This document shows positions 1 through 64,000 of a stretch of DNA of 64,000 bases, piece by piece. The notes beneath the pieces were generated by a model. That model saw only the letters and a program-made list of their open reading frames with translations. It was not told the DNA's origin and did not search any database. The stretch comes from Candidatus Latescibacterota bacterium (GTDB lineage: Bacteria; Latescibacterota; UBA2968; GCA-2709665): assembly GCA_965226795.1 (NCBI GenBank), contig CBDDDZ010000005.1, forward strand, positions 1,024,001 through 1,088,000, written 5' to 3'. How positions within the stretch are numbered: the first letter of the stretch is position 1; each line of letters opens with the position of its first letter. A program made the translations under genes and the position numbers.

Positions 1-514
1 ACATGGCCGCCGAATTGACGACGTCGAACTCGCTGTTGAGATCGTAGAGTCCGAATTTCAGATTCAGCCCATCCGTAAAGGGATGTTGATACCAGAATTC
101 GTACAGTCGGAAAGCCTGCTCCGCGTCGATATTGGAAACGACCTGCGTGTCGCCGGAATAACGGTCCGAAAACGTCGACGGGTTGTTCCAGAGCAGATAG
201 GCGAATATCGATCCGCATTTCGGAACCAGAACCCGCCCCAGGTCCAATGTGATCATTGCATCGATGTTCTGCAGATAGGCGGAGCCGTTCCTGATCCCCC
301 CGGAGGCGTTGTGGAAAAAATCCCCGATGTACCCGAATTCCGTAGTGACAGCCTCGGAATCGCCCTTTGGCTCCGCGGCTGCGGGGTCCGGTGCGGCGGA
401 GCCGATCAGCAGCGTGCAGAATACAACACGCCGAAATCTGAACGTGGGTCCGTCTCTGAATATTCCCGATCCGGCTCTCACACTGGCGATGAATCTTCGC
501 AGGATCGTAATCAT
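1..514 (-). CDS. Carbohydrate-selective porin, OprB family (5' part; runs off the window edge)
   Basis: Manual translation from ATG at 514, open to the edge: ...EFGYIGDFFHNASGGIRNGSAYLQNID...GDTQVVSNIDAEQAFRLYEFWYQHPF...LKFGLYDLNSEF, which resembles OprB porins. Missing from the ORF track because it has no stop in the window. Confidence 0.8.
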   Translation of the reverse strand, partial: MITILRRFIASVRAGSGIFRDGPTFRFRRVVFCTLLIGSAAPDPAAAEPKGDSEAVTTEFGYIGDFFHNASGGIRNGSAYLQNIDAMITLDLGRVLVPKCGSIFAYLLWNNPSTFSDRYSGDTQVVSNIDAEQAFRLYEFWYQHPFTDGLNLKFGLYDLNSEFDVVNSAAM

Positions 515-637
515 AGGCGTACTCTTCGGTTGATGCCCGTTAAGGGTGTACAGTTGTTTCCAGGGTTATGGTTTAGCTGCGTTTTTCAGGTCCGGCGCCC
601 GCCGATGTCTTCGCGACCGGTCGTAGAGCTGCTCTTC

Positions 638-1552
638 TTAGAATGTGAGTACGAATGTCTGCGAGCTGTATCCGGCGAAGATACCGTACCCGTTCTCGAC
701 GTTGCTGTAAATCCTGACTGGTTCGGCAAAGGGGTTGTCGACCGTAGTTTCGTGGAGAAGGGCGCTCTTAAGGTGTCTGTAATAATTCTCACTTACGTGG
801 CGGACCTGGAGCCACATTACGCGCTCCAGGCTTGCCTCAACCGCAAGGTCAACGGACGATACCTCAATTTCGTGCGATTCACCGTCGAACAGGGCATCGC
901 TGAAAAACGGCTCGGAACCTGTGAACGGCTCAACGCCCTCGGTGACGGGATCTTCAATCCGGTTGTCGGCGATGATGGATGGATCTCTTGTGGAAAAATG
1001 CAGGTCGCGTCTTCCCGATCGGCCGGGAGCAATGACGCGAATCTGATATCGGTTTTCCTCACCGGGTGGATCCTGAATTTGAAGAGTGATCCGGAATTCG
1101 GTGACCGTCGAAACGCCGGGTTCCCCGGGAACAGGATCGGAGGTCTCCACGCGATACGATTCGATGGCAGTCGGTGCGGGTGGGGGTGCGCTGTCAGTCG
1201 CATGGACGGTCTCAAAGCCCGGTGCTGACACCTGCAACGAGTATGACCTGCCCGCTTGCAGGAATTTTTCGCTTGCATACACCCTTTCCCGGTCGAGAAA
1301 GGTCAACCGATCGATGATCTGGCCATCTGAAAGCAGTTCCACACTGGCGCCGCTGACCAATCGCTCGGGTCCGGGCGAGGGGTCCAGAATGCCTACGGAC
1401 CGACTGACGGATGCCGCCCATCCTCCGTCCGGAGTGAAGAAGGCCTTTATCACCAGTCGAGGCGTGTGTTCAGGCAAATCCGGGTTGATGATTAACTCGC
1501 ATCCTGAGAACGCGAGGACGAGAATCGAGACGCTGAAGAATGTGTTCTTCAT
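638..1552 (-). CDS. DUF4249-like outer-membrane lipoprotein
   Basis: Lipobox (LAFSGC); C-terminal YSNVENGYGIFAG motif; lies directly downstream of a TonB-dependent receptor, a common pairing. Confidence 0.8.
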   Translation of the reverse strand: MKNTFFSVSILVLAFSGCELIINPDLPEHTPRLVIKAFFTPDGGWAASVSRSVGILDPSPGPERLVSGASVELLSDGQIIDRLTFLDRERVYASEKFLQAGRSYSLQVSAPGFETVHATDSAPPPAPTAIESYRVETSDPVPGEPGVSTVTEFRITLQIQDPPGEENRYQIRVIAPGRSGRRDLHFSTRDPSIIADNRIEDPVTEGVEPFTGSEPFFSDALFDGESHEIEVSSVDLAVEASLERVMWLQVRHVSENYYRHLKSALLHETTVDNPFAEPVRIYSNVENGYGIFAGYSSQTFVLTF

Positions 1553-1568
1553 GGCTGGACCTCGACGA

Positions 1569-4073
1569 TCAGTACTTGAACCGGTAGCTGAGCCAGGGGA
1601 GAAGCGGGAACAGGGTCACCTGTTTGGCCTGGTACTCTCTGGAAACGCCAGAAGGATCGAAATGGTCCTCAAAGTAAATGAAATAGGGGTTTTTCCGATT
1701 GTAGGCATTGTAGATCCCCACACGAAATCCGTGCCGTTGCCAGTCGAAGTTGAACCCGAAATCAAAGCGGTGGTAGGCCGCCATGCGGAAGCCGTTGCGT
1801 TCTTCGTAGATCCTGGTTTCAAAGGGCAGCACGCGAGGGGTCCAGAGTTCGTGTCCCCCTATCGATCCCCTGACGTACTCATCATAGTAACGCGCGACGG
1901 GTATGGTAATCGCATTGCCGGTTCCGTACACCCAGTTCAGCGAGGCATTGGTGATTCGCGTGAGTTGATGGGTCAAGACCAGCGCCACGTCGTGACGGCG
2001 GTCGTAGCGAAAGGGGAATTCCCGTCCCTCATTCAGTTCGGCGAAACGGCGCCTGGTCCATGAAAGCGTATACCCGATCCAGCCCGTTGTGCGGCCGCGC
2101 TTCTTTTGCACGAACGCTTCGACGCCGTAGGACCATCCACGCCCCGTTTCCACCTTGTCCTGCCAGTCCTGGTGGTCGCCGAACCCTGCCAGAAAGGTCG
2201 CGCCTTCCCGGTACTCGATCAGGTCGGTCATGGTCTTGTGATAGGCCTCCAGGCTGAATTCGTACTGTCCCTGCTTCAACGCTCCCGCCAGGCCGAGGCC
2301 GAACTGCCGCGACCCCTCGGGACGCGCGCGATCGGTGGCCGGCAGCCAAAGGTCGGTGGGGAGACCGATGGTGCTGTTGGAGAGCAGATGGATATACTGG
2401 CGCATCCGAGCATAGGACGCTTTAAGGGCCCATCGCGGGTTCATAAGGAAACGTGTCGAAACCCTGGGCTGCAAGGATCCGAAGTGCGAGCCGTCCACAG
2501 TGAAGCCGGAGGCGTGCAGCCCCACGTTGGCTCTCACGCGTTGGGAGAGGCGGACGTCGTCCTCCAGGTAAAGTCCGTACTCCATTGCATCCGTCGCCTG
2601 GGAAGCGCCAAGGGTTGTATCCTCCGGAGCGCCGCTGGCGGGATTGAACCTGTACTGCGCCGCTCCGGGACTGTAGGTGTGATACGTGCTGGTGCCTCCA
2701 AAGCGGAGATAATGATCGGGATTGGGTATGTAGTCGAGATCCAGTTTCAGGCCGAAGTCCCGGATGCCTGAGTGGTAGCGTAGGCTGAGGGTCTCGGTCT
2801 CGTGGACGTCCTCGTCGCTTGTCGTGGACCGATCGTCGATATCTGAGGAAAGCTGATAGCGGCTGTAGATCGCTGTCAGGTTGCCGAAAAGGCGGTTGGT
2901 AAAGAGGATGTTCCAACGCAGCGTGGAAGTGAAGTTGCCCCATCCGAGTTCTGCCGACGTCGCTTCTTCGCTTTGGAAGTCGCCGGATGTGTATTCGTTT
3001 CGCATATCGCTCCAGAATCGGTCGTTCCCGCCGTAGAAGCTGAGGAAAACGCGGCTTCTCTGCGATATCTTGTGGTTGACTTTCGCGTTAAGATCGTAGA
3101 AATAGTAGCCGCCCCGCTCGTCCGGGTTGAGAAAGGGGCGGATCAGCAGATCGACATACGTCCGTCGCGCCGAAACGATGAACGAGGTCCGGTCCTTGCG
3201 TATCGGCCCCTGCAGGGTCAACTGAGAAGCCACCAGCCCGATGGAGCCGTCGACTTCGAACGATTGCATGTTGCCGTCCTTCATGGCAACCTCCAGAACG
3301 GAAGAGAGGCGCCCCCCGAACCGCGCGGGAAATCCGGCCTTTGTAAGTTGTACGTTCTTGACTGCGCTGGTGTTGAAGACAGAGAAAAAGCCGAAGAGGT
3401 GGGAGGCGTTGTAGACCGGGGCGTCGTCGAGCAGGATAAGGTTTTGATCCGGGCCGCCGCCCCGAACGTAAAGGCCGCTCATACCCTCCGAGCCGGATTG
3501 AACCCCCGGAAGAAGCTGCAGGGTCTTCATCAGGTCAACTTCGCCCATGAGGACGGGTGCGTTCTCGATCTGGCTGACGGGTACTTCGACAACGCCCATC
3601 CGGGTCTGTTCCTGGATCGGGTCCAGCCGCTCGGCCTGTATCTCTACCGTCTTCATTTCAAAGGGGAGGGGCTGGAGGGCGAAATTCAAGTGAAGGTTGC
3701 GGTCTGGGCGGATTGCCAGGGTATCGCTCCGAAACCCGATGTACGAAACCACAATCCGGAGCGAATCCGCCGGCAGGGTCAGACTGAAGAAACCGTAGCG
3801 ATTCGTCGTGGCGCCCTGCCGCAGGGTGGGTTCGTACAATGAGGCGCCAATGAGCTTCTCGCCGTTTGAGGCATCTGAGACGTACCCGCTGATCGTGTAT
3901 TCCGTGCGAGGTTGCGCGTGGGCGTCGAATGCTAAACCGAGCAAGAGGATCGGCACACATCCGCGAAGAGACGGGAGAAACGCCCTAACCACGGAAATAG
4001 CGGCAATATTCGCGGAAGAAAATCGTAAGATGAAGTTTATCCGGAGGAATTTCTGGACAGTCGCGCGGTTCAT
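1569..4073 (-). CDS. TonB-dependent receptor with N-terminal carboxypeptidase-regulatory-like domain
   Basis: TISGYVSDASNGEKLIGAS, plug LQLLPGVQ...VRGGGPDQNLILLD, FPARFGGRLSSV, C-terminal aromatic YRFKY. Start codon uncertain. Confidence 0.92.
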   Translation of the reverse strand: MNRATVQKFLRINFILRFSSANIAAISVVRAFLPSLRGCVPILLLGLAFDAHAQPRTEYTISGYVSDASNGEKLIGASLYEPTLRQGATTNRYGFFSLTLPADSLRIVVSYIGFRSDTLAIRPDRNLHLNFALQPLPFEMKTVEIQAERLDPIQEQTRMGVVEVPVSQIENAPVLMGEVDLMKTLQLLPGVQSGSEGMSGLYVRGGGPDQNLILLDDAPVYNASHLFGFFSVFNTSAVKNVQLTKAGFPARFGGRLSSVLEVAMKDGNMQSFEVDGSIGLVASQLTLQGPIRKDRTSFIVSARRTYVDLLIRPFLNPDERGGYYFYDLNAKVNHKISQRSRVFLSFYGGNDRFWSDMRNEYTSGDFQSEEATSAELGWGNFTSTLRWNILFTNRLFGNLTAIYSRYQLSSDIDDRSTTSDEDVHETETLSLRYHSGIRDFGLKLDLDYIPNPDHYLRFGGTSTYHTYSPGAAQYRFNPASGAPEDTTLGASQATDAMEYGLYLEDDVRLSQRVRANVGLHASGFTVDGSHFGSLQPRVSTRFLMNPRWALKASYARMRQYIHLLSNSTIGLPTDLWLPATDRARPEGSRQFGLGLAGALKQGQYEFSLEAYHKTMTDLIEYREGATFLAGFGDHQDWQDKVETGRGWSYGVEAFVQKKRGRTTGWIGYTLSWTRRRFAELNEGREFPFRYDRRHDVALVLTHQLTRITNASLNWVYGTGNAITIPVARYYDEYVRGSIGGHELWTPRVLPFETRIYEERNGFRMAAYHRFDFGFNFDWQRHGFRVGIYNAYNRKNPYFIYFEDHFDPSGVSREYQAKQVTLFPLLPWLSYRFKY

Positions 4074-4196
4074 TGCACTCAATTAGGATTGAAGCTTCCG
4101 CCTCTATAATGGTAGGGACCGAAGCGTAGGTGCGATTGCGCTTGACGATGATTTCGCGCAATCGAATGGAAGTTTTGGCCGCGGGCGGGGGTGCCC

Positions 4197-5204
4197 TCAA
4201 ACAATCCACACCTGCTCCAACAGGCGCATCCAGTTGCCGCCAAGCAGCATTGTAATCTCACCGGCGTTGTAGCCCCGGTTGGCGAGCGCATCCGCGATGT
4301 TCGGGAACTCCGACGGCGTGGCGATGCCCTCGGGCTGGAAGCTGAGTTCGGTGTACGGGATCGAGCCGTCCGCGAACGTGGACGGGAACTTGGTTCCCTG
4401 TTGGGATCCGAGATAGTGCCAGAATTCGAGGGGTTGGTCGTGGGTGGCATCCGTGCCGATGGCGACGTGGTCGAGGCCGACCCGCTCTACCATATCGTCG
4501 ATCGCGTCGACGAAATCGTCAACGGTGGAATCGAACCCGCGGGGAAGAAAGGGCGCGAACGACGTCGCGCCCACGACACCCCCTTTTTCGGCCAGGCGTT
4601 TCAGCGCTTCATCTTCCTTGTTTCGCGGATGGTCGCAGAAACTGCGGGCGTTGGCGTGGGTGATGGCGACTGGTTGTTCGGACATTTCAATCGCGTCCAG
4701 CGTTGTCCGGGGACCCACGTGCGACAGATCGATGAGTATGCCGAGGCTGTTCATCTCACGCACGGCATCGACGCCGAAATTGCTGAGACCGGCATCATTT
4801 CGTTCCCAGCAACCGCTGCCCAGAAGGTTGGTCTCGTGGTAGGTGAGTTGGATCACCCGCACCCCGAGCGCGAGGAACAGGCCCAGGCGATCCAGTTCGT
4901 TTTCGATCGGCGAGGCGTTCTGGAATCCGAGAATAATCCCTGTCTTGCCCTGCTGCTTGGCCGAATAAATGTCGGATGTCGATTTCACCTGCAGGATGTC
5001 GTCGCGCTCCCGGAACCGTCGCATCCATGCCGTGAGATGAGCCATGGTCTGTATGAAGTTCTGCCACGTGGACACGGTGGCGTTTATTGCCGTGAAATTG
5101 CCGGCGCGAAATTGCCGGAACACGGCATCGCTTTCCCAGTTGCAGATGGTTAACCCGTCGATCACAATTGCGTCGTCGTAGATTTCCCTCGGATGCGCTG
5201 CCAC
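4197..5204 (-). CDS. Membrane dipeptidase family protein (peptidase M19)
   Basis: IVIDG, GFQN, IDLSH, ITHANARSFCDHPRNK, HVAIGTD, LLGGNWMRLL motifs. Confidence 0.9.
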   Translation of the reverse strand: MAAHPREIYDDAIVIDGLTICNWESDAVFRQFRAGNFTAINATVSTWQNFIQTMAHLTAWMRRFRERDDILQVKSTSDIYSAKQQGKTGIILGFQNASPIENELDRLGLFLALGVRVIQLTYHETNLLGSGCWERNDAGLSNFGVDAVREMNSLGILIDLSHVGPRTTLDAIEMSEQPVAITHANARSFCDHPRNKEDEALKRLAEKGGVVGATSFAPFLPRGFDSTVDDFVDAIDDMVERVGLDHVAIGTDATHDQPLEFWHYLGSQQGTKFPSTFADGSIPYTELSFQPEGIATPSEFPNIADALANRGYNAGEITMLLGGNWMRLLEQVWIV

Positions 5205-5216
5205 AAGATGACCCCC

Positions 5217-6347
5217 TTACTCGAAGCGTTTTCCAATCCTGAACAGATCGCCCAGCGGGTTCTCACGGTCTTCAAGCGCATCGGCGATCACGGGACCGAT
5301 GGCGCCGCCGAATTTGAATCCATGGCCGCATCCGCAGCCCGCAATCAACACCCGCTTATATCCCTGGGCCCAGTCGATGACGAACTCCTCGTCCGCCATA
5401 TTGGCCATGTTGGTATAGAGGCAGGATCGGCCGCCAACCAGTTGCGCAGCACTCAGGCCCGGGATGCGACAGGCGACGAATTCCCGGGCCCACGCCAGAA
5501 ACTTGGGGGTCGGTTCACGCGGGACGTCCACCGCGGCATCGTCCCATTTGCTGTCTTCCGCCACCTTCACGAACCCCTCGTGCAGATATGGGAACCCATA
5601 CCAGAGGTTGCCGGGTGAAAGGATAGACCATACCGGGAAACGGGTCCGTTCGAACGGCGCTGGATCATCCGGCGCGAAGAAAGCCATTTGTTGCCGCGTG
5701 ATTCGCACCCGTTTCTCCATGGCCGACAGGAGTTCGGCCACCCATGGGCCGGCCGCTACGACGGCGCGGTCGCAGTCCTGCCATTCCGCGTCCGATCGGA
5801 CTCTGGCGCCCGTTGGCGTCTCTTCCACTGCGGTGACTCGGGTGTTCTCGCGGATGGTCACTCCCGCGTCGCGCGCCAGCGTCGCCAGATCCTCCAGCGC
5901 CTGGCCGCTGCGCAGGTAGCCGGCCCAGGGGTCGAAGAAAATCCGGTCCTGGTCGCTTACCCTAAACTGAGGAAATCGCTCGCCCGCCTGGCTGGCCGTG
6001 AGCTCATAGACGTCTTTTCCCATCCGGCTCAGTGTCTCCCAGCCCGCGTGGGCTTCGTGGTCCGATTCCAGGTCGCGCGCCACGATCAGCTTGCCGTGCT
6101 GGAAGTAAATCGACTGGCTCGTACGGTTGTGCCACTCACGCCATTGTGCCGCAGCTCGCGTTACGAGTTCCACGTATGTCTCATTCGGGTAGTTCGTGCG
6201 GCGAATCACTTTGGATACATCCGAGCTGGACGCCTCCGGGTTGGGGATTTCACCGCGTTCGATCAGCGTTACGTCGTGGCCCCGGTTTCGCAACTCCAGC
6301 GCCGCAGCCATACCAAATATTCCGGCGCCGACAATGCAGATCTTCAT
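5217..6347 (-). CDS. FAD-dependent oxidoreductase (monomeric sarcosine oxidase / fructosyl-amine oxidase-like)
   Basis: MKICIVGAGIFG Rossmann motif, ASSSDVSKVIR, CLYT, GCGHGFKF. Confidence 0.85.
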   Translation of the reverse strand: MKICIVGAGIFGMAAALELRNRGHDVTLIERGEIPNPEASSSDVSKVIRRTNYPNETYVELVTRAAAQWREWHNRTSQSIYFQHGKLIVARDLESDHEAHAGWETLSRMGKDVYELTASQAGERFPQFRVSDQDRIFFDPWAGYLRSGQALEDLATLARDAGVTIRENTRVTAVEETPTGARVRSDAEWQDCDRAVVAAGPWVAELLSAMEKRVRITRQQMAFFAPDDPAPFERTRFPVWSILSPGNLWYGFPYLHEGFVKVAEDSKWDDAAVDVPREPTPKFLAWAREFVACRIPGLSAAQLVGGRSCLYTNMANMADEEFVIDWAQGYKRVLIAGCGCGHGFKFGGAIGPVIADALEDRENPLGDLFRIGKRFE

Positions 6348-6569
6348 GAAGCGCTCAAAGGTGGAGGGTGATGTTTTTCGTGCGCCCACACAAGTAGGCT
6401 GCGATGCCGCAGCCCTCTTAACGCGAAGGCTCAGGGGTCGCAACTCGCTCCAGACCAGTTGACGAGATTGCGTATGGATTGTTTAATGGCCACGTTCGGG
6501 AGCTTCAGAAATGTAGCGAGGACAGGTTCAGCGACGATTCGCCCATCGCGATGCAGCACCGCTAATCGA

Positions 6570-7448
6570 TCACACATCTACGCCCGACCGCAGCAGCAAA
6601 TCCGGTATCATGTCGGTAAACTCATCCTGTCCCCGGTCACCCCCATCCCGGAACCGGACGATGAGGTCTCTGACCAGCGGACTGACCTCCAGCGGTACCT
6701 CGAGTTCTGACCCAATCTCAACCCCCAGACGCATATCCTTCACCGCCAGATCAGTGGTTGAGCCCATTTGACCGCTGTTCAAGAACAGCGAAAGGGTGCG
6801 TTCAAACACCCTGCTTTGCCCCATACTCGCCTTAACCGCATCCAGCAACAGTTGCAGATCGATCCCGGCCTTGGCACTTATCGCCACGCCCTCGCACACA
6901 CCGATGAAGTTGACGAACATCATCAGGTTGTTGATCAGCTTAATCACATTCCCGGATCCGGCGGGTCCCATGTGGACGATCTTGTTGCCGATAGTCTCCA
7001 ACACCGGCTGCACCCGCTCCAGATCCTCCGCATCACCACCCACAAATAGCGTGAGCGTAGCATCCTGCGCGCCAAAGATGCCACCGCTGACCGGCGCGTC
7101 GAGAACGTGCAAGCCCCGTTCCGCTCCGAGCGCGAAAATGCGGCGCATCGCGGACGGTGCGATGGTGCTGGTGTCGACATAGGTCGATCCCTCGGCCAGA
7201 CCAGCAAACACCCCGTCGTCACCCAACACTACCTGCTCGACCGCCTCGGTGCTGGGCAAGGAGGATAACACCACTTCGGATCGAACCGCCACCGCCTTCG
7301 CGTTTTCAGCCCAGGTCGCGCCCGCCGCCTCGAGGTCGTGGCCAGTCTGACGCCGGGTATCATGGATGGTCAAGGGGTGCTCGGCATCCAGGATATTGGC
7401 CGCCATCGGCTGTCCCATATTACCCAGACCAATGAACCCGACTCTCAT
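6570..7448 (-). CDS. NAD(P)-dependent beta-hydroxyacid dehydrogenase (3-hydroxyisobutyrate/tartronate semialdehyde reductase family)
   Basis: VGFIGLGNMG, DAPVSGG, KLINN, KDMRL motifs. Confidence 0.9.
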   Translation of the reverse strand: MRVGFIGLGNMGQPMAANILDAEHPLTIHDTRRQTGHDLEAAGATWAENAKAVAVRSEVVLSSLPSTEAVEQVVLGDDGVFAGLAEGSTYVDTSTIAPSAMRRIFALGAERGLHVLDAPVSGGIFGAQDATLTLFVGGDAEDLERVQPVLETIGNKIVHMGPAGSGNVIKLINNLMMFVNFIGVCEGVAISAKAGIDLQLLLDAVKASMGQSRVFERTLSLFLNSGQMGSTTDLAVKDMRLGVEIGSELEVPLEVSPLVRDLIVRFRDGGDRGQDEFTDMIPDLLLRSGVDV

Positions 7449-7466
7449 GTGAGTCCCTTTTCGAAG

Positions 7467-7856
7467 CTAGCGCTGTTCTTCATGGGTGTCAAATTTGGCC
7501 GGCATGGTGATTTCGATCACTTCCCAATCATCGGAGTATTCGAGAACTTCATGCCTGATACCGGGTGGCTGATACCACGCGTCACCCGCTTCGACCCGAA
7601 TCTCGCCGATGTCCTCGAAGTAGAGGCGGGCCCACCCGTTGATCAGATAGACCATCTGAAAATCCAGATCGTGTGAGTGATAGCCCAACGGTCCGGTACA
7701 TGGTTGCCGGGCGCGGATGATGTGGGCCAGAACTCTTCCCTCCGTGGCGTCCTTGATACCCAGATCCCGATAGGTAAAATAGGGACGCAACCCCTCCTGC
7801 GTCCAGAGGGCATCTTTGGCGTGTGCGGCGAACGACTTGACCTTTTTCTTAGACAT
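7467..7856 (-). CDS. Cupin domain protein
   Basis: HSHDLDFQMVY...GDAWYQPPGIRHEV cupin motifs; RBS CAGGAG upstream. Confidence 0.85.
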   Translation of the reverse strand: MSKKKVKSFAAHAKDALWTQEGLRPYFTYRDLGIKDATEGRVLAHIIRARQPCTGPLGYHSHDLDFQMVYLINGWARLYFEDIGEIRVEAGDAWYQPPGIRHEVLEYSDDWEVIEITMPAKFDTHEEQR

Positions 7857-8220
7857 AGTACAACTCCTGTGTTGCAGGGGATGCCAATGGTTGATGGCGG
7901 AACAAACTCGTCGGCGGACCGGCCGAAAGATTGCCTATTAATTGTGCGCCAAACCCGCCCGGTGTGCAAGTCATTTCTACGAGTGGCGCCGGTGGCGATC
8001 TCACCGGAACATGCTGCCTGCTTTCGATGAGGTGTCCCGGTGGACGGACCCAGGAGCCCGCCAGCGAGCGGGCGCTGCGTTCATCGGGGAATCCTTGCGG
8101 ACGCCACACCGGCCGGGGTTTGTCTTTCGCCTACCGGCGCGAGACTTGACGGCCGTCGGCCGCTGCATATATTGAGGCCATCGAAATTCGCCCTTTGTCG
8201 ATCGAAAGGATCTGATATAG

Positions 8221-9374
8221 GTGCCGATCCTATGAACATATCCTGACAAATCTGACCCCACTTCAATCGAACCCGGCCAGCCGCTTTTCCTCGTGGGATA
8301 CCAGCGGGCGAAACGACGACGCCTGGATCCTGGAGCCGGGCGAGACCCGCGTTTTGACCGCTATCGACGGCCCCGCCTGCATTACCCCGTTTTTGAATGA
8401 CCCAGCGCAACCACTACCGCGAATGCCTGTTGAAGATCACCTACGACGGCGCCGACGACCCCAGCGTCTGCGCCCGCTAGGCGGCTTCTTCGGTCTGGGC
8501 CGCGCCATTCTCAACGCCTACCAGTCGCTGCTGTTCACCGCGTCAACGAACAGCAACAATGAACTCAAAAGCGGCTGCGCTTTCAACGCCTACGTCCGCA
8601 TGCCCTTTCCCGAGGGCGTCCGCGTAGAGCTGGTGAACGAAATCGAGGAGCAGCATCGGCAGTACTTCTACGTGGATTGGGAAACCTGCCCCGATGGCCT
8701 GCCCGCAGACACATGGTATTTTCACGCCGAATTTCGTCGTGAGAACCCCTTTTGTGGCTGGGGGCGCGAAATCCGCGTGAACGGTCCCGAAGCCAATATT
8801 GTCAACAAGGGCCGGGAAGCCTGGGACAACAACTACGTCATCCTGGATGCCGAAGGGAGCGGGCACTATATCGGCTGCGACATCAGCGTGACCAAATTTC
8901 AGGTGTAATGGTGGGGTGAGGGCGACGATATGACCTGGGTGGACGGATACAGGTGACCCCCCGACCTCCACGGCACGGGCAGCGAGGACTATCTGAACCT
9001 GGCCTGGGGTATGTAACCCAACCCATTCTTACGCAATGGCTCCTCCATCTACGAGCGAGATACCGGCGGCTATAAAACCAGTTACGTTCACTATCTGGAG
9101 AATCCCGTGCGCTTCGAGCGCGAGATCAAGGTCACCATCGAGCACGGCCATGGAAACCACCTGTGCAACGAAAATAACCGCGTGGCCTAATGGTACGCCG
9201 ACTGCCCCCGCCGCGCGGTGCAGCCGCCTCCCGTCGCCCTGCGCCTGCCCGTCCGGCGGGACAACCGGGGCCGCTGGCTGCACGTCGCGCAGACCCGGAC
9301 TACGTCTCGTGCAATTCAGCCGAATGCCGAAATGGACGCCTGCAAAGCCCGATGGAAACAGTACAATTTATTAG
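8221..9374 (+). pseudogene. Degraded DUF2961 / GH172-like glycoside hydrolase
   Basis: Segments SSWDTSGRNDDAWILEPGET, WWGEGDD, HGTGSEDY, ENPVRFEREIKVTIEHGHGN, interrupted by frameshifts (~8390-8480) and in-frame stops at 8906, 8954, 9014 and 9188. Confidence 0.8.
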
Positions 9375-9487
9375 GTTCCGCTTAACGAGCGTCCGATCCG
9401 CGTGGTGTACGTGGGGAGCGCCGATCATCGCAGGTGCCATACTACGTGGCGCGCCCCAAGGAAGGGGACCAGGAGAATAGCAAGCCT

Positions 9488-10232
9488 ATGCGAAGGCACC
9501 GGGCGCCGCTTCACCCTTCCACGGGGCTTTGCCGTGCGTTGCGGGAGGGTCTGCGGCGGCGAGCTGACCCGGCGAAGGCGCCGGAAATGCAGGCGTATAT
9601 GAAGTCGGAGATGCCCTATCTCGGGGTGCAGGCGCCTGCGCTGCGAGCGGTCTGCCGCGAGGTCTTTGGCGCACATCCGCTGGAGACATACAGGCGATGG
9701 CGCCGCGACGCCGTAATGGCGATCTGGAGACGCGCGGACTACCGCGAAGAGTGTTACGCGGCAATCCGACCTGTCTGGTTACCGCCAGTGTCGCGAATTC
9801 CAGACCTTGGAAAACTTCCCATGTTACGAGGAGATGGTGACCGACGGTGCGTGGTGGGACTATGTCGACGCCATTGCGGGGCGCCTTTTGGGCGGATTGC
9901 TCGCCCGGTATCCCCGGGAGATGAAAACACACATGCTCGATTGGGCGCGGTCGCCCGACATTTGGAAACGCCGTACGGCCATCCTCTGCCAGTTGAGCTT
10001 CAAGGACGCGACCGACACCCGGCTGCTCCACGCGTGTATCGAGCCGTCCCTCGGACACCCCGAATTCTTCCTGCGCAAGGCGATCGAGTGGGCGCTCCGT
10101 CAGCACGCCAGGACCGATCCGGAAGGCGTCATCGCCTACATTACGGAGAACGCGCGACGGATGAGCGCCCTAAGCAAACGCGAGGCGCTTCGCGTCGTCG
10201 TCAAGGCCGGGCTTGTCGACGCTGTGCCGTGA
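9488..10232 (+). pseudogene. DNA alkylation repair protein (AlkD-like HEAT repeat), frameshifted
   Basis: N-part MQAYMKSEMPYLGV in one frame; C-part GAWWDYVD...WKRRTAIL...EFFLRKAIEWALRQHA in another; one-base shift near 9767. Confidence 0.75.
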
Positions 10233-10350
10233 ACGCCCGATCCGCTGACATCATCAGGGGACAACGCATCGAGGTGCTTGTGAAGCCCGTTGCCGCCGCC
10301 ATGCTCTACGATGTCGTCCAGTACCCGCACAGGGTCTGGCCGAGTTTCAG

Positions 10351-11136
10351 TCAGGCCGAGGCGCCGGAGTAGTGACGGAGCCCCCATCGCCAGAACATAC
10401 GCGAGGCGATCAGCATACCGGCCGCAATGAGGACGGCGGCCGCGAGGGACTCGGTATCGAGCCGGCCGGTCAATGCCCGGGCGGGGACCGTGATCGCGAA
10501 CGCGACGGGAACGATAAAAGTCAGAATGAAGCGGAGCCAGTGGGGATAGATCCCAATGGGCCAGCGGCCGGCCTGAACCATCGCGTCGAAAATGTTGAGG
10601 ATATTCTCGATCTTGATGTACCAGAATGAAATGGTCGACAGAATCAGGAAAAAGCTGTAGATCGTGGCCGCGCCGCAAAGAAGGACGAGCCCGAAGCTGA
10701 TTGCGTCCACGACGCCGACGGCGATGCCCCTCTTGAAAAGCGCATACGACAGCACGATCCCGCCCAGCGCGAAGTCAGTTGCCTTCCAGATACGAAACTG
10801 GCTGATGCTGATCAGAAACTGCGCATCCGCAGGCTTTGTCAGTGTATAGTCGAGCGTTCCCCGACGGACGTCCGTCATCAATTGCGCCATGCTGGGACGG
10901 ATAACGATAGAAATCGCCCCACCGATTGTGACGAACACGCCGATCAGGGCGAGCAGATCGCAGGATCTCCAATCGCCCAGTGTTTCGGTGTGCAGAAAAA
11001 CCACATAGACCCCGAGAAGCGCCTGTACAAGACTCACCATGGATTGCAGGATCTGGACGTAGAAGTTGACGCGGTAGGCGAGTTCGTTGAGAATGCCGAT
11101 CTTCAGGAACGTCCATATGACAATCAGCTTGTGCAT
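10351..11136 (-). CDS. ABC-2 family transporter permease (DUF990 type)
   Basis: Multi-TM protein; AYRVNF, GTLDYTLTKP, RWPIGIYP, YSGASA; start MHKL at 11136. Confidence 0.88.
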   Translation of the reverse strand: MHKLIVIWTFLKIGILNELAYRVNFYVQILQSMVSLVQALLGVYVVFLHTETLGDWRSCDLLALIGVFVTIGGAISIVIRPSMAQLMTDVRRGTLDYTLTKPADAQFLISISQFRIWKATDFALGGIVLSYALFKRGIAVGVVDAISFGLVLLCGAATIYSFFLILSTISFWYIKIENILNIFDAMVQAGRWPIGIYPHWLRFILTFIVPVAFAITVPARALTGRLDTESLAAAVLIAAGMLIASRMFWRWGLRHYSGASA

Positions 11137-11164
11137 CGTTCGGATCCCCGGCCCGTTTGAGATC

Positions 11165-11959
11165 TCAAGATCCCACTGCCGAGTATTTCCTGATACCACG
11201 GTACCAGATGAGTTTGACAATGGCGAGTCCGATGATGACCCAAAGAGCCTGCATCAGGAAACCATGCGTGATCTGTGCCCGGTCGAGCCTGCCCAGGAGG
11301 AGCTCTACCGGAAAGGCGACCGACCACTTGAACGGGAGCGCGTCGGCGACCGATCGCGCCCCACCCGGAAGCAGATCCAATGGGGCGATCCGCCCCGAGA
11401 GGAACAGACCGAAGAGATAGTATATCTGATTGACGGCCTCGTTTCGCGTCGTCCAGAAGGCGACCAGTGAAAGGGACCATTCGACGAAAAACCTGAGGAT
11501 GTACGCCAGAATCAGCGAGACCAGGAAGAGGAACGCGTTTTTGAATTCGATGTCAAACGTGGGATTGAACAGGAGGCAGAGCACAGTCACGGACGGGATC
11601 AGCACGAACAGCGTCAGGGTCTTGTAGCCGATGTTGTCTGCAATGTCGCTGTGGATGGGATGAATCGGCTTCAGGAGCATTGCGGACAGTTCGCCGTGCT
11701 GCACCCGATAGCCCATCTCGTGCATGATCCAGGTGAACGTCCACATATTGACGACCATCAGGACGATGTAATACGCGGCGAACCCACCCGCATCGTAGCC
11801 GTCCACTTCTCCGCCGCGGGCTAACGCGACAGTTGACCACACGACACAATAGATCGTCGGCTCGAGAAGCCCCCCGATCATCCAGATCGCCATGGCGACG
11901 CGATATTGAAACTGAAGCGCAAGGGTGGTTTTCAGGTATGCCCAGTAGATCGAAAGCAT
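11165..11959 (-). CDS. ABC-2 family transporter permease (DUF990 type)
   Basis: QYR, GELSAMLLKP, LSGRIAPLDLLP, YSAVG motifs. Confidence 0.88.
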   Translation of the reverse strand: MLSIYWAYLKTTLALQFQYRVAMAIWMIGGLLEPTIYCVVWSTVALARGGEVDGYDAGGFAAYYIVLMVVNMWTFTWIMHEMGYRVQHGELSAMLLKPIHPIHSDIADNIGYKTLTLFVLIPSVTVLCLLFNPTFDIEFKNAFLFLVSLILAYILRFFVEWSLSLVAFWTTRNEAVNQIYYLFGLFLSGRIAPLDLLPGGARSVADALPFKWSVAFPVELLLGRLDRAQITHGFLMQALWVIIGLAIVKLIWYRGIRKYSAVGS

Positions 11960-12118
11960 TGGTGTTCATTGGCATCCGGGTTTTACGATACCGATCGGAT
12001 GTAGTGGAGAAGCGAGAGGTAGAATGTGGGTCCGTCTTCCGGGGATCATGTGGACGGTTCCGGGCCGGCCGGATTTGGTGCCGGAACCCGCGGCCGAGTC
12101 CGGCTTCTACTTTCAGGT

Positions 12119-13150
12119 TCAGGCTGTTTTCGATTTCGCGAGTCCGATTTCGGCGCCGGTTGTCCCGGCGCCCTCTTCCGGCGTCTCAGCGGAAAAAACC
12201 TGCTCGATGACTTCCTCGATCGGCGGGTCTTCAACCGTCAGGTCCAGCACCGGCAAGTCACCCAGAATCTTCGCAGTCACGTGTGGGGTGGCCTCTTTGG
12301 GCACGCGTAAAGAGTAACGCAGCCCGGCTGCGTTAACGACTTCTCCATAGGGCGAGAGATCCACATTTTCGGTCTCGAGTTCAACTACAACGTTCTTGTG
12401 GGGGGAGAATTGGGTGACGAGGTCGGAAAGCGGACCGTCGAAAAGAATCTGACCGTGGTGGATGACGACAACACGTTTACAGAGGGCTTCGACGTCGGCC
12501 ATGTAGTGGCTGGTGAGCAACACCGTCGCGCCGTGTGCGCGGTTGTACTCTCCGATGAACGTACGAATACGGCGCTGCATGGTGACGTCGAGACCGATTG
12601 TGGGTTCGTCGAGGAACAGTACCTTTGGACGATGCAGCAGGGCGGCCGCGATCTCGCACTTCATTCGCTCACCGAGCGAGAGGTTTCTGACCGGTTTCGG
12701 GAAAAGCGATTCCAACTCGAGCAATTCCGTGAGTTCATCGAGTGTCTCTCTGTAGCCACTGGGCGTAATCCGATAGACTGCCCGATTGCGTTCCAGTGAG
12801 TCGATCACCGGGATGTCCCAGATCAGCTGATTGCGCTGTCCCATAACCAGCGTAATCTGGCCGAGGAAAGCCTTTTCGCGCCTATGGGGGATATGACCCA
12901 GTACTTCTGCCGTTCCGTCAGTGGGATAGAGCAGGCCCGAGAGCATCTTGAGCGTTGTGGTCTTTCCCGCCCCGTTTGGACCGAGAAAGCCCACGATTTC
13001 ACCGGGTTCGACGCTGAAGGAAATGGCTTCGACAGCCTTGACTACACGTGTTTTCCGGTTGACCAGGCTCTTGAGCGCGGCAGCAAGACCGGCCTCGCGT
13101 TCAGGTACGATGTAGAACTTGGAAAGATCTCTAACCGTAATGGCGTGCAT
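12119..13150 (-). CDS. ABC transporter ATP-binding protein
   Basis: Walker A GPNGAGKTT, LSLGERM signature, LFLDEPT Walker B, SH motif. Confidence 0.93.
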   Translation of the reverse strand: MHAITVRDLSKFYIVPEREAGLAAALKSLVNRKTRVVKAVEAISFSVEPGEIVGFLGPNGAGKTTTLKMLSGLLYPTDGTAEVLGHIPHRREKAFLGQITLVMGQRNQLIWDIPVIDSLERNRAVYRITPSGYRETLDELTELLELESLFPKPVRNLSLGERMKCEIAAALLHRPKVLFLDEPTIGLDVTMQRRIRTFIGEYNRAHGATVLLTSHYMADVEALCKRVVVIHHGQILFDGPLSDLVTQFSPHKNVVVELETENVDLSPYGEVVNAAGLRYSLRVPKEATPHVTAKILGDLPVLDLTVEDPPIEEVIEQVFSAETPEEGAGTTGAEIGLAKSKTA

Positions 13151-13253
13151 GGCCGCTCGGATACCGCTGCAGGTGAAGTCTTTTCACCTTGAATATGAAA
13201 AGGGGAGATGCAACCCGCGTTGAAGACCCTACGTTGACTGGCCTAGGCCTGCC

Positions 13254-13610
13254 TCAGCCCGTACCAGTTTCCGTCCTCGTCGGTTGAAGATGGCAAAGAG
13301 CCCCCACGTCATCTCTCGGGGCTCCTGGGTGAACGTCACGCCCCGTGCGCTCATCTCCTCGATAAGTCGCGCGAATATCGTCGCATTGGAACACGATGGA
13401 CGGCTTTCGTGCCGCCCGGTCGCTCATCAACGTTCCGGGATACAGAACCAGATTCGACCGGGCGCCGGGCGAACCGACTTCGATCCATTTCGAGTTGGGG
13501 CCCATATCTGCCTGGTAGCACACCTCGCAGCCAACCCGCTTTGACCGGAACCGAACCGCTTTGCGCTGGTCTGCAACATACACAGCAGCGGTAGCGATCT
13601 ACGAAATTAT
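13254..13610 (-). pseudogene. Degraded VOC/glyoxalase family protein
   Basis: IATAAVYVADQRKAVRF...MGPNSKWIEV...PSIVFQCDDI; likely start codon reads ATA, TAG at 13599-13601, frameshift near 13360. Confidence 0.65.
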
Positions 13611-13746
13611 CGCGACCTTCCCCGATGGGTGATAACCGACCCCGGTCATTCATTTTATGGATAACGAACCGCCGGCCTCTTGAATGCGGCGGCCCCTTAC
13701 GGCGTAAACCGGGAAAACCATTCCAGACAAAATGCAACCCGGGCAC

Positions 13747-14977
13747 TCATACCTGAACCCTGTCCTGTATCACTTGCCAGTCGGATTCCGTCATGTCGCT
13801 GTAATGCCAGTAAATGAGGGTGGTCAGGCCGCCATTCTCAACGGTTTGCAGCATGTGTTCCAGTTCGCGACTGTCCATGCGGACACCACCGTGATGCAGC
13901 CCCATCCAGGGCCGGATGCGTGAGACGTCGCCGAGGCGTTCCCTCATTTTGGTAATTTCGCTCAGGGCCACCTGCTCGAAGAACTCGGCGGGCAATGCGG
14001 CGTCCAGATCGGCCAGGCGCCGGGCGCCGGGAATCCAGAGGGCGAAGAGTTCGCGCACGCGGTCGAGCGCTTCCGCGTTCGGTTATGCCAGGGTTCCACT
14101 CGCACAGGGTTTCCCCGTAGCGGTACAGGGTGCCTTTCAGGCCGTCTATGCCGTGCTGCCAGAAATAGAGTTTGGGGCACTGGAAGTCGACGATTTCCGA
14201 CAGGCGCGCAAAATTGTAGCCGGTGAGGGGCGCGAAGGCGGGCAGACGGGGGCCGCAGGCCAACTTTCGCGGCGGGTCGAGCGATCGGGCGGTGTCTGCG
14301 AAAGCCCTTACGTAGTGCTCGATGCTGTCGGTCTTGAAGCGGAACCAGTCAAAGAGACCGGGGTTCGAGATGAGTGTGTCAAGGCCATCGATCAGACCGC
14401 GTTCGCGCCGGCCCGTCGGCAGGCTTCCAAGGTTTTTTAGCTGGTCCTTAAGGCGGCCCTGGGCCTGCCAGAGGGCATCGAAGTCATACCCCCATTCTTT
14501 CGCTTGCGCACGGCAGCATTCGCAGTCGCACCGGAACAGGTTGCTCCGATCGGGTGCGATTTCGTACCCCCACTCAGGTCCGTCGAGGATGAATCCGTCT
14601 ACTCCCGGAAAACTCCGAACAACGTCCCGCGTTCGCGCCGGGCCGTACCGGAGTTTCTCGGGATTGTTGATGCAGCCCGGGGAGGATTGAAGCCAATCGT
14701 GCAAGTATACGGAGAAGTTGCGGTTTTTTGCCTTTTCAACGGCACGTTGCAGCGTTTCGAACCGGGGGATGTCTTCGCGCGACATCTCCGGGGGACGCGT
14801 CTCACACCCCTGGTAGAGTTCCGGCGTGGCCGGATACGCGGGCGACGTCCCGAATCTCAGGTCGCCCAGCACGATCGTGTCGATGCCCACCCCTTCCAGG
14901 CGGTCCAGGATACTGTCGGCGCCTTCTTCTTCGAAGGCGTCGATGAGGCCGATAAACATCCATATATCGAGTGGCAT
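13747..14977 (-). pseudogene. Hypothetical TIM-barrel/glycoside-hydrolase-like protein with a single frameshift
   Basis: ORF 13838..14977 (DGFILDGPEWGY, CxCxCC) continues naturally into the frame of 13747..14058 (EALDRVRELFAL...) if one extra base near 14078 is removed. Confidence 0.6.
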
Positions 14978-14990
14978 GGCAGGTCCTTAC

Positions 14991-15023
14991 AAAAAGGAGG
15001 GCGGGTATGAAACCCCGCCCCCG
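14991..15023 (-). terminator. Hairpin plus T-tract downstream of nadA
   Basis: Minus strand GGGCGGGG-TTTCATA-CCCGCCC followed by TCCTTTTT. Confidence 0.5.
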
Positions 15024-15044
15024 CGGCATACGTTATCTGTGAAT

Positions 15045-16094
15045 TCAACCTATTTCCAACATCCGATCCACCGCGCGTTTGGCTCGAATGCGGATTTGCT
15101 CGGGTACCTCGATGATCTGCTCATTGTTTTTCAGGGCATTCAGCGTGTCTTCGAGGGTGATTTCGTTCATGTGCGGACACCGGATGCTGCACAGCCGAAC
15201 CATTTCCTTGTCCGGGTTGTCTGCCATGATATTGTCACCCATGCTGCATTCCGTGAGGAGCAGATAGCTGGACGCTTCAGTCTCTTGCACATAGGCGCTC
15301 ATCTTGGACGTGCTGCTGGAGAAGTCGGAAGCCGCCACAACTTCGGGGCTGCACTCCGGATGGGCGAGAACGAGCACGCCCGGGAATTGCTCGCGCACAT
15401 CGGTGACGTCGCCGACGGTGAATTTCTCGTGCACTTCGCACCGGCCGTGCCAACCGATCATCTCGTATTCCAGCTCTGTTCCGGGCAGTTCGGGTTCCTC
15501 CCTTGTGGGGAAAATGATCCGCTTGCCGGTTTCCTGGGCCACGTTGGCCGCCAGGTATTCGTCGGGAAGAAAGATGACGGTATCGCAACCGAGCGATTCC
15601 ACGACCCTTGCGGCGTTGCTGGATGTGCAGCAGACGTCGCATTCCGCTTTCACGTCTGCATAGGTGTTTATATACGTGACGATAGGGACCCCCGGGTAGT
15701 CCTTCCGCATTCTGCGGACGTCCTGAGCGGAGATGCTTGCCGCCAGGGAACACCCGGCAATCTTGGCCGGTAACAGAACGGTCTTGTCGGGGTTGAGGAT
15801 CTTCGCGGTTTCCGCCATAAAACGCACGCCGCAGAATACGATGGGGTCGCAATCGGTTTCGGCGGCTTTACGGCTGAGTTCGAGTGAATCCCCCACCACA
15901 TCGGGCACGGTATGAAACAGCGCAGGTTCCATGTAATTGTGACCCAGGATGATGGCGCCGCGCTCTTCCTTCAGGCGGTTGATCTCGTAGACCAGTTCGG
16001 CTTTATATAGAAGCTCGATTTCCGGCACGATACCGCTGAGTTTGCGCTCCATCTGTTCGTAGGTTTCGTGGAGCGTCTTTTCCAGAATTGCCAT
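15045..16094 (-). CDS. nadA: Quinolinate synthase
   Basis: GHNY, GDSLELS, FCGVRFMAETAKILNP, AGCSLA, YINT, CEVH, HPEC, CPHM motifs. Confidence 0.96.
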   Translation of the reverse strand: MAILEKTLHETYEQMERKLSGIVPEIELLYKAELVYEINRLKEERGAIILGHNYMEPALFHTVPDVVGDSLELSRKAAETDCDPIVFCGVRFMAETAKILNPDKTVLLPAKIAGCSLAASISAQDVRRMRKDYPGVPIVTYINTYADVKAECDVCCTSSNAARVVESLGCDTVIFLPDEYLAANVAQETGKRIIFPTREEPELPGTELEYEMIGWHGRCEVHEKFTVGDVTDVREQFPGVLVLAHPECSPEVVAASDFSSSTSKMSAYVQETEASSYLLLTECSMGDNIMADNPDKEMVRLCSIRCPHMNEITLEDTLNALKNNEQIIEVPEQIRIRAKRAVDRMLEIG

Positions 16095-16107
16095 GACGTA
16101 GATCTCC

Positions 16108-16863
16108 GTGCCCGTTCAATGCGGGTTTATTTACGCTAAAGATAACCAAAGTGTTTCGTATCGGCAAGGGATAGATGCGGTTAAAAAGCTCGGATGGACG
16201 GATCCTATCGGCAAGAAGTTTGAGTGGCGCGGTCGACAAAAAGGCCGGGTGATCGGTGTTGTCAGGGATTTTCATTCTCTAGTCGTTGCATCACCGCGTA
16301 GATCCGGTGGTTATGTTTCATTGAATTCATCTGATCCTATCGTTGCGGATTATCCCGGACGGAATTCCGGAGACAATGGCTTTTCTGGAGCAGACCTGGA
16401 AGACGTTCACCCGCACCTGCCGTTTGATTTCTATTTTGTGGATAAACGGGTCCAGGGCAGTTATCAGTCGGAGATCCATCTAACCCGGACGGTTGGAATT
16501 TTTGCATTGCTTGCCGTTTTCGTGGCCTCTCTGGGTCTGTACGGATTGGCTGCGTTCACGACTGAGCAGAGAACCAAAGAAATCGGCGTCCGAAAGTCAT
16601 TGGGGGCATCCGTTCTCCGTATTGTCGGGATGCCGTCGAGGGAGTTTCTGACCCTGGTGGCCATTGCCAACCTGCTGGCCTGGCCGTTGACTTACTGGGT
16701 GATGAACGCGTGGCTGAGGGAGTTTCCCTATCGGGTCGATCTGGGTATCGGTGTTTTTATTCTGAGCGGTCTGATCGCATTCGTGATTGCGCTGGGGACG
16801 GTGAGCTATCACGCATCCAAGGCGGCCCGGACAAATCCGGTGGATGCTTTGCGGTATGAATAG
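16108..16863 (+). pseudogene. C-terminal remnant of a MacB/FtsX-type ABC permease
   Basis: VIGVVRDFH, EQRTKEIGVRKSLGAS, NPVDALRYE; N-terminal part missing and an internal stretch is out of frame. Confidence 0.7.
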
Positions 16864-16964
16864 CGAGGAGGGATTTCTCAGTCGGCCGCCGATTCGTCTG
16901 CGAACAGGTTCCTCGCGCCCGTCGTCTGCCGACCCTGCCGGCGGACCCCCGGTGCCGGTTCGGT

Positions 16965-18023
16965 CTAGACCCTCAGATCTTCCTGCCGCGAACGCTTGAG
17001 GAGTTCCGCCTCCGCCGCCTGCCTGTCCGCGTCGGTCTTGAGCGGGGTTACGGTGACCCCCGGCGCCGGCCGCGGGGAAAGGATCCGGCTGGCGCCGGCA
17101 TTTCGGAGCGCCCGGACAACCGGTTCAGAATCCGGCGCCAGCGCAATGATGGTGCCGCCTCCACCCGCCCCGGCCAGTTTGGCTCCCAATGCCCCTGCGT
17201 CCAGCGCCGCCTGAATGAGGCGTTCGTTTTCTGGCCCGGAACCGCCCAGGTCCCGCTGGATCTCGTGATTCTCGACCATCAGTTCGCCGAGTGTCTGCCA
17301 GTCTGCTTCCAGAAGCGCTCGTTTTCCCATCCGCGCCAGGTGGGCAATCCGGAGGTAGCTGCGTACGACTTCCCGGTCGCCCTCCAGCCAGCGTTCGCGA
17401 ATTGGTCGGTGAACCAGGGCGGAGTTGCGTTTCACGCCCGTGTGGGCCAGGACAAAGGGGCATCCGCCTACATAGGGCGCGAGGGGCTCCACGGTGGCGT
17501 AGGGTTCGTCGGCCAGCGCACGGTAGAACTGTTTCTCGCGGAAATCCAGATAATTCAGTCCTCCGATCGTGCACATATAGGCGTCCTGGTAGCCGCACAG
17601 AACCAAATAGTGCAATTCGATGTGGCGGGCCATTTCAGCACGGTGGTACACGTGAACCGACCGGCCAATGTAGGCCAGAATGGCGTTGAGAATGGATACG
17701 ATCAATGCGGATGAACTGGAAAGACCCGCACGGAAGGGGACGTCGCACGCCCATCGCAGAGAGAACAGCGCCTTCTTCAGGTCGAGGAAGTCGACGACGG
17801 CCTTTGCAACATCGAAATATCCACCGTCCGGTTTCAGTTCTTCGGAGGTGCGAACCACGTGGCGGCAGCCTGCGGTCTCAAAGACGAGCTCATCAGCCGG
17901 TTCGATCAGCACGACGGCGCGTTCCACCGTGGAACAGGAGATGACGCTGCCGCCATACATGTCGGTGGGGTTGCCTATAATGCCCGCTCTTCCCGGCGCC
18001 GTGCTCAGGTAAGCCTCCGGCAT
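16965..18023 (-). CDS. GHMP-family sugar kinase (glucuronokinase/heptose kinase-like)
   Basis: APGRAGIIGNPTDMYGG, PFRAGLSSSSA, GYQD, GAKLAGAGGGG; start MPEAYL two bases after the upstream gene's stop. Confidence 0.85.
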   Translation of the reverse strand: MPEAYLSTAPGRAGIIGNPTDMYGGSVISCSTVERAVVLIEPADELVFETAGCRHVVRTSEELKPDGGYFDVAKAVVDFLDLKKALFSLRWACDVPFRAGLSSSSALIVSILNAILAYIGRSVHVYHRAEMARHIELHYLVLCGYQDAYMCTIGGLNYLDFREKQFYRALADEPYATVEPLAPYVGGCPFVLAHTGVKRNSALVHRPIRERWLEGDREVVRSYLRIAHLARMGKRALLEADWQTLGELMVENHEIQRDLGGSGPENERLIQAALDAGALGAKLAGAGGGGTIIALAPDSEPVVRALRNAGASRILSPRPAPGVTVTPLKTDADRQAAEAELLKRSRQEDLRV

Positions 18024-18025
18024 AC

Positions 18026-18931
18026 TCAGAATTCCCTCAACTGTTTCTGGATATGCTGGCGGATGATATAACCGTGGCGCTGGTCGGAAATGGCGAAGTC
18101 TATAAAGGCTTTGTAGTAAGATACGGGGTCGCCGATGCCATATCGAAGTTCCTCTTTCTTCAGCCGGATGCACCGTACCTTACGGCCCATCTTGATAAGC
18201 GTGGCTATCGCGTCCGTCAACTCCAGTTTGCCGCTGGAACCGGGCAGGGTGTGCCGCAGCGCATCGAAAATCTCGGGATGAAATACATATCGGGCGGCGA
18301 CTGCAAGGCGACTGGGCGCGTCAGCGAGAGCCGGCTTTTCCACGATGCTCTCGATCTCGAAGTCCGTCCTGGCCCTGCCTCTGGGCTTGACGATGCCGTA
18401 ATTGGGCACGTCCGAGGGATCCACCTCCACGACGGCGATCGTACAGCAGGAATCGTGCTGGAAATGGGACCTGATCATCCTCCGGATCAGCCCCGCGTGG
18501 CTCCCGGATTTGACAATCGTATCCCCAAGCGCGACAACAAAAGGGTCGTTTCCCACGAAGTCTTCGGCTCCGCCGATGGCGTCTCCAATTCCGGGCGGTG
18601 TGTGCCGCCCGTGAGGGATGAGCTGGCGGGTGAAAAAAAATCTGACCGACTCCCGTCCGTAATCCACCACGCCCAGCAGTTCCCGGTTTTCGCTTTCCGA
18701 TAGACGATTCAACAGTTCAGGGTCCCGGTCGAAGTGATCTTCGACAGAACGTTTGTCGCGCCCGGTAATGAACAGGAATTTCGTCAGGCCCTGGTCCACC
18801 ATTTCTTCCACGACGTATTGGACCACGGGTTTACACGCAACAGGGAGCATCTCCTTCGGTTGCGATTTGGTGGCCGGCAGGAGCCCGGTGCCCATACCGG
18901 CTAACGGGATCACGACCTTCTCGATTTCCAT
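18026..18931 (-). CDS. UTP--glucose-1-phosphate uridylyltransferase-like sugar nucleotidyltransferase (GalU family)
   Basis: VIPLAGMGTGLLPATKSQPKEMLP, EDHFD, VEKP, ELTDAI. Confidence 0.85.
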   Translation of the reverse strand: MEIEKVVIPLAGMGTGLLPATKSQPKEMLPVACKPVVQYVVEEMVDQGLTKFLFITGRDKRSVEDHFDRDPELLNRLSESENRELLGVVDYGRESVRFFFTRQLIPHGRHTPPGIGDAIGGAEDFVGNDPFVVALGDTIVKSGSHAGLIRRMIRSHFQHDSCCTIAVVEVDPSDVPNYGIVKPRGRARTDFEIESIVEKPALADAPSRLAVAARYVFHPEIFDALRHTLPGSSGKLELTDAIATLIKMGRKVRCIRLKKEELRYGIGDPVSYYKAFIDFAISDQRHGYIIRQHIQKQLREF

Positions 18932-19385
18932 AAGACGGAACTCCCTGGGTTTCTGCTTTCTGTTATCCGGTCGGGCGTACCGCCGGCGTCGGCAACCTGT
19001 TTCACAGCGGCCCCACGTGGCATTTGCCGACGGAGTTCACCTTCGAACGGTTCGCGCATGCGTGTCCGGCCTGATCGGGTTCGTCGTGCGGCGGCGGATT
19101 TCGGGGGCCTCTTTGCGCGTACGCCTTGAGAACAGGATCCCAATAGAAGGGAACATAAAATCAGGGCGTGCCTGCTGAGGCACACCCTGTATTCGATGTG
19201 ACGGTCATGGTTCGCACCGCGGCGGTTGAATCCGCACACACCGGCGTGTCAACGAGATCGCGTTCGTTCGGCTCGCGTCGATGGGCCCGGATAACCGTTC
19301 GGGTTCGTTGTGCGTGGCCGACACGGGCCCTTTGCGACACTCTATAGAACCGGCCAAGGTTGTTTCCGGACGCGTGGCCGTTTTT

Positions 19386-19709
19386 TTACAGCACGGCCTC
19401 GAGTTTTTCGACCAGTTGTTTTTTGGGGACCGCGCCGACAATCTGGTCGGCCAGTTCGCCGTTTTTGAATATGAGCAGTGTTGGTATACTTCGGATTCCG
19501 TAGTCGGCGGCGATTTTCTGTTCGGAGTCCACGTCGACTTTTCCGACCTTGACGCGGCCCTCGTACTCGACGGCCAGTTCGTCCACAATTGGCGCAACCA
19601 TGCGGCAGGGGCCGCACCACACAGCCCAGAAGTCCACGAGCACCGGAATGGTGGACTTGACCACTTCAGACTGAAAGCTATCGTCGGTTATGGTTATTGC
19701 ATTTGCCAA
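19386..19709 (-). CDS. trxA: Thioredoxin
   Basis: DFWAVWCGPC, SIPTL; probable TTG start. Confidence 0.96.
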   Translation of the reverse strand: MANAITITDDSFQSEVVKSTIPVLVDFWAVWCGPCRMVAPIVDELAVEYEGRVKVGKVDVDSEQKIAADYGIRSIPTLLIFKNGELADQIVGAVPKKQLVEKLEAVL

Positions 19710-19913
19710 CGCACGCACCGCCTTTCGTTAATGTTTCAACGAACATTGAAAAGTTGCCTGCTGAACCGCCTGCGGTCGGATCGACATTCTGCCGATACGA
19801 ACCATCGGAATTCCGCTCCGTCAGGAACTGTAAAATCTACCAAGTTTTCGTGGGCATGTCAAGAATCAGAAAAACGGGTGGAGACTCGAGGGAAGAGGCG
19901 ACCCGGCTCCGGT

Positions 19914-20942
19914 TCAACCGGCGGGACCGGAACACATCCGGCAGACGAGTTTTGTAAGGGTGGCGGCGGGTGCACGAGAACGGGACTTCAGGCGGTTATC
20001 CGCGTCCAGGAGCGAGTCGTAAGCGTGCCACAGGTCCTGGTCATCGAAACGATCCGCCTGTTCGAGATAGTTGGAAAGAAAGAAAGGAGGCACCTTCAGT
20101 TTTCCCGCCAGTTCTGCCCGGGGCAGCCCCTGATTCCGGAGCCAGCGAGCCTTACGAAGAATTCCGATATGCCGTATGAGCATCGCGACAACAGCCACCG
20201 GGTTGTCGCCCCGTTCGAGAAGGTGGTGTAGAACCGCCAGGGCATCGCCGGCTCTCCGATTTCCCACGGCATCCGCAAGTTCGAAAACCGTCGCGCTTCG
20301 TAAATCGCCAGCCACCTGGATGACGTCGTCTCGCGTGATGGCATCCCGTCCGTTTGCATATATAGCCAGTTTCTCGAGTTCGCTAACCAGTTCGCCCGGA
20401 TTCGGGCCGACGCCGAGGTGAAGCAGGTGTGCGGCATCAGGTTCAATCCGTTTATTCAGGGCAGCCGCCCGTCTACGAATCCACTCCGGGAGTTCGCTCT
20501 CGTAAGGTGGCTTGAATTCTACCGCAACGGCGTTTTTTCGCAACGCGACGCTGAGTTTCTTGCGACCGTCCAATTTGTCCGCGGTAATAACAAGGACAGT
20601 GGATCCAACGGGTTTGTCAATAAGGGGAAGGAGAGTTCGCGCGTCGGTGTCCCGCAACCGTTCCACTCGTTTGACAACGACAACCCGGCGTGACGCCATC
20701 ATCGGAAAGGCGGTTGCACGGCCGACGGCGTCGGCCACATCCATATCCTCGCCGCGGAAGATATCCAGGTTGAAGGCTCGTAATGTGGGATCGACAGCAG
20801 CGTCGACAAGGGCTTTCAGGCTTTCTTCCTTGCTGACGTTCTCAGTTCCGTGCATCAAATACAGCGGCGCGAATTCGCCCCCTTGAATCTGCGCGGTCAG
20901 CCTATCCTGCGGGTTGCCGGATTTAGCTCTGGATTTGGCCAC
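19914..20942 (-). CDS. holA: DNA polymerase III subunit delta
   Basis: PLYLMHGTE, FPMMASRRVVVV, ELEKL, VFELADAV, D..LK; probable GTG start at 20942. Confidence 0.9.
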   Translation of the reverse strand: MAKSRAKSGNPQDRLTAQIQGGEFAPLYLMHGTENVSKEESLKALVDAAVDPTLRAFNLDIFRGEDMDVADAVGRATAFPMMASRRVVVVKRVERLRDTDARTLLPLIDKPVGSTVLVITADKLDGRKKLSVALRKNAVAVEFKPPYESELPEWIRRRAAALNKRIEPDAAHLLHLGVGPNPGELVSELEKLAIYANGRDAITRDDVIQVAGDLRSATVFELADAVGNRRAGDALAVLHHLLERGDNPVAVVAMLIRHIGILRKARWLRNQGLPRAELAGKLKVPPFFLSNYLEQADRFDDQDLWHAYDSLLDADNRLKSRSRAPAATLTKLVCRMCSGPAG

Positions 20943-21031
20943 GGTCGTGGTAGATGGAAAAGATGCGAAAGATCTGAAAACATGCACGGAACTACTCTGC
21001 CAGGGAGCACTACACCGGCCCAAAGGGAGCG

Positions 21032-21223
21032 CTAACCGTCCAGGTCGCGAAATTCAGCATCCCTGATCCGATTCTTGTTGATGTCCCAGGATGGCTTCTT
21101 GCCGGGTGGACGTGACCCGTCTTTCTGGGGGGAGACCCATCGAAGCGAGGAGCGCAGAACATCCCGAAGTACGCGGTATACGAGACCCAGCAATAAGCCG
21201 AAAAGGAAAATGCGCAACAACAT
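21032..21223 (-). CDS. Small hypothetical membrane protein
   Basis: 63 aa, N-terminal TM helix, C-terminal IRDAEFRDL; GGGAG RBS; fits between purM and holA. Confidence 0.6.
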   Translation of the reverse strand: MLLRIFLFGLLLGLVYRVLRDVLRSSLRWVSPQKDGSRPPGKKPSWDINKNRIRDAEFRDLDG

Positions 21224-21235
21224 AGCGTACTCCCG

Positions 21236-22279
21236 CTAAAGGATTTGAACACCGGAACCCGGGTCGTTGACAACTTCACCCACGACGTAGCCTGTCTCTC
21301 CGTTTCGTCTCAACTGTTCGATCGCTCTTTCAGCCTGACTGGAAGGGACGACAAGCACCAGGCCCAGACCCATATTGAACACACGAAACATCTCGTCGAT
21401 TTCAATGTCGTCGTCCACCTTCTGTAACAGGTTGAATACAGGCAACTCGGGCCAGGTTCCCCGGAAAACACGTGCGCCCAGCCCATCCGGAAGGGTGCGC
21501 GGCAGGTTGTCGACAAGTCCTCCGCCGGTGATGTGGGCCATCCCCCGTACCTGCACGGCTTCCATAAGACTGAAGGCCGATGATACGTAACTCCGGTGAG
21601 GGGCCAGCAGGGCATCGCCGATTGTACCGCCGAGTTCACCCAGGTGGGTGTCGACGGTCCATCCTGCGGTTTGGAAGAAAAGTTTGCGCGCCAGGGCATA
21701 ACCGTTGGTGTGGAGGCCGTACGACGGCAGACCGATGAGCTTGTCGCCCGGCTGTACCCGGGAGCCATCCAGAATTTCTTCCCGGTTGACAATGCCGACG
21801 ATAGTACCCGCCAGGTCGTATTCGCCGTCGGCATAGAAATCCGCCATTTCCGCCATTTCCCCGCCCAGAAGCGCGCAACCGCAGGCTTTACATCCGTTTG
21901 CGATTCCCTCGATGACGGCCTCGGCCACGACGGTGTCGTGTTTCCCCATGGCCAGGTAGTCCATAAAAAAAAGGGGGCGCGCCCCTTGTACAAGTATGTC
22001 GTTGGCGCAGTGGGCCACAAGGTCCGCTCCGACCGTATTGTGGACACCCGTCATAAAAGCAATTTTGAGCTTCGTGCCGACACCATCCGTTCCTGCCACC
22101 AGGACGGGATCCCGGTAAGCCTCCCACTGCGGCGCAAAAAGGCCGCCGAATCCGCCAATGTCCGTGAGTACTTCAGGGCCGAATGTTGATCGTACCAGGC
22201 TGGAGATGCCTTTCTTGGTCCGACTGGCGCTCTCGATATCCACGCCGGCGGCGGTGTATGCGCCTGACTTTCCCTTCAT
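21236..22279 (-). CDS. purM: Phosphoribosylformylglycinamidine cyclo-ligase
   Basis: YTAAGVDI, DGVGTK, GGEMAEM, GLHTNG, HITGGG, FNMG. Confidence 0.97.
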   Translation of the reverse strand: MKGKSGAYTAAGVDIESASRTKKGISSLVRSTFGPEVLTDIGGFGGLFAPQWEAYRDPVLVAGTDGVGTKLKIAFMTGVHNTVGADLVAHCANDILVQGARPLFFMDYLAMGKHDTVVAEAVIEGIANGCKACGCALLGGEMAEMADFYADGEYDLAGTIVGIVNREEILDGSRVQPGDKLIGLPSYGLHTNGYALARKLFFQTAGWTVDTHLGELGGTIGDALLAPHRSYVSSAFSLMEAVQVRGMAHITGGGLVDNLPRTLPDGLGARVFRGTWPELPVFNLLQKVDDDIEIDEMFRVFNMGLGLVLVVPSSQAERAIEQLRRNGETGYVVGEVVNDPGSGVQIL

Positions 22280-22382
22280 AAGGTTACCTTCCATACTTCG
22301 TTTGTAAATTCATAAGGAAGGGGGACAGGGTAAAATGCAGGATTTTCAATCCACCTTACGATAGTGCGACGTTACGCCGGGC

Positions 22383-23348
22383 TCATTCGACTGCGCCGCA
22401 TTTCGACGGTGGGCAATGGGCGCGTTCGTCCGACCTGTTCGCATCGTCTCCCGGTGCAGCACACCCGGCACCGGAGGCCGCAACAATCTCTTCGGCCACA
22501 CGCGCGGCCCGACCGGCTGCTCCAACGTCATGCACGCGTACAATGTGAGCCCCGGCGGCCACGGAGAAACCCACCGCGGCCAGCGTGCCTTCCAGCCTTT
22601 CTTCCGGCGGAAGATCCAGCCGGGCTCCAATGAATTTTTTTCGCGACGGGCCCACCAGCAGAGGGCAGCCGAGATCATGGAGTTCCTCAAGCCGGGCGAG
22701 AATTTCAAAGTTATGGGTATTTCGTTTTCCGAATCCCAGACCGGGGTCAATCAGAATCCGGCCGGGAGCGATGCCGGCGTTGAGAGCTGAGGCCAGGCGA
22801 ACGTCGAGAAAATTGAAAATTTCGCGTATCACGTTGTGATACGACGGTTTGAACTGCATGGTTCGGGGCGTGCCCTTCATGTGCATAAGGACAACCGCGG
22901 CGCCCGATTGTGCGACAGTTTCGGCCATGAGAGGGTCGAAACGCATAGCGCTTATATCGTTGACGATGGATGCGCCCGACTGTATCGCTTTTTGGGCGAC
23001 AGCCGCTTTTGTGGTGTCGGCGGAAATGATCAGGTCTGTTCTGGATGCAATTTCTTCGATCACCGGCGCCGTGCGGCGGATTTCCTCTTCCGTTGAAACG
23101 GCAAGGGCTCCCGCACCGTACGTCCCTGCCGGACGGGTGGATTCGCCGCCCACGTCGATGATATCCGCACCCTCTTCAGCCATCCGTAGCGCACGGGCAA
23201 CGGCCTGTCGCGGTTCGAAATAACGTCCACCGTCGGCAAACGAATCGGGTGTGACGTTAAGAATCCCCATTATCAGGGTTCGTGAGCCCAGGTGGAGGAT
23301 GTTGCCCCGGCAGTCGAGCTGGTGCGTGGGGGAGGTTATGTATCGCAT
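22383..23348 (-). CDS. folP: Dihydropteroate synthase
   Basis: MGILNVTPDSF, GGESTRP, DPGLGFGK, SRKKFIG, RVHDV. Start uncertain. Confidence 0.96.
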   Translation of the reverse strand: MRYITSPTHQLDCRGNILHLGSRTLIMGILNVTPDSFADGGRYFEPRQAVARALRMAEEGADIIDVGGESTRPAGTYGAGALAVSTEEEIRRTAPVIEEIASRTDLIISADTTKAAVAQKAIQSGASIVNDISAMRFDPLMAETVAQSGAAVVLMHMKGTPRTMQFKPSYHNVIREIFNFLDVRLASALNAGIAPGRILIDPGLGFGKRNTHNFEILARLEELHDLGCPLLVGPSRKKFIGARLDLPPEERLEGTLAAVGFSVAAGAHIVRVHDVGAAGRAARVAEEIVAASGAGCAAPGDDANRSDERAHCPPSKCGAVE

Positions 23349-23426
23349 CGGAAATGTGGACATGCAAAAGGGATGGCAAAATGACACGGCTTTTTACCAT
23401 CCCTTCCTGAAATTTAAGTAAAGCGT

Positions 23427-25574
23427 TTACTCTTCGTTATCGGATGCTTCCTGCGATTCGGCTGTCTGTTCGCCCGCGGAAGGCGCGTCCGGCTCCTCGA
23501 CATCGGCGGCTGCATCCTGCCTGCGCCGTCCGTTTTGAGATTGGGACGGTTCAGATGGTTTTTGCAGCTTTTCTCCAGCCAGAATACGGTCGAGTTGGGA
23601 GTCATCCAGCACTTCGAACTCCAGAAGCGCATCCGCCAGAATGTGGACCTGAGCGATATTCTCACGCAGCAGTGTTTCCGCCCGTTCTTCCGCGGCGAAG
23701 ACGAAGTTGCGGATTTCGTCGTCTATGACCTGTGAGACTTTTTCACTGAAATCCCGGCGCTGGGCCAATTCACGACCGAGGAAGATCTCATCCTGTCTGT
23801 TTCCGTAGGATACGGGACCCAATTCCTCGCTCATGCCCCAGTCGCAGATCATCCGGCGCGCCAGGTCGGTGGCCATCTTATAGTCCTGCTGACCGCCGCT
23901 GGAAACTTCCCCGAAGACGATTTTTTCCGCCACCCGGCCACCCAACGCATAAGTGAGAACGGCGTCGCTGTAGCTCTTGGAATAGTTGTGGCGTTCGTCG
24001 ATGGGTAGATACGTGGTCAACCCGAGGGATTGGCCGCGGGGAATAATGGTGACCTTATGCACCGGATCGGCCTCGGGAACGAGTTTGGCCACCAGAGCAT
24101 GACCGATTTCGTGGTATGCCGTACGCTTCTTTTCCGAGTCGGAAATGACCAGACTACGCCTTTCTACGCCCATAATGACCTTGTCTTTGGCATTCTCGAA
24201 GTCATCCATAATCACAGAGGGCCGGTCGTACCTGGAGGCGAGCAATGCGGCCTCGTTGACCAGGTTTTCCAGGTCGGCCTGGGAAAAGCCGGGCGTAGCC
24301 CGTGCGAGAACGGTCAGGTCGACGTCCTTGTCCAACGGGGTATTCCGGATGTGGACTTTCAGCACACCCTCCCGGCCCTTGACGTCGGGCCGGTCCACAA
24401 CCACCTGTCGGTCGAAGCGGCCCGGACGCAGCAGGGCCGGATCGAGGACGTCGGGCCGGTTGGTGGCGGCAATGAGGATGACCCCCTCCTTGGAGTCAAA
24501 TCCGTCCATTTCAACCAGCAACTGGTTGAGCGTCTGCTCCCGCTCGTCGTGCCCCCCCCCGATGCCGGCGCCCCGGTGTCGCCCCACAGCGTCTATTTCG
24601 TCTATGAAGATGATGCAGGGTGCATTGGCTTTTCCCTGTTCGAACAGGTCGCGAACACGGGAGGCGCCAACGCCGACGAACATTTCGACAAAGTCGGAGC
24701 CGCTCATGCTGTAGAATGGTACGTCGGCCTCGCCTGCCACCGCTTTGGCCATATACGTCTTGCCGGTACCCGGCGGTCCGACAAGGAGCACACCCTTCGG
24801 GATTCGGCCGCCGAGCCGCTGGAATTTTCGGGGATCCTTTAGGTACTCGATGATCTCCTGGAGTTCCTGTTTGGCCTCGTCCGATCCGGCAACTTCTTTA
24901 AAGGTGACCTTTGGGCGGTCTTCGGAAAACAGCTTCGCCCTGCTCTTGCCGAAGCTGAACGCACCCTTGGCACCTCCCTGCATCTGACGGAAGATGAACA
25001 GCCAGAGGCCGACGAAGAGCAGCCACGGCAGGAAGTTAAAGAAGACCTTCAACCAGTCGAAGGGTTTTTCCTCGAAGCGGAAGTCGATTTCGTATTTTTC
25101 CCAGTCGGCGATTGCCTCTTCGCCGATGACGCCCAGGTTGACCACAAAGGTGCGATAGGCCTGCTGCTCGCCCCGACTGCTCGTATATTCGGGTTCGCGC
25201 AATGTGCCGTGAAAATCGCTGTCGATGATGATGGCGCTTTCGATCTTGCCCTGTTTCATCAGGGTCCGGTACTCCTTGTAGCTGAGTACGACGTCACCCG
25301 AGCCGGTACTGCTTCCGAAGAAGCGGGTTGCGAAGAGGGCGACAAGTACAAAAAAGACCCAGAATGCAAGCGTTTTTGAGCGCCGCCGCCACTCATGGCC
25401 GTCGTTTTCGGGCGTTGACCCGGGCTCACGGTTTTGCCGTGGGCGCTGTCGGCTTCGCGGGGCCTCCGACGCTTCCGGGTTGTCGTCAGATTCAGGTTTC
25501 AGCTCCGGTACGGGCGGCGATTTTTCTTTCCGCTCCGCAGCCGGGGTTTCTTCCTGGTCTTTACTTTCAGCCAT
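23427..25574 (-). CDS. ftsH: ATP-dependent zinc metalloprotease FtsH
   Basis: Two TM helices, [16 protein letters not shown] zinc motif. Confidence 0.98.
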
Positions 25575-25597
25575 AAAAACCGCCTTGACAATAATAC

Positions 25598-27022
25598 TCA
25601 AGAGGAGGCGATTACGCCTCCCCAGCCACCCTTGAAGGTGATGTCCAGCACCGTTTTCGCCCGATGCGTGACGGCTGTGGACTGGGCCGTGCGCAAGCCG
25701 ACCACCCAGAGAATGGCCTGACCGCCCAGTAGCAGCGGAATTTCGTCGCGCAACGGTCTGGGAATCTTCAGGTTGATAAACAGGTCGCTGATTTTTTGTG
25801 TTCCATTCAGGCCGAACGGTCTGAATCGATCCGCCCGCCGCCGATTTCTCAGAGTCAGCCCGCCGGGAAGTGCATCCCAGTCGAAACAGGCGTGATACGG
25901 ATCGGACGATAGATCGTCCCTTCGCACCTGGCTGGCCGGCCGGATCCTCGTCTCCAGAACCGCGCCGATTTCCGCTATTTCGGTGATGCCCGGAACGGCG
26001 ACCTCGGTCGAGAAAAACGGCGTTGGCCGACTAAGGATCAGCCATGGACTCGAACGATGAGCGGAGATATCGGAAGACACCTGAACCACGCCTTCAGGCG
26101 TCAAACGCAGGGCTTCCATGCGACTGACACTCTGCCCATCAAGCGCACGCGCACAGCCACGAAGACGGAAAAAAGCCGTTTTGAAGATTCGACGCTGAAG
26201 TGCTATATGATAACCGAAAACGGCGTTTTCATCAAGGATTATTTTTCGCCTGCTCTCATAACGCAAGGCCTTTCGATACGCCGATTCCGCCTGCTGGCCG
26301 AGCAGTTGATCTTCCCCCTGGATGATCTCCGCGGACCTGGCCAGGGCCGCTTCAATGGCTGGGTTGTATGCTGAAGCGATCTCCGGAAGAAGATGATGCC
26401 GGATCCGGTTTCGAAGGAAGCGGACGTCGGCGTTGGAAATGTCGTGGCGCACCTGCAGGTTTCGGTGTTCGACATAAGCCTGTATCTGTTGTCGCGAGAC
26501 CGCCAGGAGGGGACGGATCCAGAGACCGTCGCGGATCGGGCGGATCGCGCCGAGTCCGGTTGGACCGGCGCCGCGGACCAACCGTATCAATACGGTTTCG
26601 GCCTGATCGCTGCGGGTATGGCCCAAAGCGATCCGGGAAGCGCCGGTGACGCGCTGGACCCTTTTGAGAAATGCGAGGCGCACGTCACGCGCAGTTTGTT
26701 CAAGAGAACACCCTGCGGGCAGGATCGCCTCTTCGGAGAAGCACGGGAGATCCCTGGTGGCGGCGAGGTCCGTCACAAATTGTTGGTCGGCATCCGACGC
26801 CGGGCCCCTGAGTTTATGGTTGAGGTGGGCGACGTAGAGCGTGATGTCGAGAGACTTCCGAAGCCGGAATAGCACATCCAGCAGCGATACCGAATCCGGG
26901 CCGCCCGATACGCCGATCACTATGCCGTGGCCGGGCCGGATCAATACGTGCCGGTCAATGTACGATCGCATGGCCGGAAGCAGGTCAGGTGTGTCGGAAA
27001 TGGGTCCGGCGTGAGGTTCCAT
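25598..27022 (-). CDS. tilS: tRNA(Ile)-lysidine synthetase
   Basis: SGGPDS, HLNHKLR, GHTRSDQAET, RPLL, RNRIR, TilS C-terminal domain. Start uncertain. Confidence 0.95.
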   Translation of the reverse strand: MEPHAGPISDTPDLLPAMRSYIDRHVLIRPGHGIVIGVSGGPDSVSLLDVLFRLRKSLDITLYVAHLNHKLRGPASDADQQFVTDLAATRDLPCFSEEAILPAGCSLEQTARDVRLAFLKRVQRVTGASRIALGHTRSDQAETVLIRLVRGAGPTGLGAIRPIRDGLWIRPLLAVSRQQIQAYVEHRNLQVRHDISNADVRFLRNRIRHHLLPEIASAYNPAIEAALARSAEIIQGEDQLLGQQAESAYRKALRYESRRKIILDENAVFGYHIALQRRIFKTAFFRLRGCARALDGQSVSRMEALRLTPEGVVQVSSDISAHRSSPWLILSRPTPFFSTEVAVPGITEIAEIGAVLETRIRPASQVRRDDLSSDPYHACFDWDALPGGLTLRNRRRADRFRPFGLNGTQKISDLFINLKIPRPLRDEIPLLLGGQAILWVVGLRTAQSTAVTHRAKTVLDITFKGGWGGVIASS

Positions 27023-27312
27023 GGGTGGAAATCCTGAATCTGCAGAAACGAATGGGCAGGGGGCTTCGCCTTTTTTGAGACGCAACGCCCGGTAAACGCC
27101 TTACGCCCCTCCGCCCGGCGCAGAGTTCCCGGTCACCCCGGGCTAAGAATCTGGAATTGGGATGTTGTATTGTCTATCTGTTTATTAGACGCTGGATAAA
27201 TCGGTTCGGTTTCTGAAAAACCGGACTCGGGATATCGAATCGAGCCTTCGATTGCTTCCTATTCAGCCGTGCCGGATAGGAGATAGACGACTAATGTCAC
27301 CGAAGCTAAGGA

Positions 27313-27350
27313 ACGAAAAAGACACGCTGAATTCAGCGTGTCTTTTTCGT
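27313..27350. terminator. Perfect 38-bp palindrome, bidirectional intrinsic terminator-like
   Basis: ACGAAAAAGACACGCTGAATTCAGCGTGTCTTTTTCGT, 17 nt downstream of the selenoprotein stop, with A/T tracts on both sides. Confidence 0.8.
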
Positions 27351-27367
27351 GAATAATCCGGCGGAAC

Positions 27368-28354
27368 TCAGGGCACGCGTTTGCCGAAGTTCTTTGCGAA
27401 TTCCAAAAAGTCCGGGAAGTCGACCAGACCGTTCCCGTTCAGGTCGTAGGTAATGTTGTTTGTGTTGAAGGCCTGGGCAAAGGCGATGAAGTCTCTGAAC
27501 CCGATTTCGCCGTCACCGTCGAAGTCGGCCCGGGCGTCGCCGTAGACAATGATGGCCGTTCCCGACAGGGTGACGGTAACGCTGCTGTTTTCAGGATCGT
27601 TGCTCAGGATGGTAACGGTGCCGGAGAAGGGGCCGGCATCGGCGGGCGTGAACGTGATTTCGACCGTCGCGCTGTCGCCCGACGCAATCAGTAGCTCGGT
27701 TTGACTGACGGAGGTCCCGTCGAGGTCGGATTGTATGCTGGTAATGTCGAGGTCGTTCCCGCCGGTATTGTGCACCACAAGGGTGAGGGTGTGAGACACT
27801 CCCGCCGGAACGTCCTCACCGAAGTCGAGTGATGGGTTGGGGAGCGTGATAGCTGGCGCCTGAGGGGTTAGCAATTCCCGGATACGCGCCGCCGTGGCGC
27901 TAAGACCGGAAGTCGTGCGCCCCCCGATGTGGCGGATGATCCCTGCTCGGTCCGCGACCAGCAACGTGTGGACGCCGCGGGAGGTCTGAATCTTGCCGCT
28001 GGCCTGCAACAGGAGCGGGAATGTGACCTTGGTCGTTGCTTGAAAGCCTTCCAGTTGCGACTTGTTGCCATTATATAGGTCAAGCCCCAGGACCGTTACG
28101 CCATCGTCCTGGAACGCCTTCCAGATCTGCTGTTCTATGGACGGACCCGCCCCTATGCATGTGGGTCAGTTATGGCCCAGAAAATAGAGGACTAAGACAC
28201 TGCCCTTGTAATTCGCCGGGGTGTAGGTTTTTCCATCCAACCCCGTAAGCGAGAAACTGGGTACCGCGTCGCCGACTTCCTGTGCTTCCGCGGGTCCCAA
28301 CGGGTAGAGTCCCAGGAGCAGCAGGAACACGACGCACGTAGCGATTCGACTCAT
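27368..28354 (-). CDS. Exported selenoprotein: redoxin (TlpA/AhpC-TSA-like, UxxC) + Ig-like (ASH/choice-of-anchor D-like) + twin EF-hand/dockerin-like domain, 328 aa
   Basis: AAAGGAGG RBS and signal peptide MSRIAT...AEA; in-frame TGA (28166-28168) in FLGHN-U-PTC; the frame stays open and redoxin-like (IWKAFQDDGVTVLGLD...TFPLL) into ORF 27368..28009; SECIS-like hairpin follows the TGA. Confidence 0.85.
28136..28165 (-). promoter_or_regulatory. Bacterial SECIS element
   Basis: After UGA: CCCACAUGCAUAG-GGGCG-GGUC-CGUCC; stem starts ~13 nt after UGA with a GGUC apical loop, as in E. coli fdhF. Confidence 0.75.
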
Positions 28355-28388
28355 CGCAATCCTCCTTTGAGAGAGTGTGTGGTCTGCG

Positions 28389-29972
28389 TCAGAAATGGGT
28401 TTTGAAACGCATTTCAAGACCGTTGAATGGCAGCACCTGATAGCATGTACCCGAAGTACATGCGACGCCGCCACGCCTGCGGCCGGCAAAAACGAGGGCT
28501 TCGTATCGATCGAGAAAGCGGACGTTCAGATTGACCGCCAACCAGGTGCGCGTCCCGGTCTCGATCCCATCCGACGTTGCGCCATCGTCCACTTCAAACG
28601 GATCGTCCGTGCGGTCCAGAACGAGGGCGGCGCCCACGCCGGACGGATGCTGGAATGAGAACTGGGTAAAGACATCCAAGAACGCCGGTTCGTTTCGTGG
28701 TAGCCTGGCCGCGCGCCGAACCTGCAGATCGACACCCACGACAGATCCGCCGGGTGTAATGGATTCGACCGCTGTGCCAGCGGTTCTGTGTTTCCCGATC
28801 CCCTTCAGTTCGTTTTTTCCCCAGTCGACGAACAGGTTGATTGAGATTGCGTGGCCCCGATCTTCGGACGGTAGGTCGACGTCCACGCCTAAGTACCGCT
28901 CGTTGAAGGTTTTCTCGAAGCCGGGCGCCAGCTCGTTCTCTCCCTTGCTTATGTTGGCCGTCAGCGTGCCCAGGCCGAATAGCGTATAAGTGGCTTCCGC
29001 CTGATAGCCCTTTTCGGTATCGGCAAGCACGGCGTGGGTAGATCTGTTGAGTAGCACGGCCGAATGTTCACGAACCAGGGATGGGGGATCGTTGAAACTG
29101 AAGGCGAAATTCTGATAGTCCTTGTATTCCAGGCTCAGGCCCAGGTTGGAAATACCGGAGTTGGCGGAAAGATAGATGGCGCTTCCGTCCACGTGAATGT
29201 CTTTCAGCCCGGCGTATTCGGCGTAGACAGCCGCGTAGGCGTCCGGCAGACCGGCTGCTTCTAATGCCGGAGCCATATCGAGTTCCAGGAATCCGGACCA
29301 TGTGAGGGTGGAGTCGAGCCTCCCGGCGTGATGGCTGACGGCGGTTACACCCGTTTTGATCGGGTTGGTGGGACGCAGCGAGATCTCGCCTCCGAGAAGC
29401 CAGTTGTCACGTCGCGGTACATCACGAAGCGGATTACCCACCCGCACCGCAGGCGGAACGTCACCCAATACGGGTCGTCCGATCAGGGCTCTGGCCTCGG
29501 TCCGCGGCCCCGCCCAGGTGGCTATGCCGCCCTCCAGGTCTCGCGATGGCGAATAGCGACGCCGGTATTGAGCGCTCTCCAGTATTACCCCCGGGAGATC
29601 GAAGGCCCTGAGCGTGATTCCCCGGCCCAGGATGGCGTAGTAGTTGCCCGTAACCAGTTCGGTGGGTCCGTTTGTCCATCGCAGGTGCTTCTGGGCAATA
29701 TGAACCACTCGGTATTCAACCTGCGACAGGCGCGAGCCGGGACCGATGTTGCGCCATGTGTTGAAAATTTCGGCCCGGAAACCGGCCTGGATCCCGTGCT
29801 GGATGTAGTCGACATCAAACTGTTCGTAAAGGTTGGAAACCGCAAGCGAATCCACGCCCGGTACCCGCCCGCGCTGCAGTTCGGTCAGGCTGGAAGCTGT
29901 AACCTGTGCTGCGGCGCGGTCGGCCATAAGGACAAGAAAAAGCGTCGCCAGTCTATTTATCGGCACGCGCAT
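28389..29972 (-). CDS. DUF6029-like outer-membrane beta-barrel with C-terminal Cys pair
   Basis: Signal peptide, GNYYAILGRGITLR, LEYKDY, C-terminal RRRGGVACTSGTCYQVLPFNGLEMRFKTHF ending in Phe. Confidence 0.75.
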   Translation of the reverse strand: MRVPINRLATLFLVLMADRAAAQVTASSLTELQRGRVPGVDSLAVSNLYEQFDVDYIQHGIQAGFRAEIFNTWRNIGPGSRLSQVEYRVVHIAQKHLRWTNGPTELVTGNYYAILGRGITLRAFDLPGVILESAQYRRRYSPSRDLEGGIATWAGPRTEARALIGRPVLGDVPPAVRVGNPLRDVPRRDNWLLGGEISLRPTNPIKTGVTAVSHHAGRLDSTLTWSGFLELDMAPALEAAGLPDAYAAVYAEYAGLKDIHVDGSAIYLSANSGISNLGLSLEYKDYQNFAFSFNDPPSLVREHSAVLLNRSTHAVLADTEKGYQAEATYTLFGLGTLTANISKGENELAPGFEKTFNERYLGVDVDLPSEDRGHAISINLFVDWGKNELKGIGKHRTAGTAVESITPGGSVVGVDLQVRRAARLPRNEPAFLDVFTQFSFQHPSGVGAALVLDRTDDPFEVDDGATSDGIETGTRTWLAVNLNVRFLDRYEALVFAGRRRGGVACTSGTCYQVLPFNGLEMRFKTHF

Positions 29973-30489
29973 CGGCGTTTGCCTCGTCGTCTCCGGGCTT
30001 GGAAAAGAGCGACTCTACTGCGGCCAACAACGCATCGGCATGTTTCGAATTGTATCCGACCTGCCTGAGCGCGATCTCGCCATTCTGCGTGATCAACAGC
30101 GTGGTTGGCAGGACATTGACCTGCATCCGCCGCATCACGGCGCTGTCGGAGTCGAGTGCGATTGGGAAGCTGACCTTTCGCGCCCGGAGAAAGGGTTTCA
30201 CCCTGTTCTGCCCGCGTGGCCCGTCCACGTTGACGCCAAGAACCGTGAGTCCGGATTTGCCGTATTTCTCGTGAATCTTCTGAAGCTTGGGCATCGCCTT
30301 GACGCAGGGCTTGCAATAAGTTGCCCAGAAATCCAGAAGTACGGGTCCTTTCGTGAGCAGGGCTTTGAGGTTGACCCGTTCGCCCTGCAGGTTCCGAAGG
30401 TTGAAGTCGGGCGCGGTGGCGGCATGTGTGGAAACGTCGCCGAGGGCGATCGCAAAGAATATAATAAACAATACGCGATTCAATTTCAT
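29953..30489 (-). CDS. TlpA-family periplasmic thiol-disulfide oxidoreductase
   Basis: Signal peptide, APDFNL, DFWATYCKPC, VLPTT cis-Pro loop. Confidence 0.92.
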   Translation of the reverse strand: MKLNRVLFIIFFAIALGDVSTHAATAPDFNLRNLQGERVNLKALLTKGPVLLDFWATYCKPCVKAMPKLQKIHEKYGKSGLTVLGVNVDGPRGQNRVKPFLRARKVSFPIALDSDSAVMRRMQVNVLPTTLLITQNGEIALRQVGYNSKHADALLAAVESLFSKPGDDEANADARADK

Positions 30490-30586
30490 GGGTAAAATCT
30501 CTTCGCTGGACTGCGCTGGGATAAGTGCAATGTAATTTATGCGTTAGATGCCGTGACGTCGCCGGGGTTTCAGGCCCGGGCCTCCC

Positions 30587-30646
30587 CGATTCGACGCAAA
30601 TTGCGTCGAATCGCTTAACAATAACCGAAAACTACCGCCATATCAA
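30587..30646 (-). promoter_or_regulatory. Sigma70-like promoter with 27-bp palindrome at the predicted TSS
   Basis: Minus strand TTGATA (30646-30641), 17 bp, TATTGT (30623-30618); palindrome CGATTCGACGCAA-A-TTGCGTCGAATCG at 30587-30613. Confidence 0.55.
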
Positions 30647-30932
30647 GGGCGATTTTACCCTTCCGGAACTCCGCCGGGCTGCGCGGCAAGGCGTATGCCA
30701 GCGGCTGTATGCCCGGAAGCCACGAAAGACGGACATCCATACGCAATTGGCCGGAATCACCTGGCGCCCGGATGTTTACAGGCCGTGGCAGCAAGGGCTT
30801 TGCGGGTGGGAAAGTGCCCGGTCAATCCGGTTTGTCGGACTGCCGGGACGCGCCGAAATAAGCTGAAATGCCTTGGTGCAAACGTGGGCAGCGCATGCAA
30901 CGAAGACCTCATTCCGGTCGATCCATTTCCGC

Positions 30933-30961
30933 TTGCAGCGTCTTTCCATTCAGCCTATATT
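30933..30961 (+). promoter_or_regulatory. Putative sigma70 promoter for the Gfo/Idh/MocA gene
   Basis: TTGCAG-17 bp-TATATT. Confidence 0.4.
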
Positions 30962-31124
30962 GACAATATATATCGCATTTGCGGGCGCCAGCCTGTGCTG
31001 AAATATGAGGGCAAGACGGCGCCAGGATCGCGACAAGCGCACGTTATCGTGTAATCAATAGCGGGATCGGGCGCCAGGCCGTCCGTTTTGTGGACGGTCG
31101 TTGAATTTCAATGGAAGGGTCGCT

Positions 31125-45928: not shown

Positions 45929-46522
45929 ATGATCGCCTATCTGGAAGGCAATCTGGCCGTGAACAGCCCCACGCATCTGGTCATCGACGTTGCAGGCGTC
46001 GGGTTTTTTGTTCATATTCCGTTATCAAGTTATGACGCCAGCCGGAGTCGGGGTGAAACCCTCAGAATATTGACCCATCTGCATGTGCGCGAGGATGCAC
46101 TGACGATTTACGGATTCGCAACCGAAGCCGAGCGGGATCTGTTCGAGCTGTTGATTTCAGTTTCGGGGATCGGCCCCCCATTGGCCCAGAAGATCCTCTC
46201 CGGCGTCCAAATTCGGATTTTTCGCAGGTTGGTGGCATCCGAAGACGACCTTGGACTCACTCAGATCAAAGGGATTGGGCAGAAACTTGCCCGGCGGTTG
46301 GTGCTCGAATTGAAGGACAGGATTGGCGATATCCCCGATGAAGATATCCGGGAACGGGTATCACCCGTGGTGGCGGGACGGGCGGAGGAAGCGGCAATGG
46401 CGCTTGCGGGTCTGGGTGTGCCCCAGGTACAGGCGCATAGCGTGGTGGCCCGCGTGATCCGAGATCAGGGTAACGACGTACCGGTGGAAGAGATTATCCG
46501 GGAAGCGCTACGGCGTCGATAG
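45929..46522 (+). CDS. ruvA: Holliday junction branch migration protein RuvA
   Basis: MIAYLEG, HVRED, VSGIGP, IKGIGQK. Confidence 0.96.
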   Translation: MIAYLEGNLAVNSPTHLVIDVAGVGFFVHIPLSSYDASRSRGETLRILTHLHVREDALTIYGFATEAERDLFELLISVSGIGPPLAQKILSGVQIRIFRRLVASEDDLGLTQIKGIGQKLARRLVLELKDRIGDIPDEDIRERVSPVVAGRAEEAAMALAGLGVPQVQAHSVVARVIRDQGNDVPVEEIIREALRRR

Positions 46523-46615
46523 TCCCACCGAAAGCGGGAGACCAAATGCTCACGCGGATGTCTCGACGTCGGAGAAAGGCTATGGGATCAGGTCAATAAG
46601 GGAAGACAGATCGGC

Positions 46616-47638
46616 ATGGATGGAAGGATAAGTGATCCCCAGATGCAAGACCAGGACCAGTTTGAAGGCGACGAGCAATTGCGCCCGGCGCGATTTTCAG
46701 ACATGACCGGACAGGAGAAGGTCAAGGAGAAGCTGCGGATTGCGGTCGATGCGGCAATGCACAGGGGCGACGCCATGGACCACGCGCTTCTCTATGGTCC
46801 TCCGGGGCTGGGAAAGACGACGATGGCATTCGTGCTCGCCAACGAACTGGGGGCCGAAATCGTGCCGACTTCGGGCCCTGTGCTTGAACGTGCGGCGGAC
46901 CTGGCGGGGTTGCTGACCAACTTGAGCGAAAAGGACGTCCTGTTTATCGATGAGATCCATCGGATGAACAGGGTAGTGGAGGAGACACTGTATCCCGCGA
47001 TGGAGGATTTCGTGCTGGACATTATGCTCGACAGTGGTCCCGGCGCGCGTTCTTACAGGGTTCCCCTCGAGCGGTTTACACTCATCGGCGCAACCACACG
47101 TTATGGCCTGTTGACGAGTCCAATGCGAGACCGCTTCGGTATCATCGAACGGCTGGACTTTTATACGAAGACGGAACTGACAACAATCGTCGAGCGTGCC
47201 GCGAGAATATTGAAAATAAAGATCTATCCGGAGGCGGCTTTCGAAATTGCGCGCCGGTCACGGGGTACCGCCCGCATTGCGACACGGCTGTTGCGAAGGT
47301 CGCGGGACTATGCGCAGGCGCGCGCGCAGGGTACCATTACGTTCGATGTCGCGGGTCGCGCGCTGGAATTGGCCGGCATCGATAACGAAGGGCTCGACGA
47401 TATGGACCGTCGACTCCTCTCAATGCTGGTGGAGAAGTATGGAGGCGGTCCGGTTGGCTTGAACAACCTGGCGGCCGCACTGGGAGAGGAGCAGGATACC
47501 ATCGAGGATGTATATGAGCCGTACCTGATTCAGGAAGGTTATCTGCTGCGTACCCACAGGGGGCGCCAGGCAACGTCGCTGGCCTATCGGCATTTGGGGT
47601 TAAGTCCTCCGGAAGGACAGCAGGAGCGCCTGTTATGA
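46616..47638 (+). CDS. ruvB: Holliday junction helicase RuvB
   Basis: [26 protein letters not shown]. Confidence 0.98.
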
Positions 47639-47685
47639 AGCCGGGCGGTGACGGAAACCGTGCTTTCGTGTCGTAAGGCGGAGCG

Positions 47686-48369
47686 ATGTACGTGTTGGGA
47701 ATCGAAACCTCGACGCCGGTTTGTAGTGTGGGGTTGGTGGAAGACGACCGGATGCTGACGTCTTATTCGCAGAATACAGGGTTGCGGCACGCGGAACGGG
47801 CGATGGCGATGGTTGAACGGGCGGTGGAAGACGCGGGACTCATACCAGCGGACCTGCAGGGGGTGGCTGTGGGGTCGGGACCGGGTTCGTTTACGGGCTT
47901 GCGGATTGGAATGGCCGCGGCGAAGGGCTTGTGTATCGCGTTGAACCTGCCGCTGTTGGCAGTGCCGACACTGAAGGGCATGGCGGCACCGTTTGTCTTC
48001 GAGGGTATGCCGGTCTGCGCTATACTCGATGCCCGTCGTGGCGGAGTCTACGCGGGTGTGTACAGTCTTGACACAGGCGTTCTGACCGCGCGCCTGCCAG
48101 ACGGCGCGTTTCCCCTTGAAGATCTGATGCCGAGACTGCCAAAGCCCGTGCTATTTGTCGGCGGAGGCGGATTGACATACCGGGATCGGATCGAGGCGTG
48201 CATGGGTGCGGACGCCCGGTTTGCCCCCGGAGCCGCCCATCCCAGCGGAGCATCCGTGGCGCTTCTGGGCGTTGAAGCCCTGCGGGCCGGGCATGCGGTC
48301 GACGTGGCGACCGCCGAACCGGAATACATGCGCCTGAGCCAGGCGGAGAATGAGGCAGTCACGCGATAG
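47686..48369 (+). CDS. tsaB: tRNA t6A biosynthesis protein TsaB
   Basis: LGIETST, GPGSFTGLRIG, DARR, PEYMR. Confidence 0.96.
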   Translation: MYVLGIETSTPVCSVGLVEDDRMLTSYSQNTGLRHAERAMAMVERAVEDAGLIPADLQGVAVGSGPGSFTGLRIGMAAAKGLCIALNLPLLAVPTLKGMAAPFVFEGMPVCAILDARRGGVYAGVYSLDTGVLTARLPDGAFPLEDLMPRLPKPVLFVGGGGLTYRDRIEACMGADARFAPGAAHPSGASVALLGVEALRAGHAVDVATAEPEYMRLSQAENEAVTR

Positions 48370-48376
48370 CAGGCCG

Positions 48377-48916
48377 ATGCCTGCTCGAAGGAACTCCGAA
48401 CCAATGCAGTTCGACTTGCAGGCGACATCGGAATTTACACTCTATGAAATGGGCGCAGGGCATCTCGATGCGGTTGTGGATATCGAACGCATGGGATTCG
48501 CGGACCCATGGCGGAAACGGGATTTTGAAGACGCGCTGTCCAGACGGAACAACCATTGCCTTGTTTTCCTGAGTGGTAAACGGGTCGTCGCGTATGCAGT
48601 TGGCTTTCTTGTTGCCGGTGAATATCACCTGGCCGATCTGGCAGTGCATCCCGATTTTCGGCGTCGTGGCCTAGGTCGAAAGTTTATGGAGGCCGTGCTG
48701 AGAGGGTTGCCCACTCGAAATGTAAAGGCAGTTACCCTGGAGGTCCGCGTTTCCAATCTGGCGGCCATCGGGCTCTACAGGCAGCTCGGATTTCGGACGG
48801 TGGCGATTTGCCGCGGGTATTACCGTAAGCCCACGGAAGATGCACTTGTTATGTTGAAGGCGTTGAACGGATGTTCTTCCGAGTGGGCGAACGGCGGCAT
48901 TGCGGCCTTTCGTTAG
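48377..48916 (+). CDS. rimI: Ribosomal protein S18-alanine N-acetyltransferase
   Basis: PW, AVHPDFRRRGLG, LEVRVSN, YY...EDA. Start uncertain. Confidence 0.9.
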   Translation: MPARRNSEPMQFDLQATSEFTLYEMGAGHLDAVVDIERMGFADPWRKRDFEDALSRRNNHCLVFLSGKRVVAYAVGFLVAGEYHLADLAVHPDFRRRGLGRKFMEAVLRGLPTRNVKAVTLEVRVSNLAAIGLYRQLGFRTVAICRGYYRKPTEDALVMLKALNGCSSEWANGGIAAFR

Positions 48917-48938
48917 TCATGTAGCAGGTGAGTGGCGT

Positions 48939-50003
48939 ATGTTCGACCAGGCGGTCGCGGGGCAAAAACGCGTGAAGGAGCGGCTTGAGCGGATGACACG
49001 AAGCGCAAATCTGCCGCATGCCCTCCTGTTTACCGGGCCAGAGGGTACGGGCAAGTTGGCCGCAGCCCTTGAAATGGCGAGGAGCCTTTACTGCGAACAG
49101 GGGAAAAAAGGGTGCTGCGAGAATTGCCGGGGATGCAGGAAAACAGCGGGTTTGAATCATCCGGACCTGTCTATTCTGTTTCCGTTTTCTGCGCGAACGT
49201 CGCCCGAAATGGAGCGAGAGACGTTGCGACAGGTCGCAAGAGATCCTTTCGGGTACCCGCTGCCCGCCGACCACGCCACCCTTTCCATTGAGCAGGTTCG
49301 AATGTTGCAGAAGCAGTTTGCATATGGCGCGTTCGAGGGGGGCTGGCGGGTGGCGGTTGTTATGCATGCGGATCGGATGCGGGTGGAAGCCGCCAATGCC
49401 CTGTTGAAAACGCTGGAAGAACCGCCCGCCCGTTCTCTGCTGATTCTTACGTCATCCACCCAGGAGGCTCTGCTGCCGACGATTGTCTCTCGCTGTCAAT
49501 GGGTGGTGTTTTCGTCCGTAGCGGTTGACGACGTGGCGCGGATGTTGATGGACGGGTTGGGGGTCGACGCCGAAAGGGCGTTGTACATAGCGCGATCCTG
49601 CGGCGGAAGCCTTAGGCGCGCCCGTGAAATGGCCGGCGGGGAGGTCGATGACCTGCAAGACCGGTCGTACAGGTTTCTTTCGGCGCTCCTTTGGGACGAG
49701 GAGGTCAGAACCCACGCGGCACTGGAGAAACTGGCTGCAGATCGAGATGAAGCGCTGCAACTGCTCGGCGGCGCGGAGGTGTGGCTGCGGGACGTCCTGC
49801 TTCTCCGGTATGGCGATGCCGATGGAGTGACCCACAAGCGAAGGGCGGAAGATATTCAGCGTTTGTCCCGTGCGTTCGGCCTGGAGAGATTGCAGCGGAC
49901 AGCCGGCAGGATCGAGTCGGTGCGGGAAATGAATCGCCGCAACGTGAATCTGTACGTCGGCCTCGTTTCGCTCTGGCGCGAGGTCAAGAGAGTCGGTAAT
50001 TAG
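48939..50003 (+). CDS. holB: DNA polymerase III subunit delta'
   Basis: HALLFTGPEGTGK, Zn-binding cysteines, HPD, AANALLKTLEEPP, LLPTIVSRC. Confidence 0.93.
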   Translation: MFDQAVAGQKRVKERLERMTRSANLPHALLFTGPEGTGKLAAALEMARSLYCEQGKKGCCENCRGCRKTAGLNHPDLSILFPFSARTSPEMERETLRQVARDPFGYPLPADHATLSIEQVRMLQKQFAYGAFEGGWRVAVVMHADRMRVEAANALLKTLEEPPARSLLILTSSTQEALLPTIVSRCQWVVFSSVAVDDVARMLMDGLGVDAERALYIARSCGGSLRRAREMAGGEVDDLQDRSYRFLSALLWDEEVRTHAALEKLAADRDEALQLLGGAEVWLRDVLLLRYGDADGVTHKRRAEDIQRLSRAFGLERLQRTAGRIESVREMNRRNVNLYVGLVSLWREVKRVGN

Positions 50004-50493
50004 TCGGCTTGCCCTTCGGACACCGTCAAGCATCGAATTTATCGCCTTGACAGACGGGCGAATCTCGAAGCGATAGGCGCTCAGCAGACAGCGGCCAGCC
50101 CCTTCTACCGGAAACCAATCGCCGTTTGCGTTGTCTGAACATTTCCGTCTCGCGACTTGCAGCCTTTATAATTCGGTGAGAAGGTAGACGTAAGACGTTT
50201 GAGGAACACACCCGGACAAGAGCGAGACGCCAGAAGTGAGAAGTAAGAGGTCCAACCCTCTCCCCGCGGATCTCGCACCCGAGTGTGTATACCGCCCGTC
50301 GAAATCGCTATAGCTTCGTCTTGGCGAGGGTCGGTACGCGGAACGTCAAGTGTCGAGGTTGTCTGCACGTCTGGCCTCTTGCGGTCTTTTTTGCATTTTC
50401 TAACGTCTTCCGTCTCACGTCCTGCTCCTGGGTTGGGGTGGATGGGCGGCGCGACCGCTGACAGCTTGTTTTCAGACCTGGAAGGTTGGGTGA

Positions 50494-52398
50494 ATGGGGC
50501 GGTTCTATATTACAACACCGATATACTATGTGAATGACGAGCCGCATCTTGGCCATGCATACACGACCATCGTGGCGGATGTGTTTGCCAGGTATCATCG
50601 GGTTGCGGGCGACGAAGTGCTGTTTCTGACCGGGACGGACGAGCACGGTCAGAAAGTGGCGCAGGCAGCGAAGGAGCGCGGGATCAATCCGCAGGAACAC
50701 TGCGACGAGATGGTCGAGCGCTTCCGGAAACTCTGGTCGTTTTTGAATATCTCATACGATGACTTCATCCGTACAACCGAATCCAGGCATCGGCACGTCG
50801 TGCAGGAGATTCTTCAGCGTCTCTACGACGCGGGGGAGATCTACGCGGACGATTACGAGGGCTGGTATTGCGTGCCGGACGAACGGTTTTGGACGGAGAA
50901 GGATCTGTTGGACGGGAAATGTCCGGAGTGCGGGCGCAAGGTGGCGCGGATATCCGAGAAGAATTATTTCTTCCGCATGGGGAAATATCAAAAGTGGCTG
51001 ACAGACCACATCCGAAACGATTCAACCTTTGTGCTTCCCGCAACGCGCAGAAACGAGATGCTCGGGTTTCTGCGCCGGCCATTGAACGATTTGTGTATCT
51101 CCCGTCCGAAGGCCCGCTTGTCATGGGGCATTCCATTGCCATTTGACAACTCGTATGTGTGTTATGTCTGGTTCGACGCGCTGATCAATTACATTACGGC
51201 CGCGGGTTATCTTCAGGATACCCATGCGTTTGCACGGTGGTGGCCCGCTTCCTGCCATCTGATAGGCAAAGACATTCTGACCACGCACTGCATCTACTGG
51301 CCGACGATGTTGAAGGCTATGGGTGTTGAGACTCCGGACACGGTGATGGCCCATGGGTGGTGGCTCGTCGACGACGAAAAGATGAGCAAGTCTCTGGGCA
51401 ATGCGATTCGTCCCCTGGATCTGGCGGAGAAATACGGCGTGGACGCCTTTCGATATTTTCTGGTACGCGAGATGGTGCTGGGGATGGACAGCAGTTTCGG
51501 CGAATCGGGATTCGTCCACCGGTATAATTCCGAATTGGCAAACGACCTGGGCAATTTACTGAATCGCACCGTCGTTATGGCCACCAGATACCTGGGCGGG
51601 CGGGTGCCCGAGGCAGACGTGAACCACCCTGACCTTTCCGCGTTGAAAGGGCAGGCGCGCAAGACGCTGGATGGCGTGATCGACGCGCTGGGAAACATGA
51701 ACCCCACGGGAATTCTCGATGCGATATGGGACCTCGTCCGGCAGGCAAATCGTTTCGCGGAAGTGCAGGCGCCGTGGAGCCTGGCCAGGGATCCTGACAG
51801 CAAAGAAACACTTAGGGCGACAATCTACGGCCTTCTTGAAACGATGCGCTATCTGGCGGTGCTGCTCTTTCCGGTGCTGCCCGGTAAGGCAGGGGAGATC
51901 TGGGAGCAGATAGGTGCGGATGGCGATTTGGATATGCAGACGATGCATGCCCTTCATTCCTGGGGCGGTCTGCGCGCCGGGGCGGAGGTAAGTGCACGTG
52001 GCCCGATTTTTCCCAGGATCGAGTCGGTAGAAGAAGACCTCTTGGAGAAAAATGACATGGCTGACAGGAAAGAAGATCTGGTAACGTTCAAGGAGTTTCA
52101 GAAGCTTGAGTTTCGCGTGGCCACGGTGGAATCCGCCAAACGAGTTCCCGGCGCCGACCGGCTGCTGACACTGCGGGTCAGCCTGGGTGACCAGCAGCGC
52201 CAGATTGTGGCCGGGTTGGCGGAACATTATCTCCCGGAATCGCTGGTGGGGCGTCAGATTGTGGTGGTGGCCAATATGGAGCCGGCGACCATCCGCGGCG
52301 TGGCGTCGGAAGGTATGCTGCTGGCGGCGGCGGCGGACGGTCGTGTTGCCCTTCTCCAGCCGGATGCACGCGTTCCCGACGGAGCGGAGGTGGGTTGA
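50494..52398 (+). CDS. metG: Methionine--tRNA ligase with C-terminal tRNA-binding domain
   Basis: HLGH, GTDEHG, KMSKS, C-terminal OB (Trbp111-like) domain. Confidence 0.98.
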   Translation: MGRFYITTPIYYVNDEPHLGHAYTTIVADVFARYHRVAGDEVLFLTGTDEHGQKVAQAAKERGINPQEHCDEMVERFRKLWSFLNISYDDFIRTTESRHRHVVQEILQRLYDAGEIYADDYEGWYCVPDERFWTEKDLLDGKCPECGRKVARISEKNYFFRMGKYQKWLTDHIRNDSTFVLPATRRNEMLGFLRRPLNDLCISRPKARLSWGIPLPFDNSYVCYVWFDALINYITAAGYLQDTHAFARWWPASCHLIGKDILTTHCIYWPTMLKAMGVETPDTVMAHGWWLVDDEKMSKSLGNAIRPLDLAEKYGVDAFRYFLVREMVLGMDSSFGESGFVHRYNSELANDLGNLLNRTVVMATRYLGGRVPEADVNHPDLSALKGQARKTLDGVIDALGNMNPTGILDAIWDLVRQANRFAEVQAPWSLARDPDSKETLRATIYGLLETMRYLAVLLFPVLPGKAGEIWEQIGADGDLDMQTMHALHSWGGLRAGAEVSARGPIFPRIESVEEDLLEKNDMADRKEDLVTFKEFQKLEFRVATVESAKRVPGADRLLTLRVSLGDQQRQIVAGLAEHYLPESLVGRQIVVVANMEPATIRGVASEGMLLAAAADGRVALLQPDARVPDGAEVG

Positions 52399-52403
52399 GG
52401 ACA

Positions 52404-53168
52404 ATGCTTGTCGATACCCATGCCCATCTGAATTTTCCACAGTTTCTGGGGGAGGAAGAAGCGATTATCCGGCGGGCCAGCGAGGCAGGGGTAGGACGCA
52501 TTGTCAACGTGGGTACAAACCTGGATGTGAGCCGTAGGGCGCTGGATCTGGCTTTGCGGCACGAGGGAATCTATGCAACCGTGGGGTTCCATCCGCACGA
52601 CGTCGAACTGGCCGACGCGTCCGGCTTGAAGGCGCTGAAGCGGCTTGCATTAAATGAGAAGGTTGTGGCGGTGGGTGAGACGGGTCTGGATTTCTATCGG
52701 GATTATGCGCCCCGAACCCTTCAGGAGCGGATTTTCCGGTTTCATATACGCCTGGCACGGCAGGCGGGACTTCCGCTTATTATCCACAGTCGCGGCGCCG
52801 AGGACCGGGCAATGGAGATTCTCGAGGCCGAAGGCGGCATTGCGACTGGGGGGGCGTTGCACTGTTTTGGCGGACATCCGGACCAGGCGAAGCGGGCAGT
52901 GGATCTTGGCTTCCATCTGGGATTCGGCGGAACGGTGACGTATAAACGCTCCTCTTCGTTATCTGTGGCGATGGGCATTCCGCCGGATAGGGTGCTACTG
53001 GAGACCGATTGCCCGTATCTTGCGCCGGTCCCGCATCGGGGCCGGCGGAATGAACCGGCTTACGTAAGGCAAATTGCCGAGTTCCTCGCCCGATGCGCGG
53101 ACGAGCCGGTGGAAAGGTTAGCCGCTCGAACCACGGAGAATGCCCGCCGGCTTTTCGGGTTGATGTGA
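52404..53168 (+). CDS. tatD: TatD family DNase
   Basis: DTHAH, GETGLD, HSR, HCF, ETDCPYL. Confidence 0.95.
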   Translation: MLVDTHAHLNFPQFLGEEEAIIRRASEAGVGRIVNVGTNLDVSRRALDLALRHEGIYATVGFHPHDVELADASGLKALKRLALNEKVVAVGETGLDFYRDYAPRTLQERIFRFHIRLARQAGLPLIIHSRGAEDRAMEILEAEGGIATGGALHCFGGHPDQAKRAVDLGFHLGFGGTVTYKRSSSLSVAMGIPPDRVLLETDCPYLAPVPHRGRRNEPAYVRQIAEFLARCADEPVERLAARTTENARRLFGLM

Positions 53169-53968
53169 TGATGAAGCCCAAAAAGGGCCTTGCGCAGCAT
53201 TTTCTGACCGACGCAGGGACCGCCCACAAGATTGTCAGAGCGGCTGGCGCCAACGCGGACGATCTGGTCGTTGAAATCGGCCCGGGCCGAGGCGCGCTGA
53301 CCGACCCATTGTTGGCGCAATCGGCTAGGGTGATCGGGATCGAACGGGATGAGGCGCTGTGTGGTTTCCTGCTGTCGAAATTCGGCCACAGATTGCGTCT
53401 GTGCAACCAGGATGTGTTAGCTGTTGACTTTCGAGAACTGATTCGCGGGCAAGGATTTGAACGGGCGATTCTGGTGGGCAACCTGCCGTACAACATCACG
53501 GGTGCGGTTATCCAGCGAATCCTGGATGCACGGGTCCAGTTTAGGCGAGCCGTCCTGACCGTTCAGCGGGAGGTTGCCCGACGGATCGTCGCCGCGCCGG
53601 GCAGCAGGGACTATGGGGTTCTATCGATTGCCGTTCAGCTGCATACCCGACCCGAGATACTCTTCGACCTGTCTCCCGGTGTGTTTTATCCGGCACCCAG
53701 GGTCTTTTCGTCCGTTATGCGACTGGACTTCGACCGTAAGACGCCCTTCCGGATCCGGGATGAGGAATTCTTCTTTCGCGTGGTCCGTACGGCTTTCGGT
53801 CAGCGACGGAAGATGTTGAAGAATACCCTTCTGGGTATGGTAAACGGCAAGATTGAGATCCTGCAGCGCGTGGGTGCAGTGGCGGACATTGATTTCAGGT
53901 TGCGACCGGAAGCGATTTCCATATCGCAGTTTGAGCGGATTTGCCGCGCTCTCAAGGCATCCTGTTAA
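53168..53968 (+). CDS. rsmA: 16S rRNA m6(2)A1518/1519 dimethyltransferase
   Basis: AQHFL, EIGPGRG, NLPY, QRRKML; TGATG overlap with tatD. Confidence 0.96.
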   Translation: MMKPKKGLAQHFLTDAGTAHKIVRAAGANADDLVVEIGPGRGALTDPLLAQSARVIGIERDEALCGFLLSKFGHRLRLCNQDVLAVDFRELIRGQGFERAILVGNLPYNITGAVIQRILDARVQFRRAVLTVQREVARRIVAAPGSRDYGVLSIAVQLHTRPEILFDLSPGVFYPAPRVFSSVMRLDFDRKTPFRIRDEEFFFRVVRTAFGQRRKMLKNTLLGMVNGKIEILQRVGAVADIDFRLRPEAISISQFERICRALKASC

Positions 53969-54266
53969 AATACCGGGCATATTCGACGGATCCGATAACG
54001 TTTATGTGGAACACGCCATTGCGGATTGCCGACATTGCCGCGCAGAATCGTCCGCCCGGCCAATACCCTGTCCACATCGGGCGTTGTGGACCTGTGCATA
54101 AATGAAGAAGGTGTTGGGAAGTTCCAGGTTGAATCCACCTGATGGGTACACGGCTCCCACGGCCCGCAAAGGGCCGGCGGCGGGAGTAAAGGGTGACGTG
54201 ATGCAGGCGATATGTCTGTGAGGGACGTTTCCAGCAGAATACACATCCATCCAAAAAGGATTAGAA

Positions 54267-55196
54267 ATGCCTCCGATGCCGAAGGCGGACAAGATCTGGT
54301 TTAACGGAAAGTTCGTGGATTGGGACGACGCCAGGATTCACGTGTTGTCACACGTCGTGCACTACGGATCCAGTGTATTTGAGGGGGTTCGCTGTTACAA
54401 TACGCGGAGGGGACCGGCCTGTTTCCGTTTGGCGGATCACGTGAACCGTCTGTACGATTCTGCCAAGATCTACCGGATGCCAATTCCCTATGAACGTGAG
54501 GAATTGTCTCAGGCCATTCCGGAGTCCATCCGCACGAACGGACTGAAGGCCTGTTATGTGCGTCCCGTCATCTTTCGAGGATACCGGAGTCTGGGCGTGG
54601 ATCCCTCGTCCTGTCCCGTCGAAGTCGTGATCGCCGTGTGGGAATGGGGCGCCTATCTGGGCGAGGACGCTCTGGAAAAGGGGGCCATGGTGCGATTTTC
54701 CTCGTGGAACCGCCTCGCGCCAAATACGATGCCGTCGTTGGCCAAGGTGGGGGCCAATTACATGAACTCGCAGCTGATCAAGCTGGAGGCGCTCGCGGAT
54801 GGATACGTGGAAGGGATCGCGCTGGATGCACAGGGCCACGTGAGCGAAGCCAGCGGAGAAAACATCTTTATGGTGAAGAACGGCGCGATCTACACCCCCT
54901 CCACCGGATCGTCGATTCTGCCTGGTATTACCCGTCATACGGTGATTACGCTGGCGCGAGATCTGGGATACGCGGTCACTCAGCGCGCCATCCCGAGAGA
55001 GTCATTATATATCGCCGATGAAGTCTTTTTTACGGGCACGGCGGCCGAGGTGACGCCAATTGCGCAGATTGATCACATTCCGATCGGCGAAGGGACCCGC
55101 GGGCCCATCACAAAGGCGCTGCAGGACGCTTTTTTTGGTGTTGTGTCGGGCGAGACGGACGACCGGCACGGCTGGTTGACCTTTGTTAATCAATGA
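54267..55196 (+). CDS. ilvE: Branched-chain amino acid aminotransferase
   Basis: [36 protein letters not shown]. Confidence 0.97.
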
Positions 55197-55265
55197 ACCC
55201 ATAATTATCCTGGAAACCACGTTAACACAAAGGAACTCCGGATCGAACGCGCCGGATGCACGGAT

Positions 55266-56084
55266 ATGGACGAAATCAGAGACAAAAATATTGCCGTCGT
55301 CGGTGCCGGAAATATGGGCGGTGCGTTGATTGCGGGTCTGGTGCAATCCGGTACTCTGCCGCCGGAACGGGTGACGGCCGTGGATATCGACGCTGCATTG
55401 TTGGACGAGCATCGGCAGACGCTGGGGGTGAATACAAGCCGTGACGCCGCTGCAGTCGCCGCGGAACAGGACGTGGTGGTACTGGGTTTGAAGCCTCAGG
55501 TCTGGGCCTCGGTTGTCGCACCGCTTGTGCCGTCGCTTACCGGTCGACAGATGGTGCTTTCGATTATGGGCGGCGTACGTACCGAGGCGATTGAAGAAGT
55601 ACTGGGCGGGCGGGTTCCGGTTGTGCGGGCGATGCCGAATATTCTTGCGCAGATTCGTGCGTCTGTGGCTGCCATTTGCCCGGGGCGATTCACGCAGGAA
55701 GCACATATGGCGGCGGCTGAAGCCATCCTGCAAACGGTCGGTGAGTCGGTGCGCTTGAGCGAAGCACAAATGGATGCTGTAACGGGGCTTTCCGGCAGCG
55801 GCCCCGCATTTGTGTATCTAATAATCGATGCGCTGGCCGACGGGGGCGTGAAGATGGGAATTCCGAAGCCCGTGGCGCTAAAACTGGCCGCACACACGGT
55901 TTTTGGCAGCGCAAAGATGGTGATCCAGAGCGGACAGCACCCGGCGGTGTTGAAAGACCAGGTTACGTCCGCTGGCGGTACGACCATAGCCGGATTGCAG
56001 GCCCTGGAACAAGGCGGAATTCGCGCTGCGTTGATGAAGGCGGTGGAGGCTGCGACTCGGCGGTCGGAGGAGTTGGGAGCATAA
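55266..56084 (+). CDS. proC: Pyrroline-5-carboxylate reductase
   Basis: GAGNMG, RAMPN, GSGPAF, VTSAGGTT. Confidence 0.97.
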   Translation: MDEIRDKNIAVVGAGNMGGALIAGLVQSGTLPPERVTAVDIDAALLDEHRQTLGVNTSRDAAAVAAEQDVVVLGLKPQVWASVVAPLVPSLTGRQMVLSIMGGVRTEAIEEVLGGRVPVVRAMPNILAQIRASVAAICPGRFTQEAHMAAAEAILQTVGESVRLSEAQMDAVTGLSGSGPAFVYLIIDALADGGVKMGIPKPVALKLAAHTVFGSAKMVIQSGQHPAVLKDQVTSAGGTTIAGLQALEQGGIRAALMKAVEAATRRSEELGA

Positions 56085-56107
56085 CGGGGTTACGGACGGG
56101 GGTTGTA

Positions 56108-56713
56108 ATGATTGTAATTGTGAACTGCGGCATGGGCAATCTGCGAAGCGTGCAAAAGGGATTTGAACGCGTCGGTCACGCCGCGGTGATTACGGATCGC
56201 CCGGAAGATGTGAACCGTGCTGACCGCGTGGTATTGCCCGGAGTCGGGGCCTTTGGAGATGCGATGGTGAACCTGAATGCAGCGGGGCTGATCGAACCCC
56301 TCATGGATTCGATTGCCAGCGGTCGTCCATTCCTGGGGATCTGCGTCGGTCTCCAGCTTCTTTTTACCGAAAGCAACGAGATGGGCCGCCACCGCGGATT
56401 TGGCGTTTTACCCGGTTCTGTACGACGGTTCCCGGACGGTGTGCGAGTACCGCAGATCGGGTGGAACCAGATTCAAATCCAAAAACAGACGCCACTTCTG
56501 ACGGGCATTCCCGACGAGGCATTCTTCTATTTCGTGCATTCATACTACGTGGATCCTGAAGTCGAGACAGATTGTGTGGCGACAACGGATTACGCGCTTG
56601 ACTACACGTCGATCGCGGGCCGAGGGGCCACCTACGGGATACAGTTTCACCCCGAGAAGAGCCAGGACCTCGGACTGCGAATCCTGAAGAATTTCGTGGA
56701 GCGGGTATGCTAG
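56108..56713 (+). CDS. hisH: Imidazole glycerol phosphate synthase glutaminase subunit
   Basis: PGVG, GICVG, YFVHSY, QFHPEKS. Confidence 0.97.
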   Translation: MIVIVNCGMGNLRSVQKGFERVGHAAVITDRPEDVNRADRVVLPGVGAFGDAMVNLNAAGLIEPLMDSIASGRPFLGICVGLQLLFTESNEMGRHRGFGVLPGSVRRFPDGVRVPQIGWNQIQIQKQTPLLTGIPDEAFFYFVHSYYVDPEVETDCVATTDYALDYTSIAGRGATYGIQFHPEKSQDLGLRILKNFVERVC

Positions 56714-57495
56714 CGAAACGAATCATACCCTGTCTGGACGTCAAGAACGGCCGGAATGTACGCGGGGTGAAGTTTTCGGCGGACCGGGACGCCGGAGACC
56801 CTGTCGAACTGGCCCGTCGCTACGACGAGGAAGGGGCCGACGAACTTGTATTTTACGATATTACGGCTTCGGCCGAGAAGCGAGAGATCGTCGCCGATCT
56901 CGTGCGCCAGGTATCGGAACAGGTGTTTATCCCATTTACGGTGGGCGGGGGCGTGCGGACGTTTGACGATATTCGCACGATCATCGAGGGCGGCGCCGAA
57001 AAGGCATCCATCAATTCGGCCGCGGTTCGCACGCCAGAGTTGATTACCCGCGGTGCAGAGCGTTTTGGCGCACAGGCAATCGTCGGATCCATCGACGCAG
57101 TTAGATGCGGGAGCAAGTCCGGAAATCCAAAGTGGGAAGTGATGATCGACGGGGGCAGGTCGCCGACGGGCAGAGATGCCCTGGAATGGGCGTTGGAATT
57201 GGTCGACAGGGGCGCTGGGGAGCTGGTGTTGAACAGCATCGATGCTGACGGTACGAGGGAGGGGTATGACATTGAGCTGAACCGCGCGGTGGCGGATCTT
57301 GTAGACGTGCCGATCGTGGCTTCCGGGGGTTCAGGTGGACCGGAGCACATGTATCAGGTGCTTCATCAAGGTAAGGCGAGTGCCGCACTGGCAGCGTCTA
57401 TCTTTCATTATCGGCACTATAGCATTCCTCAGGTGAAAGCGTATCTTGCCAGGCGGGGCATCTGTGTGCGGCCCCGGGTGAGGGTGGATTTGTAA
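56707..57495 (+). CDS. hisF: Imidazole glycerol phosphate synthase cyclase subunit
   Basis: MLAKRIIPCLD, DITAS, VGGG, ASGG. Confidence 0.97.
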   Translation: MLAKRIIPCLDVKNGRNVRGVKFSADRDAGDPVELARRYDEEGADELVFYDITASAEKREIVADLVRQVSEQVFIPFTVGGGVRTFDDIRTIIEGGAEKASINSAAVRTPELITRGAERFGAQAIVGSIDAVRCGSKSGNPKWEVMIDGGRSPTGRDALEWALELVDRGAGELVLNSIDADGTREGYDIELNRAVADLVDVPIVASGGSGGPEHMYQVLHQGKASAALAASIFHYRHYSIPQVKAYLARRGICVRPRVRVDL

Positions 57496-58703
57496 TGGAT
57501 CGTTGTATAACTAAAGGAAAACCGGGGCGTCGAGCGGAGGATGGAAAGATGGGTGATTCGGAGCCGAATCGGACCTGCCCCGAGCGAAGGAAGCTGTTCG
57601 AGGGTGTTCGGCGTGTCGTGGTGAAGCTGGGCACACGGCTGGTCACGCTTCAGGATCACACGCTGAATCTGAAGCTGATCGAGCGCCTGGCTACCGATGT
57701 GGCGGAATTGCGCCGGACGGGAATACAGGTTGCCGTTGTGTCGTCGGGCGCCGTTGGGGCCGGTATGGGCCGGCTGGGGCTTGAGGAGCGGCCGCGACGA
57801 CTGTCGGCGTTGCAGGCGACCGCGGCGGTTGGTCAGGGGCTGGTGATGAATGCGTACAAACTGGCGTTCCGGGCCCATCACATTCCCGTTGGACAGGTAC
57901 TGCTGACTGCCGATGACCTTGATAACAGACGTCGATACGTTAACGCCCGGAATACGCTGGATTCGTTGTTTCGATTCGGCGCCGTTCCGATCCTTAACGA
58001 AAACGACAGCGTGGCGGTTGAGGAACTCCAGCTTTCGGTAGGCGACAACGACCGACTATCCGCGCTCGTGGCGCATCTGGTTGACGCTGACCTTCTCGTT
58101 ATCCTGACCGACGTCGATGGACTTTACTCGGAAGATCCGTACCGCAACTCTGACGCGCACCTTATTGCGCGGGTTGAGGAGGTCCGCCCCGAAATGATCG
58201 AGCGGGCCGGAAGAGCCGGCCGCCGGGTGAGTCTGGGTGGAATGCGTTCAAAACTGGAGGCGGTACAGAGTGTGACGCGGGGAGGCAGGTTGGCGGTGAT
58301 TGCAAACGGGCACAAGATCGGATTGGGCCGAATCCTTGCAGGAACGCCGGCGGGCACGTTGTTTCTTGCCGAGAGAGAGAGGCTTCCTGGCCGTAAGCTC
58401 TGGATTGCCAATTCTCGTCGACACGGCGCCGTGATTGTGGACGACGGCGCGGTGGAGGCAATCGTGAAACGCGGCAAGAGCCTGTTGCCTTCAGGTATCG
58501 TAAAGGTGGTAGGCGCCTTTGACGCTGGAGAATTGATTGCCGTTGAAGACCGGAGACGGCTGGAGGTTGCACGTGGCGTAGTGAAGTACGGTTCGGAGGA
58601 GGTACAGCGGATATTGGGTAAATCAACTGGCGAGGTGGTGGCGATTCTAGATGTGGAAACGGGAGGAGAGGTGGTTCACCGGGACGATCTGGTGGTGCTG
58701 TAG
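57495..58703 (+). CDS. proB: Glutamate 5-kinase with PUA domain
   Basis: VVKLGT, SSGAV, NENDSV, GDND, GGMRSK, HRDDL. True start may be 57549. Confidence 0.96.
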   Translation: MDRCITKGKPGRRAEDGKMGDSEPNRTCPERRKLFEGVRRVVVKLGTRLVTLQDHTLNLKLIERLATDVAELRRTGIQVAVVSSGAVGAGMGRLGLEERPRRLSALQATAAVGQGLVMNAYKLAFRAHHIPVGQVLLTADDLDNRRRYVNARNTLDSLFRFGAVPILNENDSVAVEELQLSVGDNDRLSALVAHLVDADLLVILTDVDGLYSEDPYRNSDAHLIARVEEVRPEMIERAGRAGRRVSLGGMRSKLEAVQSVTRGGRLAVIANGHKIGLGRILAGTPAGTLFLAERERLPGRKLWIANSRRHGAVIVDDGAVEAIVKRGKSLLPSGIVKVVGAFDAGELIAVEDRRRLEVARGVVKYGSEEVQRILGKSTGEVVAILDVETGGEVVHRDDLVVL

Positions 58704-58860
58704 TCGTCGGGGTCATGTTCGCGCCCGTACACCGTTTCTCCGGCGTTAGGTGTGCGCCTCCGACCGCCGAGGGATCTCGAAAGCGGTCGTCGGGGTATCG
58801 TCCGGTGAATCGATGGGCGGAAAGTGCATGGCGGTCCAATCATTCGCAGGGGTCTTCGGA

Positions 58861-59208
58861 ATGAAATTCTATAGAGGAAAACGGGAATACCTGTACGCAC
58901 CCCGCAGAAAGATGTATAGATTCCTGTGGGCTCTGCCGGCCCTGTGGTTCGTCTATTTGTTTTTCGCGGGAGACAGTGGGTATCTTCAGATTCGGGAGCG
59001 GAGCCGGGAGATTGAGGCGATGCAGGGTGAGATTGCAACCGTAAGGGTGGAAAACCGGCGGTTGACGGCCGAAGTCGAAATGTTGCAGAACGACCTGGCG
59101 ATCATTGAGAGGATTGCGCGGGAGCGGTACGGGATGGTCAAGGAAAACGAAACGGTCTATATGGTGTACCCTGGTACGCCGGCCCCAAAGTCGACATCCG
59201 AGAAATGA
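58861..59208 (+). CDS. Septum formation initiator (FtsB/DivIC family)
   Basis: TM helix, coiled coil, IERIARERYGMVKENE. Confidence 0.88.
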   Translation: MKFYRGKREYLYAPRRKMYRFLWALPALWFVYLFFAGDSGYLQIRERSREIEAMQGEIATVRVENRRLTAEVEMLQNDLAIIERIARERYGMVKENETVYMVYPGTPAPKSTSEK

Positions 59209-59987
59209 TATCGAAAACCGAAGGTCTGGTTCTGCGCGGCTACCGGATGAGCGAGAGTAGTAAGGTGGTGGTCATCTATACCCGTACCGCGGGTAAGGTT
59301 CGGGTTGTCGCCAGGGGCGCCCGGCGCCCCAGGAGTAAGTTCGGTGCCAGCGTGGAGCCTATGACCTGGGGAGCTTACGTTTTCTATAGCCGGGAAAACA
59401 GAGATTTACAGACGCTGAGCGAAGGCGATATTCTGTATGCCTTCGAGGGCCTCAAACGGGTCTATCGGCGCCTCGTTTACGCAAGCGCCGTTTGTGATTT
59501 GCTGGATCGCCTGACGCCGGAAGAAGATCCGAATTCACTCCTGTGCAGCGTTACGCTGGACACGCTGCGATGGATGGAAACGGTTGAGGAAAAGGCGATT
59601 GAATTGCCACTTTGGTATTTTCAGCTGAGGGCCGCCGCGGAGCTGGGATATCGTCCCCATCTGAGCGGGTGCGTCCAATGCGGCGGGCGGATAACCGGCG
59701 GCCGGGTCTGTTTCGACGCGGGGCGGGGCGGTACGGTCTGCCGCCGGTGCGAAAGCGGGGGCCTTGGAGTGAAAATGGCTACCATCCAATACCTGGAGCA
59801 GCTTCAGACAGCACGTGCAGACCGAATTGACGAGAAGGGTTTCCGGGCGATCGACACCAACGAAGCGCGTCGTGTGCTGCGTAGCTTTTTGTGGCGCCAC
59901 ATTGAAAACCGGGGCCAGGTCAAGTCGCTGGATTTTTTGAATCGAATGCTGGCTGCAGAGGGTCAATCCGTGCCCTACGGCAGTTGA
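59205..59987 (+). CDS. recO: DNA repair protein RecO
   Basis: GKVRVVARGARRPRSKF, GYRPHLSGCVQCG...CRRC zinc finger. Confidence 0.95.
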   Translation: MISKTEGLVLRGYRMSESSKVVVIYTRTAGKVRVVARGARRPRSKFGASVEPMTWGAYVFYSRENRDLQTLSEGDILYAFEGLKRVYRRLVYASAVCDLLDRLTPEEDPNSLLCSVTLDTLRWMETVEEKAIELPLWYFQLRAAAELGYRPHLSGCVQCGGRITGGRVCFDAGRGGTVCRRCESGGLGVKMATIQYLEQLQTARADRIDEKGFRAIDTNEARRVLRSFLWRHIENRGQVKSLDFLNRMLAAEGQSVPYGS

Positions 59988-60064
59988 GGATCGGTCGACG
60001 GCTGGCCGCATACGATAACAACTGATTGACTCCCCGCCTTTTGGAAAAGGATCAGGTCCGCGGA

Positions 60065-62752
60065 ATGGGAGAACAGGCCGTGCTCGAAACAAAGTACGAT
60101 CCAGGGTCGGTTGAAAAGACGTGGTATGCCTTTTGGGAGTCAAAGGGCTATTTCAGGCCGGAATATCGGGCCACCGGAAAGGCGTATTCCATCACGATTC
60201 CACCGCCGAATGTCACCGGAGAGCTCCACATGGGACACGCGCTGCAGCATGCGATTCATGATGCCGTGGTGCGATGGAAGCGCATGCAGGGGCATCGAAC
60301 GCTCTGCCTGCCCGGTACCGACCACGCCGGTATTGCCACACAGATGAAGGTCGAGCAACGGCTTTTCGAGGAGGAAGGAAAGGGACGCCACGATATTGGT
60401 CGTGACGAGATGTTGAAACGGATCGCGGTTTGGAAACAAGAATACGGGGGAACCATTCTTAAGCAGCTCCGGGAATTGGGTTGCAGCTACGATTGGGACC
60501 GTGAACGGTTTACCATGGACCATGGGTACACCCGGGCGGTTTTGTCGGCATTTGTGAGATTTTATGAAAAGGGATGGGTCTACCGCGGCAAGCGGATGGT
60601 AAATTGGTGCCCGAAGTGCGGCACGGTCATATCGGACCTGGAAGTGGAGGAGCGGGATCATGAGGGACACCTGTGGCATATTCGGTATCCGGGTCTGGAG
60701 GGTGGGCCGGACGTGGTGGTTGCCACGACCCGTCCTGAGACGATGTTGGGGGATACGGGCGTGGCGGTGCATCCCGATGACCGTCGCTGGCAACGGGCAA
60801 TTGGCGGCCGTGTCATGCTGCCGCTTATGGAGCGGCCGATCCCGATTGTGGCCGATCGGTACGCGGATCCGGAGATGGGTAGCGGCGCGGTAAAGGTGAC
60901 GCCCGCACACGACCCCAATGACTACGAAATCGGGTTGCGCCACGGGTTGCCGGAGATCCAGGTCATTGGATTCAGCGGAGAGATGAACGAGGAAGCCGGA
61001 TCATTTAGCGGTATGGACCGGTTTGCCTGCCGAAGCGCGGTGGTTGCGGCCCTGAAGGAGTCGGGACTACTCGATCAAATTGAGGATTACGAACATATGG
61101 TGCCGCACCACGATAAGTGCGGCACTCCCATCGAGCCACTGCCGATGGACCAGTGGTTTCTGGCCATGAGATCCCTTGCGGATCAGGCTCTGCCCGCCTT
61201 GAGAAAGCAAGAGATCAGATACGTACCTGATCGCTTTCGGGAGTATTCCGTCGAGTGGCTGGAAAACATCCAGGATTGGTGCATCTCCCGCCAGATCTGG
61301 TGGGGACACCGTATCCCTGTGTGGACCTGCGAAGACTGCCGAGGTGTGTTGGTTCGAGTGGATGCGCCCGTACGTTGCGACGCCTGCGGCAACCGAGAAC
61401 TTGTGCAGGATCCGGACGTTCTGGACACCTGGTTTTCATCGGCCCTCTGGCCCTTCGCCACCCTCGGATGGCCGACTCCGGCCGAGGACTTGAAGGTGTT
61501 TCATCCAACCGATCTGATGATAACCGGCAGGGATATTCTCTTCCTGTGGGTGGCGCGGATGATCATGACGGCCGTTGAGTTTGTCGATGAAATTCCTTTC
61601 GGACGGGTTCTTGTACATCCGACCGTCCAGACGCGCGACGGCAGACGGATGAGTAAGTCGCTGGGTACCGGAATTGATCCCAGGGAGCTGATCGAACGGT
61701 ACGGCGCGGATGCAACGCGACTGTCGTTGCTTTATCAGTGCGGCAGTTCACAGGACATTCGATTTGACGCCGACGTCGTTGACAACCATTTACAGGACTC
61801 TCCCATAGCGGAGTCCTGCAGGAATTTCTGCAACAAGATCTGGAACGCGGCGCGGTTTGTACAGATGAACCTGGATGGGGCTGACTCCAGGTACACGCCG
61901 CCGCCGCCGGCGTCGCCCGTTGATCCTGCGGATCGATGGATACTCAGCCAGTACAACCGCACGGTGCGCACCGTGACGGAGTCTCTCGAGGCCTATCGGT
62001 TTGACGAAGCATCCAGAACCCTTTACGAATTCGTATGGAACGCGTATTGCGACTGGTACCTGGAAATTGCCAAGGTGAGGCTGAACGTCGGCGACCCGGA
62101 AACCAAAAAAATCGCGCGGAGCGTGCTCGTCCACGTGCTTGAGGGCTCCCTGCGCTTGCTTCATCCGATGGCCCCGTTTATCTCCGAAGCGCTGTGGCAG
62201 CAACTGCCACACTCTGGAGAAGCGCTGATTGTTGCGAAGTGGCCGTCGGTGAATTCGAAACGATTCGACGAGACGGCGGAACACGAGGTGGCGCTATTGC
62301 AGGCGGTGGTGGGTGCGGTCCGGAATATCCGCGGTACGATGCGCGTGCCACCGGGCAGACGCGCGGATCTCCACTTGAAGGTGAATTCAACCGATATCGG
62401 GGACGTCCTGATCGGATTCGGGGATTACCTGCGAGCGCTCGCCAAGGTAGCGGACCTTCGCATCGGCGCTGATATCATCCGCCCGCCGGCTACTGCGAGC
62501 GCCGTGTTGACGGATGTCGAAATCTTTGTGCCCTTACAGGGGCTGATTGATCTCGACGTCGAACGCCAGCGTCTGCGGAAAGAGATCGAGAAGCTGGAGG
62601 GGCTGCTGGGCGGACTGGACAGGAAGCTGAGTAACGCTGGCTTTCTGAACAATGCACCCGCAGAGGTCGTCTCCAGGGAGAAGGGACGCCACGCGCAGTA
62701 CCAGAATGCATTGGGCAGGTTGAACGAGAATCTTGCAGCGGTGACGTCATGA
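60065..62752 (+). CDS. valS: Valine--tRNA ligase
   Basis: PPPNVTGELHMGHA, DHAGIATQ, DWCISRQ, DTWFSS, RMSKS, C-terminal coiled coil. Confidence 0.98.
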   Translation: MGEQAVLETKYDPGSVEKTWYAFWESKGYFRPEYRATGKAYSITIPPPNVTGELHMGHALQHAIHDAVVRWKRMQGHRTLCLPGTDHAGIATQMKVEQRLFEEEGKGRHDIGRDEMLKRIAVWKQEYGGTILKQLRELGCSYDWDRERFTMDHGYTRAVLSAFVRFYEKGWVYRGKRMVNWCPKCGTVISDLEVEERDHEGHLWHIRYPGLEGGPDVVVATTRPETMLGDTGVAVHPDDRRWQRAIGGRVMLPLMERPIPIVADRYADPEMGSGAVKVTPAHDPNDYEIGLRHGLPEIQVIGFSGEMNEEAGSFSGMDRFACRSAVVAALKESGLLDQIEDYEHMVPHHDKCGTPIEPLPMDQWFLAMRSLADQALPALRKQEIRYVPDRFREYSVEWLENIQDWCISRQIWWGHRIPVWTCEDCRGVLVRVDAPVRCDACGNRELVQDPDVLDTWFSSALWPFATLGWPTPAEDLKVFHPTDLMITGRDILFLWVARMIMTAVEFVDEIPFGRVLVHPTVQTRDGRRMSKSLGTGIDPRELIERYGADATRLSLLYQCGSSQDIRFDADVVDNHLQDSPIAESCRNFCNKIWNAARFVQMNLDGADSRYTPPPPASPVDPADRWILSQYNRTVRTVTESLEAYRFDEASRTLYEFVWNAYCDWYLEIAKVRLNVGDPETKKIARSVLVHVLEGSLRLLHPMAPFISEALWQQLPHSGEALIVAKWPSVNSKRFDETAEHEVALLQAVVGAVRNIRGTMRVPPGRRADLHLKVNSTDIGDVLIGFGDYLRALAKVADLRIGADIIRPPATASAVLTDVEIFVPLQGLIDLDVERQRLRKEIEKLEGLLGGLDRKLSNAGFLNNAPAEVVSREKGRHAQYQNALGRLNENLAAVTS

Positions 62753-62900
62753 AGCGACTGCCCGCAACAGCGCAGGCGCTGCGGGCTCGAATTCAAAGCC
62801 TCACTCCGTGCGAGCCGACGGCGGTCGTACATGGCCGGAATGCCGCGGCATCGGTCCGGCGTGAAAGCGTTTGACTTGATTCAGATTGGAAGTCCGTAAG

Positions 62901-64000
62901 ATGTTGAGACATTATGTACGGCGGATTTTTCTCTATTGTGGGATCTGTGTCCTGGTGTATGCGGGCGTCGCAGGCGGGGTGGTGCTTCGATTCAAGGATG
63001 AATTACCCTCCTTTTCGCAAATGGAGGAGGTGGAGCCCGCGCGAACCACCAGCATCATTTCCGCCGACGGTGTCGTACTGAAGCGTTTCTGGGTCGAGAA
63101 TCGGGTGCCGATTACTTACAACCAGATTCCCGAGGCCGCGATCTGGGCCCTGACCGCGACGGAGGATCAGCTCTTCTGGCGGCATTGGGGTGTGAGCCTG
63201 CCCGATATCTTCCGCGCCGTATTGCGCAACGTGACGCAGGAGGGCAGTCTGAAGGGCCACGGCGCCAGCACGATTACGCAGCAACTCGCCCGGAATCTGT
63301 TCCTGGACCAGAAACAGACATGGACCAGGAAAGTGAAGGAGCAGTTGACGGCCGTGCTGCTCGAGCGGACGTATACGAAACGCGAAATTATCGAGATATA
63401 TTTCAACAAGGTCCTGTTCGGCAACGGTGCATATGGCATTCAGTCTGCGGCTGAGCGGTTTTTCGGCAAGGCAGCCAGGGAGTTGACTCTGGACGAGTGC
63501 GCGCTGCTGGTTGGACTCCTCAGAGGACCCTATTTCTACTCACCGATCAACCATCCCCGACGGGCGAGAGATCGGCGTGACGTGGTACTTCGTTTGATGC
63601 GCAGCACGGGCCGAATCACTCAGGCGCAATACCAATCCGCCACGCGCCGACCCATTATCTTAAAGGATACCGAGGATGAAGAGATCGGTGAAGCGCCGTA
63701 TTTCACGGAGTACATTCGTCGATATCTCGAGAAAAATTACGGCTGGAATCTCTTGTACAAGGATGGCGCGTCGGTCTATTCGACTGTGGACAGCCGTATC
63801 CAGTCCATTGCTGAAGAGACCCTGCTAAACCACCTGGACAAGGTGCAGAAAAGGGTGGATGCGAAACGACGGTGGAGCCCGCCGGATACGGCTTTTTGGG
63901 CTGGAATCAGCACCCGGGAAGACTCGCTGAGGGCCACGGTGGTGCAGGGAGCGCTGGTCGCGCTGGACACCCATACGGGACACATTCTGGCTATGGTAGG
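62901..64000 (+). CDS. Class A penicillin-binding protein (PBP1A family), partial
   Basis: Manual translation from ATG 62901: TM anchor, then TEDQLFWRHWG, GASTITQQLARNLF, RKVKE transglycosylase motifs; open to the window end. Confidence 0.92.
   Translation, partial: MLRHYVRRIFLYCGICVLVYAGVAGGVVLRFKDELPSFSQMEEVEPARTTSIISADGVVLKRFWVENRVPITYNQIPEAAIWALTATEDQLFWRHWGVSLPDIFRAVLRNVTQEGSLKGHGASTITQQLARNLFLDQKQTWTRKVKEQLTAVLLERTYTKREIIEIYFNKVLFGNGAYGIQSAAERFFGKAARELTLDECALLVGLLRGPYFYSPINHPRRARDRRDVVLRLMRSTGRITQAQYQSATRRPIILKDTEDEEIGEAPYFTEYIRRYLEKNYGWNLLYKDGASVYSTVDSRIQSIAEETLLNHLDKVQKRVDAKRRWSPPDTAFWAGISTREDSLRATVVQGALVALDTHTGHILAMV

Follow-up and report, generated by a model that had tools for sequence, protein, structure and literature searches.

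The window analysed here, a 64,000-nucleotide stretch of a Candidatus Latescibacterota contig, contains three neighbouring genes on the minus strand that encode a TlpA-fold protein, then a DUF6029 outer-membrane beta-barrel, then a redoxin with a predicted selenocysteine (Sec) residue (Table 1). The original prediction placed these genes, tightly packed and co-oriented, between a promoter and a strong terminator. The packing is exact (an overlap of 20 bp between the TlpA and barrel genes, a gap of 34 bp between the barrel and redoxin genes), and the terminator is upheld by an inverted repeat with z of -6.9 to -7.6 relative to shuffled sequences, which is absent from the list of a consensus terminator scan. 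The promoter is not borne out: three sites were found where 2.4 +/- 1.7 were expected, so the match at 30646-30618 is not above chance. One contig from a single RNA run covers positions 27476-30590, and RNA contigs start at 30564 (X1) and 30590 (X2), although such contigs reveal neither the strand nor a single transcript. None of the RNA runs lists a variant at the redoxin TGA. All three products have, as had been anticipated, N-termini that resemble signal peptides when judged by eye, without a lipobox, and a redox motif (CKPC, C505-TSGT-C510 and UPTC).

Table 1. Features of the three-gene module and its flanks.
Feature	Position	Strand	Remarks
Intrinsic-terminator-like perfect hairpin and U-tract	~27312..27349	-	inverted repeat
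Redoxin, 328 aa with TGA read as Sec	27368..28354	-	signal-peptide-like start, AhpC-TSA/ResA-like domain, Ig, dockerin-like tail
Dockerin-like EF-hand tail	27386..27532	-	common to 90 ORFs of the genome
Ig-like domain (HYDIN/ASH, choice-of-anchor D)	27557..27850	-	profile match
Bacterial SECIS-like hairpin, 5 bp, 4-nt loop	28139..28152	-	17-30 nt from first base of TGA
U63-P-T-C66 motif (GHN-U-PTC)	28157..28168	-	in-frame TGA 28168-28166
DUF6029 outer-membrane beta-barrel, 527 aa, ends in Phe	28389..29972	-	predicted 24 strands
C505-x-x-G-x-C510 hairpin of barrel (C505-TSGT-C510)	28443..28460	-	last extracellular loop, after conserved RRGG
ResA/TlpA-fold thiol-disulfide oxidoreductase, 178 aa	29953..30489	-	signal-peptide-like start
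TlpA subfamily signature D89-G-P-R92	30214..30225	-	begins loop/helix at core of predicted barrel interface
TlpA active site C59-K-P-C62 (WATYCKPC)	30304..30315	-	C59 in predicted interface
Sigma-70-like promoter match	30618..30646	-	consensus scan, 9/12; not above chance

Predicted selenocysteine and export of the redoxin

The third gene encodes a predicted selenoprotein. Its in-frame UGA aligns with Cys, which replaces Sec in the redoxin orthologues of several loci (L013, L046, L047, L079 and others), and the genome encodes selA (562.6 bits) and tRNA-Sec (73.6 bits) approximately 2 kb apart. The SECIS-like hairpin of the window is weak when taken alone (z -1.7; 0.43 over 46 nt); across the family, the hairpin is found in 59 of 61 UGA sequences versus 2 of 18 Cys-codon sequences, with shuffle z of -1.84 and -0.07, respectively. 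The redoxin domain of the window passes the cut-off of no NCBIfam family, and its profile is closer to ResA (49 of 54 members) than to peroxiredoxins (15 of 54); the closest solved relative is 2LS5 from Bacteroides thetaiotaomicron. UxxC motifs in an AhpC-TSA-type fold (pfam00578, Prx-like) are known among marine-metagenome selenoproteins, but the sorting tails and barrel link found here are not part of that description in the available text (PMC2398784).

The redoxin is likely to be exported, judging from its sequence and those of its orthologues. Among 85 complete orthologous redoxins, 57 have T9SS-like tails, 18 dockerin-like, eight lipoprotein-looking and two other; seven of the eight orthologous tails tested pass the T9SS sorting domain TIGR04183, and the genome encodes SprA and nine PorV-family genes over the cut-off. 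The window's redoxin lacks TIGR04183 and has in its place a dockerin-like tail scoring 28.7 versus a cut-off of 29, so that a location at the cell surface is suggested by the orthologues.

The TlpA-fold protein, the barrel and their predicted complex

The TlpA-fold protein belongs among the ResA/TlpA/CcmG reductases by its WATYCKPC site, invariant cis-Pro and ResA fold (TM 0.88-0.90), and is likely periplasmic. It misses the NCBIfam cut-offs for both ResA (106 versus 170) and TlpA (53 versus 230), and therefore represents a separate subfamily. This subfamily is dedicated to the barrel and includes PG_2175 of Porphyromonas gingivalis (PDB 2M72), the best solved match of its profile (150.9 bits; the next scores 110).

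The barrel matches the DUF6029 profile (PF19494) with 45.3 bits versus a cut-off of 27, over residues 52-124 only, and the same profile is carried by all 69 matches of a protein search and by 26 of 30 Atlas matches. The predicted model (pLDDT 88.7) has 24 long strands spanning residues 22-526, in agreement with the outer-membrane barrel originally proposed, and places the Cys hairpin between strands 23 and 24 in a block of pLDDT 76, flanked by values of 89-95. Long conserved loops are L3 (residues 112-145) and L7 (residues 288-319). The window's barrel has no Cys residues besides C505 and C510. Loss of this pair across the family would have spoken against the original prediction; the CxxGxC motif is kept in 68 of 70 barrel proteins (protein search, query counted), and of 145 loci whose barrel C-terminus is complete, 144 have it, including 59 of the 60 detected by profile score alone. 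A Wzi-like porin for polysaccharides or solutes, in which the pair forms a structural disulfide and the neighbouring genes encode a folding aid or are present by chance, is a very improbable reading, even though DUF6029 similarity has been reported for Wzi-like barrels encoded close to genes of polysaccharide export (available text of PMC9603273).

Among solved structures, no sequence relative of the barrel was found, and the best fold matches of the model have approximately 10% identity. Foremost among them are the 24-stranded fimbrial ushers FimD and PapC (8-10% identity). In contrast to FimD and PapC, the 527 residues of the barrel include neither a plug nor periplasmic usher domains, the barrel has no usher Pfam match, and no pilin or chaperone genes were seen among the neighbours. 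It is improbable that the barrel exports or displays the redoxin or Omp28 as a translocon or platform of usher type, the TlpA protein keeping cargo or barrel reduced during export.

A complex of the TlpA protein and the barrel was predicted with a score of 0.69, the best control reaching 0.01 in a set that included no paralogous TlpA; the mark used is attained by 116 of 157 solved pairs and 2 of 215 mismatched pairs. The alignments were self-built, with barrel rows selected for the presence of the Cys pair; the runs share at least 87% of contacts, and partner pLDDT is at least 75. Because the barrel lacks a solved relative and its fold matches are so distant, a pass by memory is unlikely. The predicted docking site is the periplasmic mouth of the barrel: all 38 strand contacts lie in its periplasmic half, spread over 17 of the 24 strands, and further contacts are made by L3, L7 and the hairpin tip (residues 506-509), with C59 and the strand preceding the cis-Pro on the TlpA side. 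On the TlpA side, the model check thus came out in favour of the original prediction: the predicted docking brings TlpA onto the hairpin with the Cys pair. Two observations count against a relay of electrons through this pair: the named contacts comprise the four residues between C505 and C510 but neither Cys itself, and the interface residues of the TlpA protein are no more conserved than its remainder (0.53 versus 0.53; in the barrel, 0.48 versus 0.41).

Distribution of the module

The module occurs in 103 of 168 genomes of the phylum and 80 of 301 genomes of the phylum Bacteroidota. The TlpA subfamily is present in 100 of the 168, every one of them barrel-positive and 99 of them with all three parts, and is absent from all 65 barrel-negative genomes; since the genomes are related, these counts and those of loci are not independent. 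In five of five Bacteroidota-phylum genomes tested, the TlpA subfamily is retained though unlinked to the barrel. Within 1200 bp flanks of loci L006-L125, TlpA is beside the barrel in 68 of 68, and at least 60 of these loci also have a second redoxin, which may lie to either side and on either strand, so the genes do co-occur through rearrangements and across phyla. Counting against the relay, the redoxin family is found in 11 genomes where DUF6029 was not (of these, four again gave no match when searched anew, and one gave weak matches only), and in genus g11 the redoxin is away from the barrel. DUF6029 is also unmatched in B. thetaiotaomicron, the source of 2LS5 and one of 14 such control genomes.

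The expected association of TlpA/DUF6029 pairs with Omp28 in Bacteroidota was borne out in 25 of 29 loci, and it is in Bacteroidota loci only that Omp28 fills the redoxin slot; the third gene of the window is not Omp28, having no match to PF11551, NF033782 or NF045500 at E 0.01. In P. gingivalis, the genes PG2175-PG2174-PG2173 (Omp28)-PG2172 (PorA), of which PG2174 is presumably the DUF6029 barrel, follow the order seen in Bacteroidota loci, but the surface partner is Omp28 (PG2173) rather than a Sec redoxin. The available text of PMC13744359 describes PG2174 as an uncharacterised 65 kDa outer-membrane protein present in vesicles, and no published function for it was found in a literature search.

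The stricter pairing of TlpA with the barrel (100 of 100 genomes) than of either with the redoxin would also fit a redox-gated or redox-active channel, as would the predicted reach of the hairpin into the periplasmic vestibule, where L3 and L7 may consequently screen it from the exterior. The hairpin would then stay in the lumen and either gate it or reduce entering small molecules (disulfides, polysulfide, selenium or metal species), handing no electrons directly to the redoxin, whose only link to the pair would be a shuttle of small molecules or a common regulation. Such a channel is rather unlikely, given that two exported CxxC families, the redoxin and Omp28, recur beside the pair through inversions.

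A candidate thiol relay across the outer membrane

The somewhat favoured interpretation is a thiol relay across the outer membrane, from DsbD to TlpA to the barrel hairpin to the surface redoxin. Members of the ResA/TlpA family are kept reduced by DsbD/CcdA, and DsbD would likewise reduce the TlpA protein here; a full DsbD is encoded in the genome, away from the module. Of 150 loci, most of which have short flanks, just 1 has DsbD adjoining the barrel, and this counts against the relay. TlpA, docked as predicted, would reduce C505-C510. With RRGG as its hinge, the hairpin may lie folded inside the lumen; by swinging outward, or through access from the outer vestibule, it would then re-reduce U63-C66 of the redoxin. 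The redoxin, whose profile is ResA-like, would most likely reduce or repair thiols on proteins secreted to the cell surface and is less likely to act as a classical peroxiredoxin. One barrel may serve several interchangeable surface redoxins, either this Sec/Cys family or Omp28 in Bacteroidota. Of the electron path originally proposed, the inner half, from TlpA to the hairpin, now has model support in the conserved Cys pair, the co-occurrence of the genes and the predicted docking.

The same wire might instead carry electrons into the cell or serve another purpose, so as to oxidise or isomerise disulfides in T9SS cargo at the surface, or to draw electrons from external thiols into the periplasm. 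This alternative is distinctly unlikely, as the periplasmic partner has the fold of a family that DsbD/CcdA keeps reduced and DsbD itself adjoins the barrel in locus L127, even though T9SS cargo genes adjoin the module in Bacteroidota loci and its neighbour in P. gingivalis is PorA (available text of PMC13744359).

The proposed relay resembles DsbD, CcdA and ScsB in that a membrane protein uses a single Cys pair to connect partners of thioredoxin fold on its two sides, the one in the periplasm being of ResA/TlpA fold. The Cx4C spacing of the barrel hairpin also occurs in both DsbD N-domains encoded by the genome, a resemblance only. Whereas DsbD, CcdA and ScsB are helical proteins of the inner membrane (available text of PMC5403849), the carrier here is a predicted outer-membrane beta-barrel and the proposed acceptor is outside the cell; the barrel has no match to the helical two-Cys domain PF02683 or any other DsbD domain, and its model is all-beta. 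Unlike the MtrAB porin-cytochrome conduit (MtrB, PDB 6R2Q; 5% identity), it would employ two-electron thiol chemistry rather than a haem wire, and none of the three proteins has a haem-binding CxxCH motif. There is about an even chance that the DUF6029 family provides the outer-membrane equivalent of DsbD that has been missing, its swinging Cys hairpin passing electrons from a docked periplasmic thioredoxin to surface Sec/Cys redoxins, and that bacteria have found two solutions to this task. In two genomes that lack DUF6029, the corresponding gene position is taken by an unrelated barrel of PF13557 type with a Cys-Cys tail, which counts in favour of the relay.

Enzymes with a thioredoxin fold or selenocysteine are among the proteins that diderm bacteria export past the outer membrane. 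To our knowledge, the known thiol relays end in the periplasm, as far as the available sources describe them. A literature search found no such outer-membrane thiol relay, and carrying reducing power across the outer membrane in this way would be undescribed. If the relay is true, functions for DUF6029 and Omp28 would follow, and the module would supply a carrier, a donor, mutable residues and a geometry for the recharging of surface redox enzymes, for which P. gingivalis, with the structure of its TlpA protein already solved, seems a suitable test organism.

Gene order, transcription and selenocysteine

As predicted, three co-oriented, tightly packed genes occupy the minus strand: TlpA (motif CKPC) overlaps the DUF6029 barrel gene (Cys pair C505/C510 in a CxxGxC motif) by 20 bp, and a gap of 34 bp separates the barrel gene from the redoxin gene (motif UPTC). 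The strong terminator proposed for these genes is matched by a perfect hairpin that folds far better than shuffled sequences (z -6.9 and -7.6), while the promoter fared less well: a candidate site exists at 30646-30618, but such sites are no commoner than expected by chance. One RNA run gave a single contig over 27476-30590, and two further runs gave most of the three-gene stretch in two pieces, with 30623-30823 uncovered; such contigs cannot prove a single transcript. No variant occurs at the redoxin TGA in any RNA run. Close relatives (barrel identity 78-88%) are mostly labelled Candidatus Latescibacterota. Elsewhere in the window, 19914-27085 holds tilS (by Pfam) and then ftsH-, folP-, purM- and holA-like ORFs (by eye), and an apparent 16S rRNA gene was seen by eye at about 36300-37900.

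Coordinates of the module and related features (window positions unless a locus, L, or a genome contig, G and C, is named; G000 is the genome holding the window)
Feature	Location	Strand	Genome
TlpA gene	30489-29953	minus	G000
DUF6029 barrel gene	29972-28389	minus	G000
Redoxin gene (TGA read as Sec)	28354-27368	minus	G000
Dockerin-like domain of redoxin	27386-27532		G000
Perfect hairpin	about 27312-27349		G000
Redoxin-like stretches	C3:27939-28331; C3:20490-20855; C4:882515-882943		G000
Second DsbD N-domain	L156 (C5:1473974-1474306)		G000
PF13557-type barrel, 302 aa	L168:8352-9260		G037
PF13557-type barrel homologue	L170:3183-4124		G039
PF13557-type barrel homologue	L177		G065

The redoxin begins with a signal-peptide-like stretch, followed by an AhpC-TSA/ResA-type domain that carries UPTC and then by an Ig domain, and finishes in a dockerin-like tail. 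The original reading of its TGA as selenocysteine is well supported, since orthologues have cysteine at this position, an RNA hairpin is linked to UGA, and the genome encodes selA and tRNA-Sec. Of 61 distinct UGA sequences, 59 carry such a hairpin 13-34 nt from the codon, versus 2 of 18 Cys-codon sequences; G+C is 0.68 in the former and 0.51 in the latter, a bias that the difference survives (shuffle z -1.84 versus -0.07). Members of this fold class with UxxC are already known, according to the accessible part of PMC2398784, and no NCBIfam family claims the redox domain of the window's redoxin. The redoxin is not Omp28. Three other redoxin-like stretches of the genome are alike in the residues that surround an in-frame TGA; they are repeated copies with no Cys three residues past it. 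Tandem redoxin repeats are frequent, with Cys and Sec or lipoprotein and T9SS versions (loci L009, L046/L047, L052, L079 and L098; likewise loci L102 and L108 and genomes G041, G046, G048, G052 and G054).

Co-occurrence across genomes

In L006-L125, 68 loci are flanked by at least 1200 bp on both sides; all of them have TlpA near the barrel, and at least 60 of the 68 have a second redoxin, placed upstream, downstream, divergently or convergently. Of 168 genomes of the phylum, 103 have a barrel match (one spurious, E 1e-3), 100 the TlpA subfamily and 110 the redoxin; 99 have all three, and 54 neither barrel nor redoxin. Because barrel neighbours served to build the TlpA and redoxin profiles, and because the genomes are related, the informative results are that every TlpA-positive genome is barrel-positive, with TlpA absent from all barrel-negative genomes among the 168, and that five genomes whose barrel has no TlpA beside it each retain an unlinked copy (160-168 bits, next at most 98.5). 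Counting against strict co-inheritance of all three are eleven genomes with a redoxin but no barrel match, genus g11, where the redoxin is unlinked to the barrel, and the closest solved redoxin (2LS5), which is from B. thetaiotaomicron, a control genome without DUF6029.

DUF6029 is found in 80 of 301 Bacteroidota-phylum genomes. Loci of this phylum with flanks of the same minimum length (n=29) agree with the expected pairing beside Omp28-like proteins (TlpA in 23, an Omp28-like CxxC gene in 25), and T9SS cargo genes are often present too. In one locus (L127:1-1468), TlpA and barrel are directly followed by a DsbD gene, with Omp28 divergent. Also in this phylum, a small exported protein (about 235-255 aa) recurs beside TlpA (L131, L135-L137, L143, L165), with a T9SS tail on both copies scanned; in position only, it recalls PorA next to PG2175-PG2173. 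Two TlpA-barrel copies with equal or nearly equal scores in another genome (G070 C1:1133355 and C1:3200784) are either a recent duplication or an assembly artefact.

Genomes G037 and G039, in which DUF6029 was not found, encode two Sec-containing redoxins of this family, then a 302-aa PF13557-type barrel, then a Sec-bearing TlpA-like gene; in G065, such a barrel is next to TlpA and the start of a DUF6029 barrel. Its C-terminal tail ends in Cys-Cys in 15 of 16 homologues; the tail is missing from nine distant PF13557 paralogues inspected and from two in the window's genome. The pattern is as expected if Cys-bearing barrels were exchanged, and replacement of DUF6029 is treated as a lead since this barrel occurs in only 3 of the 168 genomes.

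Probable export of the redoxin family

Redoxin orthologues of loci L006-L125 number 96, of which 11 are incomplete; the 85 classified comprise 57 with a T9SS-like C-terminal tail, 18 with a dockerin-like tail, eight lipoprotein-like (six by pattern, two by eye) and two others. Because these same loci had supplied the tail profile, eight orthologue tails were checked against NCBIfam, and seven pass TIGR04183. The window's genome encodes a T9SS, with SprA and nine PorV-family genes over the cut-off, and has 12 ORFs with a T9SS-like tail. Together these make it likely that the family is exported past the outer membrane, and the window's own redoxin would share this fate. That the barrel is itself a translocon seems very improbable. 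The dockerin-like domain, a double EF-hand, alternates with T9SS tails among orthologous redoxins and occurs in 90 ORFs of the genome (C-terminal in 61, elsewhere in 29); it may be a tag for sorting or anchoring that is specific to this lineage. The short C-terminal tail that replaces both on another redoxin (L014:3783-4421) may be a third kind of export tag.

Predicted docking and the proposed relay

The complex of barrel residues 23-527 with TlpA 25-160, modelled from the authors' own alignments, scored 0.69 (runs 0.69, 0.68, 0.70) versus 0.01 for the best control, and the runs share at least 87% of contacts with partner pLDDT of at least 75. The score mark, met by 116 of 157 solved complexes versus 2 of 215 mismatched pairs, is only a rough guide for such alignments. 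All 38 predicted strand contacts fall within the periplasmic half of the barrel, spread over 17 of 24 strands. The barrel's other contacts would be made by periplasmic turns, by loops L3 and L7 and by the tip of the Cys-pair hairpin (T506-T509), and TlpA would contribute C59, the strand preceding cis-Pro and the subfamily signature that begins at D89. This map predicts that TlpA sits in the periplasmic mouth, with an extracellular barrel loop reaching down to it. That the barrel acts as a gated or lumen-acting channel is an unlikely reading. The two barrel cysteines are not among the named contacts, C59-hairpin pairing is not directly listed, and TlpA interface residues are no more conserved than the rest of TlpA. 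That the Cys pair is a structural disulfide is the most improbable reading.

The best solved match of the TlpA profile is PG_2175 of P. gingivalis. According to the accessible text of PMC13744359 and PMC4335976, PG2174 is an uncharacterised 65 kDa outer-membrane protein, PG2173 is Omp28 and PG2172 is PorA; that of the PorA papers PMC8754138 and PMC7712824 does not mention the PG2175-PG2173 neighbours. No description of a trans-envelope relay of this kind was found in the largely open-access literature searched. The relay would resemble DsbD in chemistry and MtrAB in layout, but the module is a member of neither.

A review names DsbD, ScsB and CcdA as inner-membrane carriers (accessible part of PMC5403849), and the window's genome encodes DsbD. 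It also has a second DsbD N-domain at the end of a long ORF, with no DsbD membrane domain nearby. The genes, their motifs and conservation, co-inheritance and the Sec signals are observed, as are DsbD and the T9SS in the genome, while the barrel fold and its docking with TlpA are predictions. Inward or oxidising electron flow is improbable. The outward, reducing course is somewhat favoured: DsbD would reduce TlpA, TlpA the barrel hairpin, and the hairpin the surface redoxin, which would most likely act on the thiols of surface proteins.

Follow-up and report, generated by a model that had tools for sequence, protein, structure and literature searches.

A window of 64,000 nucleotides, the whole stretch of DNA that was analysed, contains two open reading frames (28166..28489 and 27368..28009) separated by one TGA. 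This raises the question of whether both belong to a single gene that is translated through the TGA and, if so, what the resulting protein does and with which partners. The preliminary description of this locus had proposed an exported multidomain selenoprotein, and the ORF coordinates bear out that the two ORFs share one frame. Read through, the frame runs on the minus strand from the ATG at 28354 over 328 codons to the stop TGA at 27370-27368. It has a single internal TGA, at codon 63 within VLYFLGHN-U-PTC, and then stays open for 265 codons. The Pfam AhpC-TSA match spans codon 63, in agreement with the claim that the TGA takes the first-Cys position of a thioredoxin-fold motif, and the Pfam search of the read-through protein recovered the three proposed parts (redoxin, Ig-like domain and EF-hand/dockerin-like tail). 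The strong ribosome-binding site was confirmed as AGGAGG 6 nt ahead of the ATG, and export through a signal peptide held up, with a cleavage site judged by eye. As foreseen for standard gene callers, the databases contain only a truncated call of 213 aa (P0006). On sequence grounds, the gene cut in two by annotation very likely encodes one exported selenium-containing redox enzyme. The features of the locus are collected in Table 1.

Table 1. Features of the redoxin locus, in positions of the window
Feature	Position	Strand	Basis
Exported UxxC redoxin gene, 328 aa: signal peptide 1-24, redoxin, Ig stalk, dockerin-like tail	27368..28354	-	sequence, Pfam, NCBIfam
In-frame TGA, codon 63, predicted selenocysteine of U63-P-T-C66	28166..28168	-	sequence, homologues, other runs
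Predicted SECIS hairpin of bacterial type, with a stem of 5 bp and a GGUC loop that begins 18 nt past the TGA	28139..28152	-	folding, homologues; loop shared with selD
Shine-Dalgarno AGGAGG, 6-nt spacer to the redoxin ATG	28361..28366	-	sequence
Likely cleavable signal peptide, cut between A-E-A and Q	28283..28354	-	judged by eye
Thioredoxin-fold redoxin domain, Pfam AhpC-TSA, aa 27-142, without the cis-Pro of TlpA-type proteins	27929..28276	-	Pfam 55.9 bits, cut-off 26
Ig-like domain, choice-of-anchor D / HYDIN-VesB type, aa 169-265, likely stalk	27560..27850	-	Pfam 52.7 bits, cut-off 25.5
Double calcium-loop dockerin-like tail, aa 275-323, likely surface anchor	27386..27532	-	EF-hand_1 27 bits, cut-off 25.4
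DUF6029 gene (527 aa), product predicted to be an outer-membrane beta-barrel of 24 strands with a C-terminal Phe	28389..29972	-	Pfam, AlphaFold model
Conserved C505-T-S-G-T-C510, the only two Cys of DUF6029, in the last predicted extracellular loop	28443..28460	-	alignment, model
TlpA/ResA-like periplasmic reductase gene, 178 aa, C59-K-P-C62	29953..30489	-	Pfam, NCBIfam
Likely intrinsic terminator after the redoxin stop: 17-bp perfect hairpin with A and T tracts	27313..27350	.	-27.6 kcal/mol, z -9.5
Sigma-70-like consensus match upstream of the TlpA gene	30618..30646	-	chance level: 3 found, 1.8 expected

Searches of the genome (5.41 Mb, 5 contigs, 95.9% complete) found all four genes whose presence the preliminary description had proposed to check: selA, selB and selD scored above the TIGRFAM cut-offs and were accompanied by tRNA-Sec (selC). 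selA, selB and tRNA-Sec formed one cluster (C5:2494849-2498371), and selD (C4:335792-336715) was itself a selenoprotein of the C-x-U form, with its own in-frame TGA followed by a GGUC-loop hairpin. Homologues with Cys or a conserved TGA at codon 63 had also been anticipated. Among 38 aligned redoxin domains, which came from the 30 best loci of a 61-genome search and included the window's own, this position carried TGA in 36, TGT in 2 and TGG in none. Cys stood at the UGA position also in P0019, P0043, P0044 and 5 further loci. TGA was kept at one position across three families and in other phyla, with Cys and never Trp as the alternative. Assembly error had been a further concern, and contigs of four other runs from three studies showed no difference at 28166-28168 (in one of them, X12, codon 63 lies only 7 bases from the contig end). 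Contigs near-identical to this locus were also present in a sponge metagenome run. The TGA in 36 of 38 domains, unchanged in other runs, is therefore explained neither by chance nor by an assembly error. The opposite reading, which takes the TGA for a genuine stop, a Trp codon, a lesion in a pseudogene or an error of assembly, finds some support in a downstream hairpin that is not unusually stable, but it conflicts with this conservation, with the agreement of the other runs, with the long open frame after the TGA, with a sole tRNA-Trp whose CCA anticodon reads UGG and with the fact that the gene itself ends in TGA. Its probability seems close to negligible, and Trp recoding and a pseudogene were rejected on codon conservation, the tRNA-Trp anticodon, the open frame and the other runs. 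Residue 63 is, by prediction from sequence, almost certainly selenocysteine, as supported by the complete selABCD set, the restriction of codon 63 to TGA or TGT and the absence of variants in other runs.

The hairpin behind the TGA was evaluated separately. With a loop start at 15-19 nt (a range picked after seeing the data) and an energy of at most -3, it was present in 54 of 62 distinct sequences of Sec type and in 2 of 8 of Cys type (one of the eight being TlpA-like); among TlpA sequences it occurred in 1 of 69, and behind the genuine TGA stops of long ORFs in 125 of 1858. In 15 orthologues, four of the five four-fold sites in hairpin codons were invariant, as against 3 of 17 elsewhere. The accessible part of PMC13188914 gives a geometry model for the bacterial SECIS (loop of 3-9 nt, stem of 4-16 bp, G in the first two loop positions, spacing of 16-37 nt), and the window's hairpin, with its 4-nt GGUC loop, 5 bp and 18 nt, lies within these limits. 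Its free energy was -7.0 kcal/mol in isolation and -7.6 for the 38-nt stretch, which is borderline against a criterion of at most -7.5, and longer stretches fold into competing structures. When 38-79 nt after the TGA were folded freely, stability was not above that of shuffles (z 0.78 to -1.53), so that the case for a SECIS rests on position and conservation. As in bacterial selenoproteins generally, the UGA is in frame inside a conserved domain and the frame is open beyond it.

Bacterial UxxC selenoproteins listed in the accessible portions of PMC13188914 and PMC2398784 include Prx-like thiol:disulfide oxidoreductases (PF00578), redoxins (PF08534) and GOS_C. The window's protein has a PF00578 domain with UxxC, as the Prx-like selenoproteins do; as far as these portions describe the Prx-like and redoxin types, it shares their Pfam domains above cut-off, the UxxC and the SECIS layout, and it differs in adding a signal peptide, an Ig stalk and a dockerin-like tail (a T9SS tail in relatives), in the G-[HY]-x-U motif of its family and in being tied to an outer-membrane barrel. 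Term searches of the accessible text of both papers returned no such architecture or cassette, and six 4-letter family motifs, searched in four supplement files of PMC2398784, gave no redoxin match, only a trypsin-like family. No NCBIfam selenoprotein model reached its cut-off on the read-through protein, where 'choice-of-anchor D' was the only model above cut-off; the OS_HP2 selenoprotein model (NF041425) scored 29.8 bits (cut-off 100), and the TGA lies in the redoxin domain, not in a DUF1573 domain. When the whole genome was scanned for UxxC or CxxU followed by a hairpin, most of the 40 rows returned were shadow-frame noise, and the scan was set aside. Elsewhere in the genome, a second AhpC/TSA-like frame at C4:882826 (-) has an in-frame TGA at the first-Cys position (F-F-R-G-T-W-U); it is without a resolving Cys and internally duplicated, and may be a selenoprotein or a decaying gene.

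TlpA/ResA/CcmG reductases are defined by a W-x-x-W-C-x-x-C motif and a cis-Pro loop, and peroxiredoxins by a P-x-x-x-T/S-x-x-C motif and a catalytic Arg. The redoxin falls outside the first class, having G-H-N-U as its motif and 43.7 bits on the ResA model (cut-off 170), and its sequence is without the peroxiredoxin motif, with Prx models far below cut-off. By pattern-based scoring, cis-Pro was missing in 59 of 60 scored Sec-type domains, and Pro was present in 55 of 65 TlpA proteins. Given the missing cis-Pro, the redoxin may not be a general protein-disulfide reductase and, given also the missing peroxiredoxin motif, its substrate may be narrow or small. No Omp28 or NF045500 match was found for it at E 0.01, and an ESM Atlas search returned generic AhpC/TSA clusters only. 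A single-sequence AlphaFold model of the read-through protein was discarded (pLDDT 47.5).

The proposed fusion to an adhesion module was not supported. Ig copy number ranged from 0 to more than 6 in homologues, which is stalk-like rather than adhesin-like, and the tail is a genome-wide module, its profile matching 85 ORFs of the genome, 56 of them C-terminally. The adhesin reading was rejected on both counts, and the Ig part is, judged from these sequences, more likely a stalk. Two homologues (L043 and L044) have very long Ig stalks, with open frames of 1417 and 1695 codons. The tail consists of two calcium-binding loop plus helix repeats at aa 276-323. It scored 16.9 bits on Dockerin_1 (PF00404), below the cut-off of 22.9, and 28.7 against a cut-off of 29 on the GC-type dockerin model NF041540, on which the orthologue P0019 reached 32.9. 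With the dockerin-cohesin systems (NF041540; cellulosomal type I), it shares the two calcium-loop/helix repeats, the occurrence on many secreted proteins and the presence of cohesins in the genome; it differs from them in scores at or below cut-offs, in a shorter spacing, in a diderm host and in cohesin proteins that carry T9SS signals. Many other copies of the tail directly follow a signal peptide, and the secreted proteins that bear the module are highly varied. One tail-bearing ORF of 415 codons occurs with the same start, end and score on two contigs (C1:29505-30749 and C3:111913-113157), by duplication or redundant assembly.

Export to 'periplasm or surface', as put forward initially, could be narrowed to a probable surface location. 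Among 61 redoxin domains classified by pattern, the C-terminus was T9SS-CTD-like in 27, dockerin-like in 26 and cut or unclear in 8, and the redoxin is probably exported to the cell surface. SprA and 9 T9SS CTDs are encoded in the genome, and two frames that carry a CTD also contain cohesin domains; from this we infer dockerin-cohesin anchoring on T9SS-exported scaffolds. The tail sequence suggests that the protein may be anchored by such a pairing. The two frames with cohesin and a T9SS C-terminal signal, C5:1500217-1505106 (+) and C5:1737197-1738003 (-), are candidate surface scaffolds for proteins with the tail. The window's redoxin has no T9SS signal itself, and the need of tagged proteins for some route across the outer membrane counts against the reading favoured below.

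The redoxin is the last gene of an operon. The TlpA stop overlaps the DUF6029 start by 20 nt, and the redoxin starts 34 nt past the DUF6029 stop. The putative terminator was absent from the terminator-scan listing. Contigs of RNA runs cover the operon, in X8 as one contig (27476-30590) and in X3 in two (27376-30564). Both runs come from one study, DNA carry-over is possible and a contig shows no transcript, so we do not claim co-transcription. The periplasmic partner resembles the reductases ResA and TlpA (NCBIfam, below their cut-offs), and a DsbD with N-terminal, membrane and C-terminal Cys pairs is present in the genome. Past the terminator, the window continues with a housekeeping run at 19914-27085 (-), comprising tilS (Pfam) and then genes like ftsH, folP, purM and holA (named by eye). 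At 35260-36043 (+), it contains what we take to be formylglycine-generating-enzyme-like motifs, in a gene apparently split over two frames.

The AlphaFold model of DUF6029 (pLDDT 88.4, 24 strands counted) is a barrel throughout residues 22 to 526, and none of its loops exceeds 34 aa. Its nearest folds were the pores FimD (Z 18.9, rmsd 4.8) and PapC (Z 18.2, rmsd 5.4), with MtrB 6r2q at rank 29. Chaperone-usher ushers are defined by a plug and by N-terminal and C-terminal chaperone-binding domains. The modelled barrel is, like FimD and PapC, a 24-strand pore, but it is only 8-10% identical to them, has neither plug nor periplasmic domains and shows no sequence match; no solved sequence relative of the barrel was found. 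Its Cys pair lies on a hairpin in the loop preceding the last strand and would be extracellular, an inside/outside assignment that rests on strand parity. C-x4-C occurred within the last 45 residues of 199 of 216 DUF6029 homologues, and 175 of the 216 have exactly two Cys; most of the 17 homologues without it look cut or frameshifted, and one full-length protein (P0228) lacks the pair. The pair aligns and is invariant also in a distant barrel clade. A plasmid search with a DUF6029 protein and a PF19494 search in a control set of 14 named genomes gave no match, and an ESM Atlas search with the barrel returned DUF6029 clusters only. In the accessible part of PMC9603273, polysaccharide export is suggested for DUF6029 from HHpred likeness; no other functional suggestion was found in the literature accessible to us.

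To determine how constant this association is, barrel loci were collected from genomes (75 distinct, from the best 80 of 307 confirmed). A TlpA motif within 1 kb and the C-x-x-G-x-C were present in 75/75, and a redoxin of the window's family lay within 6 kb of the barrel in 52 (47 with the U form, 5 with the C form only). The remaining loci comprised 22 of family f2 and one at a contig end. The trio was spread through Latescibacterota and further phyla, with records named Eisenbacteria and Neomarinimicrobiota among its loci, and both gene order and orientation varied. Among 151 genomes of the phylum, 87 had redoxin and barrel, 57 neither, 4 the redoxin only and 3 the barrel only, counts in which kin are not independent, many assemblies are incomplete and linked genes vanish together. 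A PF19494 search of these genomes was too weak (77 matches, missing the present genome at E 1e-5) and was replaced by our own alignment. One of the four genomes with a redoxin and no barrel is 95% complete (G042), and at locus L233 the gene stands by itself. All 20 genomes of genus g6 have redoxin and barrel, unlinked in the loci examined.

The third position of the cassette is more variable. In one genome (G071), two Omp28 genes with a T9SS CTD precede TlpA and DUF6029. The distant barrel clade, whose named members are Ignavibacteria, was represented by 80 metagenome loci (best 80 of 175). TlpA was matched in 61 of these, and in 34 of the 36 with long flanks. The gene next to the barrel had CxxC in 58 of 68 loci, 12 having been dropped for short flanks, and 57 of these 58 neighbours carried a lipobox followed by acidic residues. 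All eight neighbours that were scanned matched Omp28, 7 above cut-off. K-(D/E)2 or Q-A-(D/E)2 is a published export signal (PMC5080379, accessible part); the acidic residues of the Omp28-type lipoproteins do not match it exactly and are only suggestive. Taken together with the redoxins and their tails, the Omp28-CTD genes and the Omp28 lipoproteins place two thioredoxin-fold families and three anchor kinds in the third slot. The redoxin is the third member of a conserved operon of TlpA, DUF6029 and an exported thioredoxin-fold protein, a context absent from the preliminary description; redoxin and Omp28 replace each other at its third place, where three surface anchors are exchanged as well. 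In the metagenome loci L153-L155, L213 and L214, the gene behind the barrel resembles ccmB (one of them was scanned) and not an Omp28 lipoprotein.

The complex prediction used the barrel of locus L078 together with the Cys-type redoxin domain found there; barrel and redoxin domain are 55% and 57% identical to those of the window. The pair scored 0.71 (runs 0.72, 0.57 and 0.71) and the best of 3 controls 0.00. Among solved complexes 116 of 157 attain the pass mark, as do 2 of 215 mismatched pairs; the L078 pair was folded with our own alignments, for which this calibration is rough. The docking runs agreed in at least 80% of contacts, with a partner pLDDT of at least 81. The 31 confident barrel contacts were all on loops L6-L11 or on outer strand halves, and the redoxin side of the interface included residues flanking CxxC and a conserved N-G-S loop. 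The model supports docking of the redoxin on the outer face of the barrel, as a prediction that shows neither binding nor electron transfer. The barrel Cys pair and the two Cys of the redoxin were absent from the confident contacts, and for this reason we only infer the electron relay. The docking prediction and the swaps of anchor and family support a physical link between redoxin and barrel but lend no support to electron transfer.

Another possibility is that the redoxin is a self-standing envelope selenoprotein that acts as an antioxidant in the periplasm or at the surface and takes its electrons directly from TlpA or small thiols, while its neighbours are co-regulated and form no relay. 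Unlinked and barrel-less redoxin copies exist, and TlpA could reduce a periplasmic partner directly, as in the DsbD/ScsB pathways. This would, however, leave aside that the trio survives reshuffling and even replacement of its third gene by a different thioredoxin-fold family, that the L078 complex passes with outer-face contacts only and that three anchor kinds point to the surface; we regard it as improbable. Alternatively, the barrel could be an export pore or docking platform, with a structural or gating Cys pair and a TlpA that keeps the cargo reduced before export. Its 24 strands recall the usher pores FimD and PapC, the predicted docking at the outer mouth suits either role and a redoxin without a T9SS signal needs some exit route; P. 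gingivalis PorA, which is FimH-like, is surface-delivered without T9SS machinery according to the accessible part of PMC7712824. Yet the third protein of other lineages has its own route (T9SS CTD or lipobox), 84 further tail-bearing ORFs in the genome would also need export and the DUF6029 model is without the usher plug and the periplasmic chaperone-binding domains. Moreover, TlpA stays within 1 kb of the barrel in all 75 loci, even where the redoxin has moved away, which ties it to the barrel and not to a cargo. An export pore or docking platform appears unlikely, if somewhat less so than a stand-alone enzyme.

The reading that we favour is a surface selenocysteine redoxin docked on the DUF6029 barrel and kept reduced by TlpA through the barrel Cys pair, a proposal whose chances we consider evenly balanced. 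SelB would read the hairpin and insert Sec63. The protein would then leave by the Sec pathway and be anchored at the surface by its dockerin-like tail, perhaps held by cohesin proteins bearing a type IX secretion signal; the Ig domain would serve as a stalk. There, the active-site helix and the N-G-S loop face of the redoxin are predicted to bind barrel loops L6-L11. Electrons could pass from cytoplasmic thioredoxin to DsbD, TlpA, barrel C505/C510, redoxin U63/C66 and finally a substrate outside the cell, for which extracellular oxidants or the oxidised thiols of surface proteins are the likeliest candidates. This path is the least certain step; a relay from TlpA through the barrel Cys pair to the redoxin may be true or false with about equal probability, and the outer-loop pair could also be a plain structural disulfide. 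Broader still, and with chances a little short of even, TlpA, DUF6029 and an exported CxxC/UxxC enzyme might form a heme-free thiol-disulfide relay across the outer membrane, spread across FCB-group bacteria, with DUF6029 as a 24-strand conduit and the selenoprotein as surface terminal enzyme, dockerin-tagged onto T9SS-exported cohesin scaffolds. The same parts could also run in reverse, with electrons flowing inward through the barrel as the module forms or reshuffles disulfides of surface proteins. Thiol relays are chemically reversible, and HBP35 was reported to complement an E. coli dsbA mutant (cited in the accessible part of PMC2907840), but recombinant HBP35 reduces insulin (same part of PMC2907840), the periplasmic partner is like the ResA/TlpA reductases (below cut-offs) and DsbD is present. 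An oxidising or isomerising module is, in our view, very improbable.

DsbD/CcdA/ScsB to TlpA/ResA/CcmG are reducing pathways. They share with the proposed relay the passage of thiol-disulfide exchange through the Cys pair of a membrane protein to a thioredoxin-fold enzyme; they are alpha-helical, lie in the inner membrane and end in the periplasm, whereas here a beta-barrel would span the outer membrane. MtrAB/MtrC are porin-cytochrome conduits with hemes stacked inside the barrel. A beta-barrel linking a periplasmic donor and a surface reductase is common to both, but this module is without CxxCH motifs and has only thiol/selenol pairs. To our knowledge, periplasmic reducing pathways end at the outer membrane, though surface thioredoxins such as HBP35 exist. 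HBP35 of Porphyromonas gingivalis is on the surface and has thioredoxin activity (PMC2907840, accessible passages); these passages are silent on how such proteins are re-reduced, and we found no account of it. Like HBP35 and the Omp28-related proteins (including the selenoprotein GOS_C / NF045500), the window's redoxin is an exported thioredoxin-fold CxxC/UxxC protein with a C-terminal anchor. It belongs to a different thioredoxin-fold family and works like them without being a member, and Omp28-type genes fill the third slot of the same cassette in other lineages. In P. gingivalis, PG2172 is PorA, PG2173 Omp28, PG2174 uncharacterised and PG2175 a thioredoxin-domain protein (accessible parts of PMC13744359 and PMC4335976). 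No published description of a cassette of TlpA, DUF6029 and redoxin/Omp28 was found in literature outside subscription papers, and the redoxin-barrel cassette may be an undescribed thiol relay across the outer membrane. If true, such a relay would be an outer-membrane counterpart of DsbD. The cassette is a concrete candidate for re-reducing surface thioredoxins and would give DUF6029 a first candidate function. It also points to an entire exported selenoprotein family whose members are wrongly annotated as 'choice-of-anchor D' fragments, and to a lineage that swaps T9SS, lipoprotein and dockerin-like anchors at one functional slot.

Several variants of the cassette were observed. In G038, the whole cassette was duplicated (L053 and L054), and both redoxin copies were frame-changed shortly after the active site. 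Tandem arrays mixing Sec and Cys paralogues were present in G020 (L063/L103) and G018 (L066/L078); the Cys copy in G020 retained a hairpin of 5 bp closed by a GGCC loop, which suggests that Sec was replaced by Cys recently. G157 and G158 (L136 and L141) had retained selA, yet their cassette redoxin uses Cys. Finally, the cassette around the second barrel copy of G017 (L060) was divergent: it contained two TlpA-like genes and encoded a long protein in which a UxxC redoxin lies near the C-terminus, before the tail.
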